Source: Sphyrna mokarran (Eukaryota). Taken from it: DNA of 44,488 nt. The notes below the pieces were generated by a model. The model made no database searches. It had not been told where the DNA came from and saw only the letters and a program-made list of their open reading frames with translations. The stretch lies in the NCBI GenBank assembly GCA_024679065.1, contig JAGIQG010000273.1:1-44488 (forward strand). The letters run 5' to 3'. Shown one piece after another: positions 1-44,488 of this stretch. The position numbers were made by a program, and so were the translations under genes. Numbering within the stretch: position 1 is the first letter of the stretch; every line of letters begins with the position of its first letter.

Positions 1-588
1 AATGCACAGCCTGGAACATTGATTTAAGCTAAAGAGCTTGAAGTTTACAGCAGATGGGATGAAAATGATTTCCACTCAGATGGTAGTAAGAACATGGAAG
101 TCATTGCCTGAATGGGGTAACGTTGGAAAATCTCACGACATTTAAGAAGCATTGAGATGAACTCTTCAAACGCCTGAGCATGAAAGACTATTGAGTTTGT
201 GGCATGTGAGTTTCTGGATTAATACCAATTTATATAAATCAGGACAGAGCTGGCGACGAAATGACAAGGATTGATAAGAAGATCCAGACGCTGCAGAGCG
301 CAAATCGAAATTCATTACTTCTTCCATAACATTTCACTCATCCTATTACTTTGAAATATACAGTTTATGTTAAAAGCAAACGCTGTGTACAATTTCACTG
401 TGTACAATTGTAACAAACACTGGAAATTCCATGCATTACAATCTGGGCCCATCTCTCATTGAATTCCAATTTGACAAATATTCAAACTTCTCACACCTGA
501 AGCATTGGCAAACATCTGAATACTGGACTGAGTGAGTGTCAGTTCAATAGAAATTGCCGCATCAATAAATGTTACATTTAGTTATAAG

Positions 589-594
589 TTTATT
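589..594 (-). terminator. Candidate polyadenylation signal of the Ig-like gene (membrane form)
   Basis: AATAAA on the minus strand about 350 nt after the stop codon. Confidence 0.5.
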
Positions 595-946
595 ATTGAT
601 CAAGATCAAGACATCGTTGTAAAGTTAGAATCATTAATTGGTATTCACATGTTGACATTTACAACGAGAAGTGGTACAGCTTATGTGATCAACTTGAGTA
701 ATACGATCAGCAGAAAATTTTAAGAGAAACTCAGGAAAGTCTCTCAGCATTGCTCGAAGTTTTGTCTACAGCTGAAGGACACCATTCAGCTGAAATATCC
801 TAAAATCAATTTCCAAGCATTTACAGTAAATGTCAATGATTGGCGGATCCGCGGAGAAAGTATAACTGTTTGAAGGGAATCTCATTGGTTCCATGGTTAC
901 CTCCATGAGACTGCGAAATTTCGGGAAATTCTGCCCCCTTCATAAA

Positions 947-1036
947 TCATGGTTTGGATTCTTTTTTTCGATCCGACTTCTTTTTTGATTTCTTTTCCAA
1001 GGCGGCCAAATCCAGGGAGGCGTAGGTAGGTCCACT
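947..1036 (-). CDS. Exon 8: terminal exon ([29 protein letters not shown])
   Basis: Acceptor ATGTTTCAG, phase 0, YxxL motif, TGA at 949-947; AATAAA downstream. Confidence 0.72.
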   Translation of the reverse strand, partial: SGPTYASLDLAALEKKSKKKSDRKKESKP

Positions 1037-4000
1037 CTGAAACATTCACAAATCAGAGAATGATCAAGGAGAGCAATAGATTCCCGAAAGTGCAGAAGGA
1101 GGCGTTCGGCCCATAAATAATTAAGATGATACCAAAACTCAAAAGCGGTACATAAAATCATAAAATGCTACTGTTTAGATGGAAACTATTCGGCCCAATG
1201 AATCCATGTTGGATCTTTGAAAGAGCAATCCACTTTTAATTCATCCGTGGGACGTGGGCATCGTTAGCTTTGCGCATTCTTAGTTGTCCTTATTTAGCCA
1301 CAACCATAATGTTGTGGCTCTGAAGTTGCGTGTCGTCCAGACTAGATATGAATGACATATTTACATCCTGAAGAACAATAATGTACCACGTGATTTTCTG
1401 ATACTTGTTTCTCGTTCATCAGTGGATTCTTAAGATAAGTTTATGGACGAAAAGGGAATGATCTAGGTTAGAAGTTCATTGCTTTTTCCTAATTGGTCGG
1501 CGCAACATTGAAGGCCGAAGGGTCTGTTCTGCGCTGTCATGTTCTATGTTCTATGTTCTATAAATTCCGCCCTCTGTTGTTGCTAGATTGGAACAGAATC
1601 CTCAAAACATTCAGCTGAATAATCTGCTAACGATGAGACCGCAAGGCCATCGCATCCCATTTAATCCAAACTTCACTTCAGTTTTCTTCATAATTCTCGG
1701 CAATGTTCTTTCAAACAAAAACAGTTTTCCAATTTCTTTTCAATGTGTTTGTTTAGACACTTCTGGTGGCCTCTAAATCAATTGCAAAATTAATGGCTTA
1801 ATGCATCTGTGGAAGAATTAGCCCATAATGTGCCCATCGTGCGTGGCACTGTTGCATAGGGGGTAGCACTGCTATTTCAAGCTCCAGGGACCTGGGGTCG
1901 ATTCCCACTCTGGTCACTGTCTGTGTGGAGTTTGCACATTCTCCCCGAGTCTGCGTGTGTTTCCTCTAGCTGTTCCCGTTTCCTCTGACAGACTAAAGAT
2001 ATGCGGGTGAGGTGAGAAGGATTGGCGGGTAAATATGTAGACATACTGGGATATGGCCCGGGCAGGATTGTTGTCAGTGCAAACTCTATGGGCCGAATGG
2101 CCTCTTTCTGCACTGTTGGATTTCTATGGTTTACCATAAGACACAGAAGCAGAAGTTGGCCGTTCTGCCCATCAAGTCTGTTCCACTATTCAATGAGCTC
2201 ATGAGTGCTCCGATATGACAGCTGTCTACTCCACTTTCTGACGTTATGTGCATAACGCTTGATTTCCTTATTTATTAAGAACCTATCTCAGCCTTGACCA
2301 TTCTTAACGACCCAGCGTCAAAGACTGCAATTGACTGAAGGAACGTAATCATAGAGAAGCAGAATTTGGAATGCGACTTACACATAAAATGTTTATGACT
2401 ATCAATTGATTACTATTCAACAGCCAATCCGATTACTATATTTCGATATGTGTTATGTTCAAGATTCCCTGGTGAGCGTCTCAGAATCTATCGCATCAAG
2501 CCCTTCGAGAATCATACATCGTATCACTATCTACTGTGTTAAGCCCCTTCAGAATCATACATCTTTTGGCTGTCAAGTCTGCACCAATGCTCGGACGGTG
2601 TATCTGAACCAGGCCTCGCCCCATCCTTTGCCTGTATCCCCACATATTTACCATGGCTAACTTAACTAAGCTGTAAATCTTCGCACTGTGGGAAGCCGGA
2701 GCACCCAGAGGAGATCCGTGCAGACATGGTGAAAACTTGTAAACTCCACATAGACAGCCACCCGAGGAATCGAGCTTCGGCCCCTGGTGTTGCGAGGCAG
2801 TAGCACTAACCACTGTGCCACCGTGACGCCCTCAATCTTTGAGTTTTGGGAAGTCCCCGACATTTAAACACAACCAGCCGCAGCATTGAACAACCAAACA
2901 GGAACCACGTGGAAAGAGGCCATTACACCATCATATCTTTGCTGGCCAGACAACTGGCAGTCTCTTCTAATTCCAGTGTCAGCGCCAAATTTCAGGGTAC
3001 AACAGTTCACAAATATATTCTGGTTCCCTTTAAATAACTAAAACTTCCTCCATCAAACCAGACAATGAATTCAAAATACCAGTTACTGTACAATAACTGT
3101 GTAATTCCTGAGCTTCTTCAAAGCCTAATCATTGATTGCCACTTGTTGAAGTTGTATTTACCCATCGAAAGTAGTAAATTTGGCAGCGCCTTTGCCAACA
3201 GTATGATTAAATTAAGGAATAATTCAATAATGAGACAGATGAATTGTCATATTTTTAAATGTTTGTTGAGTGATTAAATACTGACGGGAACAAGAGACCG
3301 AAAACTGAACTACATGAACAGAAGCACTTTCACTCCCATACACTCAGGCACTCTTATAAGTACATACACCAGGACTCACCTGATGAACCAGCAGCACTCC
3401 AAAAGTTCACGATTGCAAATACATCTATAGGACTTTAATGTGATGCCCACCGAAGTCCAAAGCCGATTATGCTATCTCATGATATACAAACACACAGAGA
3501 CACAAACACACAGAAGCGATTTCGTTCACACACGCTCAGGCACACATGCATAGAAACACAGATGCACATACAAACACACACAGTCACACAAGTATTCATT
3601 CATTTATGTATCCCTCAAACACGTAGTGTCTCTCTCTCTCTCTCTGAGTCTCCCCCACAGGCACACACACATTCACCCGTTCCGCTCAACGGACACAATT
3701 TCTCACCGAGATACACAGAAAGAAAATCTAACAATCTCACAAACACAACCTCTCAAAAACACAGACAAAGAGATATGCACAGAATCTCTCAAACACACAG
3801 GCTCAAAACGACAATATGTAGAATCCTACGGTACAGCATGAAGTCATTCGGCCCATTCAGTGTGCACCACAATGACACCGAAGCCCTATCCCCATAATCT
3901 CATTCTCGCAAGTCCGCCTGGCATTAATGATAATTCAGCACAGCCAACCCACCTAATACGCACATCTTTGGGCGGTGAGAGGAAACTGAAGCACCCGGAG

Positions 4001-7000
4001 GAAATCCATGTAGGCCCGGGGAGAATGTGCAAACTTCACAGAGACAGTGACCCAAGCCGAGGATTGAACCCGTGTCCCTCACACTGTGAAGCAGCATTGT
4101 TAACCATTATCTCACTGTGAAGATAATCCCAGCAATTAGTACAATTCCAACTGGGTGCGGGTGGGAGGAAACCTGGAACTGACGGGGGGAGAACTAGATC
4201 CACCGCAAAAATAAATAGAGTCAAACGAAACAAAAATCTGGCAATCAACAATGAAAACTGCTGGAAACCGACAGCAACGTCTGTCTGATATATTGTAACT
4301 GGAACATTAACTCAATCGCTGCACGAACATTTGGAAGAGCCGCAGAGATATGTGTTCTGATTCCAAAGTGTGGGCGAATGTGGTTTCGTTCACAATTAGA
4401 TGCTTCAGACCGTGAGCTGCATGCTGATAGCCGCATGAAGTATCCCGGATGGGACATCCTGCAACTTATTCTAAAATCCAATTTCCTCAATGGTATTAAA
4501 TTATTCGTAAAGCGCTTACCTGAACTGCACAGTCTTGTGTTCCATTTCCATATGTTTGGCGATAGTCACCTGTGTAACGAAGTGGAAGATGTCAATTTAG
4601 GAAAGCAGTTAGGAATACAGAGAACGGATATCAGAAAGTTCTGTCTGGCAAAAGTAGGGAAAATCCTAGCATAATCGATTTGTATATCAAACAGGAAAAG
4701 AATAGGGCCCATTAGGCGCGAAGGCGATAAACTGTGGGTGGAGCCAGAGGACATGGGGCCAGGTGCTAAATGAAAACATCACATCCTTTTCCACCCAAGA
4801 AAATGAGGACTCTGATCCAGAATTCAGGGACTGTGTGGTTCTGGAGCAAATTGACATTGGGTAAGATAAGCTATTGGAGGTGTTGGCAGTCTCAAAATTG
4901 GATATATCTCCAAGTCCAGCTGATTTACGCCCCCAGCAACATTGGAAGGCAAGAGGGGAGATTGCAGAGGCACTGGCTCATATTTTTCAATTCCTCACTG
5001 GCCATGGGAACTCCCAGAAGAACGACAAATATGGTTGGGTTATTTAGGAAAATGTTTTAGAGATGAACCAGGGAACTACAGACAAGTGAGTCTCACATCA
5101 GTGGTAGGAAAACAATGAAAGAAGAATCTGAAGGAGAAAAATCTATCGACACTTGGAGAGACAAAGCTTGTGCAGATATAGTGAGCATGGCTTCGCCAGA
5201 GGGAAGTCATGCCTAACACATCTGATTGAATTTTGTGCGGCTGACCAGGCGTGCAGACGAAGGTAGTGTAGCCGTTGTAGTTTAGATGCATTTCAGCAAA
5301 GCCTTTGACATGGTTCCAAATAGGAGACTTGCAAATATTCAAGGTAATTTGATAAAGTGCATCCAGAATCGGATCAGTTGCTGGAAACAGCAAGTGACGA
5401 CAGGAGGATGCTTAGTACCTGGAAGCCAGTGTCCCTTGGTGTACCACAAGGTTCTGTTTCCTACCCAACCCCCACTTCCCCCCACCACCACCATATTCCG
5501 TCATTTATATAAATGTCACTGGTGTCTATGTGGCGGGTAGAGTTAGTTTACAGAAGTCCAAAGATGTGTAGATTAGGTGGATGGACCGTGCTCATTTATG
5601 CTCACTGCCAGGGGCATTCGCTCTGTAAATGTGCGGCACAACAGGGATAGAGCATGGATGGGATTGGTGTCAAAGCAGGTTTGATGCGCTGACTGGCCTT
5701 CTGCACTGATGAAATATCATAGAACCGTACAGTGCAGAAAGAGGCCCTTCTGCCCATCAAGTCTGCACCGACCATAAACCCACCCAGGCCCCACCCCCAT
5801 ATCCCTACATATTTTACCTACTAATGCTTCTAACCTAAGCTTCTTAAGACACTAATGGGCAATTTTAACATGGCCATTCAACCTAACCCGCATATCTTCG
5901 GACTGTGGGAGGAAACCGGAGCACCTAAAGGAAACCCAAGTAGATACGAGGAGCATGTGTAAACTCCACACAGAAGTGACCCGAGCCGGGGAATCAAACA
6001 CAGGTTTCGAGCTGTGAGGCAGCTGTGTTAAGTACTGTGCCATCGTGTCGCCCACTGCAAAGTCCCTATGATTTATCTGTTCAACGATATTGAATATTTG
6101 CCTTCATTTGGATGTAACTTACCCGTTTGTCTCTCTTTCCGCTGTCCTCTGCGCAATTTTTGTCTCAAGCTAAAACTACTTGAGAAAATAAACAAAATGA
6201 AACAGGTATTATATCCTGCAAAACCTGGCCGGAAATATTTGAGAGAAAGGGTACTTAATTTTAAAACATGGAAAATCTCAGTATGTGCCATAGGAATAAA
6301 TATTGGTTTTGAACTGCGTTTATTATGATATATATAGAGAGATGAACTTTGAAAATGGCTCAATTATTCACCTTTCAATACCGGTTCCCTCTGCTCGCTC
6401 TCCTGAAACAAGACACTGTGATCAGCAATTTAAAACTACAAGGGGAATTACATGAGATGAACAATAATAATGATATCCCTACTTAAAATTATTCCTCACC
6501 TGATCTGCTGCTCTTCCAAATACAAATGGAAAGAAGGACAAAGAGGAGAATCGGGACCAACAGGATAATTATGACAATGGAATGTTCCAGATTGCACCAT
6601 CCTATAGAGAGAAAACTATTTCAAATTGCTGCTGGGTCAAATAAATCGTTCCGCGTTTCTAGGACGGGAAGCTGAACTCAGACACTCTAATTGTTGCCTC
6701 TCGTCATGCTATATTATAACCATAACTGAACAACCAATGGCATTTTTTTCAGATTATCATTGATCAAAACTCAACTGGAATCCCCAGTTAAACAGAGTAG
6801 GTACAAAAGCAGGTCAGAGGCTGGAAATCCTGAGGAAATTTACCAGGATGTTGCCTGGTATGGAGGGCAGGTCTTTTGAAGAGAGGCTGAGGGATTTGAG
6901 GTTGTTTTCGTTAGAAAGGAGGCGGCTAAGAGGGGACCTAATCGAAACATGATGATTAGAGGTTTAGATAGGGTGGACAGTGATAGCCTTTTTCCTAGGA

Positions 7001-10000
7001 TGGAAAAAGCTAGCACGAGGGGACACAGTTTTAAATTAAGGGGTGATAGTTATAGGACGGATATCAGAGGTAGGTTCTTTACCCAAAGGGTGGTCGGGAG
7101 TGGAATGCCCTGCCTGCAGCGGTTGTAGATGCGCCAAGTTTGGTGGCGTTTAAGAGGTTAGTTGATAAGTATATGGAAGAGAAGGGAATGGTTTAGTTTG
7201 GAGGGGCATTGCTTTTTATATTGCTCGGCACAACATCGAAGGCCGAAGGGCCTGTTCTGTGCTGTAATGTTCTATGTTCTATGTTCTATGAAATTAACTC
7301 ACCTTCTGACTCCTCAAAACCTGTTCGCCATCTGTAAAGCACAAGTCAGAAGTATGATGGATTACCCCCCACGTGCCTAGTTGGGTGCAACTCCAACAAC
7401 GCGAAAGAAACCTGACATCGTCAAAGGCAAATCAGCCCGCTCGATTGGCAACACATTCACTCCCTCCATCAGCCGATGCTCAGAAGCAGCAGCGCGTACA
7501 CTCACTCAGCAATTCACCAATGATCCTTAGACAGCATCTTTCAAACCTATAACAGTTTCATCCAGAAGGACAAGGACAGCGAATACAAGGGAACACCGCC
7601 ACTGCGTTTCCTTCTACAAGCCACTTAGTATCCCGACTTGGAAACATACTGGCATTCTGTCCCAGTTGCTGGGTCAAAATCCTAGAACTGCATCCCTAAT
7701 GTCATTATGGGTCAACCCACAGCACGTAGACTGCACCCCATCTTTGAAATAGCTATTGAAATACTGTCACTCTATTTAAATTTCCCCCACAGTTTTGCAC
7801 ATTTCTCACTACGAGTCCAAATACAATTCCAGTTGTGAAATGTATTGTAATAGATTCCATTGGCCATGCAGACATTCTCTGAATCACAATACCAAATAGC
7901 ATAAAATAGTCGAAAATGTAATTTATGTGTTGTTTTTCATCTTGATTTTAATGCGATTAGAGTCCAGGTATTAGGAATTTATACGAAAACAGATGCCAAA
8001 CGGAACCTAAAAATTCTGGAGTGTTATTATAGAAAATTGAACTAATACCTCAAGGGAAACTAGAAAAGACAGATTTCGAAAATAGTTAAACATAGAACAT
8101 AGAACATAGAAGAATACAACACAAACAGGCCCTTCAGCCCACGAGTTGCGCTGATCACATCTACCAATCCACAGACCTATCTATAACCCCCTATCCTACT
8201 CTTTTCCATATACTCATCCAGAAGTCTCTTAAAAGACCCCAGTGAGTTTGCCTCAACAGCCTCCGACGGCAGTCGGTTCCATTCACTCACCACCCTCTGA
8301 GTGAAAAACCTACCCCTGACATCTCCTTTGTATTTGCTTCCCTGCACCTTAAATCTGTGTCCTCTCGTAGTGACCATTTCAGCTCGGGGAAATAGTCTCT
8401 GACAGTCCACCCTATCTATTCCTCTCAACATTTCATAAACCTCTATCAGGTCGCCTCTCAACCTCCGTTTCTCCAGTGAGAAGAGTCCCAGCTCCCTCAA
8501 CCTATCTTCATAAGGCCTGCCTCTCAATCCAGGCAGCATCCTTGTAAATCTCCTCTGAACCCTTTCAATAGCCTCTACATCCTTCCTATAATGAGGCGAT
8601 CAGAACTGCGCACAATACTCCAACTGGGGCCTGACAAGAGTCTTATAGAGCTGTATCATTACCTCCTGACTCCTAAATTCTATTCCTCGATTAATGAAGG
8701 CCAGTACACCGTACGCCTACTTGACCACTTCCTCCATCTGCGAGGCCGATTTAAGAGTCCTATGGACCCGGACCCCGACATCCTTCTGCTCTACAACACA
8801 GCTAAGGCTCCTACCCCTTATATTGTATTCCTTCATCCCATTATTCCTGCCAAAATGGGCCACTACACATTTATCTGTATTGAAGTCCAATGCTTCCGTT
8901 TCTCGATTGCAAAGCGCATCCAGTGTTGCACTGACTTCAAATGGGTTGGAAAATCCAATGTCTGAAAAGGACGATGGAAGCAGATTCAATAAAAACTTTC
9001 AGCTGGGAAACGGAGTCTACCTTGAAGGGGAGAAGTGACAGGATTCCAGGTGGCACATTGATTACTATTGCCGCCATATAGTTCCAGAGAACATGGTTTG
9101 ATTCGCGGCTTGATTCACTGTCTGTGCAGGTTGGCACCGTCTCCTGCAGGCGATCTAGTTTCCTCCAACTCTCTGAAGCCATGCTGGTTCGCGGGAATTG
9201 GGCAGACTGAATTTTCTGCAGTGCACTCCAATGGGCGCAGGAGTACGGCGAATAGGCATATTTCACAGCAATTTATTTGTAGCTTTAACGTAAGCATACG
9301 TGTGCCACAAATAAATAATGCAGGTACAATTGGAGATCTCTCTGTGTACGTAACAGACGTCAGTTTCTGAATATTTGGAATATTACTGCAACTGATTACA
9401 AGTTGAATTCAAACCATCATTGTGGAGGTTGACAACTCACCTGAATTGGGGGAGGATACACTTTTCGTCCAATATTTGCCTGGAATCCCCATTTGAACAA
9501 TGCAAGTACAGACACCGCCATTTCTCCAGACTTGCCCCGACACCATGACATGACTTCTGATGCTGTAGGTCCCGTCCTCCCCAGTTATCCCGGGATCACT
9601 CGATCCCTCAGTGACCAAGCCGGAAATATTCCAGAAAACAGCAATCTGCTTGGAAGAAACTCCACTGACCAAACAGACTAAAGGCACATTATCATTCACA
9701 TCCAGATCAGCTGGCGGGACAAATACTTGCACAACCGTCTTGTTGGTGGAACTGTCTGGACAGAAATTGGGACACAGTTAATGATTAATTTACGCACATA
9801 AAAAAAGGATAATGTGCATACTCTGAGTGAATTCACTTTCTCCCTTACCTCCAACCAGGAGTGTGGTTGCATACCGGAACAGTAAAGACCGATCTATGTA
9901 TATATACATACAGTAGTAGGAACCAGAGTCATTCATCTGGACATTGCGAATTTTCAGAATCAACACGTTCCCTGGATCGCCTTTTTCAGAAATAAACTTA

Positions 10001-10770
10001 CAGTCGGGCCCAGTACAGGATGTAGTGGTTATTAGAATCGGGGCTTCACCTAGCCGCTGTTTGTACCAAGCATAGTTGGACACCAAATCCACTTCTTGAG
10101 TGTCATGACAGAATAATTCCACCGTTTGGCCTCTCGCAGCTGTCAATGTGAAAGGGATCTGATACAGAGAGGACTCGGATTCTGTAACTAGAGAGATTAT
10201 TGTGAGATAAGCAATGATTATTGAAATACCAGAAGCTAACTCTAAAAATCAAATCGTCTCGAATGAAAGTTTATTTTATTAATGTCAGAAGTAAGCTTAC
10301 ATTAACACTGCAATGAAGTTACGGCGAAATTCCCCTAACTTCCACACTGCGAGCCTGTCCAGATACACTGAGGGATATTTTTTAGCACCGTCAATGCATC
10401 AACTAGCACCTCTTTTGGACTGTGGGAGCAAACTGGGGCGATCGGAGGAAACCCACGCAGTCTCCACAGTCCACACAAAGCTTTGTGACGCTTTGAGGCA
10501 GCAGTGTTATCCTCTGCATAATCTCCTCATTCATTTAAATCATTGTTTGTCATTTTTTTTCTTAACTTCATGAGTAAAACCAATAAATTAACTTATATGA
10601 TTAGTGCAAATGTCTTCACCCGAACACTGGCTCACTCACGCTTTCAGCTTAGAAAACGCTCATTCGAGTTTATAAAATCGATTCCGCTTGAAATTCCCAC
10701 CCGCCTCTTACTCACAGTGAAACCTCAGTATTTGGAAAATGAGTATCAGAGATAGAGATTCTTCGGCCAT
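947..10770 (-). CDS. Spliced gene (8 coding exons, 1029 nt, 342 aa): non-rearranging antigen-receptor-like IgSF membrane protein, L-VJ-C1-TM-cytoplasmic (PRARP/VJC1-like; resembles 'Ig light chain-like/TCR-like' proteins)
   Basis: Exons 10716-10770, 9849-10187, 9441-9755, 6500-6601, 6372-6402, 6123-6169, 4520-4569 and 947-1036 are joined by GT..AG introns. Phases 1,1,1,1,2,1,0 give one uninterrupted ORF: [31 protein letters not shown]...ELFC...WYKQ...DSGSYYC...[13 protein letters not shown]...LVCLVSG...FW...DGTYS...CTC...[38 protein letters not shown]...[29 protein letters not shown]. Confidence 0.82.
1433..1561 (+). mobile_element. CR1 3'-terminal fragment
   Basis: 3' UTR with GGCCGAAGGG and (TTCTATG)n. 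Confidence 0.8.
1843..2130 (+). mobile_element. HE1-like tRNA-derived SINE
   Basis: A/B-box head (GGGTCGATTCCC), core GTCTGTGTGGAGTTTGCACATTCTCCCC, CR1-like tail GGCCGAATGGCC. Confidence 0.85.
2486..2831 (-). mobile_element. HE1-like SINE
   Basis: Reverse head GGCACAGTGGTTAGTGCTACTGCC and core. Confidence 0.85.
3480..3810. repeat. CA/CT-rich low-complexity microsatellite region
   Basis: Degenerate (CA)n and (CT)n. Confidence 0.75.
3818..4110 (-). mobile_element. HE1-like SINE
   Basis: GGGTTCAATCC B-box and core in reverse. Confidence 0.8.
4520..4569 (-). CDS. Exon 7: cytoplasmic exon ([17 protein letters not shown])
   Basis: Acceptor CTTCGTTACACAG, strong donor CAG|GTAAGC; phase 1->0. Confidence 0.7.
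4612..5520 (+). mobile_element. Old CR1 RT fragment
   Basis: Degenerate [13 protein letters not shown] and [10 protein letters not shown]. Confidence 0.75.
5717..6053 (-). mobile_element. HE1-like SINE
   Basis: Head, core and tail in reverse. Confidence 0.85.
6123..6169 (-). CDS. Exon 6: basic cytoplasmic exon ([16 protein letters not shown])
   Basis: Acceptor TAGTTTTAG, donor G|GTAAGT; phase 2->1. Confidence 0.7.
6372..6402 (-). CDS. Exon 5: cytoplasmic micro-exon ([10 protein letters not shown])
   Basis: Acceptor TCTTGTTTCAG, donor AG|GTGAAT; 31 nt, phase 1->2. Confidence 0.65.
6500..6601 (-). CDS. Exon 4: stalk Cys + transmembrane segment ([34 protein letters not shown])
   Basis: Acceptor TTTTCTCTCTATAG, donor G|GTGAGG; about 21 hydrophobic residues followed by a basic stop-transfer; in frame with the C1 exon. 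Confidence 0.88.
6740..7740 (+). mobile_element. Old non-LTR (L2/CR1-group) RT C-terminal fragment, interrupted by CR1-A
   Basis: Degenerate [23 protein letters not shown] (cf. LYKxxVRSxLEY motif). Confidence 0.6.
6838..7290 (+). mobile_element. Short 5'-truncated CR1 family A copy inserted in an older LINE
   Basis: [10 protein letters not shown].. region plus TTCTATG tail; GAAATT duplicated at both ends. Confidence 0.9.
8090..8890 (-). mobile_element. 5'-truncated CR1 family B copy
   Basis: ORF 8177-8539 ([31 protein letters not shown]), CATAGAA tail. Confidence 0.92.
9272..9277 (-). terminator. Candidate intronic polyadenylation signal after the C1 exon (secreted form)
   Basis: AATAAA on the minus strand about 130 nt after the read-through stop at 9411-9409. 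Confidence 0.35.
9441..9755 (-). CDS. Exon 3: C1-set Ig constant domain
   Basis: Acceptor TTTCTGTCCAG, donor G|GTGAGT; [37 protein letters not shown]. Confidence 0.92.
9849..10187 (-). CDS. Exon 2: V-set Ig domain with germline-joined J-like G strand
   Basis: Acceptor CTCTCTAG, donor G|GTAAGG; motifs Q..., V-x-L-x-C, WYKQ..GEAP, L-x-I-x-N-V-Q-x-x-D-S-G-x-Y-Y-C, F-R-Y-A-T-T-L-L-V (degenerate FGxGTxLxV). Confidence 0.93.
10265..10520 (-). mobile_element. Degenerate HE1-like SINE in the leader-V intron
   Basis: GGACTGTGGGAG..GGAGGAAACCCACGCAG core. Confidence 0.65.
10716..10770 (-). CDS. Exon 1: leader/signal peptide ([18 protein letters not shown], phase 1)
   Basis: ATG at 10770, hydrophobic core, donor T|GTGAGT; phase-1 split leader typical of Ig/TCR genes. 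Confidence 0.8.
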
Positions 10771-10920
10771 CTTGATAGAAATTTCAATGTGTCGTGTCTC
10801 ACGGGCTCGCTTCTACAGAAACTGTGGACACACTGACGTGGCCTGCGTCCCATTCAGTTGGGCCTTTACAGATTCGATGAAAACTATGACGACCTCCGTT
10901 GTGGAGATTACGTCACCATT
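10771..10920 (-). promoter_or_regulatory. Putative proximal promoter of the Ig-like gene with two CRE/ATF-like sites
   Basis: TGACGTG at 10834-10840 and TTACGTCA at 10908-10915, directly upstream of the ATG. Confidence 0.35.
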
Positions 10921-11099
10921 GTAGGACATTGTTGGGTGAACACAATATTCGTTTGACATTCCTCAGTTTGTGAGCCATAACACCCAACTGGTAGAGTACA
11001 AATTAACTATTCTCCATTGTAGTTCTGAGTGTTCTATTGAATAGATGCAGGCTGAAAGTTCGGGTGAACTTTTTTTTAGTTTAAATATCTACGGTTTCA

Positions 11100-11476
11100 A
11101 ACATTTGTGGGACATGGGCGTGCTGGTTGGCCGACATTTACTGTCGATGAATTGTTGCACGTGGACGGCATTTCAGACTCATTGAGACTTCAGCACTACA
11201 TTACTGTGGCTGTAAAGTCGCAGGTAGGCCAGGTCGGATAAGGACGGCAGATTTATTTCGGAAAGGATTTGAGCGAACCAGTTCCGTTCATTTCTGAGAG
11301 TGAACAATGGTTTCATGTTCATTAGTAGATCCTTAATTCCAGATTTTCTGGATTTTCATGTTGAACCCAAATTTAATTAGCACCAGTGTCAGGATTCTAA
11401 CCGTGTCCCCAGAGCATTAACTGTGTTTCTCGATTAATAGTCTAGCGATAATACCAGGAGGCCATCGCCTCCCCAT
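11100..11476 (-). mobile_element. Second SINE family copy
   Basis: Reverse complement of the 24897 element (..GGCCATCGCCTCCC). Confidence 0.8.
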
Positions 11477-11573
11477 AAACCGGAAACTGTCACTGAGTAC
11501 GTGCTAATGGTCGAATTTTCTGGACATCTATTCTGTTACCCCTCGGCATTACGTTCTTAAATTAAAAAAAAAA

Positions 11574-12482
11574 TAGAACATAGAACATAGAACAATACAG
11601 CACAGAACAGGCCCTTCGGCCTTCGATGTTGTGCCGACCAAAATAAAAAGCAATGCCCCTCCTAACTAACCATTCCCTTCTCTTCCATATACTTATCAAT
11701 TAACCTCTTAAACGCCACCAAACTTGGGCATCTACAACAGCTGCAGGCAGGGCATTCCACTCCCTAATCTCTCTTTGAGTAAAGAACCTACCTCTGATAT
11801 CCGTCCTATAACTCATACCCCTTAATTTAAAGTTGTGTCCCATCGTGCTAGCTTTCTCCATCCTAGGAAAAAGTCTATCACTGTCCACCCTATCTAAACC
11901 TCTAATTATCTTATATGCTTCAATAAGATCCCCCTTAGCCGCCTCCTTTCTAACGAAAACAACCTCAAATCCTTCAACCTCTCTTCATAGGACCTGCCCT
12001 CCATACCAGGCAACATCCTGGTAAACCTCCTCTGTACCCTCTCCAATGCCTCCACATCTTTCTTTAATGTGGGGACCAGAACTGCACACAATACTCCAAG
12101 TGCGGCCGCACTAGAGTTTTGTACAGTTGCAACATGATGTTGCGGCTCCTAAATTCAATCCCCCTAACAATAAAAGCTAAGACTCCATATGCCTTCTTAA
12201 CAACTTTATCGACTTGACTGCCTACTTTCAGGGATCTATTGACATATACACCAAGATCCTTCTGTTCATCAACACTATTAAGAGTCCTACCATTAGCCCT
12301 ATACTTTACACATTTATTGTTCCTGCCAAAGTGCATTACCTCACACTTTTCACATTAAACTCCATTTGCCACCTCTCGGCCCAGCTCTGCAACTTGTCCA
12401 AGTCACTCTGTAAACTAAAACACCCCTCTTCACTATCTACCACACCACCAACTTTAGTATCATCTGCAAATTTACTGATCCC
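11574..12482 (-). mobile_element. 5'-truncated CR1 family A copy
   Basis: RT C-terminal ORFs 11700-12336, CATAGAA tail. Confidence 0.93.
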
Positions 12483-12729
12483 ATTCTGCTTTACCTTTCA
12501 TGTTACTAATGGTAGTTCCATTCTGCAATTCTTCTGAGACACTGCGCTAATTCCAGTGTCAGAATTTCCTCTTTGTACGATGGAGGGGCACAAATGGAGA
12601 CAGTTCGTCCAAATTGGAAGTAAAGTCTTCTGTACAAAAGTCAACTTATGGGTGTTATAGATGTATGCCCTTGCCGTTGGGTTTTGCATTTTCCTAGTGA
12701 ATTGCACAAGCAACTTCATCAAAAGGAGT

Positions 12730-14608
12730 CGAGAAACAAAAAATGAGGAGCGTAGCTCGAAGTTGAGAGGGCAACGTATAGAAGGGTATCGGGGTAAACT
12801 GTTTCATACAGAGCGTGGTGCGCATATGGAATGAGATTTCAGAGGGTGTGTTAGTGACAGGTGTAATTGCAACATTAAAAAAAAACATTTGTACAAGTAC
12901 ATGGATGGATAAGTTCGAAAGGATATGGTCAAGCTCAGGAAAGTGAGATTAGTTCAGTTTAGGAAACCTGATCAACAAGGACGAGTTCGGCAGAAGAATC
13001 TGCTCCATGCTGCATTTCTCTCTCTCTAATCATACACAAGCTTATTTTCTGTTTACTCCTAGCCACCCCCGGCGGGTAACATTCATAAATCTGCAGTTTA
13101 ACACTTAGTTCCAGTGTTTGACCACCTTATGCGGTTCTGTACATGAAGCGCCTCAACTGTAAAAAAAACAGGAAAGGCATTGACAACTTCTGGCAAGAAC
13201 ATCATTTTTTTTTCCATCTCAAGCATCAGATGATGAAGTGATCAGAATCTTGGCCAACCGTCTCCAGTTCATGTTGCAGAGCCCCAATTGGGCTGTGGGT
13301 AAGAGTATTTTGAGACTCACAGCGAACAGCCGCAGTCACAGGAAATGTGCCTCGTTGCTACCGGAGCTGGTTCTCAGCTACTGCCTCTGCTGACTCCCTT
13401 CATCATTATTCAAGATCAAACATTTCTGTAAATAGTTCAGACCCTCAGTAAGGCCCAACATTGTCTGCTCATTTCAGAACCCATTATAACAGTAATCCTT
13501 TACACGAGGTCTTCACATTCCTATTAGGACAACTCATTAATGTAAGGGACCAATCCCTTCACCAGCAGCTCACTGGGGTCACACTGTGTAATATCTACAA
13601 AAGTGCACTGTAACAATTCAGCAAAATTGCTATCTGTTGGAAATTGGTGGGAGGAGCACAGGGCACATGGGAATTCGACAATCTCGGCCCTCCCGGCTGT
13701 ATCCTGCATTGACTGTATTATTCTGGTTTCCATTGCTGTCTCATAGTTTCAAGGACGCTGGTTCAATTCCCGATTTGGGTCGTTGTCTGTATGGAGTCTG
13801 CACCTTCCTCCCGCATCTGCACCGTTTTTTAGGTGTCAATACTCCAGGATAAGAGAGTCTAAAACTAAGGACCATAGCTTGAATTTGAGCGGCGAATTGT
13901 TAAAAGGATTTTGAGGAGAGACCTTTTGCAGATATCTAGAATGAACTTCCAGAGGAGGTGGCAGATGCGTACAATTACAATATTTAAAAGACACTTGAAC
14001 AGGTATACGGGTGGAAAAGGCAAATAGGATTACTTCCGATTTGGAAACTTAGTTGGCATGGAGGAATTGATGGAGTTTCCGCAGGATTTCTCTCTGTCAA
14101 ATTGTATACGAGCCTGTTGTCTGTTTGATCTAATATACCATAGTGCGGACGCACTCGACAATCTGCATTCTAACACTTAGTCCCAGCGTTTGACTACTGC
14201 AGGCTGTTCTGAGCCTAAAGCACGACAATTATTGAAACAGGAAATGCACTGATAGCTACAGCTCGAACATCATTTTCCATCTCTAGCATCAGGTGGTGAA
14301 GTGGTCAGAATCTTGGTCAGCGTTCTCCTCCCCTCAGTGCGTTTTGCACAGCACCCAATGGGCTGTTAATAAGAGTGTTCTGACACTCACAGCAAACAGA
14401 TGCGATCATAGGCAATGAGCCTCTTTGCTGCCGAGCCCCGCTCTCTGCGGCTGCCTATACCGCCTCAAGCATGTCTGCAGTTCAGACCCTCAGTGAGGCT
14501 CAACATTCACTGCTCATTTCAGAACCATTTTGTCAGTATTTTTTTCTACCAGGCTCTTCACACTCAGATTAATGTAGCTCATTAATGTTGGGAATAGTCC
14601 CTTCATGA
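12730..14608. repeat. Diverged tandem duplication (period about 1.07 kb; old CR1 tail + about 480 bp unique block)
   Basis: Collinear blocks at 13100/14172, 13435/14480 and 13465/14510. Confidence 0.8.
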
Positions 14609-14644
14609 TGTAGAGATGCCAGCGTTGGACAGGGGTAAACACAA

Positions 14645-15411
14645 ATAACAAAGAATAAAGAATAAAACAGCAAGGGAAACAGGCCCTTCGGCCCAACGAG
14701 CCCGTGCTACCCCGATGTTCCCACCTACACCCGCAATCCCTGTCCATGTTTATAGGTCTATGGATTAAAAACCAAATTTGAGACAATTTAGGGAGAATTT
14801 GTTTGCCAATTAGCCTAAAAGCACATCTTTGGGATGTGGGAGGAAACCGGAGCACCCGGAGAAAACCCACTCAAGCACGGGGAGAATGCACAAACTCCCA
14901 CAGACACAGGCCCAAATCCATGTATCTGCACAGCATAGCAATAGTCACTGAGCTGCCGTGTTGCCCATCAAATGGTCCAGGTCAAGCGTAAACTAACGAC
15001 CTGAAGCATTAGGATACTCTCGAAAAGAAATCCAAGTGCCACACTCTCACGACCCATCGCATGTATGCCCCTCATTAGACAACAAGGTGGACCAAAGCAC
15101 CTGTAGGATAAAAACAAGTACATCAATACCATTATCTATTTACACACTTCCCAGGGACTCCCAAGGCTCACGATCCCTATTTTAAATCAGTTTTCTATAT
15201 CCCTCCATTCCCATTCTGTTCATGTGCCTATCTAAGTATTTCTTAAATAACTCCAGAGCACCTGTCTCCACCACTTGGCAGCGCATTCCATACCCCCACC
15301 ATCCTCTGTGTGAAAAAACTCCTTCTAGCATCCAAATTATACCTTACCCCCCTCACCCTAAGCCCGTGACCCCATGTGCTATTCGAGTCCATTCTAGGAA
15401 AAAGCTTAACC
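14645..15411 (-). mobile_element. CR1 family C copy with extended chimeric 3' UTR (LINE end + unique segment + SINE body)
   Basis: GHGLRVRGVRYNLDAR ORF2 end; shares about 600 bp of 3' extension with the 25570 and 41150 copies. Confidence 0.85.
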
Positions 15412-17015
15412 CTGTTAAAGATCGAGTATGCGAATATTAAGAAAGAGGAGGTATTGGAACTGTTAAATTCCATCAAGGTAGATAAGTCGCCAGATCCAGA
15501 TGGGATGTACCCCAGGTTACTGTGGGAGGTGAGGGAAGTGATCGCTGAGCCTCTGGCCATGATCTTCGCGTCGTCGATAGAGACAGGAGAGGTTCTGGAA
15601 GATTGAGGATTGCGATGTGGTGCCTATTTTCAAGACGGGGAATAGGGATAGCCAGGGCAATTACCGACCAGTGAGTCTGACCTCAGTGGTCGGTAAGTTG
15701 ATGGAGGGGATTCTGAGAGATAGGATTTATGATCATTTAGAGAAATTCAATTTGATCAGGAATAGTCAACACGGTTTTGGTATGGCAGATCGTACCTTAT
15801 GAGCCGAGTTGAATTCTTCGAAAATGTGACTGAACACATTGACAAAGGAAGAGCAGTGGACGTGGTTTACATGGATTTCAGCAAGGTGTTTCACAAGGTC
15901 CCCCATGCAAGACTTCTTCAGAAGGTGAGAAGGCATAGGATCCAAAGGGATTTGGCCTTGTGGATCCAGAACTGGCTTGCCTGCAGAAGGCAGAGAGTAG
16001 TTGTGGATGGGTCATCTTCTGCATGGAAGTCAGTCACCAGTGGAGTGTCCCAGGGATATGTTCTAGGACCCTTGCTGTTTGTCATTTTCATAAATGACGT
16101 AGATGAGGAAGTGGAGAGATGGATTAGTAAGTTTGCCGATGATACGAATGTTGGTGGTGTTGTGGATAGTCTGGAGGGATGTCAGAAGTTGCAGTGAGAC
16201 ACAGACAGGATGCAAGACTGGGTGGAGAAGTGGCAGATGGACTTCAACGCGGATACATGTGTGGTGGTCCGTTTTGGTAGGACCAATGGAATGAAGGAGT
16301 ATAATATCAGGGGTAGGAGTCTTTGCAGCGTTGAAGAGCAGAAGGATCTTGGGGTCCGGGTCCATAGGGCTCTTAAATCTCCCCTGCAAGTGGAGGATGT
16401 GGTCAAGAAGGCATATGGTGTACTAGTCTTCATTAATAGAGGAATTGAGTTTAGGAGTCGGGAGGTAATGCTGCAACTTTGGAGTATTGTGTTCAGTTCT
16501 GGTCGCCTCAGTATAGGAAGGATTTTGGAAGGTTTTGAGAGGGTGCAGATGAGATTTACAAGAATGTTGCCTGGATTGGGGGCATGACTTATGAAGATAG
16601 GTTGAGAGAGCTAGGTCTCTTCTCTCTGGGGAGACGAAGTTTGAGATGCGACCTGATAGAGGTTTATAAGATGTTGAGAGGAATAGTAGGGCGGATTCTC
16701 AGAGGCTATTTCCCAGGGCTGAAATGGTCGCTTCGAGAGGACACAGGTTCAAAGTGCTGGGGGGCAAGTACAGAGGAGATGTTAGAGGTAAGTTTTTCAC
16801 TCAGAGGGTAGTGAGTGAATGGAATCGGTTGCCATCAGTGGTGCTAGAGGCGAACCCGCTGGGGTCTTTTAAGAGACTTCTGGACGAGTACATGGGATGT
16901 AATGGGATTGGGAGTTACAGATAATTCTATGGCCTGGTAGGTATAGATATGATCGACACAACTTGTGGGCCGAAGGGCCTGTTTGTGCTGTAGTGTTCCA
17001 TGTGCTATGTTCTAT
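15412..17015 (+). mobile_element. 5'-truncated decayed CR1 family B-like copy
   Basis: RT pieces DKSPDPDG, YRPVSL, FADD with stops and frameshifts; 3' tail. Confidence 0.92.
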
Positions 17016-17989
17016 ATGTAAGTAAAAAGAAAATATTTCACATGTGATTGACATGCTCATTTGAGCAGACGGCTGTATTTCTAAACAATTACATTCAAGA
17101 GTGTAATGTTTCCATTCACAGCCAATATAACTATAAGTAGTTGTGGCAATAAAAAGAATGTGATTGCGATCATGTTATTTAGTAGCTTTTTCAAGCAGCT
17201 CCTAGTATTGTGTTGGCCATGCTTTGGTCACAGAGACCATCGTCCTCCAATTGCAACTGAAGCAATATAATTGCCATCTGGTTCATTTTTAACCTGGACT
17301 AATGCAGAATCCTCCGGTGATATGATCCTTTTGAAAGGACGGGGTGGAGTGTGATTCTTAAGTCAGCTGGTGCCTGGGGACTTTTTTTTTCTTTCGCAGA
17401 GAAGTGCAAGTTTTTACTTTTTTTGTTCAGCAGTATCCTGAGGTGGGAAGCAGTTGCCCTTGCTCTGGAGTTTCAAGTTATGCTGTCTGTGAATTACTGT
17501 TAGCAGCTGATGGAGGCTGGCATGTCCCGGTCCATTTCTCTCTCCAGAGGTGTTTTGGAAATTTCTGGGACTCGGAAGCCTCAGTGATTTAATCCAAAAT
17601 TCAAAGGATCAGTTCACGATAGGAGTTAAACAGCTGAAAACTCAGCACCACGTGAATATGTTTACGGTTGTTCTAAGGCTAGAAAGGGATATGTTGTTTG
17701 AATTGGAACTTCATAGACAGCTGGCTGGTAAAGTCTATTCTATATCATATTCGAATCGTGTAATTGGGAAACGTTATGCAAATTATTTCGATTTAAATTC
17801 AGCCATATTCTAAAATAAACTTTGTTTGATACAAGCTTTCATGTTGGTTCTTTGAATCATACACAGAGTGAAACACCTTATGCTCAACTGTGCCATAGGA
17901 TTTAGTGTACTGAATTGTCATCGCTGTTCGCCACATGTTCCTCCACTGAAAGTTTGATGACCTGACCGGCCTCATTAACCATTTATCAG

Positions 17990-19445
17990 TCCAGTAAATC
18001 ATCCTCTCTAGTAGAGCTATCAACGTGTTGTTCCAAAGAAACTTCCTGGGCACATTTCACAAATTCTTTCTCGTCCAGACCTCCAGTCCTAACGGAATTC
18101 AGTCTGTATGAGGGAAATTAAAGTCTTCCACTGCAACCGCCCTATTTTTTCTACACCTATCCAGAATTTTCTTACGTATCCGTTCCACAACTTTCCGTGG
18201 GCTGTCGGGAGACCTTGTAGTATAACCCCAGAAAAGTGACTGCGTCGTCCCTGGTTCTGAGCTCTACCCAAAGTGTTTCATTACATGATCCTACCAAATT
18301 GTCCACCCTCTGTACCGCTGCAATATACTCCCTAACCAGTATTACTATTCTCCCACCTCTACTATCTCTTCTTCTATCACGCCTAAAGCACTTGTACACG
18401 GAATATTCGGCTGTCAGTCCTGTCCTTCTTTCAAGTTCCTCTCACTGCAACCACATTGAAGTTTACCACCTGTCTTAAAGCTCCAAGTTCATCTGCCTTG
18501 CGCATTCGCTCCTTAATTTAAGCAGATGCACTACAGAACTCCAGGCTGACTGAGTTTATCCTTCCCGAGATTGCTGTTCCTCTTGGGTAGCCTTGACTTG
18601 GCCCCGTGCTCGCCCCCCCCCCCCCCCCCCCCACCCCCGAGTCTCTTCTCTTGCTGACCTGTTCTGATTCCCACCCCATTGCCACATTAGTTTAAATTTA
18701 CTCGAAACACAATAGTAAACCTCCCAGCCAGGATATCGATGCCTCTCCAGTTCAGGTGTAATCCTTCCTTCTTGTACAGGTCCCATCTTCTCTGAAAGAC
18801 ATTCCAGTTATCCACAAATCTGAAACCCTCCTTCCTGCAGCAGTTCTTTATCCATGTGTTCAGCGGCACTATCTCCCTATTCTCAGCCTCACTAGTATTT
18901 GGCACGGGGAACAATCCAGAGATTTCTACACGTGAAGTCTTGTTTTTTAGCCTTTTACCTAAAGCCCTAAATTGTCCTTGCTGGATTTCCCTATTTTCTG
19001 TCTATGTCATTTGTAGCAAGGTAGACAATGACAATGACCCCTTTTAGGGTGCTCTCTACTCGTTCAGAGACAACCAGGATCGTAGCACCAAGGAAACAGT
19101 CGACCATCCTGGAGTCTCGTTCACGCTCACAGAACCACATGTCTCTGCCTCTAACGACTGAGTCCCCCACTACTATGACTCTCATATTCTCCCCCTATTC
19201 CTTCTGACCCATAGAGTCCAACTCGGCACCAGAGACCTGGTCACTAAGACATACCCCTGGAAGGTCATCCTCCCCTGCAGTATCCAAAAAGGTATACTTA
19301 TTTTGGAGAGAATAATCACAAGGGATTCCTGCACTGATTGCCTCCTCTCCTCCGTTCTCCTGACTGTCACACAGCTAGCTTCATTTTTAGGTGTTACCGC
19401 TTCTCAATAACTACTATCCATCACCCGCTCTTCCTCCTGGATGCT
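17990..19445 (-). mobile_element. Decayed 5' part of an older CR1 (ORF1 esterase + start of ORF2 endonuclease)
   Basis: Frameshifted remnants VGDS, ATND, EGLHLN, RVNLN*, YKCFRRDR. Confidence 0.85.
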
Positions 19446-19625
19446 CTGTGAGCTGATAGTTGTTTAAGATTCGGCTACTCGAGTCTGATGAAACATGAAT
19501 GAAACTCATCGGCAATCGTTCACTTCTCTTCGTAACACCTTCACTTCCTTCCTCCAAGTTATACTATACTTTGAAAAGATGTCCTCCCTCGTGGACAATC
19601 CAGAACGAGAGGCCATATATATATA

Positions 19626-20430
19626 TAGAACAATACAGCACAAACAGGCCCTTCGGCCCAGGTGTTGCGCCGATCGCATCTACCAATCCACAGACCTATC
19701 TATAATCCCCTATCCTATTCGTTTCCATATACTTATCCAGATGTCTTTTAAAAGGCCCCAGTGAGTTTACCTCAACGTCTCCGACGGCATTCGGTTCCAT
19801 TCACTCACCACCCTCTGAGTGAAAAACCTACCCCTGACATCTCCTTTGTATTTGCTTCCCTGCACCTTAAATCTGTGTCCTCTCGTAGTGACCATTTCAG
19901 CTCGGGGAAATAGTCTCTGACAGTCCACCCTACCTATTCCTCTCAACATTTTATAAACCTCTATCAGGTCGCCTCTCAACCTACGTCTCTCCATTGAGAA
20001 GAGTCCCAGCTCCCTCAACGTATCTTCAAAAGGCCTGCCGCCCAATCCAGGCAGCATCCTTGTAAATCTCCTCTGCACTCTCTACATCCTTCCTATAGTG
20101 AGGCGACCAGAACTGCTCACAATACTCCAAGTGGGGTCTGACACGAGTCTTATAGAGCTGCATCATTACCTCCTGACTCCTAAACTCTATTCTTCGATTA
20201 ATGAAGGCCAGTACACCGTACGCCTTCTTGACCACTTCCTCCACGTGCGAGGCCGATTTAAGAGTCCTATGGACCTGGACCTCGAGATCGTTCTGCTCTA
20301 CAACACAGCTAAGACTCCTACCCCTTAGATTGTACTCCTTCATCCCACTATTCCTGCCAAAATGGACCACTAGTCATTTATCCGTTTTGAAGTTCATCTG
20401 CCACTTCTCCGCCCAGTCTTGCATCCTATC
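19626..20430 (-). mobile_element. 5'-truncated CR1 family B copy inserted in a TA microsatellite
   Basis: ORFs 19767-20370; TATATATATAG on both flanks. Confidence 0.92.
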
Positions 20431-20979
20431 TATATATATAGTGGAGTGATAAGTTCAAAACAGCGAGAAAAAGAAACTGCTTCTCTCAGAGGATTGTGAA
20501 TCAGTGGAACCCACTGTCCCGAAGTGCAGTGGAGATAGAATCAGTGAATTCAGTTACACAACATAAATTGACGGTTATTTTTCATTCGATCATTGAATCA
20601 TTGATAGGTCATGAACAAACCTAATCGTCAATTTTCGAATCAAGTTCAGTTCCCATTGGGATCTTACATATCCTGTTTATTTTTGTCTATCAATCCATTT
20701 GATTGATTGAGCATCTACAGTGTCTCTGGGATATAGATAGCAAATAGAATAAAAAATACAGTGATTTAAATTGAGTAAAATTGAGACATCTGCAGTAGCT
20801 ACTGATTAACAGGGACACACATAGAAAAGGGATCCCTTGTAATTTGATAAATTGGTCCACTTTAACAAATGTCACACCTCACTATTCCATAAATTGGGAA
20901 ACGGTCACTAGCAATACCTCGCCCTCTGTAATGGAAAATGAATCTTGACATTTATTGCAAAAGGTCTAGATTGTGATAC

Positions 20980-21570
20980 ATAGAAGTGTTTTTTTTTAGA
21001 ATTGAATAAGGCGTTGGAAGTCCTCGCATGGAGCATTCTGTCCAATTTTGTCCTCCCAGCTTGACGAAGGATGTGGTGACGCCGGAGGAAGTTCACAGGA
21101 AGTCCACAAGATTGATTTCGGGGACGAAGTGTCCATCATACGAGAGACAGTTGCGTTGCTTGGGCTTATGGATTTAGAAGAATCGGGGCGGGGTGGGGGG
21201 CGTGGGTGATCAGATCGGGTATATAACATGCTGAAGGAATTGATATGGTGAACGTTCAACAGATGACCCCCAAATGGGACAGTCTAGGACAAAAGCTCAG
21301 AGATATAGCGAGAGAGGGGATAGATTCGAAACTACGATGAGGAGAAACTATTTCTCTCAAAGGGTTGTGTATCTGTGCTCCAGCTGGCAGTGAAGGCAGA
21401 ATCAGTCAACAAGATCAAGAAAGAAATTAATACTTGGCTAATGAAAAGCCGGATAAAGAACTATGGGTAACAGACAGGTCAGTGGAGTTGAGGTCAGAAA
21501 AAACACAGCCATGGTCATGTAGAATTCGGAGCGTCCTCGAAGGTCTGAATTGTGTACTCCCCGTCAAACT
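20980..21570 (+). mobile_element. Old CR1 3' fragment
   Basis: Degenerate RPxLExxVQFW and RRNYFSQRVV-like sequence. Confidence 0.6.
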
Positions 21571-21839
21571 ATTATGTTGCTTTCTAATAGACACTTCCAT
21601 TCATAAGACTTCCACGGGAGTTAATTTCAACAGTGGAAGTATAGAGAGTGTCATTGAACCAAACTTCCATAGAGAGGCCGATGTCGAAGTTTCTGCCTGA
21701 CTCGCTGGACCTGAAATCGATCCGCTAATAGATATCCCAGGGTATATTCGAGGTGACGGGAATGCAATCAATTGAAAAAAAAAGTCTGATCAAATATATC
21801 AAAAATAGAGCCCCTGCAGTCCAGTAAGGAGCAATACGA

Positions 21840-21930
21840 TGGTGGTGGTGAGTGAGTGGGGGTGGAGGGTGGGTGGGTGGGGGGGAGGGCGGGGTGGCAG
21901 AAGTGGCCGGGAGGGAGGGGGGAGGGCAGT
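21840..21930 (+). repeat. G-rich tract (G-quadruplex-capable)
   Basis: Many GGG+ runs. Confidence 0.6.
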
Positions 21931-23119
21931 GGAGCAGGCTAAACCCCGAGAATCAAACCGAAGCTCCAGTATTAGTCAAAACAACGAAAACACGTTTTGA
22001 TTGATGTAGAATAGAATAATAATGTTTTTTTTTCAGTATTTTCACAGTTATGGATGCATTTCCGAATAGTAGGCAATTGTTTTGCCTTCAGCGAAACCTC
22101 TTCGAATAGTTTCTCGCTTAGAGTAAGCACGGATGTACAGTAGACAATAAAGAACGGAAATGATACCTTGGCCTTCAGAGCGAGAGGGTTTGAGTATCGA
22201 AATAGGGATGCTTTGGTGTAATGTTATCGGTCTTGGTGAGATCACGCCTGGAGTATTCTTGTAAAGAATGATTTGTCGCCATGAATCAATGACAGACACC
22301 CCTCCCAGAATGAAGACGTGGCCAACGTTTGACAAAGAAAGCGAAAGGGGGAGAAGGAAAGGCAGCAGACAATATTTCACTGCAGGAGGACTGGGTAATA
22401 GGGAAATACAAGGGTAGAGTTTGAGCGGCACGGTGGGGCCAGGACGAGAAATTGCAACAACCACAGTGAGTTTAACATACTGAAACATGTTAAATAAAGA
22501 CTTCATTCGATCTCCATTAGGCGTTTAGATCCTGACTGTACATTAATTCCACATTGCCTTGGTTCCTCGCAGAATCGGTCTGTCTCTTCAATGATCATCC
22601 AGAGCTCTTATTGCAGAATATCTCAAAAGCTCACAAATCTATCAATGAAGGATTACCCGCTCATCTCAGTATGTACTCTGAGACTATGAACGCGATGTTC
22701 TGGACTCACCAGCAAGGCACAAACAAGTTCTCAATCCTAATACTGAAATCGTAGCCCGAATCTTCTCATTTACACACATTAAGTTTCCGAACTCCAGCTA
22801 ACGTTGATCCAAACTAATGAATGTGCCCGGACAGGACAAACCTTTCCTACCAGGCATGAAGCTTCAGGATCTTACCCAAAAGGCAAATGCAGCTTTCTGC
22901 TGTAAAAAAAAAACAACTAAACGGCAATCAATATTCTTGGCACAGTCTCACTGACATGAGGCTTGCTTGCAGTAGCATTCCTTACTCATCGATCACCACA
23001 AATACTTCATCCATTGCAATAAATCTCAACCAAGGAATGTTTTTATTTCCAAATTGTTTGGGTACTTTCTGGTAAATGTATGTTCTGCACAAGAATATGA
23101 AAGCTATCTGAATCGTAAA

Positions 23120-23462
23120 ATCATAGAACTTGTGCATATGGCTCATTGAGCCTGCAATAGCAGCAGATCCCTCCAGGCCCATTTCCCGTAAACCCAGGTA
23201 TTCACGGCGCTAATCTCCCTGAACATAGGGGGAAATTAGCAGGGCAATTCAATCTAACCTGCCCATCTGTGGACACTAAAGGGCAAATAGCATGGCCAAT
23301 CCGCCCAATAAGCACCCGTTTGGTTTGTGGGAGGAAACTGAAGCACCAGTGGAAACCCGCGTAGACACAGGGAGAGGTGCAAACTCCACGCAGATGGTCA
23401 CCCAAGGGTGTAACCAGACAGGGTCCTTGGCGCTGTGAGGCAGCAGTGCTGACCGTGCCGCT
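23120..23462 (-). mobile_element. HE1-like SINE
   Basis: GGCACGGTCAGCACTGCTGCCTCACAGCGCC head in reverse. Confidence 0.85.
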
Positions 23463-24269
23463 CAAACTGGAATATCAGAATGTCCTAATCCTTCAGGCTT
23501 TTAAAGAATCCTCATTTTTAGATTTTCCATTCGAGCGGGTTGTTTCACATGTTTCAATATCATACACCACCTGCCAGTAATTAGTCAATTAATTAAGGTT
23601 ACAGTTAGAACGGGAAGTGAAGCCAGGTATCCTCAAGCATGTGACAACAACTGTGGAGAGTTCATTGTGATCTGCTGCCATACCTAATATGAGCAAATAT
23701 TGCACCGAAATGAACTGAGTAGGGAGTGCAATGATAGTTTCAACAAAGGGAATCCTGTCCGATGAATGTGCTTAGGAGTTTACGAACCAGTGAGATAGTA
23801 AATTCTCTCTGAATCATAAGTGCATGATTTTCCCACAAGGTGACCAATAACTCATCCGCACTGGATGAGTTAAAACTTTCAGATTGTGATTGCCAATTGA
23901 TTGAGAGGTTGGGAGCAGAGAGTGGAGATTAAATCATTGATGGGTGGTGGTACATTTGATCAAATGTACCTCAAATCAAGTGAAGAATTGAGGTACATTT
24001 GCTCTTTGATCATATTTAATGATGCTTCTGATGAAAGAATTGAAAGCTGCATATTTGTGATTTTGTGTAATCAGTTCAAAGGGAACGTGAACACGTGGCG
24101 GGTGGGAACGGTAAGTTCCAAACAGACTCGTAAAAGTGGTGAGCAAGCTGAATTTTAATGGGGTGTAGATGGACTAGGCAAACCGACATTACAAATTTTC
24201 CTGTTCCCATGGTCCTGGAGTAGGTGGCAAAAGTTCCAATATGAAATAATTATGTTTGTCAACTTGTCA

Positions 24270-24810
24270 TAGAAATATAGAGACAAAAAAAAACATGAGT
24301 AGGTCATTCGGCCCCTCTAGCCTGCCCCACCATTCATCTTGATAGTGGCTTATCAACGCATAAAATATCCTGATTCCCCCCCCCTCCTTTCCCGCAAGTC
24401 GTTTCATCCCTTTAACTACAAAGCTAAATCTTATTTATTCTTGAAATCACGCATCGCTTTGGCCTCAGCTATCTTCTGAGGGAGTGAATTCTGCGCATTC
24501 ACACTCTCTGGGTGAAGAAACTTCCCCTCATTCCATTTCTGAATGGTTTACCCCCTTCTACCTAAACTCTGACTTCTAGTTCTTGACTCCCCCACCACTG
24601 GGGATATTTTTGTTTCCTGAATCAACCCTGTCTACACCTACTGGAATTTAATTTGATTCTATAAGATCCCCTCTCACTTTTCTAAACTTTAGTTATATGA
24701 TTCCCTCTCACTCTTCTAAACTTTAGTGAATACAGCACGAACGGATTTAGTCTCTTTTCATAGGACGGATCCAGGAATCAGCTTGGCAAACCTTTGTTGT
24801 ATTCCCCTTT
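24270..24810 (-). mobile_element. Old CR1 3' fragment
   Basis: Reverse 3' end GGTCATTCGGCCC, FFTQRV-like region. Confidence 0.65.
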
Positions 24811-24896
24811 TCGCAAGGTCATCATACAATAGACAAATACTGCCATCACTGAGGATGTACAGGATTGTTTCTTTTTTGGAATATAGGGAGTAAATA

Positions 24897-25252
24897 TGGG
24901 AGGCGATGGCCGAGTGGTATTCTCGCTAGTAATCGAGAAACTCAGCTAGTGTTCTGGGGACCCGCGTTCGAATTCCGTCATGGCCGATGATGGAATTAGA
25001 ATTCAAGAAAAAAAATAAAGAAGTGCAATTAAGAATTTTCTGACGATCATGAAATTACAGTCATCTATTGAAAAAAAAATCCCATATGGTTCACTAATGT
25101 CCTTTATGGAAAGGAATCTGCTGTCTTTACCAGGTCTGTCCTGCATGTAACTCCAGAGCCACGGAGGTAGGTTAGTCTCAACTGCTCTCGGGCAACTAAT
25201 GATCTACAATAAATGCTGAACACCTAGAAATGCCCATATCCAAAGATGAACA
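24897..25252 (+). mobile_element. Second tRNA-derived SINE family
   Basis: A-box GATGGCCGAGTGG, B-box GTTCGAATTCC; reverse copy at 11100-11476; fragments at 1230-1660, 31540-31800 and 40970-42035. Confidence 0.8.
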
Positions 25253-25569
25253 AAAAGAAAGTAGATGCATATCTGCAGATTAATCATGTGTGGTAATAAT
25301 ATGATAACAACCATGTGGGCAAACCAGAATAACCCAGGAACTTCAATTTAAATGGTATTGTCTATGCAATAAATAGATGTGCTTGCTTTCCAGAACCGCC
25401 TTGATAAATAACGACCATGACTCTATTTACTAGTTCGTCTTAAAGGGAAGGTTCTGGATCATTCTGAGAACAATTATTTCTTTGAATTTTGAATTGAGAA
25501 CCTTCCTGGATCTGTGCTTTACCTGCCTGGCTTACTTATAGTAGTGAGAAATCTCACAACACCAGCTTA

Positions 25570-26390
25570 GAAAGACATAGACTTAGAGGAGATCTAATAG
25601 AGGTGTGCAAGATTATGAGGGTTATAGAGTAAACAGTGTTAAGCTTTTTCTTAGGATGGACTCGAGTAAGATGAGGGGTCACGGGCTTAGGGTGAGAGGG
25701 GTAAGGTATAGTTTGGATGCTCGAGGGAGTTTTTTTCACAAGAGGGTGGTGGGGGTACGGAATGCGCTGCCAAGCAAAGTGGTGGAGGCAGGTACTCTGG
25801 AGTAATTTAAGAAATACTTAGATGGGCACATGAACAGAATGGGAATGGAGGGATATAGAAAACTGATTTAAAATAGGGATCATAAGCCTTGGGAGTTCCT
25901 AGGAAATGTGTTAATAGATGATGATATTGATGTACTTGTTTTTATCCTACAGATGCTTTGGTCCACCTTGTTGTCTAACAAGAGGCATACACGCGATGGG
26001 TCGTGAGAGGGCTGCTCTTGGATTTTTTTCGAGAGTATCCTAGTGCTTCACGTCGTTAGTGTACGCTTGACCTGGACCATTTGATCGGCAACACGACAAC
26101 TCAGTGACTATCTGCTGTGCAGATACATGGATTTGGGCCTGTGTCTGTGGGAGTTTGCACATTGTCCCCGTACTTGCGTGGGTTTTCTCCAGGTGCTCCG
26201 GTTTCCTCTTAGGCTAATTGGCAAAACAAATTCTCCCTAAATTGCCTCAAATTTGGTTTTTAATCCATAGATCTATAAACGTAGACAGGGATCACGGGTA
26301 GAGGTGGGATCATCGGGGTGGCGGCGCAGGCTCGTTGGGCCGAAGGGCCTGTTTCCCTTGCTGTTTTGTTCTTTGTTCTTTATTCTTTGT
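25570..26390 (+). mobile_element. CR1 family C copy with extended chimeric 3' UTR
   Basis: Same composite structure; tail (TTCTTTG/A)n. Confidence 0.85.
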
Positions 26391-27519
26391 TAATCCAAAA
26401 CCGGCATCTCCACATCATTACTTATAATAGACTACAAGTAGGCCAACATGTATTTGTGAAAAAAGATATTAAAAACTGCAGGTGATTTAAAAAAAAAGTC
26501 AACCATTCTATCCCACATAGACAATGTTTAAGTTTTGGATTATGCTGTCTCAGAGCGATGGAGTACTATTGACTCAAAATTATTGAGATTAGAATTGGAT
26601 GCTTTTCTGACGTTAAGTAAATGCAGGGCTCTGGGAAAAGCCATTGGAGTTCCAGGAAAGGCGCAGGAAACAAAGACATCGGAGTCGAAAAACAGGAAGT
26701 GAAATTTCAACCCGTCGAGATGGTCCTGACGTTCCGTTAGGTGAGAGGTGATGACTGACCTTATCTGCATTTCCCAACAGGATCACTATTTCACTTAATG
26801 CCATCCGTCTCTAGGGATCCAGAGACTTTTGCCTTCAACCTTCCTAATGACCCGTTTTGTCAGCTCTCTAGAGTAGACAATTCAAAGATTCATCACTTTG
26901 ATTGGATAATTTCTCCACCTTCTTTGTTCAAAATGCCCACTCCACCTCCTGAAATTAGCCACCCCAGCCGCAGGTATTTCATTAATCAAGCACGGGGAAC
27001 CTTATCTAGTCCACCCCTTTGCAATCTGTCACACCATATGCAGAATTAAGCGTTCGCCTCATTCTTCAAAGCTGTTGGAAATATGGATTATGTGTCATCA
27101 ATCTCTCCTCAGACAAATCCCTATACAAAGCATTGATCTGCTAACCATGCATTGCACTACATCTCTGGGATGTATGTCACAGCTGGGAGAAGGGGAATAA
27201 ATTGGATGCAAAACTCCAGGCGAGGTCTCATTAGGATCTTATACAAGTATAGCAAGAAATCCTTATAAGGGTACATAAATCTCCTCGTGATGACGTTTAC
27301 CAAACCTTCAAAGGCTTCTGACTTGCTTATACATTCACATGCTATAGCTGAAAACAAAGATACCTAGGTTCCGTTGTCTAGTCACAATTGCCAATTTCCC
27401 ATTTAAGGAACAATCTGCCTTTGGTATTATTTGTCAAAGTGAAAGTTGACGTTCAGACAATGGCCAACAGAGCATTATGCCACTCTGTACGCATGACATG
27501 ATTCTAAAGAGGAATTTCA

Positions 27520-28350
27520 ACATGGTTACATAGTAGTATTGAACACAGAAGTAAGTGTCGGCCATTCAGCCCTTCGAACACGGTCTGCCATTTATTTTGG
27601 TCATGGGTAATCATCAAATTCATGCCTTGATTCGCCTGAACTCCATATCCTTTATTTCCTTAAGCACTGAAAGTTATATCTAATTTCTTCGAGAAATCAC
27701 ACAATGTTTTGTCGTCAACTATTTTTCTGTGGTAGTAAATTCGACACATTCACCGCTCTCTGAATGAATAAATTTCTCCTCACCTCAGTACTATTAGGTA
27801 AACATTTATCCTCAAAATATGACCACTAGTTCTGGACTCCCCTACCATGGGTAAATTCCTTTCTGCACCCATCATCTCAAACCCATTAAAAGATTGATAC
27901 GTTTCCATGAGATTCCTTTTCAGTCTTCCCAACTCCAGTGAATATAATCCCATATAACATATCTTCTCATGTGACAGACATGCCATCTCAGGAATCAGCC
28001 TGGTGAACTTTTGCTGTACTCTCTCTACATCTTTCCTCAGACAAGGATATCAGAAGTGCACAAAATGCTCCAGCTGCGGTATACCAACGCGCAATGCAAT
28101 TGCCTCAAAACATCCTTATCCGTATATTCAAATCCTGTCGCTATGAAGGCCAGCATACCATTTTCCTTTTTAAATTCCCGCTCTATTTACGCACTTACTT
28201 TCTGCCACTGATTCCCGAGGACACCAAGGTCTTGCTGAGTAACTACTTCTGTCAAGTTAGACCTATACAATAATATTCTGCCTTCCTATTTTTGCTATCA
28301 AAGTGGATGACCTCACGTACATCCAGATTATTAAGCATCTGCATCCATAT
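27520..28350 (-). mobile_element. Old CR1 3' fragment
   Basis: ORF 27780-27986 GLYSLELGRLKRNLMETY. Confidence 0.7.
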
Positions 28351-28682
28351 GCCCACACCTCCCGATCCCTCACTCCAAAGTGTACCGGTGCACCTTGACT
28401 CAAAATGTTTAAATGTTATGAGATTTTTGACTAATATTCACCTCTGTTAAGTAGGAAACATTGGCCTCGTTATAATTTCCTGGACCCTTAATCCCGAAAT
28501 TTAGCTAATGTTCTTGGGATCCGGATTCGTTCCTTATCTCGCAAGTTCTGTCGTTACATCCGTGCATTGCTGAGGGAGCACTGCATTGTGGCAGGGGGCA
28601 GATATAAAAGTAGAAAATGAAATTATGTCAGAAGAACGTAAAGACCGGTTTCTGGTCTAATGTTCACATCTTATCAAAGAGG

Positions 28683-30017
28683 AACATAGAACACAGAACA
28701 TAGAACATTACAGCGCAGAACAGGCCCTTCGGCCTTCGATGTTGCGCTGACCAATATAAAAAGCAATGACCCTCCATACTAAACCATTCCCTTCTCTTCC
28801 ACAAACTTATCAACTAACCTCTTAAACGCCACCAAACTTGGCGCATCTACAACTGCCGCAGGCAGGGCATTCCACTCCCTAACCAACCTCTGGGTAAAGA
28901 ACCTACCTCTGATATCCATCCTATGACTATCACCCCTTAATTTAAAGCTGTGTCCCCTCGTGCTAGCTTTCTCCATCCTAGGAAAAAGGCTATCACTGTC
29001 CACCCTATCTAAACCTCTAATCATCTTATATGTTTCAATAAGGTCTCCTCTTAGCCGCCTTCTTTCTAACGAAAACAACCTCAAATCCCTCTGCCTCTCT
29101 TCATAAGACCTGCCCTCCATACCAGGCAACATCCTGGTAAACCTCCTCTGTACCCTCTCCAATGCTCCACATCTTTCTTATAATGTGGGGACCAGAACTG
29201 CACACAATACTCCAAGTGCGGCCGCACTAGAGTTTTGTACAGTTGCAACACGACGTTGTGGCTCCGAAATTCAATCCCCGTACCAATGAAAGCTAAGACT
29301 CCGTATGCCTTCTTAACAACATTATCGACTTGTCTGCCTACTTTCAGGGATCTATGCACAAATACACCAAGATCCCTCTGTTCATCAACACCATTAAGAA
29401 TCCTACCATTAGCCCTATACTCTACACATTTATTATTCCTGCCACAGTGCATTACCTCACACTTTTCCACATTAAACTCCATTTGCCACCTCTCGGCCCA
29501 GCTCTGCAACTTGTCCAAGTCTCTCTGCAAACTATAACTCCCTTCTTCACTATCTACCACTCCACCGACTTTGGTGTCATACGCAAATTTACTAATCCAT
29601 CCTTCAATACCCTCATCCAGATCGTTTATAAAAATTACAAACAGCAAGGGCCCCAAAACAGACCCCTGAGGCACACCACTTGTCACCGAACTCTACGATG
29701 AATATCTCCCATCAACCACCACCCTCTGTCTTCTATCTGCTAGCCAATTCCTAATCCAATTAGCTAAATCATCCTCAATCCCATAGATCTGCATTTTCTG
29801 CAGAAGCCTTCCATGGGCCACCTTATCGAACGTATTACTAAAGTCCATATATACCACATCAACTGCCTTACCCCCATCCACCTCTTTGGTCACTTTTTCA
29901 AAAAACTCAATAAGGTTGGTAAGGCACGACCTACCCTTCACAAAACCATGCTGACTATCCCCAATCAATTCATTTCTCTCTAAATAGCTATAAATCCTAC
30001 CCCTAATAATTCTCTCC
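28683..30017 (-). mobile_element. 5'-truncated CR1 family A copy
   Basis: RT ORFs 28779-29968 (FAYD variant), 3' tail. Confidence 0.93.
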
Positions 30018-30959
30018 AGGAGAATTATCTGGATGTACAGGAGGCGGTTGTCTCATGGTATTTTCGCTGGACTGTGTGAAACTTCGTTTAGGCCGCATTC
30101 GGAGTATGGCATTCAATTCTGGTCGCCGCACTATAAGCGGAGGGAGGGGTGGCATGCTTTGGAAAAAGTGCAGGAGAAGTTGACCAGGAATGCTGCCTAG
30201 ATTAGGACGCTCAAGCAAAACGTTTTGATAAACTGTTAAGTTTAAGGATTGTTTTAAACATGGATAGAGGCAGAGCGATTTAAGGTGAGAGCCCAATACC
30301 TGAGGTCCGAGTCAGCTTACTATAAATCAGGAATGTTGGAGTGATGGAAATTGTTGGATGTGCAAGACACCAAAATCACTTTCAATCCCTTTTCCCGGAG
30401 TCCACTTTCAAGATTAATTTAGGCATTGCTCTTAGGGTTAAATAAATCAAGGGATATGGTGGGGGGAGGTGATATGGAGAATAGAGAGGTGGGAAGAGGG
30501 GGGCAGGTAGTTGGAAGAGAGGACAAGGATATTGAATAGGATAATGACCAATAATCAAAATGAATGGCGAAGCAGTTTCAAAGTTCCGAATGATCTACTC
30601 TTATTCTAGTTTGTGAGTTTCTAAATCATAACACCCTGGCTTTCGAATTATCAATTCGATTCTTGAAACTTTGGCAGTTGATCCATGTCGTTACATCCGT
30701 GCATTGCCGAGGGAGTGCTGCACTATTGATGAGATGCTGTCTTTAGCAGAAGGCAGATGTAAATGTGGAAAATGAAATTGTCAGAAGAAAATAAAGACAG
30801 GATTCTGGACTAATACTTACCTCTTATCAAAGAGGAGTTGATGGTGTCGCGGTATTTTCGCTGGAAGTTTGATCCAGAAATGTTAATCAATACTCTGGTG
30901 GCCCATGTCCGATTCCTCCCTCGACAGATACTGGAATTTCCAAGTATTTCAAACTGGAT

Positions 30960-31535
30960 TAGACCGCTTTTGGAGTATTGACTTTAATTCTGATCGCCAT
31001 ATTTCACGAAGGATGTGAATGCTTTGGAAAGGGTACAGAAGATTTTATTTGGGATGTTGCCCACATTCGAACATGGAAGCTGTAAGTGAGGAGCGGGGGT
31101 GGGGGGGGTGGTGTGGTGGGATGGCTGGAGAAATTGTGTACTTGCACTGGCGAAGGCTGCTGAGAGACTTGATAGAAGTCTATAAAAATTTTGAGACGCT
31201 CACATAGTGTTGACAGCTCGAGTATTTTCCCCAGAGTTGAAATATATAGTTGAGTGCAGGTCACTTAGACATGGAATTTCAATGGCGATGAGAGGTGCAA
31301 GTTTTTTTTTACACAGTGGTATGTGTCTGAAACTCACTGATAGGGTTGGTGGCAGAGGAAAATACGACTGGAGTGTTTATGGAGCTTTTTTTTCGATGAG
31401 AACATCGATATGCACGGAATAGATGGAAGTGGAAGAAGGGAAGACAGAAAAGTTTAGTTTAACTTGGTGTGACGTTCCGCACAACAGCCTGAGCGGAATG
31501 GCCTACATCTGTGTTGCACTTTTTCCATGTTCTAA
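30960..31535 (+). mobile_element. Old CR1 3' fragment
   Basis: RRLLRDLIEVYK remnant, degenerate 3' tail. Confidence 0.6.
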
Positions 31536-31916
31536 TAAAAACAGTCAGGAATTAAGACTTTACTGATGACCATGAAACCAATCTCGATCGTAATGAAAAC
31601 TCGTTTTGTTTATTAATGCCCTTTAAGGAAGGAAATCTGGCGTCCTGACCTGGAACGCCTGACATACGGCTCCAAATGCGCAGCTTTGTTTCTCAAATGC
31701 CTGTCAAATTGATTATCAAATGCCTTCCAAGAGTAACGAAGGATAGGCTTAAAATACTGGCTAACTAGCGTCGCTCATGTGCTACAATTCAATAAAAATA
31801 AGAGTTCAAAGTTAGCTTATCAAGTCATTAGCAAATTTCTGTTCCAAAGATGTTGTATTGGAAAGTCTATTATTGAGTACAGAAGTACAAACGTCACTGC
31901 CGTTCCAAATATGCTT

Positions 31917-32122
31917 CATAGAACATAGAACATAGAACATTACAGCACAGAACAGGCCCTTCGGCCTTTGATGTTGTGCCGACCAAAATAAAAAGCAATG
32001 CCCCTCCAACTAAAACATTCCCTTCTCTTCCATATACTTATAATTAACCTCTTAAACGCCCCAAACTTGGCGGCATCTCAACTGCGCAGGCAGGGTCATT
32101 TCCACTCCCTAATCACTCTTTG
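31917..32122 (-). mobile_element. 3' end of a 5'-truncated CR1 family A copy (host of the nested full-length insertion)
   Basis: (CATAGAA)n tail and 3' UTR in reverse; the sequence continues seamlessly at 37681. Confidence 0.9.
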
Positions 32123-33630
32123 ATTGTTCCATTGGAGCAGCACGGAGAGGCAGCGATTTGGGAGAGCGAGAAGTTCGATTGATAAGTAGCTTTTTAACTT
32201 TTCTCTTTGTTTAAAACAGCGAGCGGGAGTAGTTTTTGCCGTTTTTATTTTAAACTAACTTGTAACCGGAAGTCGTCACTAGGAGGCTGCCGGTAGTTGT
32301 AGTTTTTAAGCTATATAAGTACTAACCTCTGGGTATCGGCCTCATTGTTCCATTGGAGCAGCACGGAGAGGCAGCGATTTGGGAGAGCGAGAAGTTCGAT
32401 TGATAAGTAGCTTTTTAACTTTTCTCTTTGTTTAAAACAGCGAGCGGGAGTAGTTTTTGCCGTTTTTATTTTAAACTAACTTGTAACCGGAAGTCGTCAC
32501 TAGGAGGCTGCCGGTAGTTGTAGTTTTTAAGCTATATAAGTACTAACCTCTGGGTATCGGCCTCATTGTTCCATTGGAGCAGCACGGAGAGGCAGCGATT
32601 TGGGAGAGCGAGAAGTTCGATTGATAAGTAGCTTTTTAACTTTTCTCTTTGTTTAAAACAGCGAGCGGGAGTAGTTTTTGCCGTTTTTATTTTAAACTAA
32701 CTTGTAACCGGAAGTCGTCACTAGGAGGCTGCCGGTAGTTGTAGTTTTTAAGCTATATAAGTACTAACCTCTGGGTATCGGCCTCATTGTTCCATTGGAG
32801 CAGCACGGAGAGGCAGCGATTTGGGAGAGCGAGAAGTTCGATTGATAAGTAGCTTTTTAACTTTTCTCTTTGTTTAAAACAGCGAGCGGGAGTAGTTTTT
32901 GCCGTTTTTATTTAAACTAACTTGTAACCGGAAGTCGTCACTAGGAGGCTGCCGGTAGTTGTAGTTTTTAAGCTATATAAGTACTAACCTCTGGGTATCG
33001 GCCTCATTGTTCCATTGGAGCAGCACGGAGAGGCAGCGATTTGGGAGAGCGAGAAGTTCGATTGATAAGTAGCTTTTTAACTTTTCTCTTTGTTTAAAAC
33101 AGCGAGCGGGAGTAGTTTTTGCCGTTTTTATTTAAACTAACTTGTAACCGGAAGTCGTCACTAGGAGGCTGCCGGTAGTTGTAGTTTTTAAGCTATATAA
33201 GTACTAACCTCTGGGTATCGGCCTCATTGTTCCATTGGAGCAGCACGGAGAGGCAGCGATTTGGGAGAGCGAGAAGTTCGATTGATAAGTAGCTTTTTAA
33301 CTTTTCTCTTTGTTTAAAACAGCGAGCGGGAGTAGTTTTTGCCGTTTTTATTTTAAACTAACTTGTAACCGGAAGTCGTCACTAGGAGGCTGCCGGTAGT
33401 TGTAGTTTTTAAGCTATATAAGTACTAACCTCTGGGTATCGGCCTCATTGTTCCATTGGAGCAGCACGGAGAGGCAGCGATTTGGGAGAGCGAGAAGTTC
33501 GATTGATAAGTAGCTTTTTAACTTTTCTCTTTGTTTAAAACAGCGAGCGGGAGTAGTTTTTGCCGTTTTTATTTTAAACTAACTTGTAACCGGAAGTCGT
33601 CACTAGGAGGCTGCCGGTAGTTGTAGTTTT
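32123..33630 (+). repeat. Tandem array of about 6.8 x 220-221-bp monomers forming the CR1 5' UTR/promoter
   Basis: Units start at 32123, 32344, 32565, 32786, 33006, 33226 and 33447; essentially identical apart from one T-run length; each complete unit carries ACCGGAAGT, CGTCA and TATATAAG. Confidence 0.95.
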
Positions 33631-33775
33631 TCTCTCTGACTCTATAAATTCTTACAGAGAGGTAACCCGATACTCTACACAGGTAGAGTATCCCACCCTC
33701 CCCCCTCCTCTAACCTAATAATAATAGTGTGTGTGTAGGTTTTTTTTTTCTCTCCTGCAAATTAAAGTAACAGTG

Positions 33776-34699
33776 ATGGCAGTGCAGGTAGTACATTGCA
33801 CCTCCTGCGGTATGTATGAGGTAAGGGACACCAGTGGTGTTCCTGCTGATTATACCTGCAGGAAGTGTGCACATTTGCAGCTCCTTGAGGATCGTGTTAA
33901 GGAGCTGGAGCTGGAATTAGAGGAGCTCAGAGTAATTCGAGAGGTTGAGGAGGATATAGGCAGGAGTAACAAAGAGATTGTAACTCCTATAAGTGATAAT
34001 TGGGTAACTATTAGGAGGAGGGGTAAGAAGCAATCGGGGAGACAATCCCCTGGGGCTGTTCCCCTCCAAAATAAATTTTCTGTCTTGGAGGCTACAGTTG
34101 AGGAAGAATCAACTGGAGCTGACCAAAGGGAGCAGGTCTCTGGGGGTGAGACTGCTGAGAATGCTCAGGTGGGTGGGGGGAATAAGAGATTAGGCCTAGT
34201 TATAGGAGACTCCATAGTTAGAGGGACAGATAGGAGGGTAAATAGTAATAAACAGGACTCAGGGCTGGTGTGTTGCCTCCCAGGGGCTGGGGTCCAGGAT
34301 GTTGCAGATCGGGTTTTTAGGATTCTTAAGGGTGAGGGGAGTCAGCCCCAAGTCATTGTTCATGTGGGGACACATGATGTAGGTAGGACAAGGGAAGGGG
34401 ATATTAAACAGAAATTTATGGAGTTAGGGTGGAAGCTTAGGTCCATAACAGGCAGAGTGGTTATCTCTGGACTCTTGCCTGTGCCAAGGGATAGTTTAGA
34501 GATGAACAGAGAAAGGGATAGTTTGAACTCATGGCTGCGTGGATGGTGCAGGAGGGAGGGGTTCAGGTTCCTTAACAATTGGGACTCATTCTGGGATAGG
34601 TGGGACCTCTTCAAGAGAGATGGTCTACACCTGAACCAGAGGGGGACTAATATCTTGGGGGGAAAATTTGCTAAGGCTATGATGGGGGCTTTAAACTGA
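33776..34699 (+). CDS. CR1 ORF1p: zinc finger, coiled coil and SGNH/GDSL esterase-like domain
   Basis: ATG at 33776; CTSC..CRKC; LLEDRVKELELELEELR; blocks IGDS, LPGA, HVGTHD, DGLHLN; open to TGA at 34699. Confidence 0.92.
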   Translation: MAVQVVHCTSCGMYEVRDTSGVPADYTCRKCAHLQLLEDRVKELELELEELRVIREVEEDIGRSNKEIVTPISDNWVTIRRRGKKQSGRQSPGAVPLQNKFSVLEATVEEESTGADQREQVSGGETAENAQVGGGNKRLGLVIGDSIVRGTDRRVNSNKQDSGLVCCLPGAGVQDVADRVFRILKGEGSQPQVIVHVGTHDVGRTREGDIKQKFMELGWKLRSITGRVVISGLLPVPRDSLEMNRERDSLNSWLRGWCRREGFRFLNNWDSFWDRWDLFKRDGLHLNQRGTNILGGKFAKAMMGALN

Positions 34700-37582
34700 T
34701 TCGGGGGGGGGGTGGGATCCTAAGTAGTTGGGGTGCTGAGAGGGATGAGAGTAAGGGGGTTATAGAAGAGAGTTGTAAAACACAGCGGCGTACGGGTGGG
34801 GTGGGGCATGGTTTGAAATGCGTATACTTTAATGCAAGGAGTATTCGCAATAAGGGGGAGGAACTTGCAGCTTGGACCAGTACCTGGAACTTCGATGTTG
34901 TGGCCATTTCAGAGACTTGGGTAGAGCAGGGACAGGAATGGATGTTGCAGGTTCCGGGGTACAAATGCTTTAGTCGGAGTAGAGAAGGAGGTAGAAGGGG
35001 GGGAGGAGTGGCGTTATTGGTCAAAGACTGTATCACGGTGATAGAAAAGAAGTTTGATGAGGACTTGTCTGTTGAGGTAGTATGGGCTGAGATTAGAAAC
35101 AGGAGAGGAGAGGTCACCCTGTTGGGAGTCTTTTACAGACCTCCTAATAGTTCTAGAGAGGTTGAGGAAAGGATTGCGAAGTCAATTCTGATTAGGAGTG
35201 AAAGTAGTAGGGTAATTGTGATGGGGGACTTTAACTTTGCTAATATTGATTGGAATAGCTATAGCTCTAGCTCGTTAGAGGGGTCAGTTTTCGTACAGAG
35301 TGTGCAGGAAGGTTTTTTGACTCAGTATGTAGATAGGCCAACTAGAGGTGAGGCTACATTGGATTTGGTGCTGGGCAATGAGCCAGACCAGGTGTTAGGC
35401 TTGGAAGTTAGTGAACATTTTGGTGATAGTGACCACAATTCGGTTACGTTCACCTTAGTGATGGACAGGGATAGGCATGAAGCTGGGGGCTGTAGTTATA
35501 GCTGGGGGAAGGGTAATTATGAGGCCATCAGGAGAGAATTAGGGTGCGTAGATTGGACTAGGGAACTACAGGGACTGGGAACATCTGGAATGTGGTGCTT
35601 ATTCAAGGAGCAGCTGCTGAGAGTCCTTGATAAGTATGTCCCTGTCAGGCAGGGAGGAAATGGTACGAGTAAGAGAGCCTTGGTGTACGAAAAGAGTTGA
35701 TTTGCTGGTTAAGAAGAAAAAGGAGGCTTATGTCAGGATGAGGCTTGAAGGCTCAGGTAGTGCAATGGATAGCTATAGATTAGCTAGGAAGGAGGTAAAA
35801 AGTGAATTGAGGAGAGCTAAGAGGGGACACGAGAAGATGTTGGCTGATAGGATTAAGGAGAATCCTAAAGCTTTCTTTCGATATGTTAAGAATAGAAGAT
35901 TGGTTAGGGCAAGATTAGGGCCAGTCATAGATAGCAGTGGGAAGTTGTGCGTGGAGCCTGAAGAGATTGGCGAGGCACTGAATAAATATTTCTCTTCGGT
36001 ATTCACGCAGAGTGCTGGAAATGTAGCTGTGGAGAGCACTGAGGTACAGGGTTGCAAATTGGGGAGTATTGTAGTAGATAGGGAGGATGTGTTAGAAATT
36101 CTCGAGGGTTTGAAGTTGGATAAGTCCCCTGGGCCGGACGGGATTTACCCTAGGATTCTCTGGGAGGCAAGAGAGGAGATTGCAGAGCCTCTGGCTCTGA
36201 TCTTCAGGTCCTCGTTGGTTACGGGTGTGGTTCCGGAGGACTGGAGGATGGCGAATGTGGTCCCATTGTTTAAGAAGGGGAAGAGAGACCTTCCTGGGAA
36301 TTATAGGCCAGTGAGTCTTACTTCTGTTGTGGGCAAGGTATTGGAGAGAATTATTAGGGATAGGATTTATAGTTATTTAGAGAGAAATGAATTGATTGGG
36401 GATAGTCAGCATGGTTTCGTGAAGGGTAGGTCATGCCTTACTAACCTCATTGAGTTTTTTGAGAAAGTGACCAGAGAGGTGGATGGGGGTAAGGCGGTTG
36501 ATGTAGTATATATGGACTTTAGTAAGGCTTTTGATAAGGTGGCCCATGGAAGACTTCTACAGAAAATGCAGATGTGTGGAATAGAGGGTGATTTAGCTAA
36601 TTGGATTAGAAATTGGCTGGCAGATAGAAGACAGAGGGTGGTGGTTGATGGGAGATATTCATCGTGGAGTTCGGTGACGAGTGGTGTGCCTCAGGGGTCT
36701 GTTTTGGGGCCCCTGCTGTTTGTAATTTTTATAAATGATCTGGATGAGGGTATTGAGGGATGGATCAGTAAATTTGCAGATGATACTAAAGTTGGTGGAG
36801 TGGTAGATAGTGAAGAGGGGTGTTTTAGTTTACAGAGTGACTTGGACAAGTTGCAGAGCTGGGCCGAGAGGTGGCAAATGGAGTTTAATGTGGAAAAGTG
36901 TGAGGTAATGCACTTTGGCAGGAACAATAAATGTGTAGAGTATAGGGCTAATGGTAGGGCTCTTAATAGTGTTGAGGAACAGAAGGATCTTGGTGTATGT
37001 GTCAATAGATCCCTGAAAGTAGGCAGTCAAGTGGATAAAGTTGTTAAGAAGGCATATGGAGTCTTAGCTTTTATTGGTAGGGGGATTGAATTTAGGAGCC
37101 GCAGCATCATGTTGCAACTGTACAAAACTCTAGTGCGGCCGCACTTGGAGTATTGTGTGCAGTTCTGGTGCCCACATTATAAGAAAGATGTGGAGGCATT
37201 GGAGAGGGTACAGAGGAGGTTTACCAGGATGTTGCCTGGTATGGAGGGCAGGTCTTATGAAGAGAGGTTGAAGGATTTGAGGTTGTTTTCGTTAGAAAGG
37301 AGGCGGCTAAGAGGGGATCTTATTGAAACATATAAGATGATTAGAGGTTTAGATAGGGTGGACAGTGATAGCCTTTTTCCTAGGATGGAGAAAGCTAGCA
37401 CGAGGGGACACAGCTTTAAATTAAGGGGTATGAGTTATAGGACGGATATCAGAGGTAGGTTCTTTACTCAAAGAGTGATTAGGGAGTGGAATGCCCTGCC
37501 TGCAGCTGTTGTAGATGCGCCAAGTTTGGTGGCGTTTAAGAGGTTAGTTGATAAGTATATGGATAGGAAGGGAATGGTTTAG
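34690..37582 (+). CDS. CR1 ORF2p: APE endonuclease + reverse transcriptase (one +1 frameshift near 35665)
   Basis: EN motifs NARS, ISETW, GGGV, GDFN, LDLV, SDH (ORF 34801-35700); RT motifs [34 protein letters not shown] (ORF 35627-37582); removing 1 nt near 35665 fuses the two ORFs. Confidence 0.92.
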
Positions 37583-37680
37583 TTAGGAGGGGCATTGCTT
37601 TTTATTTTGGTCGGCACAACATCGAAGGCCGAAGGGCCTGTTCTGTGCTGTATTGTTCTATGTTTCTATGTTCTATGTTC

Positions 37681-38137
37681 TTTGAGTAAAGAACCTACCT
37701 CTGATATCCGTCCTATAACTCATACCCCTTAATTTAAAGCTGTGTCCCCTCGTGCTAGCTTTCTCCATCCTAGGAAAAAGGCTATCACTGTCCACCCTAT
37801 CTAAACCTCTAATCATCTTATATGCTTCAATAAGATCCCCTCTTAGCCGCCTCCTTTCTAACGAAAACAACCTCAAATCCTTCAACCTCTCTTCATAGGA
37901 CCTGCCCTCCATACCAGGCAACCTCCTGGTAAACCTCCTCTGTACCCTCTCCAATGCCTCCACATCTTTCTTATAATGTGGCGACCAGAACTGCACACAA
38001 TACTCCAAGTGCGGCCGCACTAGAGTTTTGTAAAGCTGCAACATGATGCTGCGGCTCCTAAATTCAATCCCCCTACCAATAAAAGCTAAGACTCCATATG
38101 CCTTCTTAACAACTTTATCCACTTGACTGCCTACTTT
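37681..38137 (-). mobile_element. Remainder of the host CR1 family A copy (RT C-terminal region)
   Basis: ORF 37673-38122 nearly identical to the ORF2 C-terminus. Confidence 0.92.
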
Positions 38138-38749
38138 TCAATTACTATAAAGAACCATGAAACATCCTGTGGGCGGGATTGTTTCTATCTGAAGCAGGAC
38201 GCTTACCATCTTACGGAAACAATGACAAATATGCCCAGTTGAAGACCATACAAAGAAAAGAGGCAGTGCTAACTGCTTGCATGTTAGCCCTTCAATGCTT
38301 TTGATCAGCACAACTTTCAATGCATATTTTTTGTTACACAATTGTATAAAATGTAGAGCGCAAATTGGGATCATTCGGCCCATCTGCTCTGTGCTGTTTT
38401 TATTGTCCACCTTTGCCTCATCGTATTTCCTCATCATATCACCTCATCAACTATTCTTCTATTCATTTCTCTCTGCTCCCTCTCTCCAACTCATTCATTA
38501 CATTCCCTTCTGCTATTCATCTCAAATATTTCCTGTCATAGTGTGTTCTACACACTTCCACTTTTTGTTCACTTTGGTTTGCCGGGTTAAAAAAAAAGGT
38601 AAAGTCTACGAACAGGTAAGAAGCGACTCGAGAATAGCTCTTTCTCTGCCGCCATCGGACTTTTGAATGGCCGGACCTTATATTTGTATGATCTTTCTCA
38701 GCAACCTAATTGTGACTGTGGCGTTATGATCTGCACCCTCCCCTTTCAA

Positions 38750-39030
38750 AGAACAAAGAAAAACAAAAAACAAGACAGCACGGAAACAGGCACTTCGGCC
38801 CCACAAGCCCGCGCCGCCATTTTAACATTGTGAGTCCCCTCCTCTACCTATGACCTTTGTCTACGTCTTTTGAACTCCACAATAAAGGAACCATAACCAG
38901 ATTCAAGGAAGAGTAATTTAGGGACAATTTGTTAACACCAATCAATCTAAGAGCAAGTTTTGGGGTATGGGAGGGAACTGGAGCACCCGGAGAAAACCCA
39001 CGCAAGCACAGGGAGAATGTGCAAACTCCT
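38750..39030 (-). mobile_element. HE1-like SINE (partial)
   Basis: Core GGAGCACCCGGAGAAAACCCACGCAAGC and tail. Confidence 0.75.
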
Positions 39031-40539
39031 ACAACTTTCCATCTCCCCATGTACTCTATGTTCGGTATGCTTTGTCACTGTAGCACACAAAAAAAAAACA
39101 ATACTTTTCATTGCATATCAATACATGTAAAAGTATTGAATCAAATCTATGCACATCATGAACGGTATGATTTGTCTGTATAGCGCGTGAAATGATACTT
39201 TTCACTGTGCGCCAAGAATACATATTAACTGTGGCAATAATCGATTGCATCAATTCGAATCAAATCCAATCAAATTCTCCCGAGTGTCTCGAATTTCCTA
39301 TTTAATTTACTAGTGACTAGCTTAAACTGTTGACCCATTCATTAGAAATCCTGCGTCAGCATTTTAAACATTTCTGTATTCGTAATTGTCTCTTTCCTTA
39401 CAATCCTCAGTAGTCATTTGTTTTAGAGAGAAGAGCTCCTGCCTATTCAATGCTGTCAGATAGTTAGGGCCTATCAATTCTGCTGTCAATCTTGTGAAGT
39501 ATTTAGAACACTGTTCCATTGACATCTTTATCATTATCAGATTAAGAGCCTCCGTGCTCTGTTTTCAAACTCTGGTCCACCTGATATGGGTAGGTATTTT
39601 GGAAAATGTGCTCAGTGCGTTGCCACACTTGGGCCTGTAGTAAACAGGAAAACCACAGAGAACTTTCTACATCAGTTTTATTTTCCAAAACCAATTGTGT
39701 ATGTATTAATAAGCACAGAGCACAGCATTCACACTGCATATTTCACACCTCCTTCACAGAGAGGACAAGAGCAATTTCGCAGTGAGATTCGGATTGAGAT
39801 TCACACTCCCACCGATCGGGTCAAGGACAATGCGTTTGTTTGGCGTTTGTGTATTGTTCCATCTCTTCCAGGGTGAGATATCCTTGCCAAATTAAGGTAG
39901 AGTGCATACGGATTTGTATGTTGTAAATATGGAGATACTATTTTAATTGTGGGTCTGTGATCAGAGAGAAGCAGTTTGAAGTAAATCGGGACAAGTAACA
40001 TATTATTGCCAAATGAAACCGTTGTTAAAACGGGAGGTGTAAGCAGATCAAAGAGCAGATTTGGATCAAAAATGTGTCATGAACAAAAATTGCAGAGATA
40101 TGGGGGAAACAAGAAAAGTCGGAGCTAGAACTAATTAGATAAATCTATCAAAGGTGCAGCAGAGTTACTGGTGGCGGAATGGTCTCCAACTGTGCTCTGC
40201 GGTGATGTGATTATGCAGTTTGGCATGCACATTTAATATGAAACAAAACAAATATTAACGAAGGGGAAAATGTTGTGTATTAATCAATAACAATTAATGA
40301 AAATGATATAAAGCGAATCATCAAATGCCTCCAGTAGAGGAATAGGATATTCGATCCATTGAACAATCACCATCAATAATCTCAAATGGGTATATTTATC
40401 CAACTAATCTCGCTGATATTGGGAATAGTTGAGCATGTCCAATCGACATTACCTGCGTATCTTTGGACACGAAAGCGCGATTTTGTTTGGCCAATCCCCC
40501 TAACCCGCACATTTGTGGAAAATAAGGGGTAATTTTGCA

Positions 40540-40780
40540 TGGCAAATGCTCCTATCCTACTCATCCTTGGCCTTTAAAGGGCAATTTAGCATGGCCAACC
40601 CACATCGCCGACATGTTCTGGGACACCAAGACAGGATTTTGCATGGCCAATCCATGCATTTTGCGTATGGGAGGGAACCAGAGCACTCAGAGGAAACCCA
40701 CAAAGACACGGGGAGAACGTTCAAACTCCACGCAGGAAATCGCTCAAGGCCAGAATAAAACACGAGGCTCGGGTTCATTG
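40540..40780 (-). mobile_element. HE1-like SINE (degenerate)
   Basis: GGGCAATTTAGCATGGCCAA..GAGGAAACCCAC core. Confidence 0.7.
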
Positions 40781-41149
40781 TTAAGTGTACCCGGGATTAA
40801 AGCTGTAAATTTTATCCAGTGAAAATATAGGCATCTGTGGAGAAGGGATCTATTCAAGTAGAACGTTCGACTAAATTACCTACTTTGCCCAAAGATAGTG
40901 CATAAGAAGCAAAGAGTATAGATGACAGAATATATTCTCTGAGAAGTGTTGCTTTGTTGAAGTTCTTTAATTTATTACATTCACAAATATCTGGAATTAA
41001 GAATTTACTGATGACCATGAAAACATTCTCAATTGTTAGAAACCTCCCCCCCCCTCCCCCGTGGTTCACTGATGTCCTTAGGCAAAGAAATCTGCCGTCC
41101 TTATCTGATCTGGCCTGCATGTGACATCCGAGCCATTCCATTGTGGTTG

Positions 41150-41965
41150 AGGAGATCTGCTAGATGTGTACAAAATTTTGATGGGAATTGATAGAGTAAA
41201 CAGGCCCAAGCTTTTTCCTAGATGGACTCAAATACCACGAGGGGTCACGGGCTTAGGGTGAGGGGGTAAGGTATAATTTGGATGCTAGAGGGAGTTTTTT
41301 AACACAGAGGGTGGTGGGGTATGGAATACGCTGCCAAGTAAAGTGGTGGAGGCAGGTACTTTGGAGTTATTTAAGAAATATTAGATGGGCACACGAACAG
41401 AATGGGAATGGAGGGGTATAGAAAACTGATTTAAAGTAGGGATCATGAGCCTTGGGAATCCCTGGGAAGTGTGTAAATAGATGATGATATTGGTGTATTT
41501 TATCCTACAGGTGCTTTGGTCCACCTTGTTGTCTAATGAGGGGCATACACGCGATGGGTCGTGAGAGGACTGCTCTTGGATCTTTTTCGAGAGTATCCTA
41601 CTACTTCACGTTGTTAGTGTATGCTTGACCTGGACCATCTGATGGTAACACGACAGCTCAGTGACTATCGCTGTGCTGTGCAGATACATGGATTTGGGCT
41701 TGTGTCTGTGGGAGTTTGCGCATTCTCCCCGTGTTTGCGTGGGTTTTCTCGGGAGCTCCGGCTTCCTCCCACATCCCAAAGATGTGCTCTTAGGCTAATT
41801 GGCAAAACAAATTCTCCCTAAATTGTCTCAAATTTGGTTTTTAATCCATAGATCTGTAAACATGAACAGGAATCGCGAGTAGAGATGGGAATATCGGGGT
41901 TGCGGGGCGGGGTCGTTGGGCCGAAGGGCCTGTTTCCCGTGCTGTTTTGTTCTTTGTTTTTTGTA
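41150..41965 (+). mobile_element. CR1 family C copy with extended chimeric 3' UTR, inserted in a SINE
   Basis: Same composite structure; flanked by the two halves of a SINE (40970-41149 and 41965-42035). Confidence 0.85.
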
Positions 41966-42159
41966 CTCTCCAACGGCAGACAGGGATGGGCAATAAAAGC
42001 TAACCAGCCATCGACGCCCAAGTCCCATGAATAAATAATAATAAAAAAATATATAATTCCCATGTAACCACTCCGGTGTTTCAACGAAACTTGTGGGAGA
42101 ATTGAGTCAGATTCCGCCTTTAGAATGTGACACGAAAACGGTGCAATCATAACACTGCA

Positions 42160-42780
42160 AGACCATAAGACAAAAGAGCAGAATAGAGCAATCGACCCAT
42201 TGAGCCTATTCTACCATTCAATAATGGTTATTTCTTTCTCTCATCCCCATTCTCCTATCTTTTCCCATAAGCCCTAATGCCCTATTAATCAATAATCTAT
42301 TTATCTCTGTCTTAAACGCACTTAATGACATGGTTTCCACAGTCTTCCGTGGCAGAGCTCCACGGATTATCTGGCTAAAGAAATTCCTCCTCATTTCAGT
42401 TTTAAGGGATTGTCCCTTCAGCGTGTGGTTGTGCCCCCTGTTTCTAATTTTTCCTGCTAGTGGAAACACCCTTTCCACATCCACTCTATCCAGGCCTCAC
42501 AGTGTTGTGCAATTTTCAATAAGTTCTCGCCTCATCCTTCTAAACGCCACCCAGTATAGACCTAGAGTCCTCAATCTTTCCTCATACGACAAGCTCTTCA
42601 TTACAGGGATCATTCTTGTGAAACTTTTCTGGATGTCTTCCAAACGAGCACATCTTTCCTTTGATATGGGGCCCCAGACTGCTCGCAATGCTCCAAATGG
42701 GTCTGACGAGAACTTCATGCAGACTCCCAATTACAATCCTGTGCTTGTATTCCAGCCCTCTCGACATGAATGTGAACATT
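42160..42780 (-). mobile_element. Old CR1 3' fragment
   Basis: FTRMIPVMKSLSYEERL, EMRRNFFSQ. Confidence 0.75.
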
Positions 42781-42832
42781 GATTTTTTTTTCTTCCAAAT
42801 TGCCGACGAACCCCTGCACGTGAACTTTAGGA

Positions 42833-44488
42833 GAACATAGAACATAGAACATAGAACAATACAGCACAGAACAGGCCCTTCGGCCTTCGATGTTGTGCCG
42901 ACCAAAATAAAAACCAATGCCCCTCCAAACTAAACCATTCCCTTCTCTTCCATATACTTATCAATTAACCTCTTAAACGCCACCAAACTTGGTGCATCTA
43001 CAACAGCTGCAGGCAGGGCATTCCGCTCCCTAATCACTCTTTGAGTAAAGAACCTACCTCTGATATCCGTCCTATAACTCATACCCCTTAATTTAAAGCT
43101 GTGTCCCCTCGTGCTAGCTTTCTCCATCCTAGGAAAAAGGCTATCACTGTCCAACCTATCTAAACCTCTAATCATCTTATATGCTTCAATAAGATCCTCT
43201 CTTAGCCGCCTCCTTTCTAACGAAAACAACCTCAAATCCTTCAACCTCTCTTCATAGGACCTGCCCTCCATACCAGGCAACAGCCTGGTAAACCTCCTCT
43301 GTACCCTCTCCAATGCCTCCACATCTTTCTTATAATGTGGCGACCAGAACTGCACACAATACTCCAAGTGCGGCCGCACTAGAGTTTTGTACAGCTGCAA
43401 CATGATGCTTCGGCTCCTAAATTCAATCCCCCTACCAATAAAAGCTAAGACTCCATATGCCTTCTTAACAACTTTATCCACTTGACTGCCTACTTTCAGG
43501 GATCTATTGACACATACACCAAGATCCTTCTGTTCTCAACACTATTAAGAGCCCTACCATTAGCCCTATACTCTACACATTTATTGTTCCTGCCAAAGTG
43601 CATTACCTCACACTTTTCCACATTAAACTCCATTTTCCACCTCTCGGCCCAGCTCTGCAACTTGTCCAAGTCACTCTGTAAACTATAACACCCCTCTTCA
43701 CTATCTACCACTCCACCGACTTTAGTGTCATCTGCAAATTTACGGATCCATCCCTCAATACCCTCATCCAGATCATTTATAAAAATTACAAACAGCAGGG
43801 GCCCCAAAACAGACCCCTGAGGCAAACCACTCGTCACCGAACTCCACGATGAATATCTCCCATCAACCACCCCCCTCTGTCTTCTATCTGCCAGCCAATT
43901 CCTAATCCAATTAGCTAAATCACCCTCTATTCCACACATCTGCATTTTCTGTAGAAGTCTTCCATGGGCCACCTTATCAAACGCCTTACTAAGTCCATAT
44001 ATACTACATCAACCGCCTTACCCCCATCCACCTCTCTGGTCACTTTCTCAAAAAACTCAATGAGGTTAGTAAGGCATGACCTACCCTTCACGAAACCATG
44101 CTGACTATCCCCAATCAATTCATTTCTCTCTAAATAACTAAATCCTATCCCTAATAATTCTCTCCAATACCTTGCCCACAACAGAAGTAAGACTCACTGG
44201 CCTATAATTCCCTGGAAGGTCTCTCTTCCCCTTCGTAAACAATGGGACCACATTCGCTATCCTCCAGTCCTCCGGAACCACACCCGTAACCAACGACGAC
44301 CTGAAGATCATAGCCAGAGGCTCTGCAATCTCCTCTCTTGCCTCCCAGAGAATCCTAGGGTAAATCCCGTCCGGCCCATGGGACTTATCCAACTTCAAAC
44401 CCTCGAGAATTTCTAACACATCCTCCCTATCTACTACAATACTTCCCAATTTGCAACCCTGTACCTCAGTGCTCTCCATAGCTACATT
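42833..44488 (-). mobile_element. CR1 family A copy, 3' portion (RT with several frameshifts), runs off the window
   Basis: ORFs 42930-43481, 43496-43972, 43927-44181 and 44138-44479 match ORF2; CATAGAA tail. Confidence 0.95.

What the first reader, a model, noticed from the sequence alone, without database searches (positions are those of the whole stretch)
32123..33630. CR1 LINE with a tandem 'sacrificial' TATA-promoter array
Seen: about 6.8 nearly identical 220-221-bp monomers. Each complete unit ends with ACCGGAAGT (ETS/GABP, e.g. 32265), CGTCA and TATATAAG (32312). An Inr-like CTCATT follows, whose A (32344) lies 32 nt after the TATA start and is the first base of the next unit. The element's own 5' end (after the TSD) falls at that same A (32123, +/-1 because of microhomology), so the copied RNA apparently began at a monomer boundary, driven by an upstream monomer that was not copied. 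Knowledge: LINEs normally use internal promoters; monomer arrays are known in rodent L1 and Dictyostelium TRE5-A, and Drosophila HeT-A uses an upstream neighbour's promoter. Inference: this shark CR1 uses an external TATA promoter, loses at least one monomer per cycle and must regenerate units (template switching or unequal exchange). I do not know this strategy to be described for CR1.
Basis: partly seen in the sequence, partly recalled or inferred. Interest (0 to 1): 0.85.

Follow-up and report, generated by a model that had tools for sequence, protein, structure and literature searches.

The report
CR1 LINE with TATA-box promoter monomers
A young CR1-type jumping gene of a shark or ray carries almost seven identical 221-base promoter-like units at its front, much as mouse L1 elements do, and it begins exactly where one such unit would be expected to start transcription.

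Summary
Window 32123-33631 holds six complete units (221, 221, 221, 220, 220, 221 bp) and one 185-bp partial unit. They differ only in one T-run length. Each complete unit carries ACCGGAAGT, CGTCA and TATATAAG, and the A of CTCATT lies 32 nt after the TATA's first T. The array, a 144-bp non-repeated tether, an esterase-type ORF1, an APE+RT ORF2 and an (ATGTTCT)n tail were inserted as one piece into an older CR1 copy. The target duplication is 3-7 bp, and the 5' end is at 32123 or 32124, the predicted start site. In support, the units are CpG-rich (obs/exp 1.15 against 0.13-0.39 in the ORFs). The 1653-nt leader has no sense-strand ATG. The unit is multi-copy in independent runs. Not tested: transcription start sites, 5' ends and unit counts of other copies, and the array length in long reads. 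The "sacrificial" logic is what is already described for mouse L1 monomers (PMC6454616). 5' repeat subunits in CR1-group elements were noted in 2026 (PMC13343379). The verdict is a new variant of a known kind. The scan noted the same kind of array four times on other pieces of this genome. These may be the same or a duplicated locus, and I could not check them.

The parts
31917..32122 (-). 3' part of an older CR1 copy (target of the insertion), upstream half
   Evidence: 92.5% match to element positions 5346-5555 in reverse; alignment
32117..32123 (+). left copy of the target-site duplication, TCTTTG(A); 3 to 7 bp because of overlap with the tail unit and the element's first A
   Evidence: alignment, read
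32123..33631 (+). array of 6 complete units (starts 32123, 32344, 32565, 32786, 33006, 33226) and one 185-bp partial unit (33447-33631)
32265..32278 (+). ACCGGAAGT (ETS-like) and CGTCA (CRE half-site-like), 79 and 70 nt before the next unit's start; repeated in all 7 units
   Evidence: the factor names are recalled, not tested
32312..32319 (+). TATATAAG, first of six (also 32533, 32754, 32974, 33194, 33415); fits TATAWAWR
32341..32346 (+). CTCATT initiator-like joint between units; the A at 32344 is the first base of unit 2, 32 nt after the T of the TATA; also at the five other joints
33632..33775 (+). non-repeated tether with a TATAAA at 33643 that has no matching initiator 28-34 nt downstream; no significant likeness to the unit's last 36 bp
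33776..34699 (+). ORF1, 307 aa: Cys-rich N-terminus, coiled-coil-like stretch, GDSL/SGNH esterase domain
   Evidence: (PF13472, E 1.3e-09)
34801..37582 (+). ORF2: APE endonuclease (34801-35700) and reverse transcriptase (35627-37582), with one change of frame near 35660-35700
   Evidence: (PF03372 E 1.6e-20; PF00078 E 2.3e-37)
37583..37681 (+). 3' UTR with a predicted hairpin (not better than shuffles, z -0.9) and an (ATGTTCT)n-like tail
37679..37685 (+). right copy of the target-site duplication, TCTTTGA at most
37679..38137 (-). older CR1 copy, downstream half of the target
   Evidence: 98.5% match to element positions 4894-5352 in reverse

Best explanation
This is a young, nearly intact CR1-type LINE. 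Its 5' UTR is an array of promoter monomers followed by a short tether, the same layout as mouse L1. The last 80 nt or so of each unit look like a classical RNA polymerase II promoter: ETS-like and CRE-like sites, then TATATAAG, then CTCATT 32 nt further on. That promoter would start transcription at the first base of the next unit. RNAs would therefore begin at unit starts inside the array. They would carry the remaining units as an ATG-free leader and be copied into new sites with a whole number of units plus the 0.8 partial unit. This copy begins at such a start, so its parent RNA most likely came from an element with at least one further unit upstream. Shown here: the anatomy, the single insertion event and the position of the 5' end. 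Inferred: the promoter activity, the start sites and the loss of units per cycle. Arrays would be kept long by unit duplication, through unequal exchange or template switching of the reverse transcriptase. This last step is inferred by analogy with mouse L1.
For: Array and motifs. One target duplication around array plus body, and a 5' end at 32123/32124 on the A of the initiator-like joint. Only the unit TATA has a matching CTCATT at 32 nt; the tether's TATAAA has none. CpG obs/exp is 1.15 in the units, against 0.19 in the tether, 0.13 in ORF1, 0.39 in ORF2 and 0.53 in the window. That is expected of a promoter kept unmethylated in the germline or of constrained binding sites. There are 0 ATG on the sense strand in 1653 nt from the 5' end to the ORF1 start, against 13 on the other strand. 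The unit is multi-copy in contigs of three runs from two coded organisms. A 96-nt exact contig of a second sample of organism A covers 32278-32373 (66 nt before and 30 nt after a joint). A bridging contig of X1 covers 33396-33486. Mouse L1 shows that this logic works in another LINE clade (PMC6454616 and PMC9022269, passages read).
Against: No start site was seen. laid contigs only, X2 is only guessed to be RNA, and the raw-read run X21 laid nothing. Only one copy could be read. The table of loose ends was filled by the highly repeated flank, so 5' ends of other copies were not seen. One X1 contig (1099 nt, depth 16.6) matches only from 32281 on, with 6 differences. That may be a copy starting inside a unit. 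The ATG-free leader is weak by a first-order Markov control (P 0.086). The 3-7 bp target duplication leaves the 5' end uncertain by one base. The copy's ORF2 has a frame break, so this copy as assembled is not itself a working source.
Confidence: 0.6

Rival explanations
1. Internal promoter with joints made by the reverse transcriptase. Transcription starts at the element's very first base whatever lies upstream, positioned by sequences downstream of the start. The units arose when the reverse transcriptase reached the RNA's 5' end and jumped back into the leader. Unit joints would then coincide with the RNA 5' end by construction, and the TATA spacing would be secondary or later selected. No unit need be lost per cycle.
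For: LINEs as a rule use internal promoters (established knowledge). The unit starts with TTCCATTGG at +6 to +14, which holds a CCAT core and an inverted CCAAT (my reading; the factor sites are recalled). Stepwise 5' extension during cDNA synthesis is one of two models for mouse L1 (PMC6454616, discussion passage). The four other scan notes give arrays of 1508-1516 letters, the same length as here. If those are independent copies, that argues for one fixed start at the array's first base.
Against: It leaves the fit of TATAWAWR at 32 nt plus CTCATT to chance or later selection; about 0.001 expected for a TATA in a 7-nt window. The four notes are unchecked and may be the same or a duplicated locus, since a VJ-C1 gene note recurs with them.
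Confidence: 0.2
2. Local expansion or assembly effect. The element arrived with one or two units, and the rest arose at this locus by unequal exchange or replication slippage, or the assembler misjudged the number. The long array says little about the RNA.
For: The units are identical but for one T-run, as after very recent local duplication. In X1 the summed depth of all units (about 126-139 thousand per unit position) is no higher than that of the tether (118-243 thousand) (table 2). On average, then, a tether-bearing copy has about one unit or fewer of this type, and 6.8 is unusually long. No contig spans the array.
Against: It does not touch the 5'-end coincidence, the motifs, the CpG excess or the ATG-free leader. 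Unit-to-unit joints are seen in contigs of two samples. The depths are sums over contigs at 90% likeness or more, and the tool itself says they are no copy numbers.
Confidence: 0.12
3. Random 5' truncation of a longer array, or a satellite that merely abuts a truncated CR1.
For: All of the roughly 12 other CR1 pieces in the window are 5'-truncated; none reaches element position below 3898.
Against: One target duplication encloses array and body, and the flanks are two halves of one older copy, so the array was part of the inserted unit. A random end would fall on the initiator A about 1% of the time.
Confidence: 0.03

Closest known systems
Mouse (and rat) L1 5' UTR monomer arrays (A, Tf, Gf types) with tether
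   Same: Tandem units of about 200 bp at the 5' end, CpG-rich, followed by a non-repeated tether and ORF1. A fractional unit number: recent Tf insertions with 5.7 and 7.5 monomers are cited in PMC9022269. The 5' unit's truncation site is taken as the parent's start site, and monomer duplication maintains the promoter (PMC6454616). Parallel initiation from several monomers is proposed (PMC9022269).
   Different: A different LINE clade: esterase ORF1 and a microsatellite tail, not L1 ORF1p and poly(A). No sequence likeness was sought or expected. Here the core promoter is a TATA box plus initiator lying wholly upstream of the start. Mouse units rely on a YY1 site near the start (PMC6454616 passages; PMC11602158, listing only). 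Here the 5' end is a whole-unit boundary.
Repeating 5' subunits of vertebrate CR1-group elements (PMC13343379, Fig. 4 legend, section 15 read)
   Same: CR1-group LINEs with 100-500-bp subunits repeated near the 5' UTR, species-specific in sequence.
   Different: Reported there for 'some ORF1(-) elements' with 1 to 5 subunits. No promoter motifs, start sites or 5'-end phase are discussed: 0 occurrences of 'promoter', 'monomer', 'tandem' or 'TATA' in that text. Here the element has an esterase ORF1 and 6.8 units.
Drosophila HeT-A 'promoting in tandem' (recalled; seen only as a cited phrase in the listing)
   Same: A promoter that lies upstream of the start and is not part of the RNA it drives, so that a copy depends on an upstream neighbour unit.
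   Different: The HeT-A promoter sits in the 3' end of a whole upstream element in telomeric head-to-tail arrays. Here the units are a 5' UTR array inside one dispersed element.
Dictyostelium TRE5-A A-module (recalled, no call)
   Same: A repeated 5' module with promoter function in a non-LTR element.
   Different: An unrelated clade and a tRNA-gene-targeted element; not examined here.

Membership tests
CR1-group LINE (CR1/L2 and kin) | ORF2 with apurinic-type endonuclease followed by reverse transcriptase | tested here: met
   PF03372 E 1.6e-20 and PF00078 E 2.3e-37; one frame break between them
CR1-group LINE (CR1/L2 and kin) | ORF1, when present, of the esterase (SGNH/GDSL) type (PMC13343379 section 15) | tested here: met
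   PF13472 E 1.3e-09, above its cut-off. 67 relatives found, and the named ones at 46% identity or more are from sharks, rays and skates
CR1-group LINE (CR1/L2 and kin) | no poly(A); short microsatellite tail after a 3' UTR hairpin | tested here: inconclusive
   The tail (ATGTTCT)n is read. A hairpin is predicted but folds no better than shuffles (z -0.9)
Canonical CR1 as against L2 or other CR1-group clades | placement of the reverse transcriptase in the CR1 clade of a tree | not tested
   No reference set of named clades was at hand, so I use 'CR1-type' in the wide sense
Monomeric LINE promoter (mouse L1 kind), as a way of working | tandem 5' units, then a non-repeated tether, then ORF1 | tested here: met
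Monomeric LINE promoter (mouse L1 kind), as a way of working | units enriched in CpG relative to the body | tested here: met
   obs/exp 1.15 against 0.13-0.39
Monomeric LINE promoter (mouse L1 kind), as a way of working | unit number varies between copies and 5' ends cluster at one site of the unit | tested here: inconclusive
   One copy was read. Depth ratios hint at about one unit per copy on average. There were 0 hits in three collections
Monomeric LINE promoter (mouse L1 kind), as a way of working | units have promoter activity and transcription starts inside the array | not testable with these tools
   It needs CAGE, 5'-RACE or reporter assays; one search gave contigs only
L1 clade | L1-type ORF1p and poly(A) tail | tested here: not met
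   Esterase ORF1 and a microsatellite tail. It works like mouse L1 but is not an L1
Focused TATA/initiator core promoter | TATAWAWR with its first T about 30-32 nt before an initiator A (consensus and spacing recalled) | tested here: met
   TATATAAG at 32312 and the A of CTCATT at 32344, in 6 of 6 complete units. The start site itself was not tested
HeT-A-type promoting in tandem | promoter in the 3' end of an upstream whole element | tested here: not met
   The TATA units lie in the 5' UTR of a single element inserted in an older CR1 fragment of opposite strand

The most novel reading that the evidence does not exclude
This CR1 lineage relies on a classical TATA/initiator promoter that lies entirely upstream of each start. 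Every round of retrotransposition would then shed at least the 5'-most unit, and the family survives only because arrays are rebuilt, for instance by the reverse transcriptase switching template at the RNA's 5' end. That would be an LTR-like answer to the promoter problem, evolved independently in a CR1 of cartilaginous fishes. It would be directly testable, because starts, unit counts and joints are all phase-defined.
Probability: 0.3. Interest if true: 0.65.

Novelty: new variant of a known kind. Interest (0 to 1): 0.5.

Why it matters
How a LINE keeps a promoter when it copies only what it transcribes is a classic problem. Mouse L1 monomers are the one well-studied tandem-unit answer, and their start sites and regeneration are blurred by TATA-less, dispersed initiation. 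A CR1 family with a sharp TATA-to-initiator geometry and a whole-unit 5' end would be an independent, cleaner case. It predicts exact start sites, whole-number unit counts and a measurable loss and regain of units. It would also show that monomeric promoters arose by convergence in the LINE group that dominates shark and ray genomes (22-34% of the genome according to PMC13343379, passage).

Tried and rejected
Exact-pattern scans for a 20-nt piece of the unit found 0 stretches in metagenome contigs, genome contigs and viral contigs. The search for related loci with an ORF1 alignment gave 29 loci in metagenome contigs at 26-48% identity, 1 in genome contigs (34%) and 0 in viral contigs. TRF on the 29 metagenome loci found no 5' array before an ORF1 match; there were 2 rows, both in L009, with periods 93 and 44 and 2 copies each. 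So nothing can be said about relatives.

Reads. Read laying was given 31800-34800. The older CR1 tail in the left flank is so abundant that it filled the table of loose ends (649 rows not shown), so 5' ends of other copies were not seen. The raw-read run X21 laid 0 reads. I considered reading contig ends as signs of branch points at unit starts: an X2 contig ends at unit position 30. I rejected this, because a variant at unit position 31 would explain that end and the start of the next contig at position 32 equally well.

Origin of the unit. The unit's last 36 bp plus the next unit's start show no significant likeness to the tether (local score 14; 226 of 500 shuffles reach it). Rfam found nothing in 31800-38200 at E up to 1.

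Earlier notes. The four other 'monomer' notes of the scan have nearly the same length as this array. I did not count them as independent copies, because a VJ-C1 gene note like the one on this window recurs on another piece too. The search by sequence was blank.

Literature. Searches found no paper describing TATA-box monomers or start-site phasing in a CR1. This holds only for the held library; supplements were closed.

Full report
What is there. Tandem Repeats Finder reports one array at 32123-33631 with period 221, 6.8 copies, 99% matches and no indels. Reading the sequence and cutting it at each ATTGTTCCATTGG... start gives units of 221, 221, 221, 220, 220 and 221 bp and a last unit of 185 bp. 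The units are identical except that units 4 and 5 have TTT where the others have TTTT. ACCGGAAGT and CGTCA occur in all seven units, and TATATAAG and the joint CTCATT in the six complete ones. ACCGGAAGT occurs 7 times in the window, all in the array, against 0.14 expected. TATAWAWR occurs 39 times in the window against 14.3 expected, six of them in the array. The A of CTCATT is the first base of the next unit and lies 32 nt after the first T of the TATA box (32312 to 32344).

What it belongs to. Downstream of the array lie several parts in turn:
- A 144-bp non-repeated stretch (33632-33775).
- An ORF of 307 aa from the ATG at 33776, with a GDSL/SGNH esterase domain (PF13472, E 1.3e-09).
- An endonuclease ORF (PF03372).
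- A reverse transcriptase ORF (PF00078).
- A short 3' UTR that ends in ATGTTCT-like repeats.
The two parts of ORF2 are in different frames, with one break near 35660-35700. ORF1 has 67 relatives at E 0.001 or better. The closest reaches 77% identity over 73% of the query, or 74% over its full length. The named hits at 46% identity or more come from sharks, rays and skates, with Mustelus asterias the best named at 64%. This supports an elasmobranch host but does not name it. Esterase ORF1s are the ORF1 type of CR1 and L2 lineages according to PMC13343379 (section 15, read). I did not build a reverse-transcriptase tree, so 'CR1-type' is meant in the wide sense.

One insertion event. The 206 bp before the array and the sequence after the tail are two halves of one older CR1 copy on the minus strand. 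Aligned to other copies, the two halves overlap by at most TCTTTGA (32117-32123 and 37679-37685). The first three letters of that overlap could equally be the end of the tail repeat, and the last A could be the element's first base. So the target duplication is 3 to 7 bp, and the element starts at 32123 or 32124. The array and the body were therefore inserted together. The array is not a satellite that happens to lie next to a truncated CR1.

Further features that bear on function. CpG observed/expected is 1.15 in the unit (11 CpG in 221 bp at 42.5% G+C). It is 0.19 in the tether, 0.13 in ORF1, 0.39 in ORF2 and 0.53 in the whole window. All parts of the copy have the same age at this locus, so the contrast reflects the history of the source lineage. 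It fits units that stay unmethylated in the germline, or whose CpG-bearing sites are constrained, as for mouse L1 monomers. The sense strand has no ATG in the 1653 nt from the 5' end to the ORF1 start, while the other strand has 13. The chance of none in one unit plus the tether is 0.0004 by mononucleotide shuffling but 0.086 under a first-order Markov model, so this is suggestive only. It fits a leader meant to be scanned by ribosomes, that is, units that are part of the mRNA. The tether has its own TATAAA (33643), but I found no initiator-like match 28-34 nt after it (reading). The tether shows no significant likeness to the end of the unit. Rfam finds nothing in 31800-38200.

Evidence from public runs. 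I laid X1 (DNA, organism A, possibly the source of the assembly), X2 (the same organism from another sample and study, only guessed to be RNA), X3 (organism B) and X21 (raw DNA reads of organism J) on 31800-34800.
- X21 laid nothing.
- X1, X2 and X3 are contigs, which cannot show starts or ends of molecules.
- They do show that the unit is multi-copy. Summed over the array, the word depth in X1 is about 126-139 thousand per unit position, against 13.7 for the one contig of unique flank.
- Unit-to-unit joints exist outside this assembly. An exact 96-nt contig of X2 covers 32278-32373, with 66 nt before and 30 nt after a joint. A 116-nt contig of X1 aligns over 33396-33486 with 7 differences and bridges a joint.
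- The unit is also present in organism B.
- Against a simple picture, the tether's depth in X1 (118-243 thousand) is as high as that of all units together. The average tether-bearing copy would then have about one unit or fewer of this type (at 90% likeness), and 6.8 units is long. The tool warns that these depths are not copy numbers.
- One 1099-nt X1 contig of near-single-copy depth matches only from 32281 onward. That may be a copy starting inside a unit.
- The table of loose ends, which could have shown the 5' ends of other copies, was filled by the enormously repeated CR1 tail in the left flank. That was a consequence of my choice of stretch, and the call cannot be repeated.

Other copies. 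Exact-pattern scans found nothing. Protein-guided scans found only distant kin without 5' arrays. All other CR1 pieces in the window are 5'-truncated. The scan's notebook holds four notes on 'another piece' of this genome that describe the same kind of array, with 1508, 1516, 1509 and 1509 letters. If these were independent insertions, their equal length would speak against variable unit counts and for one dominant start. However, a note on a VJ-C1 receptor gene like the one on this window also recurs on another piece. These pieces may therefore be the same or a duplicated locus. I treat them as unchecked leads.

How it most likely works. Each unit's 3' end is a focused TATA/initiator promoter aimed at the first base of the next unit. 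Transcripts start at unit starts and carry the downstream units as leader. New copies therefore begin at ATTGTTCC with a whole number of units plus the 0.8 partial unit. This copy's 5' end on the initiator A is what that model predicts, and it would be about a 1% coincidence otherwise. I give this 0.6.

The main rival (0.2) is an internal promoter that starts at the element's first base. In that case the unit joints were created by template switching at the RNA's 5' end, so joint and 5' end coincide by construction and no unit is lost per cycle. Local expansion or an assembly effect (0.12) would explain the number of units but none of the other features. Random truncation, or a satellite that merely abuts the element, is unlikely (0.03).

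Comparison with what is known. The layout and the logic are those of mouse L1: monomers plus tether, fractional unit numbers, and recent insertions with 5.7 and 7.5 monomers (PMC9022269, passages). For mouse L1 the 5' unit's truncation site is read as the parent's start site. Monomer duplication is said to maintain the promoter 'during truncation-prone retrotranspositions', with second-strand priming or unequal crossing-over as the proposed mechanisms (PMC6454616, passages). PMC5381506 (passages) records tandem duplications in the 5' UTRs of several mammalian L1s and none in lizard L1s. For the CR1 group, the Fig. 4 legend of PMC13343379 mentions 1-5 repeating subunits of 100-500 bp near the 5' UTR of some ORF1-less elements. 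What is new here is the combination of four features:
- a CR1-type element with an ORF1;
- a longer array than the 1-5 subunits reported there;
- a canonical TATA box and initiator wholly upstream of the start;
- a 5' end on the predicted start.
The consensus sequences and spacing rules for the TATA box and initiator, the factor names for ACCGGAAGT and CGTCA, and the HeT-A and TRE5-A comparisons are recalled, not taken from a call.

Verdict. The mechanism is a variant of one already known from mouse L1. Interest is 0.5.

Noticed in passing
window 35627-35700: ORF2 changes frame once between the endonuclease and reverse transcriptase parts, so this copy as assembled cannot make a full ORF2 protein. 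It could be a real mutation or a sequencing error.
   Followed up: partly
window 32123-33775: No ATG on the sense strand in the whole 1653-nt leader, against 13 on the other strand.
   Followed up: yes
window 32123-37582: Sharp CpG contrast inside one element: obs/exp 1.15 in the units, 0.19 in the tether, 0.13 in ORF1 and 0.39 in ORF2.
   Followed up: yes
window 33651-33663: Just after the tether's TATAAA, this copy differs from nearly all family contigs of runs X1-X3 at 33651, 33652, 33654 and 33663 (table 3). It is a minority variant or carries a small private change.
   Followed up: no
window 31917-32122 and 37679-38137: The element sits inside an older CR1 copy of the opposite strand. The window holds about a dozen further CR1 pieces, all 5'-truncated, at 71-98% identity to this element.
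   Followed up: partly
window 31901-32001: The CR1 3' tail region has a summed contig depth of about 7.7 million in X1, against 13.7 for a unique flank contig. This points to an enormous number of CR1 tails in the genome, and it swamps read-laying near them.
   Followed up: no
window 34672-34945: Another note of the scan (s1-887764) proposes a -1 frameshift site at the ORF1/ORF2 junction. In one search the ORF2 frame is open from about 34650, and ORF1 ends at 34699 in another frame. I did not examine it.
   Followed up: no
scan notebook, other pieces of this genome: Notes on a monomer array of about 1509 letters and on a VJ-C1 receptor gene recur together on other pieces. This suggests that this locus is present more than once in the assembly or was read more than once.
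   Followed up: no

Follow-up and report, generated by a model that had tools for sequence, protein, structure and literature searches.

A CR1 LINE in the genome of the shark Sphyrna mokarran probably expresses its second open reading frame by a -1 ribosomal frameshift at the slippery heptamer U UUA AAC, which would yield an ORF1-ORF2 fusion protein. To our knowledge, LINE ORF2 translation is a long-standing question that has been solved in a few elements only (L1, SART1). Since the slippery site is kept or swapped in distant relatives, the copying enzyme of these elements is likely made via a -1 slip. The initial annotation of this DNA had proposed the frameshift and the fusion, and the proposal gained support from the conservation of the heptamer, its exchange for G GGA AAC in a distant relative and the restricted termini of ORF1 proteins. 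The window, that is, the whole stretch of 44,488 nucleotides analysed (contig JAGIQG010000273.1), contains the following features, of which all but the last belong to the element at 34 kb.

32123..33631, plus strand: 5' tandem array of a 221-bp unit, present in 6.8 copies that are 99% alike
33669..33692, plus strand: 10-bp hairpin in the 5'UTR, from the predicted fold
33690..33715, plus strand: conserved pyrimidine tract in the 5'UTR
33776..34699, plus strand: ORF1, 307 aa, ending in ...GALN*, with an SGNH/GDSL esterase domain
34690..34696, plus strand: slippery heptamer U UUA AAC (TTTAAAC) in ORF1 phase, adjoined by the stop TGA at 34697-34699
34703..34718, plus strand: G-rich segment G10-T-GGG-AT, candidate stimulator, encoding G-x-G in the -1 frame
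34675..35700, plus strand: 5' part of ORF2 in the -1 frame, a linker and then the AP endonuclease from 34813
35621..37582, plus strand: 3' part of ORF2 with the reverse transcriptase
37583..37681, plus strand: 3'UTR and short TTCTATG-type tail repeats, from sequence
18690..18696, minus strand: TTTAAAC followed by TAA in a second CR1, decayed, 5'-truncated and of another subfamily

By its sequence, the element is an esterase-type CR1 LINE. In place of a tree, two observations carry this assignment: ORF1 has homologues in sharks, rays and turtles, and the junction matches those of consensus rows named CR1. The N-terminus of ORF1 shows in alignment a Cys-pair zinc finger and a leucine-zipper-like region, and its esterase matched Lipase_GDSL_2 above the cut-off (E 1.3e-9); esterase-type CR1 elements are described as carrying ORF1 of type IVB, zf/lz plus esterase (PMC4120745, PMC13343379). 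ORF2 matched Exo_endo_phos (E 1.7e-20) and RVT_1 (E 2.4e-37, split by a one-base break). The frame break near 35.66 kb divides ORF2 into its 5' and 3' parts, so this CR1 copy is broken. The tail at about 37650-37681 consists of short tandem repeats, not poly(A), which we take to be a CR1 trait. Like this element, vertebrate esterase-type CR1s share the Cys pairs, the SGNH esterase, the AP endonuclease with reverse transcriptase, 5' tandem subunits and short tail repeats. A poly(A) tail is reported as unique to Zenon (PMC13343379). TTTAAAC followed by TAA is present in each of the 7 units of the 5' array, and the word with a stop also stands in two dogfish 5'UTR rows; the word can therefore have other causes.

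The 3' end of ORF1 reads GCT TTA AAC TGA, and both the position of the heptamer and its phase in the ORF1 reading frame were found as the initial annotation had claimed. The downstream ORF is open across the site in the -1 frame (34675-35700), and its first ATG, placed by the annotation at about 34942, lies exactly there. The endonuclease motifs LKCVYFNARS (34813), NARS (34831) and ISETW (34906) all precede this ATG, the last two as previously stated. From the codon use of the element (TTA in 22 of 112 Leu codons, AAC in 11 of 43 Asn codons), the probability that x-Leu-Asn would be spelled U UUA AAC is about 0.016, and none of the five other Leu-Asn pairs is spelled TTA AAC. Canonical in-phase heptamers occur at 2 of 1263 codon positions, both within the last 12 codons of ORF1. 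The phased heptamer at the end of ORF1 thus exceeds chance. Besides U UUA AAC, G GGA AAA is also in phase (34660-34666); it was set aside because reading in the -1 frame from there meets a stop at 34672 in this copy.

At the junction, most ribosomes would terminate at UGA and release ORF1p, while in a fraction of them the Leu- and Asn-tRNAs would slip back one base from UUA AAC to UUU AAA. The junction peptide would then be ...GALN-LI..., and the ratio of ORF1p to ORF2p would be set high, as in gag-pol.

Within the family, positions 34690-34700 showed no variants at or above 1% in runs X1, X3 and X5, which contributed 399, 63 and 1 contigs respectively, whereas the flanking positions 34682, 34683, 34686, 34689, 34701, 34703 and 34705 do vary. 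Runs X19 (0 reads) and X7 (one contig, off the site) were not informative, and X11 spans the heptamer partly. The family shows 17 variants in the linker at 34700-34812, and 10 of them fall on third positions that are silent in the -1 frame (p=0.027); no AUG or stop arises there from any of the 42 variants listed. The variant pattern indicates that the linker, starting at the junction, is under selection as -1 frame coding sequence.

The initial annotation had suggested looking for the heptamer across vertebrate CR1 consensus sequences. We surveyed the consensus rows in Suppl. Table 2 of PMC13343379 over their first 400 nt and found the heptamer with a stop at the ORF1 end, judged by eye, in 18 of 23 matches of a search that was itself conditioned on the heptamer. 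These 18 rows come from chimaera, sharks, rays, bowfin, halosaur, coelacanth, frog, lizard and crocodilians, and all three stop codons occur behind the heptamer among them. The second CR1 in the window, divergent from the first, also has the heptamer and a stop at its ORF1 end. Two parts of the table were surveyed entire, and the heptamer was present in 5/5 visible junctions (one clipped, one without its stop). As a control, six synonymous spellings were searched; of their 73 places, 24 were inspected and 0 lay at an ORF1 end.

More distant relatives gave a corresponding picture. In L001, a distant CR1 whose ORF1 is 30% identical, ORF1 ends in G GGA AAC UAG, with an ORF2 whose -1 frame stays open as far as the endonuclease. 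L001 was the only one of 12 metagenome loci checked with an endonuclease ORF matching ORF2 (tblastn). The 11 others were excluded from the counts: one ends ahead of the stop, and ten, which are other or decayed esterase-bearing elements, are without the heptamer or the endonuclease match. Among ORF1 proteins, 116 of 150 cluster representatives carry, close to their end, the SGNH motif DGLH. Their termini are LN in 47, GN in 25 and KN in 3 (75/116 in total, against a background of 0.8%), at tail lengths of 24-39 aa. The ORF1 profile behind these counts was seeded with LN/GN endings, and GN is known at the DNA level from one protein only. Another 41 of the 116 end otherwise than in LN, GN, KN or PN, and 11 of these 41 carry such a dipeptide there and then continue. 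At the level of protein sequence, these counts support a restriction of ORF1 termini to dipeptides encodable by the strongest shifty heptamers. A point against the frameshift is that several relatives (L001, P0038, P0061, P0088 and P0251) have Met in the linker, although its place differs among them.

The heptamer could instead reflect a requirement for the C-terminal Leu/Gly-Asn of ORF1p in folding or binding, or a DNA-level TTTAAAC motif, with ORF2 expressed by another route such as internal initiation or a spliced or shorter RNA. The seven occurrences in the 5' repeats and those in the dogfish rows would fit such a motif, and terminal Asn is common to 81 of the 116 proteins. However, selection on the protein could not hold the codons at TTA and AAC, given their shares of Leu and Asn codons, and the dipeptide tracks the stop, not the fold, over its range of tail lengths. 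A DNA motif would need neither the codon phase nor the switch to GGGAAAC, and selection on the linker, which acts in the -1 frame right from the junction, is a further point against this explanation. We therefore regard this explanation as highly improbable.

Termination-reinitiation, which we consider unlikely, is a further alternative: after stopping at the end of ORF1, ribosomes would resume translation in the -1 frame at an overlapping codon, making ORF2p a separate protein. The restart codon would be AUG in families with UAAUG and AUU or GUG elsewhere, as in SART1, or initiation would be AUG-independent, as in L1. The selected frame of the linker fits reinitiation and frameshifting equally. 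ScyCan_CR1-1a, SquAca_CR1-17a and SquAca_CR1-6c (3/18 rows) have UAAUG, as does the second copy in the window, where the stop TAA overlaps an ATG of the -1 frame behind an ORF1 remnant (19323-18690, minus strand, 36-50% identical). In SART1, influenza B and CHV1, coupled translation is driven by UAAUG (PMC2699510); the frame relation there is that of CR1, and some shark CR1 families share UAAUG. Initiation of L1 ORF2 is thought to be AUG-independent (PMC5009743). What CR1 conserves, unlike the SART1 group, is the heptamer upstream and not the start codon: 12/18 rows are without an AUG or a one-base AUG variant overlapping the stop, and in CHV1 a change of the AUG abolishes coupling (PMC2699510). 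The element at 34 kb has UGAUU at the overlap and no AUG overlapping the stop. The restart at this AUU that the initial annotation had offered as its alternative is a weak rival, for this AUU is no conserved codon: it occurs in 1/18 rows and is altered in part of run X3 (154/1308 depth). Reinitiation would also leave the fixed seven letters, or their swap to another slippery heptamer, unexplained.

It is also conceivable, although quite unlikely, that both routes are used, the frameshift being ancestral and some shark families having added or switched to reinitiation at UAAUG. The full heptamer is kept in the UAAUG families, and TAG-TG differs from TAA-TG by one transition (CalMil_CR1-1b, ScyCan_CR1-14); yet the AUG may arise by chance from TAA before a conserved TG.

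Frameshifting at the heptamer, the reading we prefer, would probably gain from two neighbouring features, the stop directly behind it and the G-rich segment 6-20 nt downstream. The G10-T-GGG run described in the initial annotation does start at 34703 after a spacer of 6 nt, within the usual stimulator spacer of 6-9 nt (PMC1616946), but the G10 is peculiar to this copy. In run X1, A accounts for 71% of the summed contig depth at 34703 and 82% at 34705, and the majority form in the family is therefore a G7 run. A G-quadruplex, also suggested earlier, was rejected as a family-wide stimulator: substituting the family majority letters lowers the predicted gain from 16 to 2 kcal/mol, which makes it copy-specific, and 7/83 windows of the G-rich CR1 element also fold a G4. 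By eye, a run of at least four G follows the stop in 13/18 consensus rows. No unusual local fold was found 3' of the heptamer (z -0.13 to -0.75) or after the site of L001 (z +0.6 to +0.7), and a local hairpin stimulator, being not above shuffles, was rejected. The lack of such a fold, like the UAAUG of some rows, weighs against frameshifting. Local folding and Rfam, used in place of a dedicated pseudoknot program, revealed no stem-loop or pseudoknot 6-9 nt downstream; Rfam gave nothing near the site and one chance match elsewhere (E 2.6).

A possible partner of the G-rich segment lies about 1 kb upstream. Positions 33690-33705 are complementary to 34703-34718 over 16 bp with one G-U, and the duplex between this 5'UTR tract and the G-rich segment is predicted to be strong in this copy. 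The prediction of such a pairing with an upstream 5'UTR tract is new here. The 3' part of the pyrimidine tract was found in eight shark CR1 rows, and related hairpins with both arms changed were seen by eye in CR1 rows of whale shark, catshark and dogfish. The tract is absent from 9/9 stingray UTR rows and many relatives are without it, and the sibling rows HypSab-6a/6b, CalMil-1a/1b and SquAca-6a/6c have a G-rich junction and no UTR tract. Pairing of the G-rich segment with the 3' end of the element was discarded, since it was not among the 12 best windows and gave no strong duplex. We tentatively propose, as a doubtful model, that the hairpin and tract at 33669-33715 might pair with the G-rich segment and switch -1 frameshifting in this shark CR1 branch. 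As scanning ribosomes would melt such a duplex, ORF2 output would become coupled to 5'UTR traffic. For the long-distance stimulator of barley yellow dwarf virus, the partner is near the 3' end (PMC5009743), whereas the CR1 candidate is upstream. Duplex-induced frameshifting has been examined mainly for +1 shifts (PMC1616946).

The heptamer is identical to U_UUA_AAC of the coronavirus IBV, and the predicted fusion follows the logic of retroviral gag-pol, in which a structural protein is fused to the polymerase (PMC5009743). CR1 differs from IBV and gag-pol in that its 0-frame stop abuts the heptamer, no local pseudoknot or stem-loop stands out, and ORF2 shows no protease domain for cleaving the fusion. 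The earlier statement that fusion-type expression is typical of LTR elements overlooks Dictyostelium TRE5-A and TRE3-A, also APE-type LINEs, whose ORF2 is said to need a -1 frameshift (PMC5911963). They belong to another clade with another ORF1; by analogy, they offer a precedent for -1 frameshifting in a LINE. Our literature searches, with older chicken and turtle CR1 papers outside their scope, found no paper on CR1 frameshifting, and the excerpted text of PMC4120745 ('frameshift' and 'overlap', 0 matches) and of PMC13343379 does not address ORF2 translation. Among viral contigs, neither a relative of ORF1 or ORF2 nor a UTR motif turned up, and plasmids gave no match. Two weak bacterial SGNH matches in GTDB were not used. 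A search for longer proteins returned two matches, one being a Hypanus gene model that joins ORF1 to the endonuclease, and was discarded as providing no evidence of a natural fusion.

CR1-group elements dominate the retrotransposons of most vertebrate species (PMC13343379). If frameshifting is confirmed, how a large CR1 family translates its second gene would be answered, and the conserved viral-type slippery site makes this translation testable by a simple reporter. The predicted product is a gag-pol-like ORF1-ORF2 fusion without a protease to cut it. The slip site would also account for CR1 gene models that read through '...GFKL...'. Counts of 'intact ORF2' that rely on an AUG start may be wrong, and tests of CR1 activity would have to retain the junction.

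A nearly full-length forward-strand LINE (32123-37681) carries the heptamer and has the following parts.

32123-33631, forward strand: 5' tandem array, 6.8 copies of a 221-bp unit
Between the tandem array and ORF1, forward strand: short unique 5'UTR
33669-33715, forward strand: 5'UTR element consisting of CCC, a 10-bp hairpin, a CCCACCC core and then CCTCCTCTAACC
33776-34699, forward strand: ORF1 with an SGNH esterase domain
Downstream of ORF1, forward strand: ORF2 with AP endonuclease and reverse transcriptase

Judged from its sequence, this architecture is that of the esterase-type vertebrate CR1 described in the available text of PMC4120745 and PMC13343379, and the closest named ORF1 homologues come from sharks and rays. 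ORF2 is split by a one-base break near 35.66 kb, and this copy is therefore not autonomous. The accessible part of PMC13343379 mentions 5' subunits of this kind for elements lacking ORF1; tandem 5' subunits are common to both, whereas the present element has an ORF1. Each of the seven near-identical 221-bp units (32123-33631) contains TTTAAAC followed by TAA, and the heptamer plus stop is also present in two dogfish CR1 5'UTR consensus rows. On the minus strand, 3' pieces of this CR1 family in inverted orientation adjoin the element on either side (about 31918-32120 and 37673-38137); the downstream piece and the 3' end of the element together make up an almost perfect inverted repeat. Elsewhere in the window (9409-10248, minus strand), immunoglobulin V-set and C1-set frames stand about 10 bases apart, an unusually close spacing that suggests an antigen-receptor-like or NITR-like gene.

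The phased slippery site proposed in the initial annotation was confirmed: TTTAAAC occupies 34690-34696 in ORF1 phase with TGA directly after, and ORF2 lies in the -1 frame, open from 34675, with its first ATG at 34942, past the NARS and ISETW motifs. Given the element's own codon use, the spelling U UUA AAC for x-Leu-Asn has a chance of about 0.016, and TTA AAC is used in none of the five other Leu-Asn pairs of the element. A second in-phase heptamer, G GGA AAA, is found at 34660-34666, 30 nt upstream; a -1 shift there runs into a stop at 34672 in this copy, a position variable in the family. We aligned family contigs from sequencing runs to 34652-34745 at 80% likeness and listed differences at 1% or more, contigs being prone to lose rare variants. 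Runs X1, X3 and X5 gave differences at 34682, 34683, 34686, 34689, 34701, 34703 and 34705, and none at this threshold within 34690-34700 in 399, 63 and 1 contigs, respectively; contigs of run X11 span only part of the site.

A survey of vertebrate CR1 consensus sequences, suggested at the outset, bore out the recurrence of the site. In Supplementary Table 2 of PMC13343379, a search of the first 400 letters of each consensus, conditioned on the heptamer, returned 23 matches to heptamer plus stop, 18 of them ORF1 ends by eye: halosaur, alligator (2), bowfin, bullfrog, chimaera, crocodile (3), stingray, coelacanth, bearded dragon, sawfish, catshark (2) and dogfish (3). The other five fall in dogfish CR1 5'UTRs (2) and in L2 or Rex1 rows (3). 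Six synonymous spellings occur at 73 places, and none of the 24 listed is at an ORF1 end. Two table parts read whole show the junction in 4/22 catshark and 1/14 stingray CR1 rows, all five with the heptamer, of which the start is cut off in one row and the stop is lacking in another; the gapped rows HypSab-13 and AquChr-5 also carry the site, short of one letter. The window contains a second CR1, decayed and on the minus strand, whose ORF1 (36-50% identical to that of the element) ends TTA AAC TAA at 18696-18687. More distantly, a CR1 in the metagenome locus L001 (ORF1 30% identical) ends CAG GGA AAC TAG, that is, G GGA AAC, and its -1 frame is open through to an endonuclease. At L001, pairing is predicted between a stretch 30-50 nt past the heptamer and the 5' part of ORF1 (769-790 and about 1675-1695; -22.9 kcal/mol).

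The endings of ORF1 proteins were compared as well. Near homologues end in LN in 43 of 67 cases and in GN in three, and most turtle and lizard proteins end ALN. From the best 150 representatives at 50% identity we kept the 116 whose last 60 residues include a DGLH motif, dropping 34. With a profile seeded with LN and GN endings, and codons known for one GN case only, 47 of these end LN, 25 GN and 3 KN (75/116), against a background of 254/31,768 internal dipeptides. Because anything from 24 to 39 residues can separate DGLH from the terminal dipeptide, the latter tracks the stop and not the fold. Eleven of the other 41 have a dipeptide of this type at the usual place and then run on, and several more have FF, FL or GF there. 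Lys-Asn at the usual position is followed by 2-12 residues in P0168, P0177, P0201, P0206, P0207, P0223, P0240 and P0248; such proteins would fit A AAA AAC plus a longer overlap, and another group, ending FFR, GFR or GFC, would fit U-rich heptamers. P0010, a shark-type CR1 ORF1 deposited as Pseudomonas aeruginosa, probably reflects host contamination of an assembly.

For a phased heptamer whose synonymous positions do not vary and which other slippery heptamers can replace, we consider programmed -1 frameshifting, with good though not full confidence, the simplest account; a minority of the product would be an ORF1-ORF2 fusion joined as ...GALN-LI.... The main rival, termination at the ORF1 stop followed by reinitiation, appears rather improbable. 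It is favoured by UAAUG, the SART1 signal according to the available text of PMC2699510, which occurs in 3 of the 18 rows and in the window's second copy, and by a Met that several relatives have at some point of the linker between the ORF1 stop and the AP endonuclease (34700-34812 in the present element). Evidence against it is that three of the 18 rows have AUG as the overlap codon, single rows have GUG, AUU or AGG, and the other 12 have no start-like codon; in addition, part of X3 differs from the AUU that overlaps the stop in the element's family. Lack of an AUG is by itself weak evidence, because initiation of L1 ORF2 is regarded as independent of its AUG (PMC5009743, as far as available). 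Within the linker, 10 of 17 listed variants fall at third codon positions of the -1 frame and are synonymous there (p=0.027), versus 4 and 3 for the other frames, and none of 42 listed variants examined creates an AUG or stop in the -1 frame. ORF2 translation thus probably starts at the junction itself rather than immediately ahead of the endonuclease.

Which element might stimulate frameshifting is less clear-cut. The G10 run put forward as stimulator is present in this copy but particular to it: A stands at 34703 in 71% and at 34705 in 82% of summed X1 contig depth, which is not copy number; X1 may derive from the source sample. For a G-quadruplex, the gain is 16 kcal/mol in this copy versus 2 with the commonest family letters by depth (majority letters), and quadruplexes are also predicted in 7/83 windows of the element. 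By eye, 13/18 rows have a run of at least four G after the stop; most such runs are codons spelled GGG-x-GGG that encode a G-x-G motif when read in the -1 frame. The local fold 3' of the site was no more stable than shuffles, and Rfam gave no match at the junction.

The 5'UTR element is a candidate partner for the G-rich segment. Its pyrimidine tract (33690-33715) and flanking hairpin are conserved by eye in eight whale shark, catshark and dogfish rows with changes on both hairpin arms, which by sequence are compensatory. Rfam gave no match for 33669-33715, which may itself represent a structured RNA. Between 33690-33705 and 34703-34718 there is complementarity over 16 bp with one G-U, each segment being the other's best partner within the element (-39.7 versus -23.7 kcal/mol for the next site; reverse scan, -39.2 versus -32.1). 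The helix would start at the usual 6-9 nt spacer after the heptamer (PMC1616946, available part) and has a probability of at least 0.99 in the predicted fold of 33625-34800. The pairing, spotted by eye ahead of the statistics, is stronger than 300/300 dinucleotide shuffles of the unique UTR with copy and majority letters alike; shuffles inside the tract match it in 1/1000 (copy) and 27/1000 (majority letters). Against this, the co-folding gain is about equal for a further G-rich stretch near 34992-35010 (-30.4 and -28.1, versus -33.3 for the junction segment in the copy and -28.1 with majority letters). The tract is absent from 9/9 stingray UTR rows, including a sibling of a G-motif row, and seen in only 3/22 catshark rows, two catshark rows offer it a plausible local partner, and GAT-codon junctions would be mismatched to the conserved core. 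We regard the modelled 5'UTR-junction duplex as unlikely; the UTR element may serve a separate function.

Dictyostelium TRE5-A and TRE3-A are reported to need a -1 frameshift for ORF2 (PMC5911963, available text), and LINEs thus already provide a precedent for the mechanism. In the parts available, the frameshifting review PMC5009743 names only HeT-A, TART and L1, leaving CR1 unmentioned, and the chicken report PMC11835228 mentions frameshifting for retroviruses only. Our literature search found no paper on CR1 frameshifting; older chicken and turtle CR1 papers, which may mention the overlap, lie outside it. By sequence comparison, the junction feature is real and conserved, and it is likely a -1 frameshift site of a major family of vertebrate retrotransposons.
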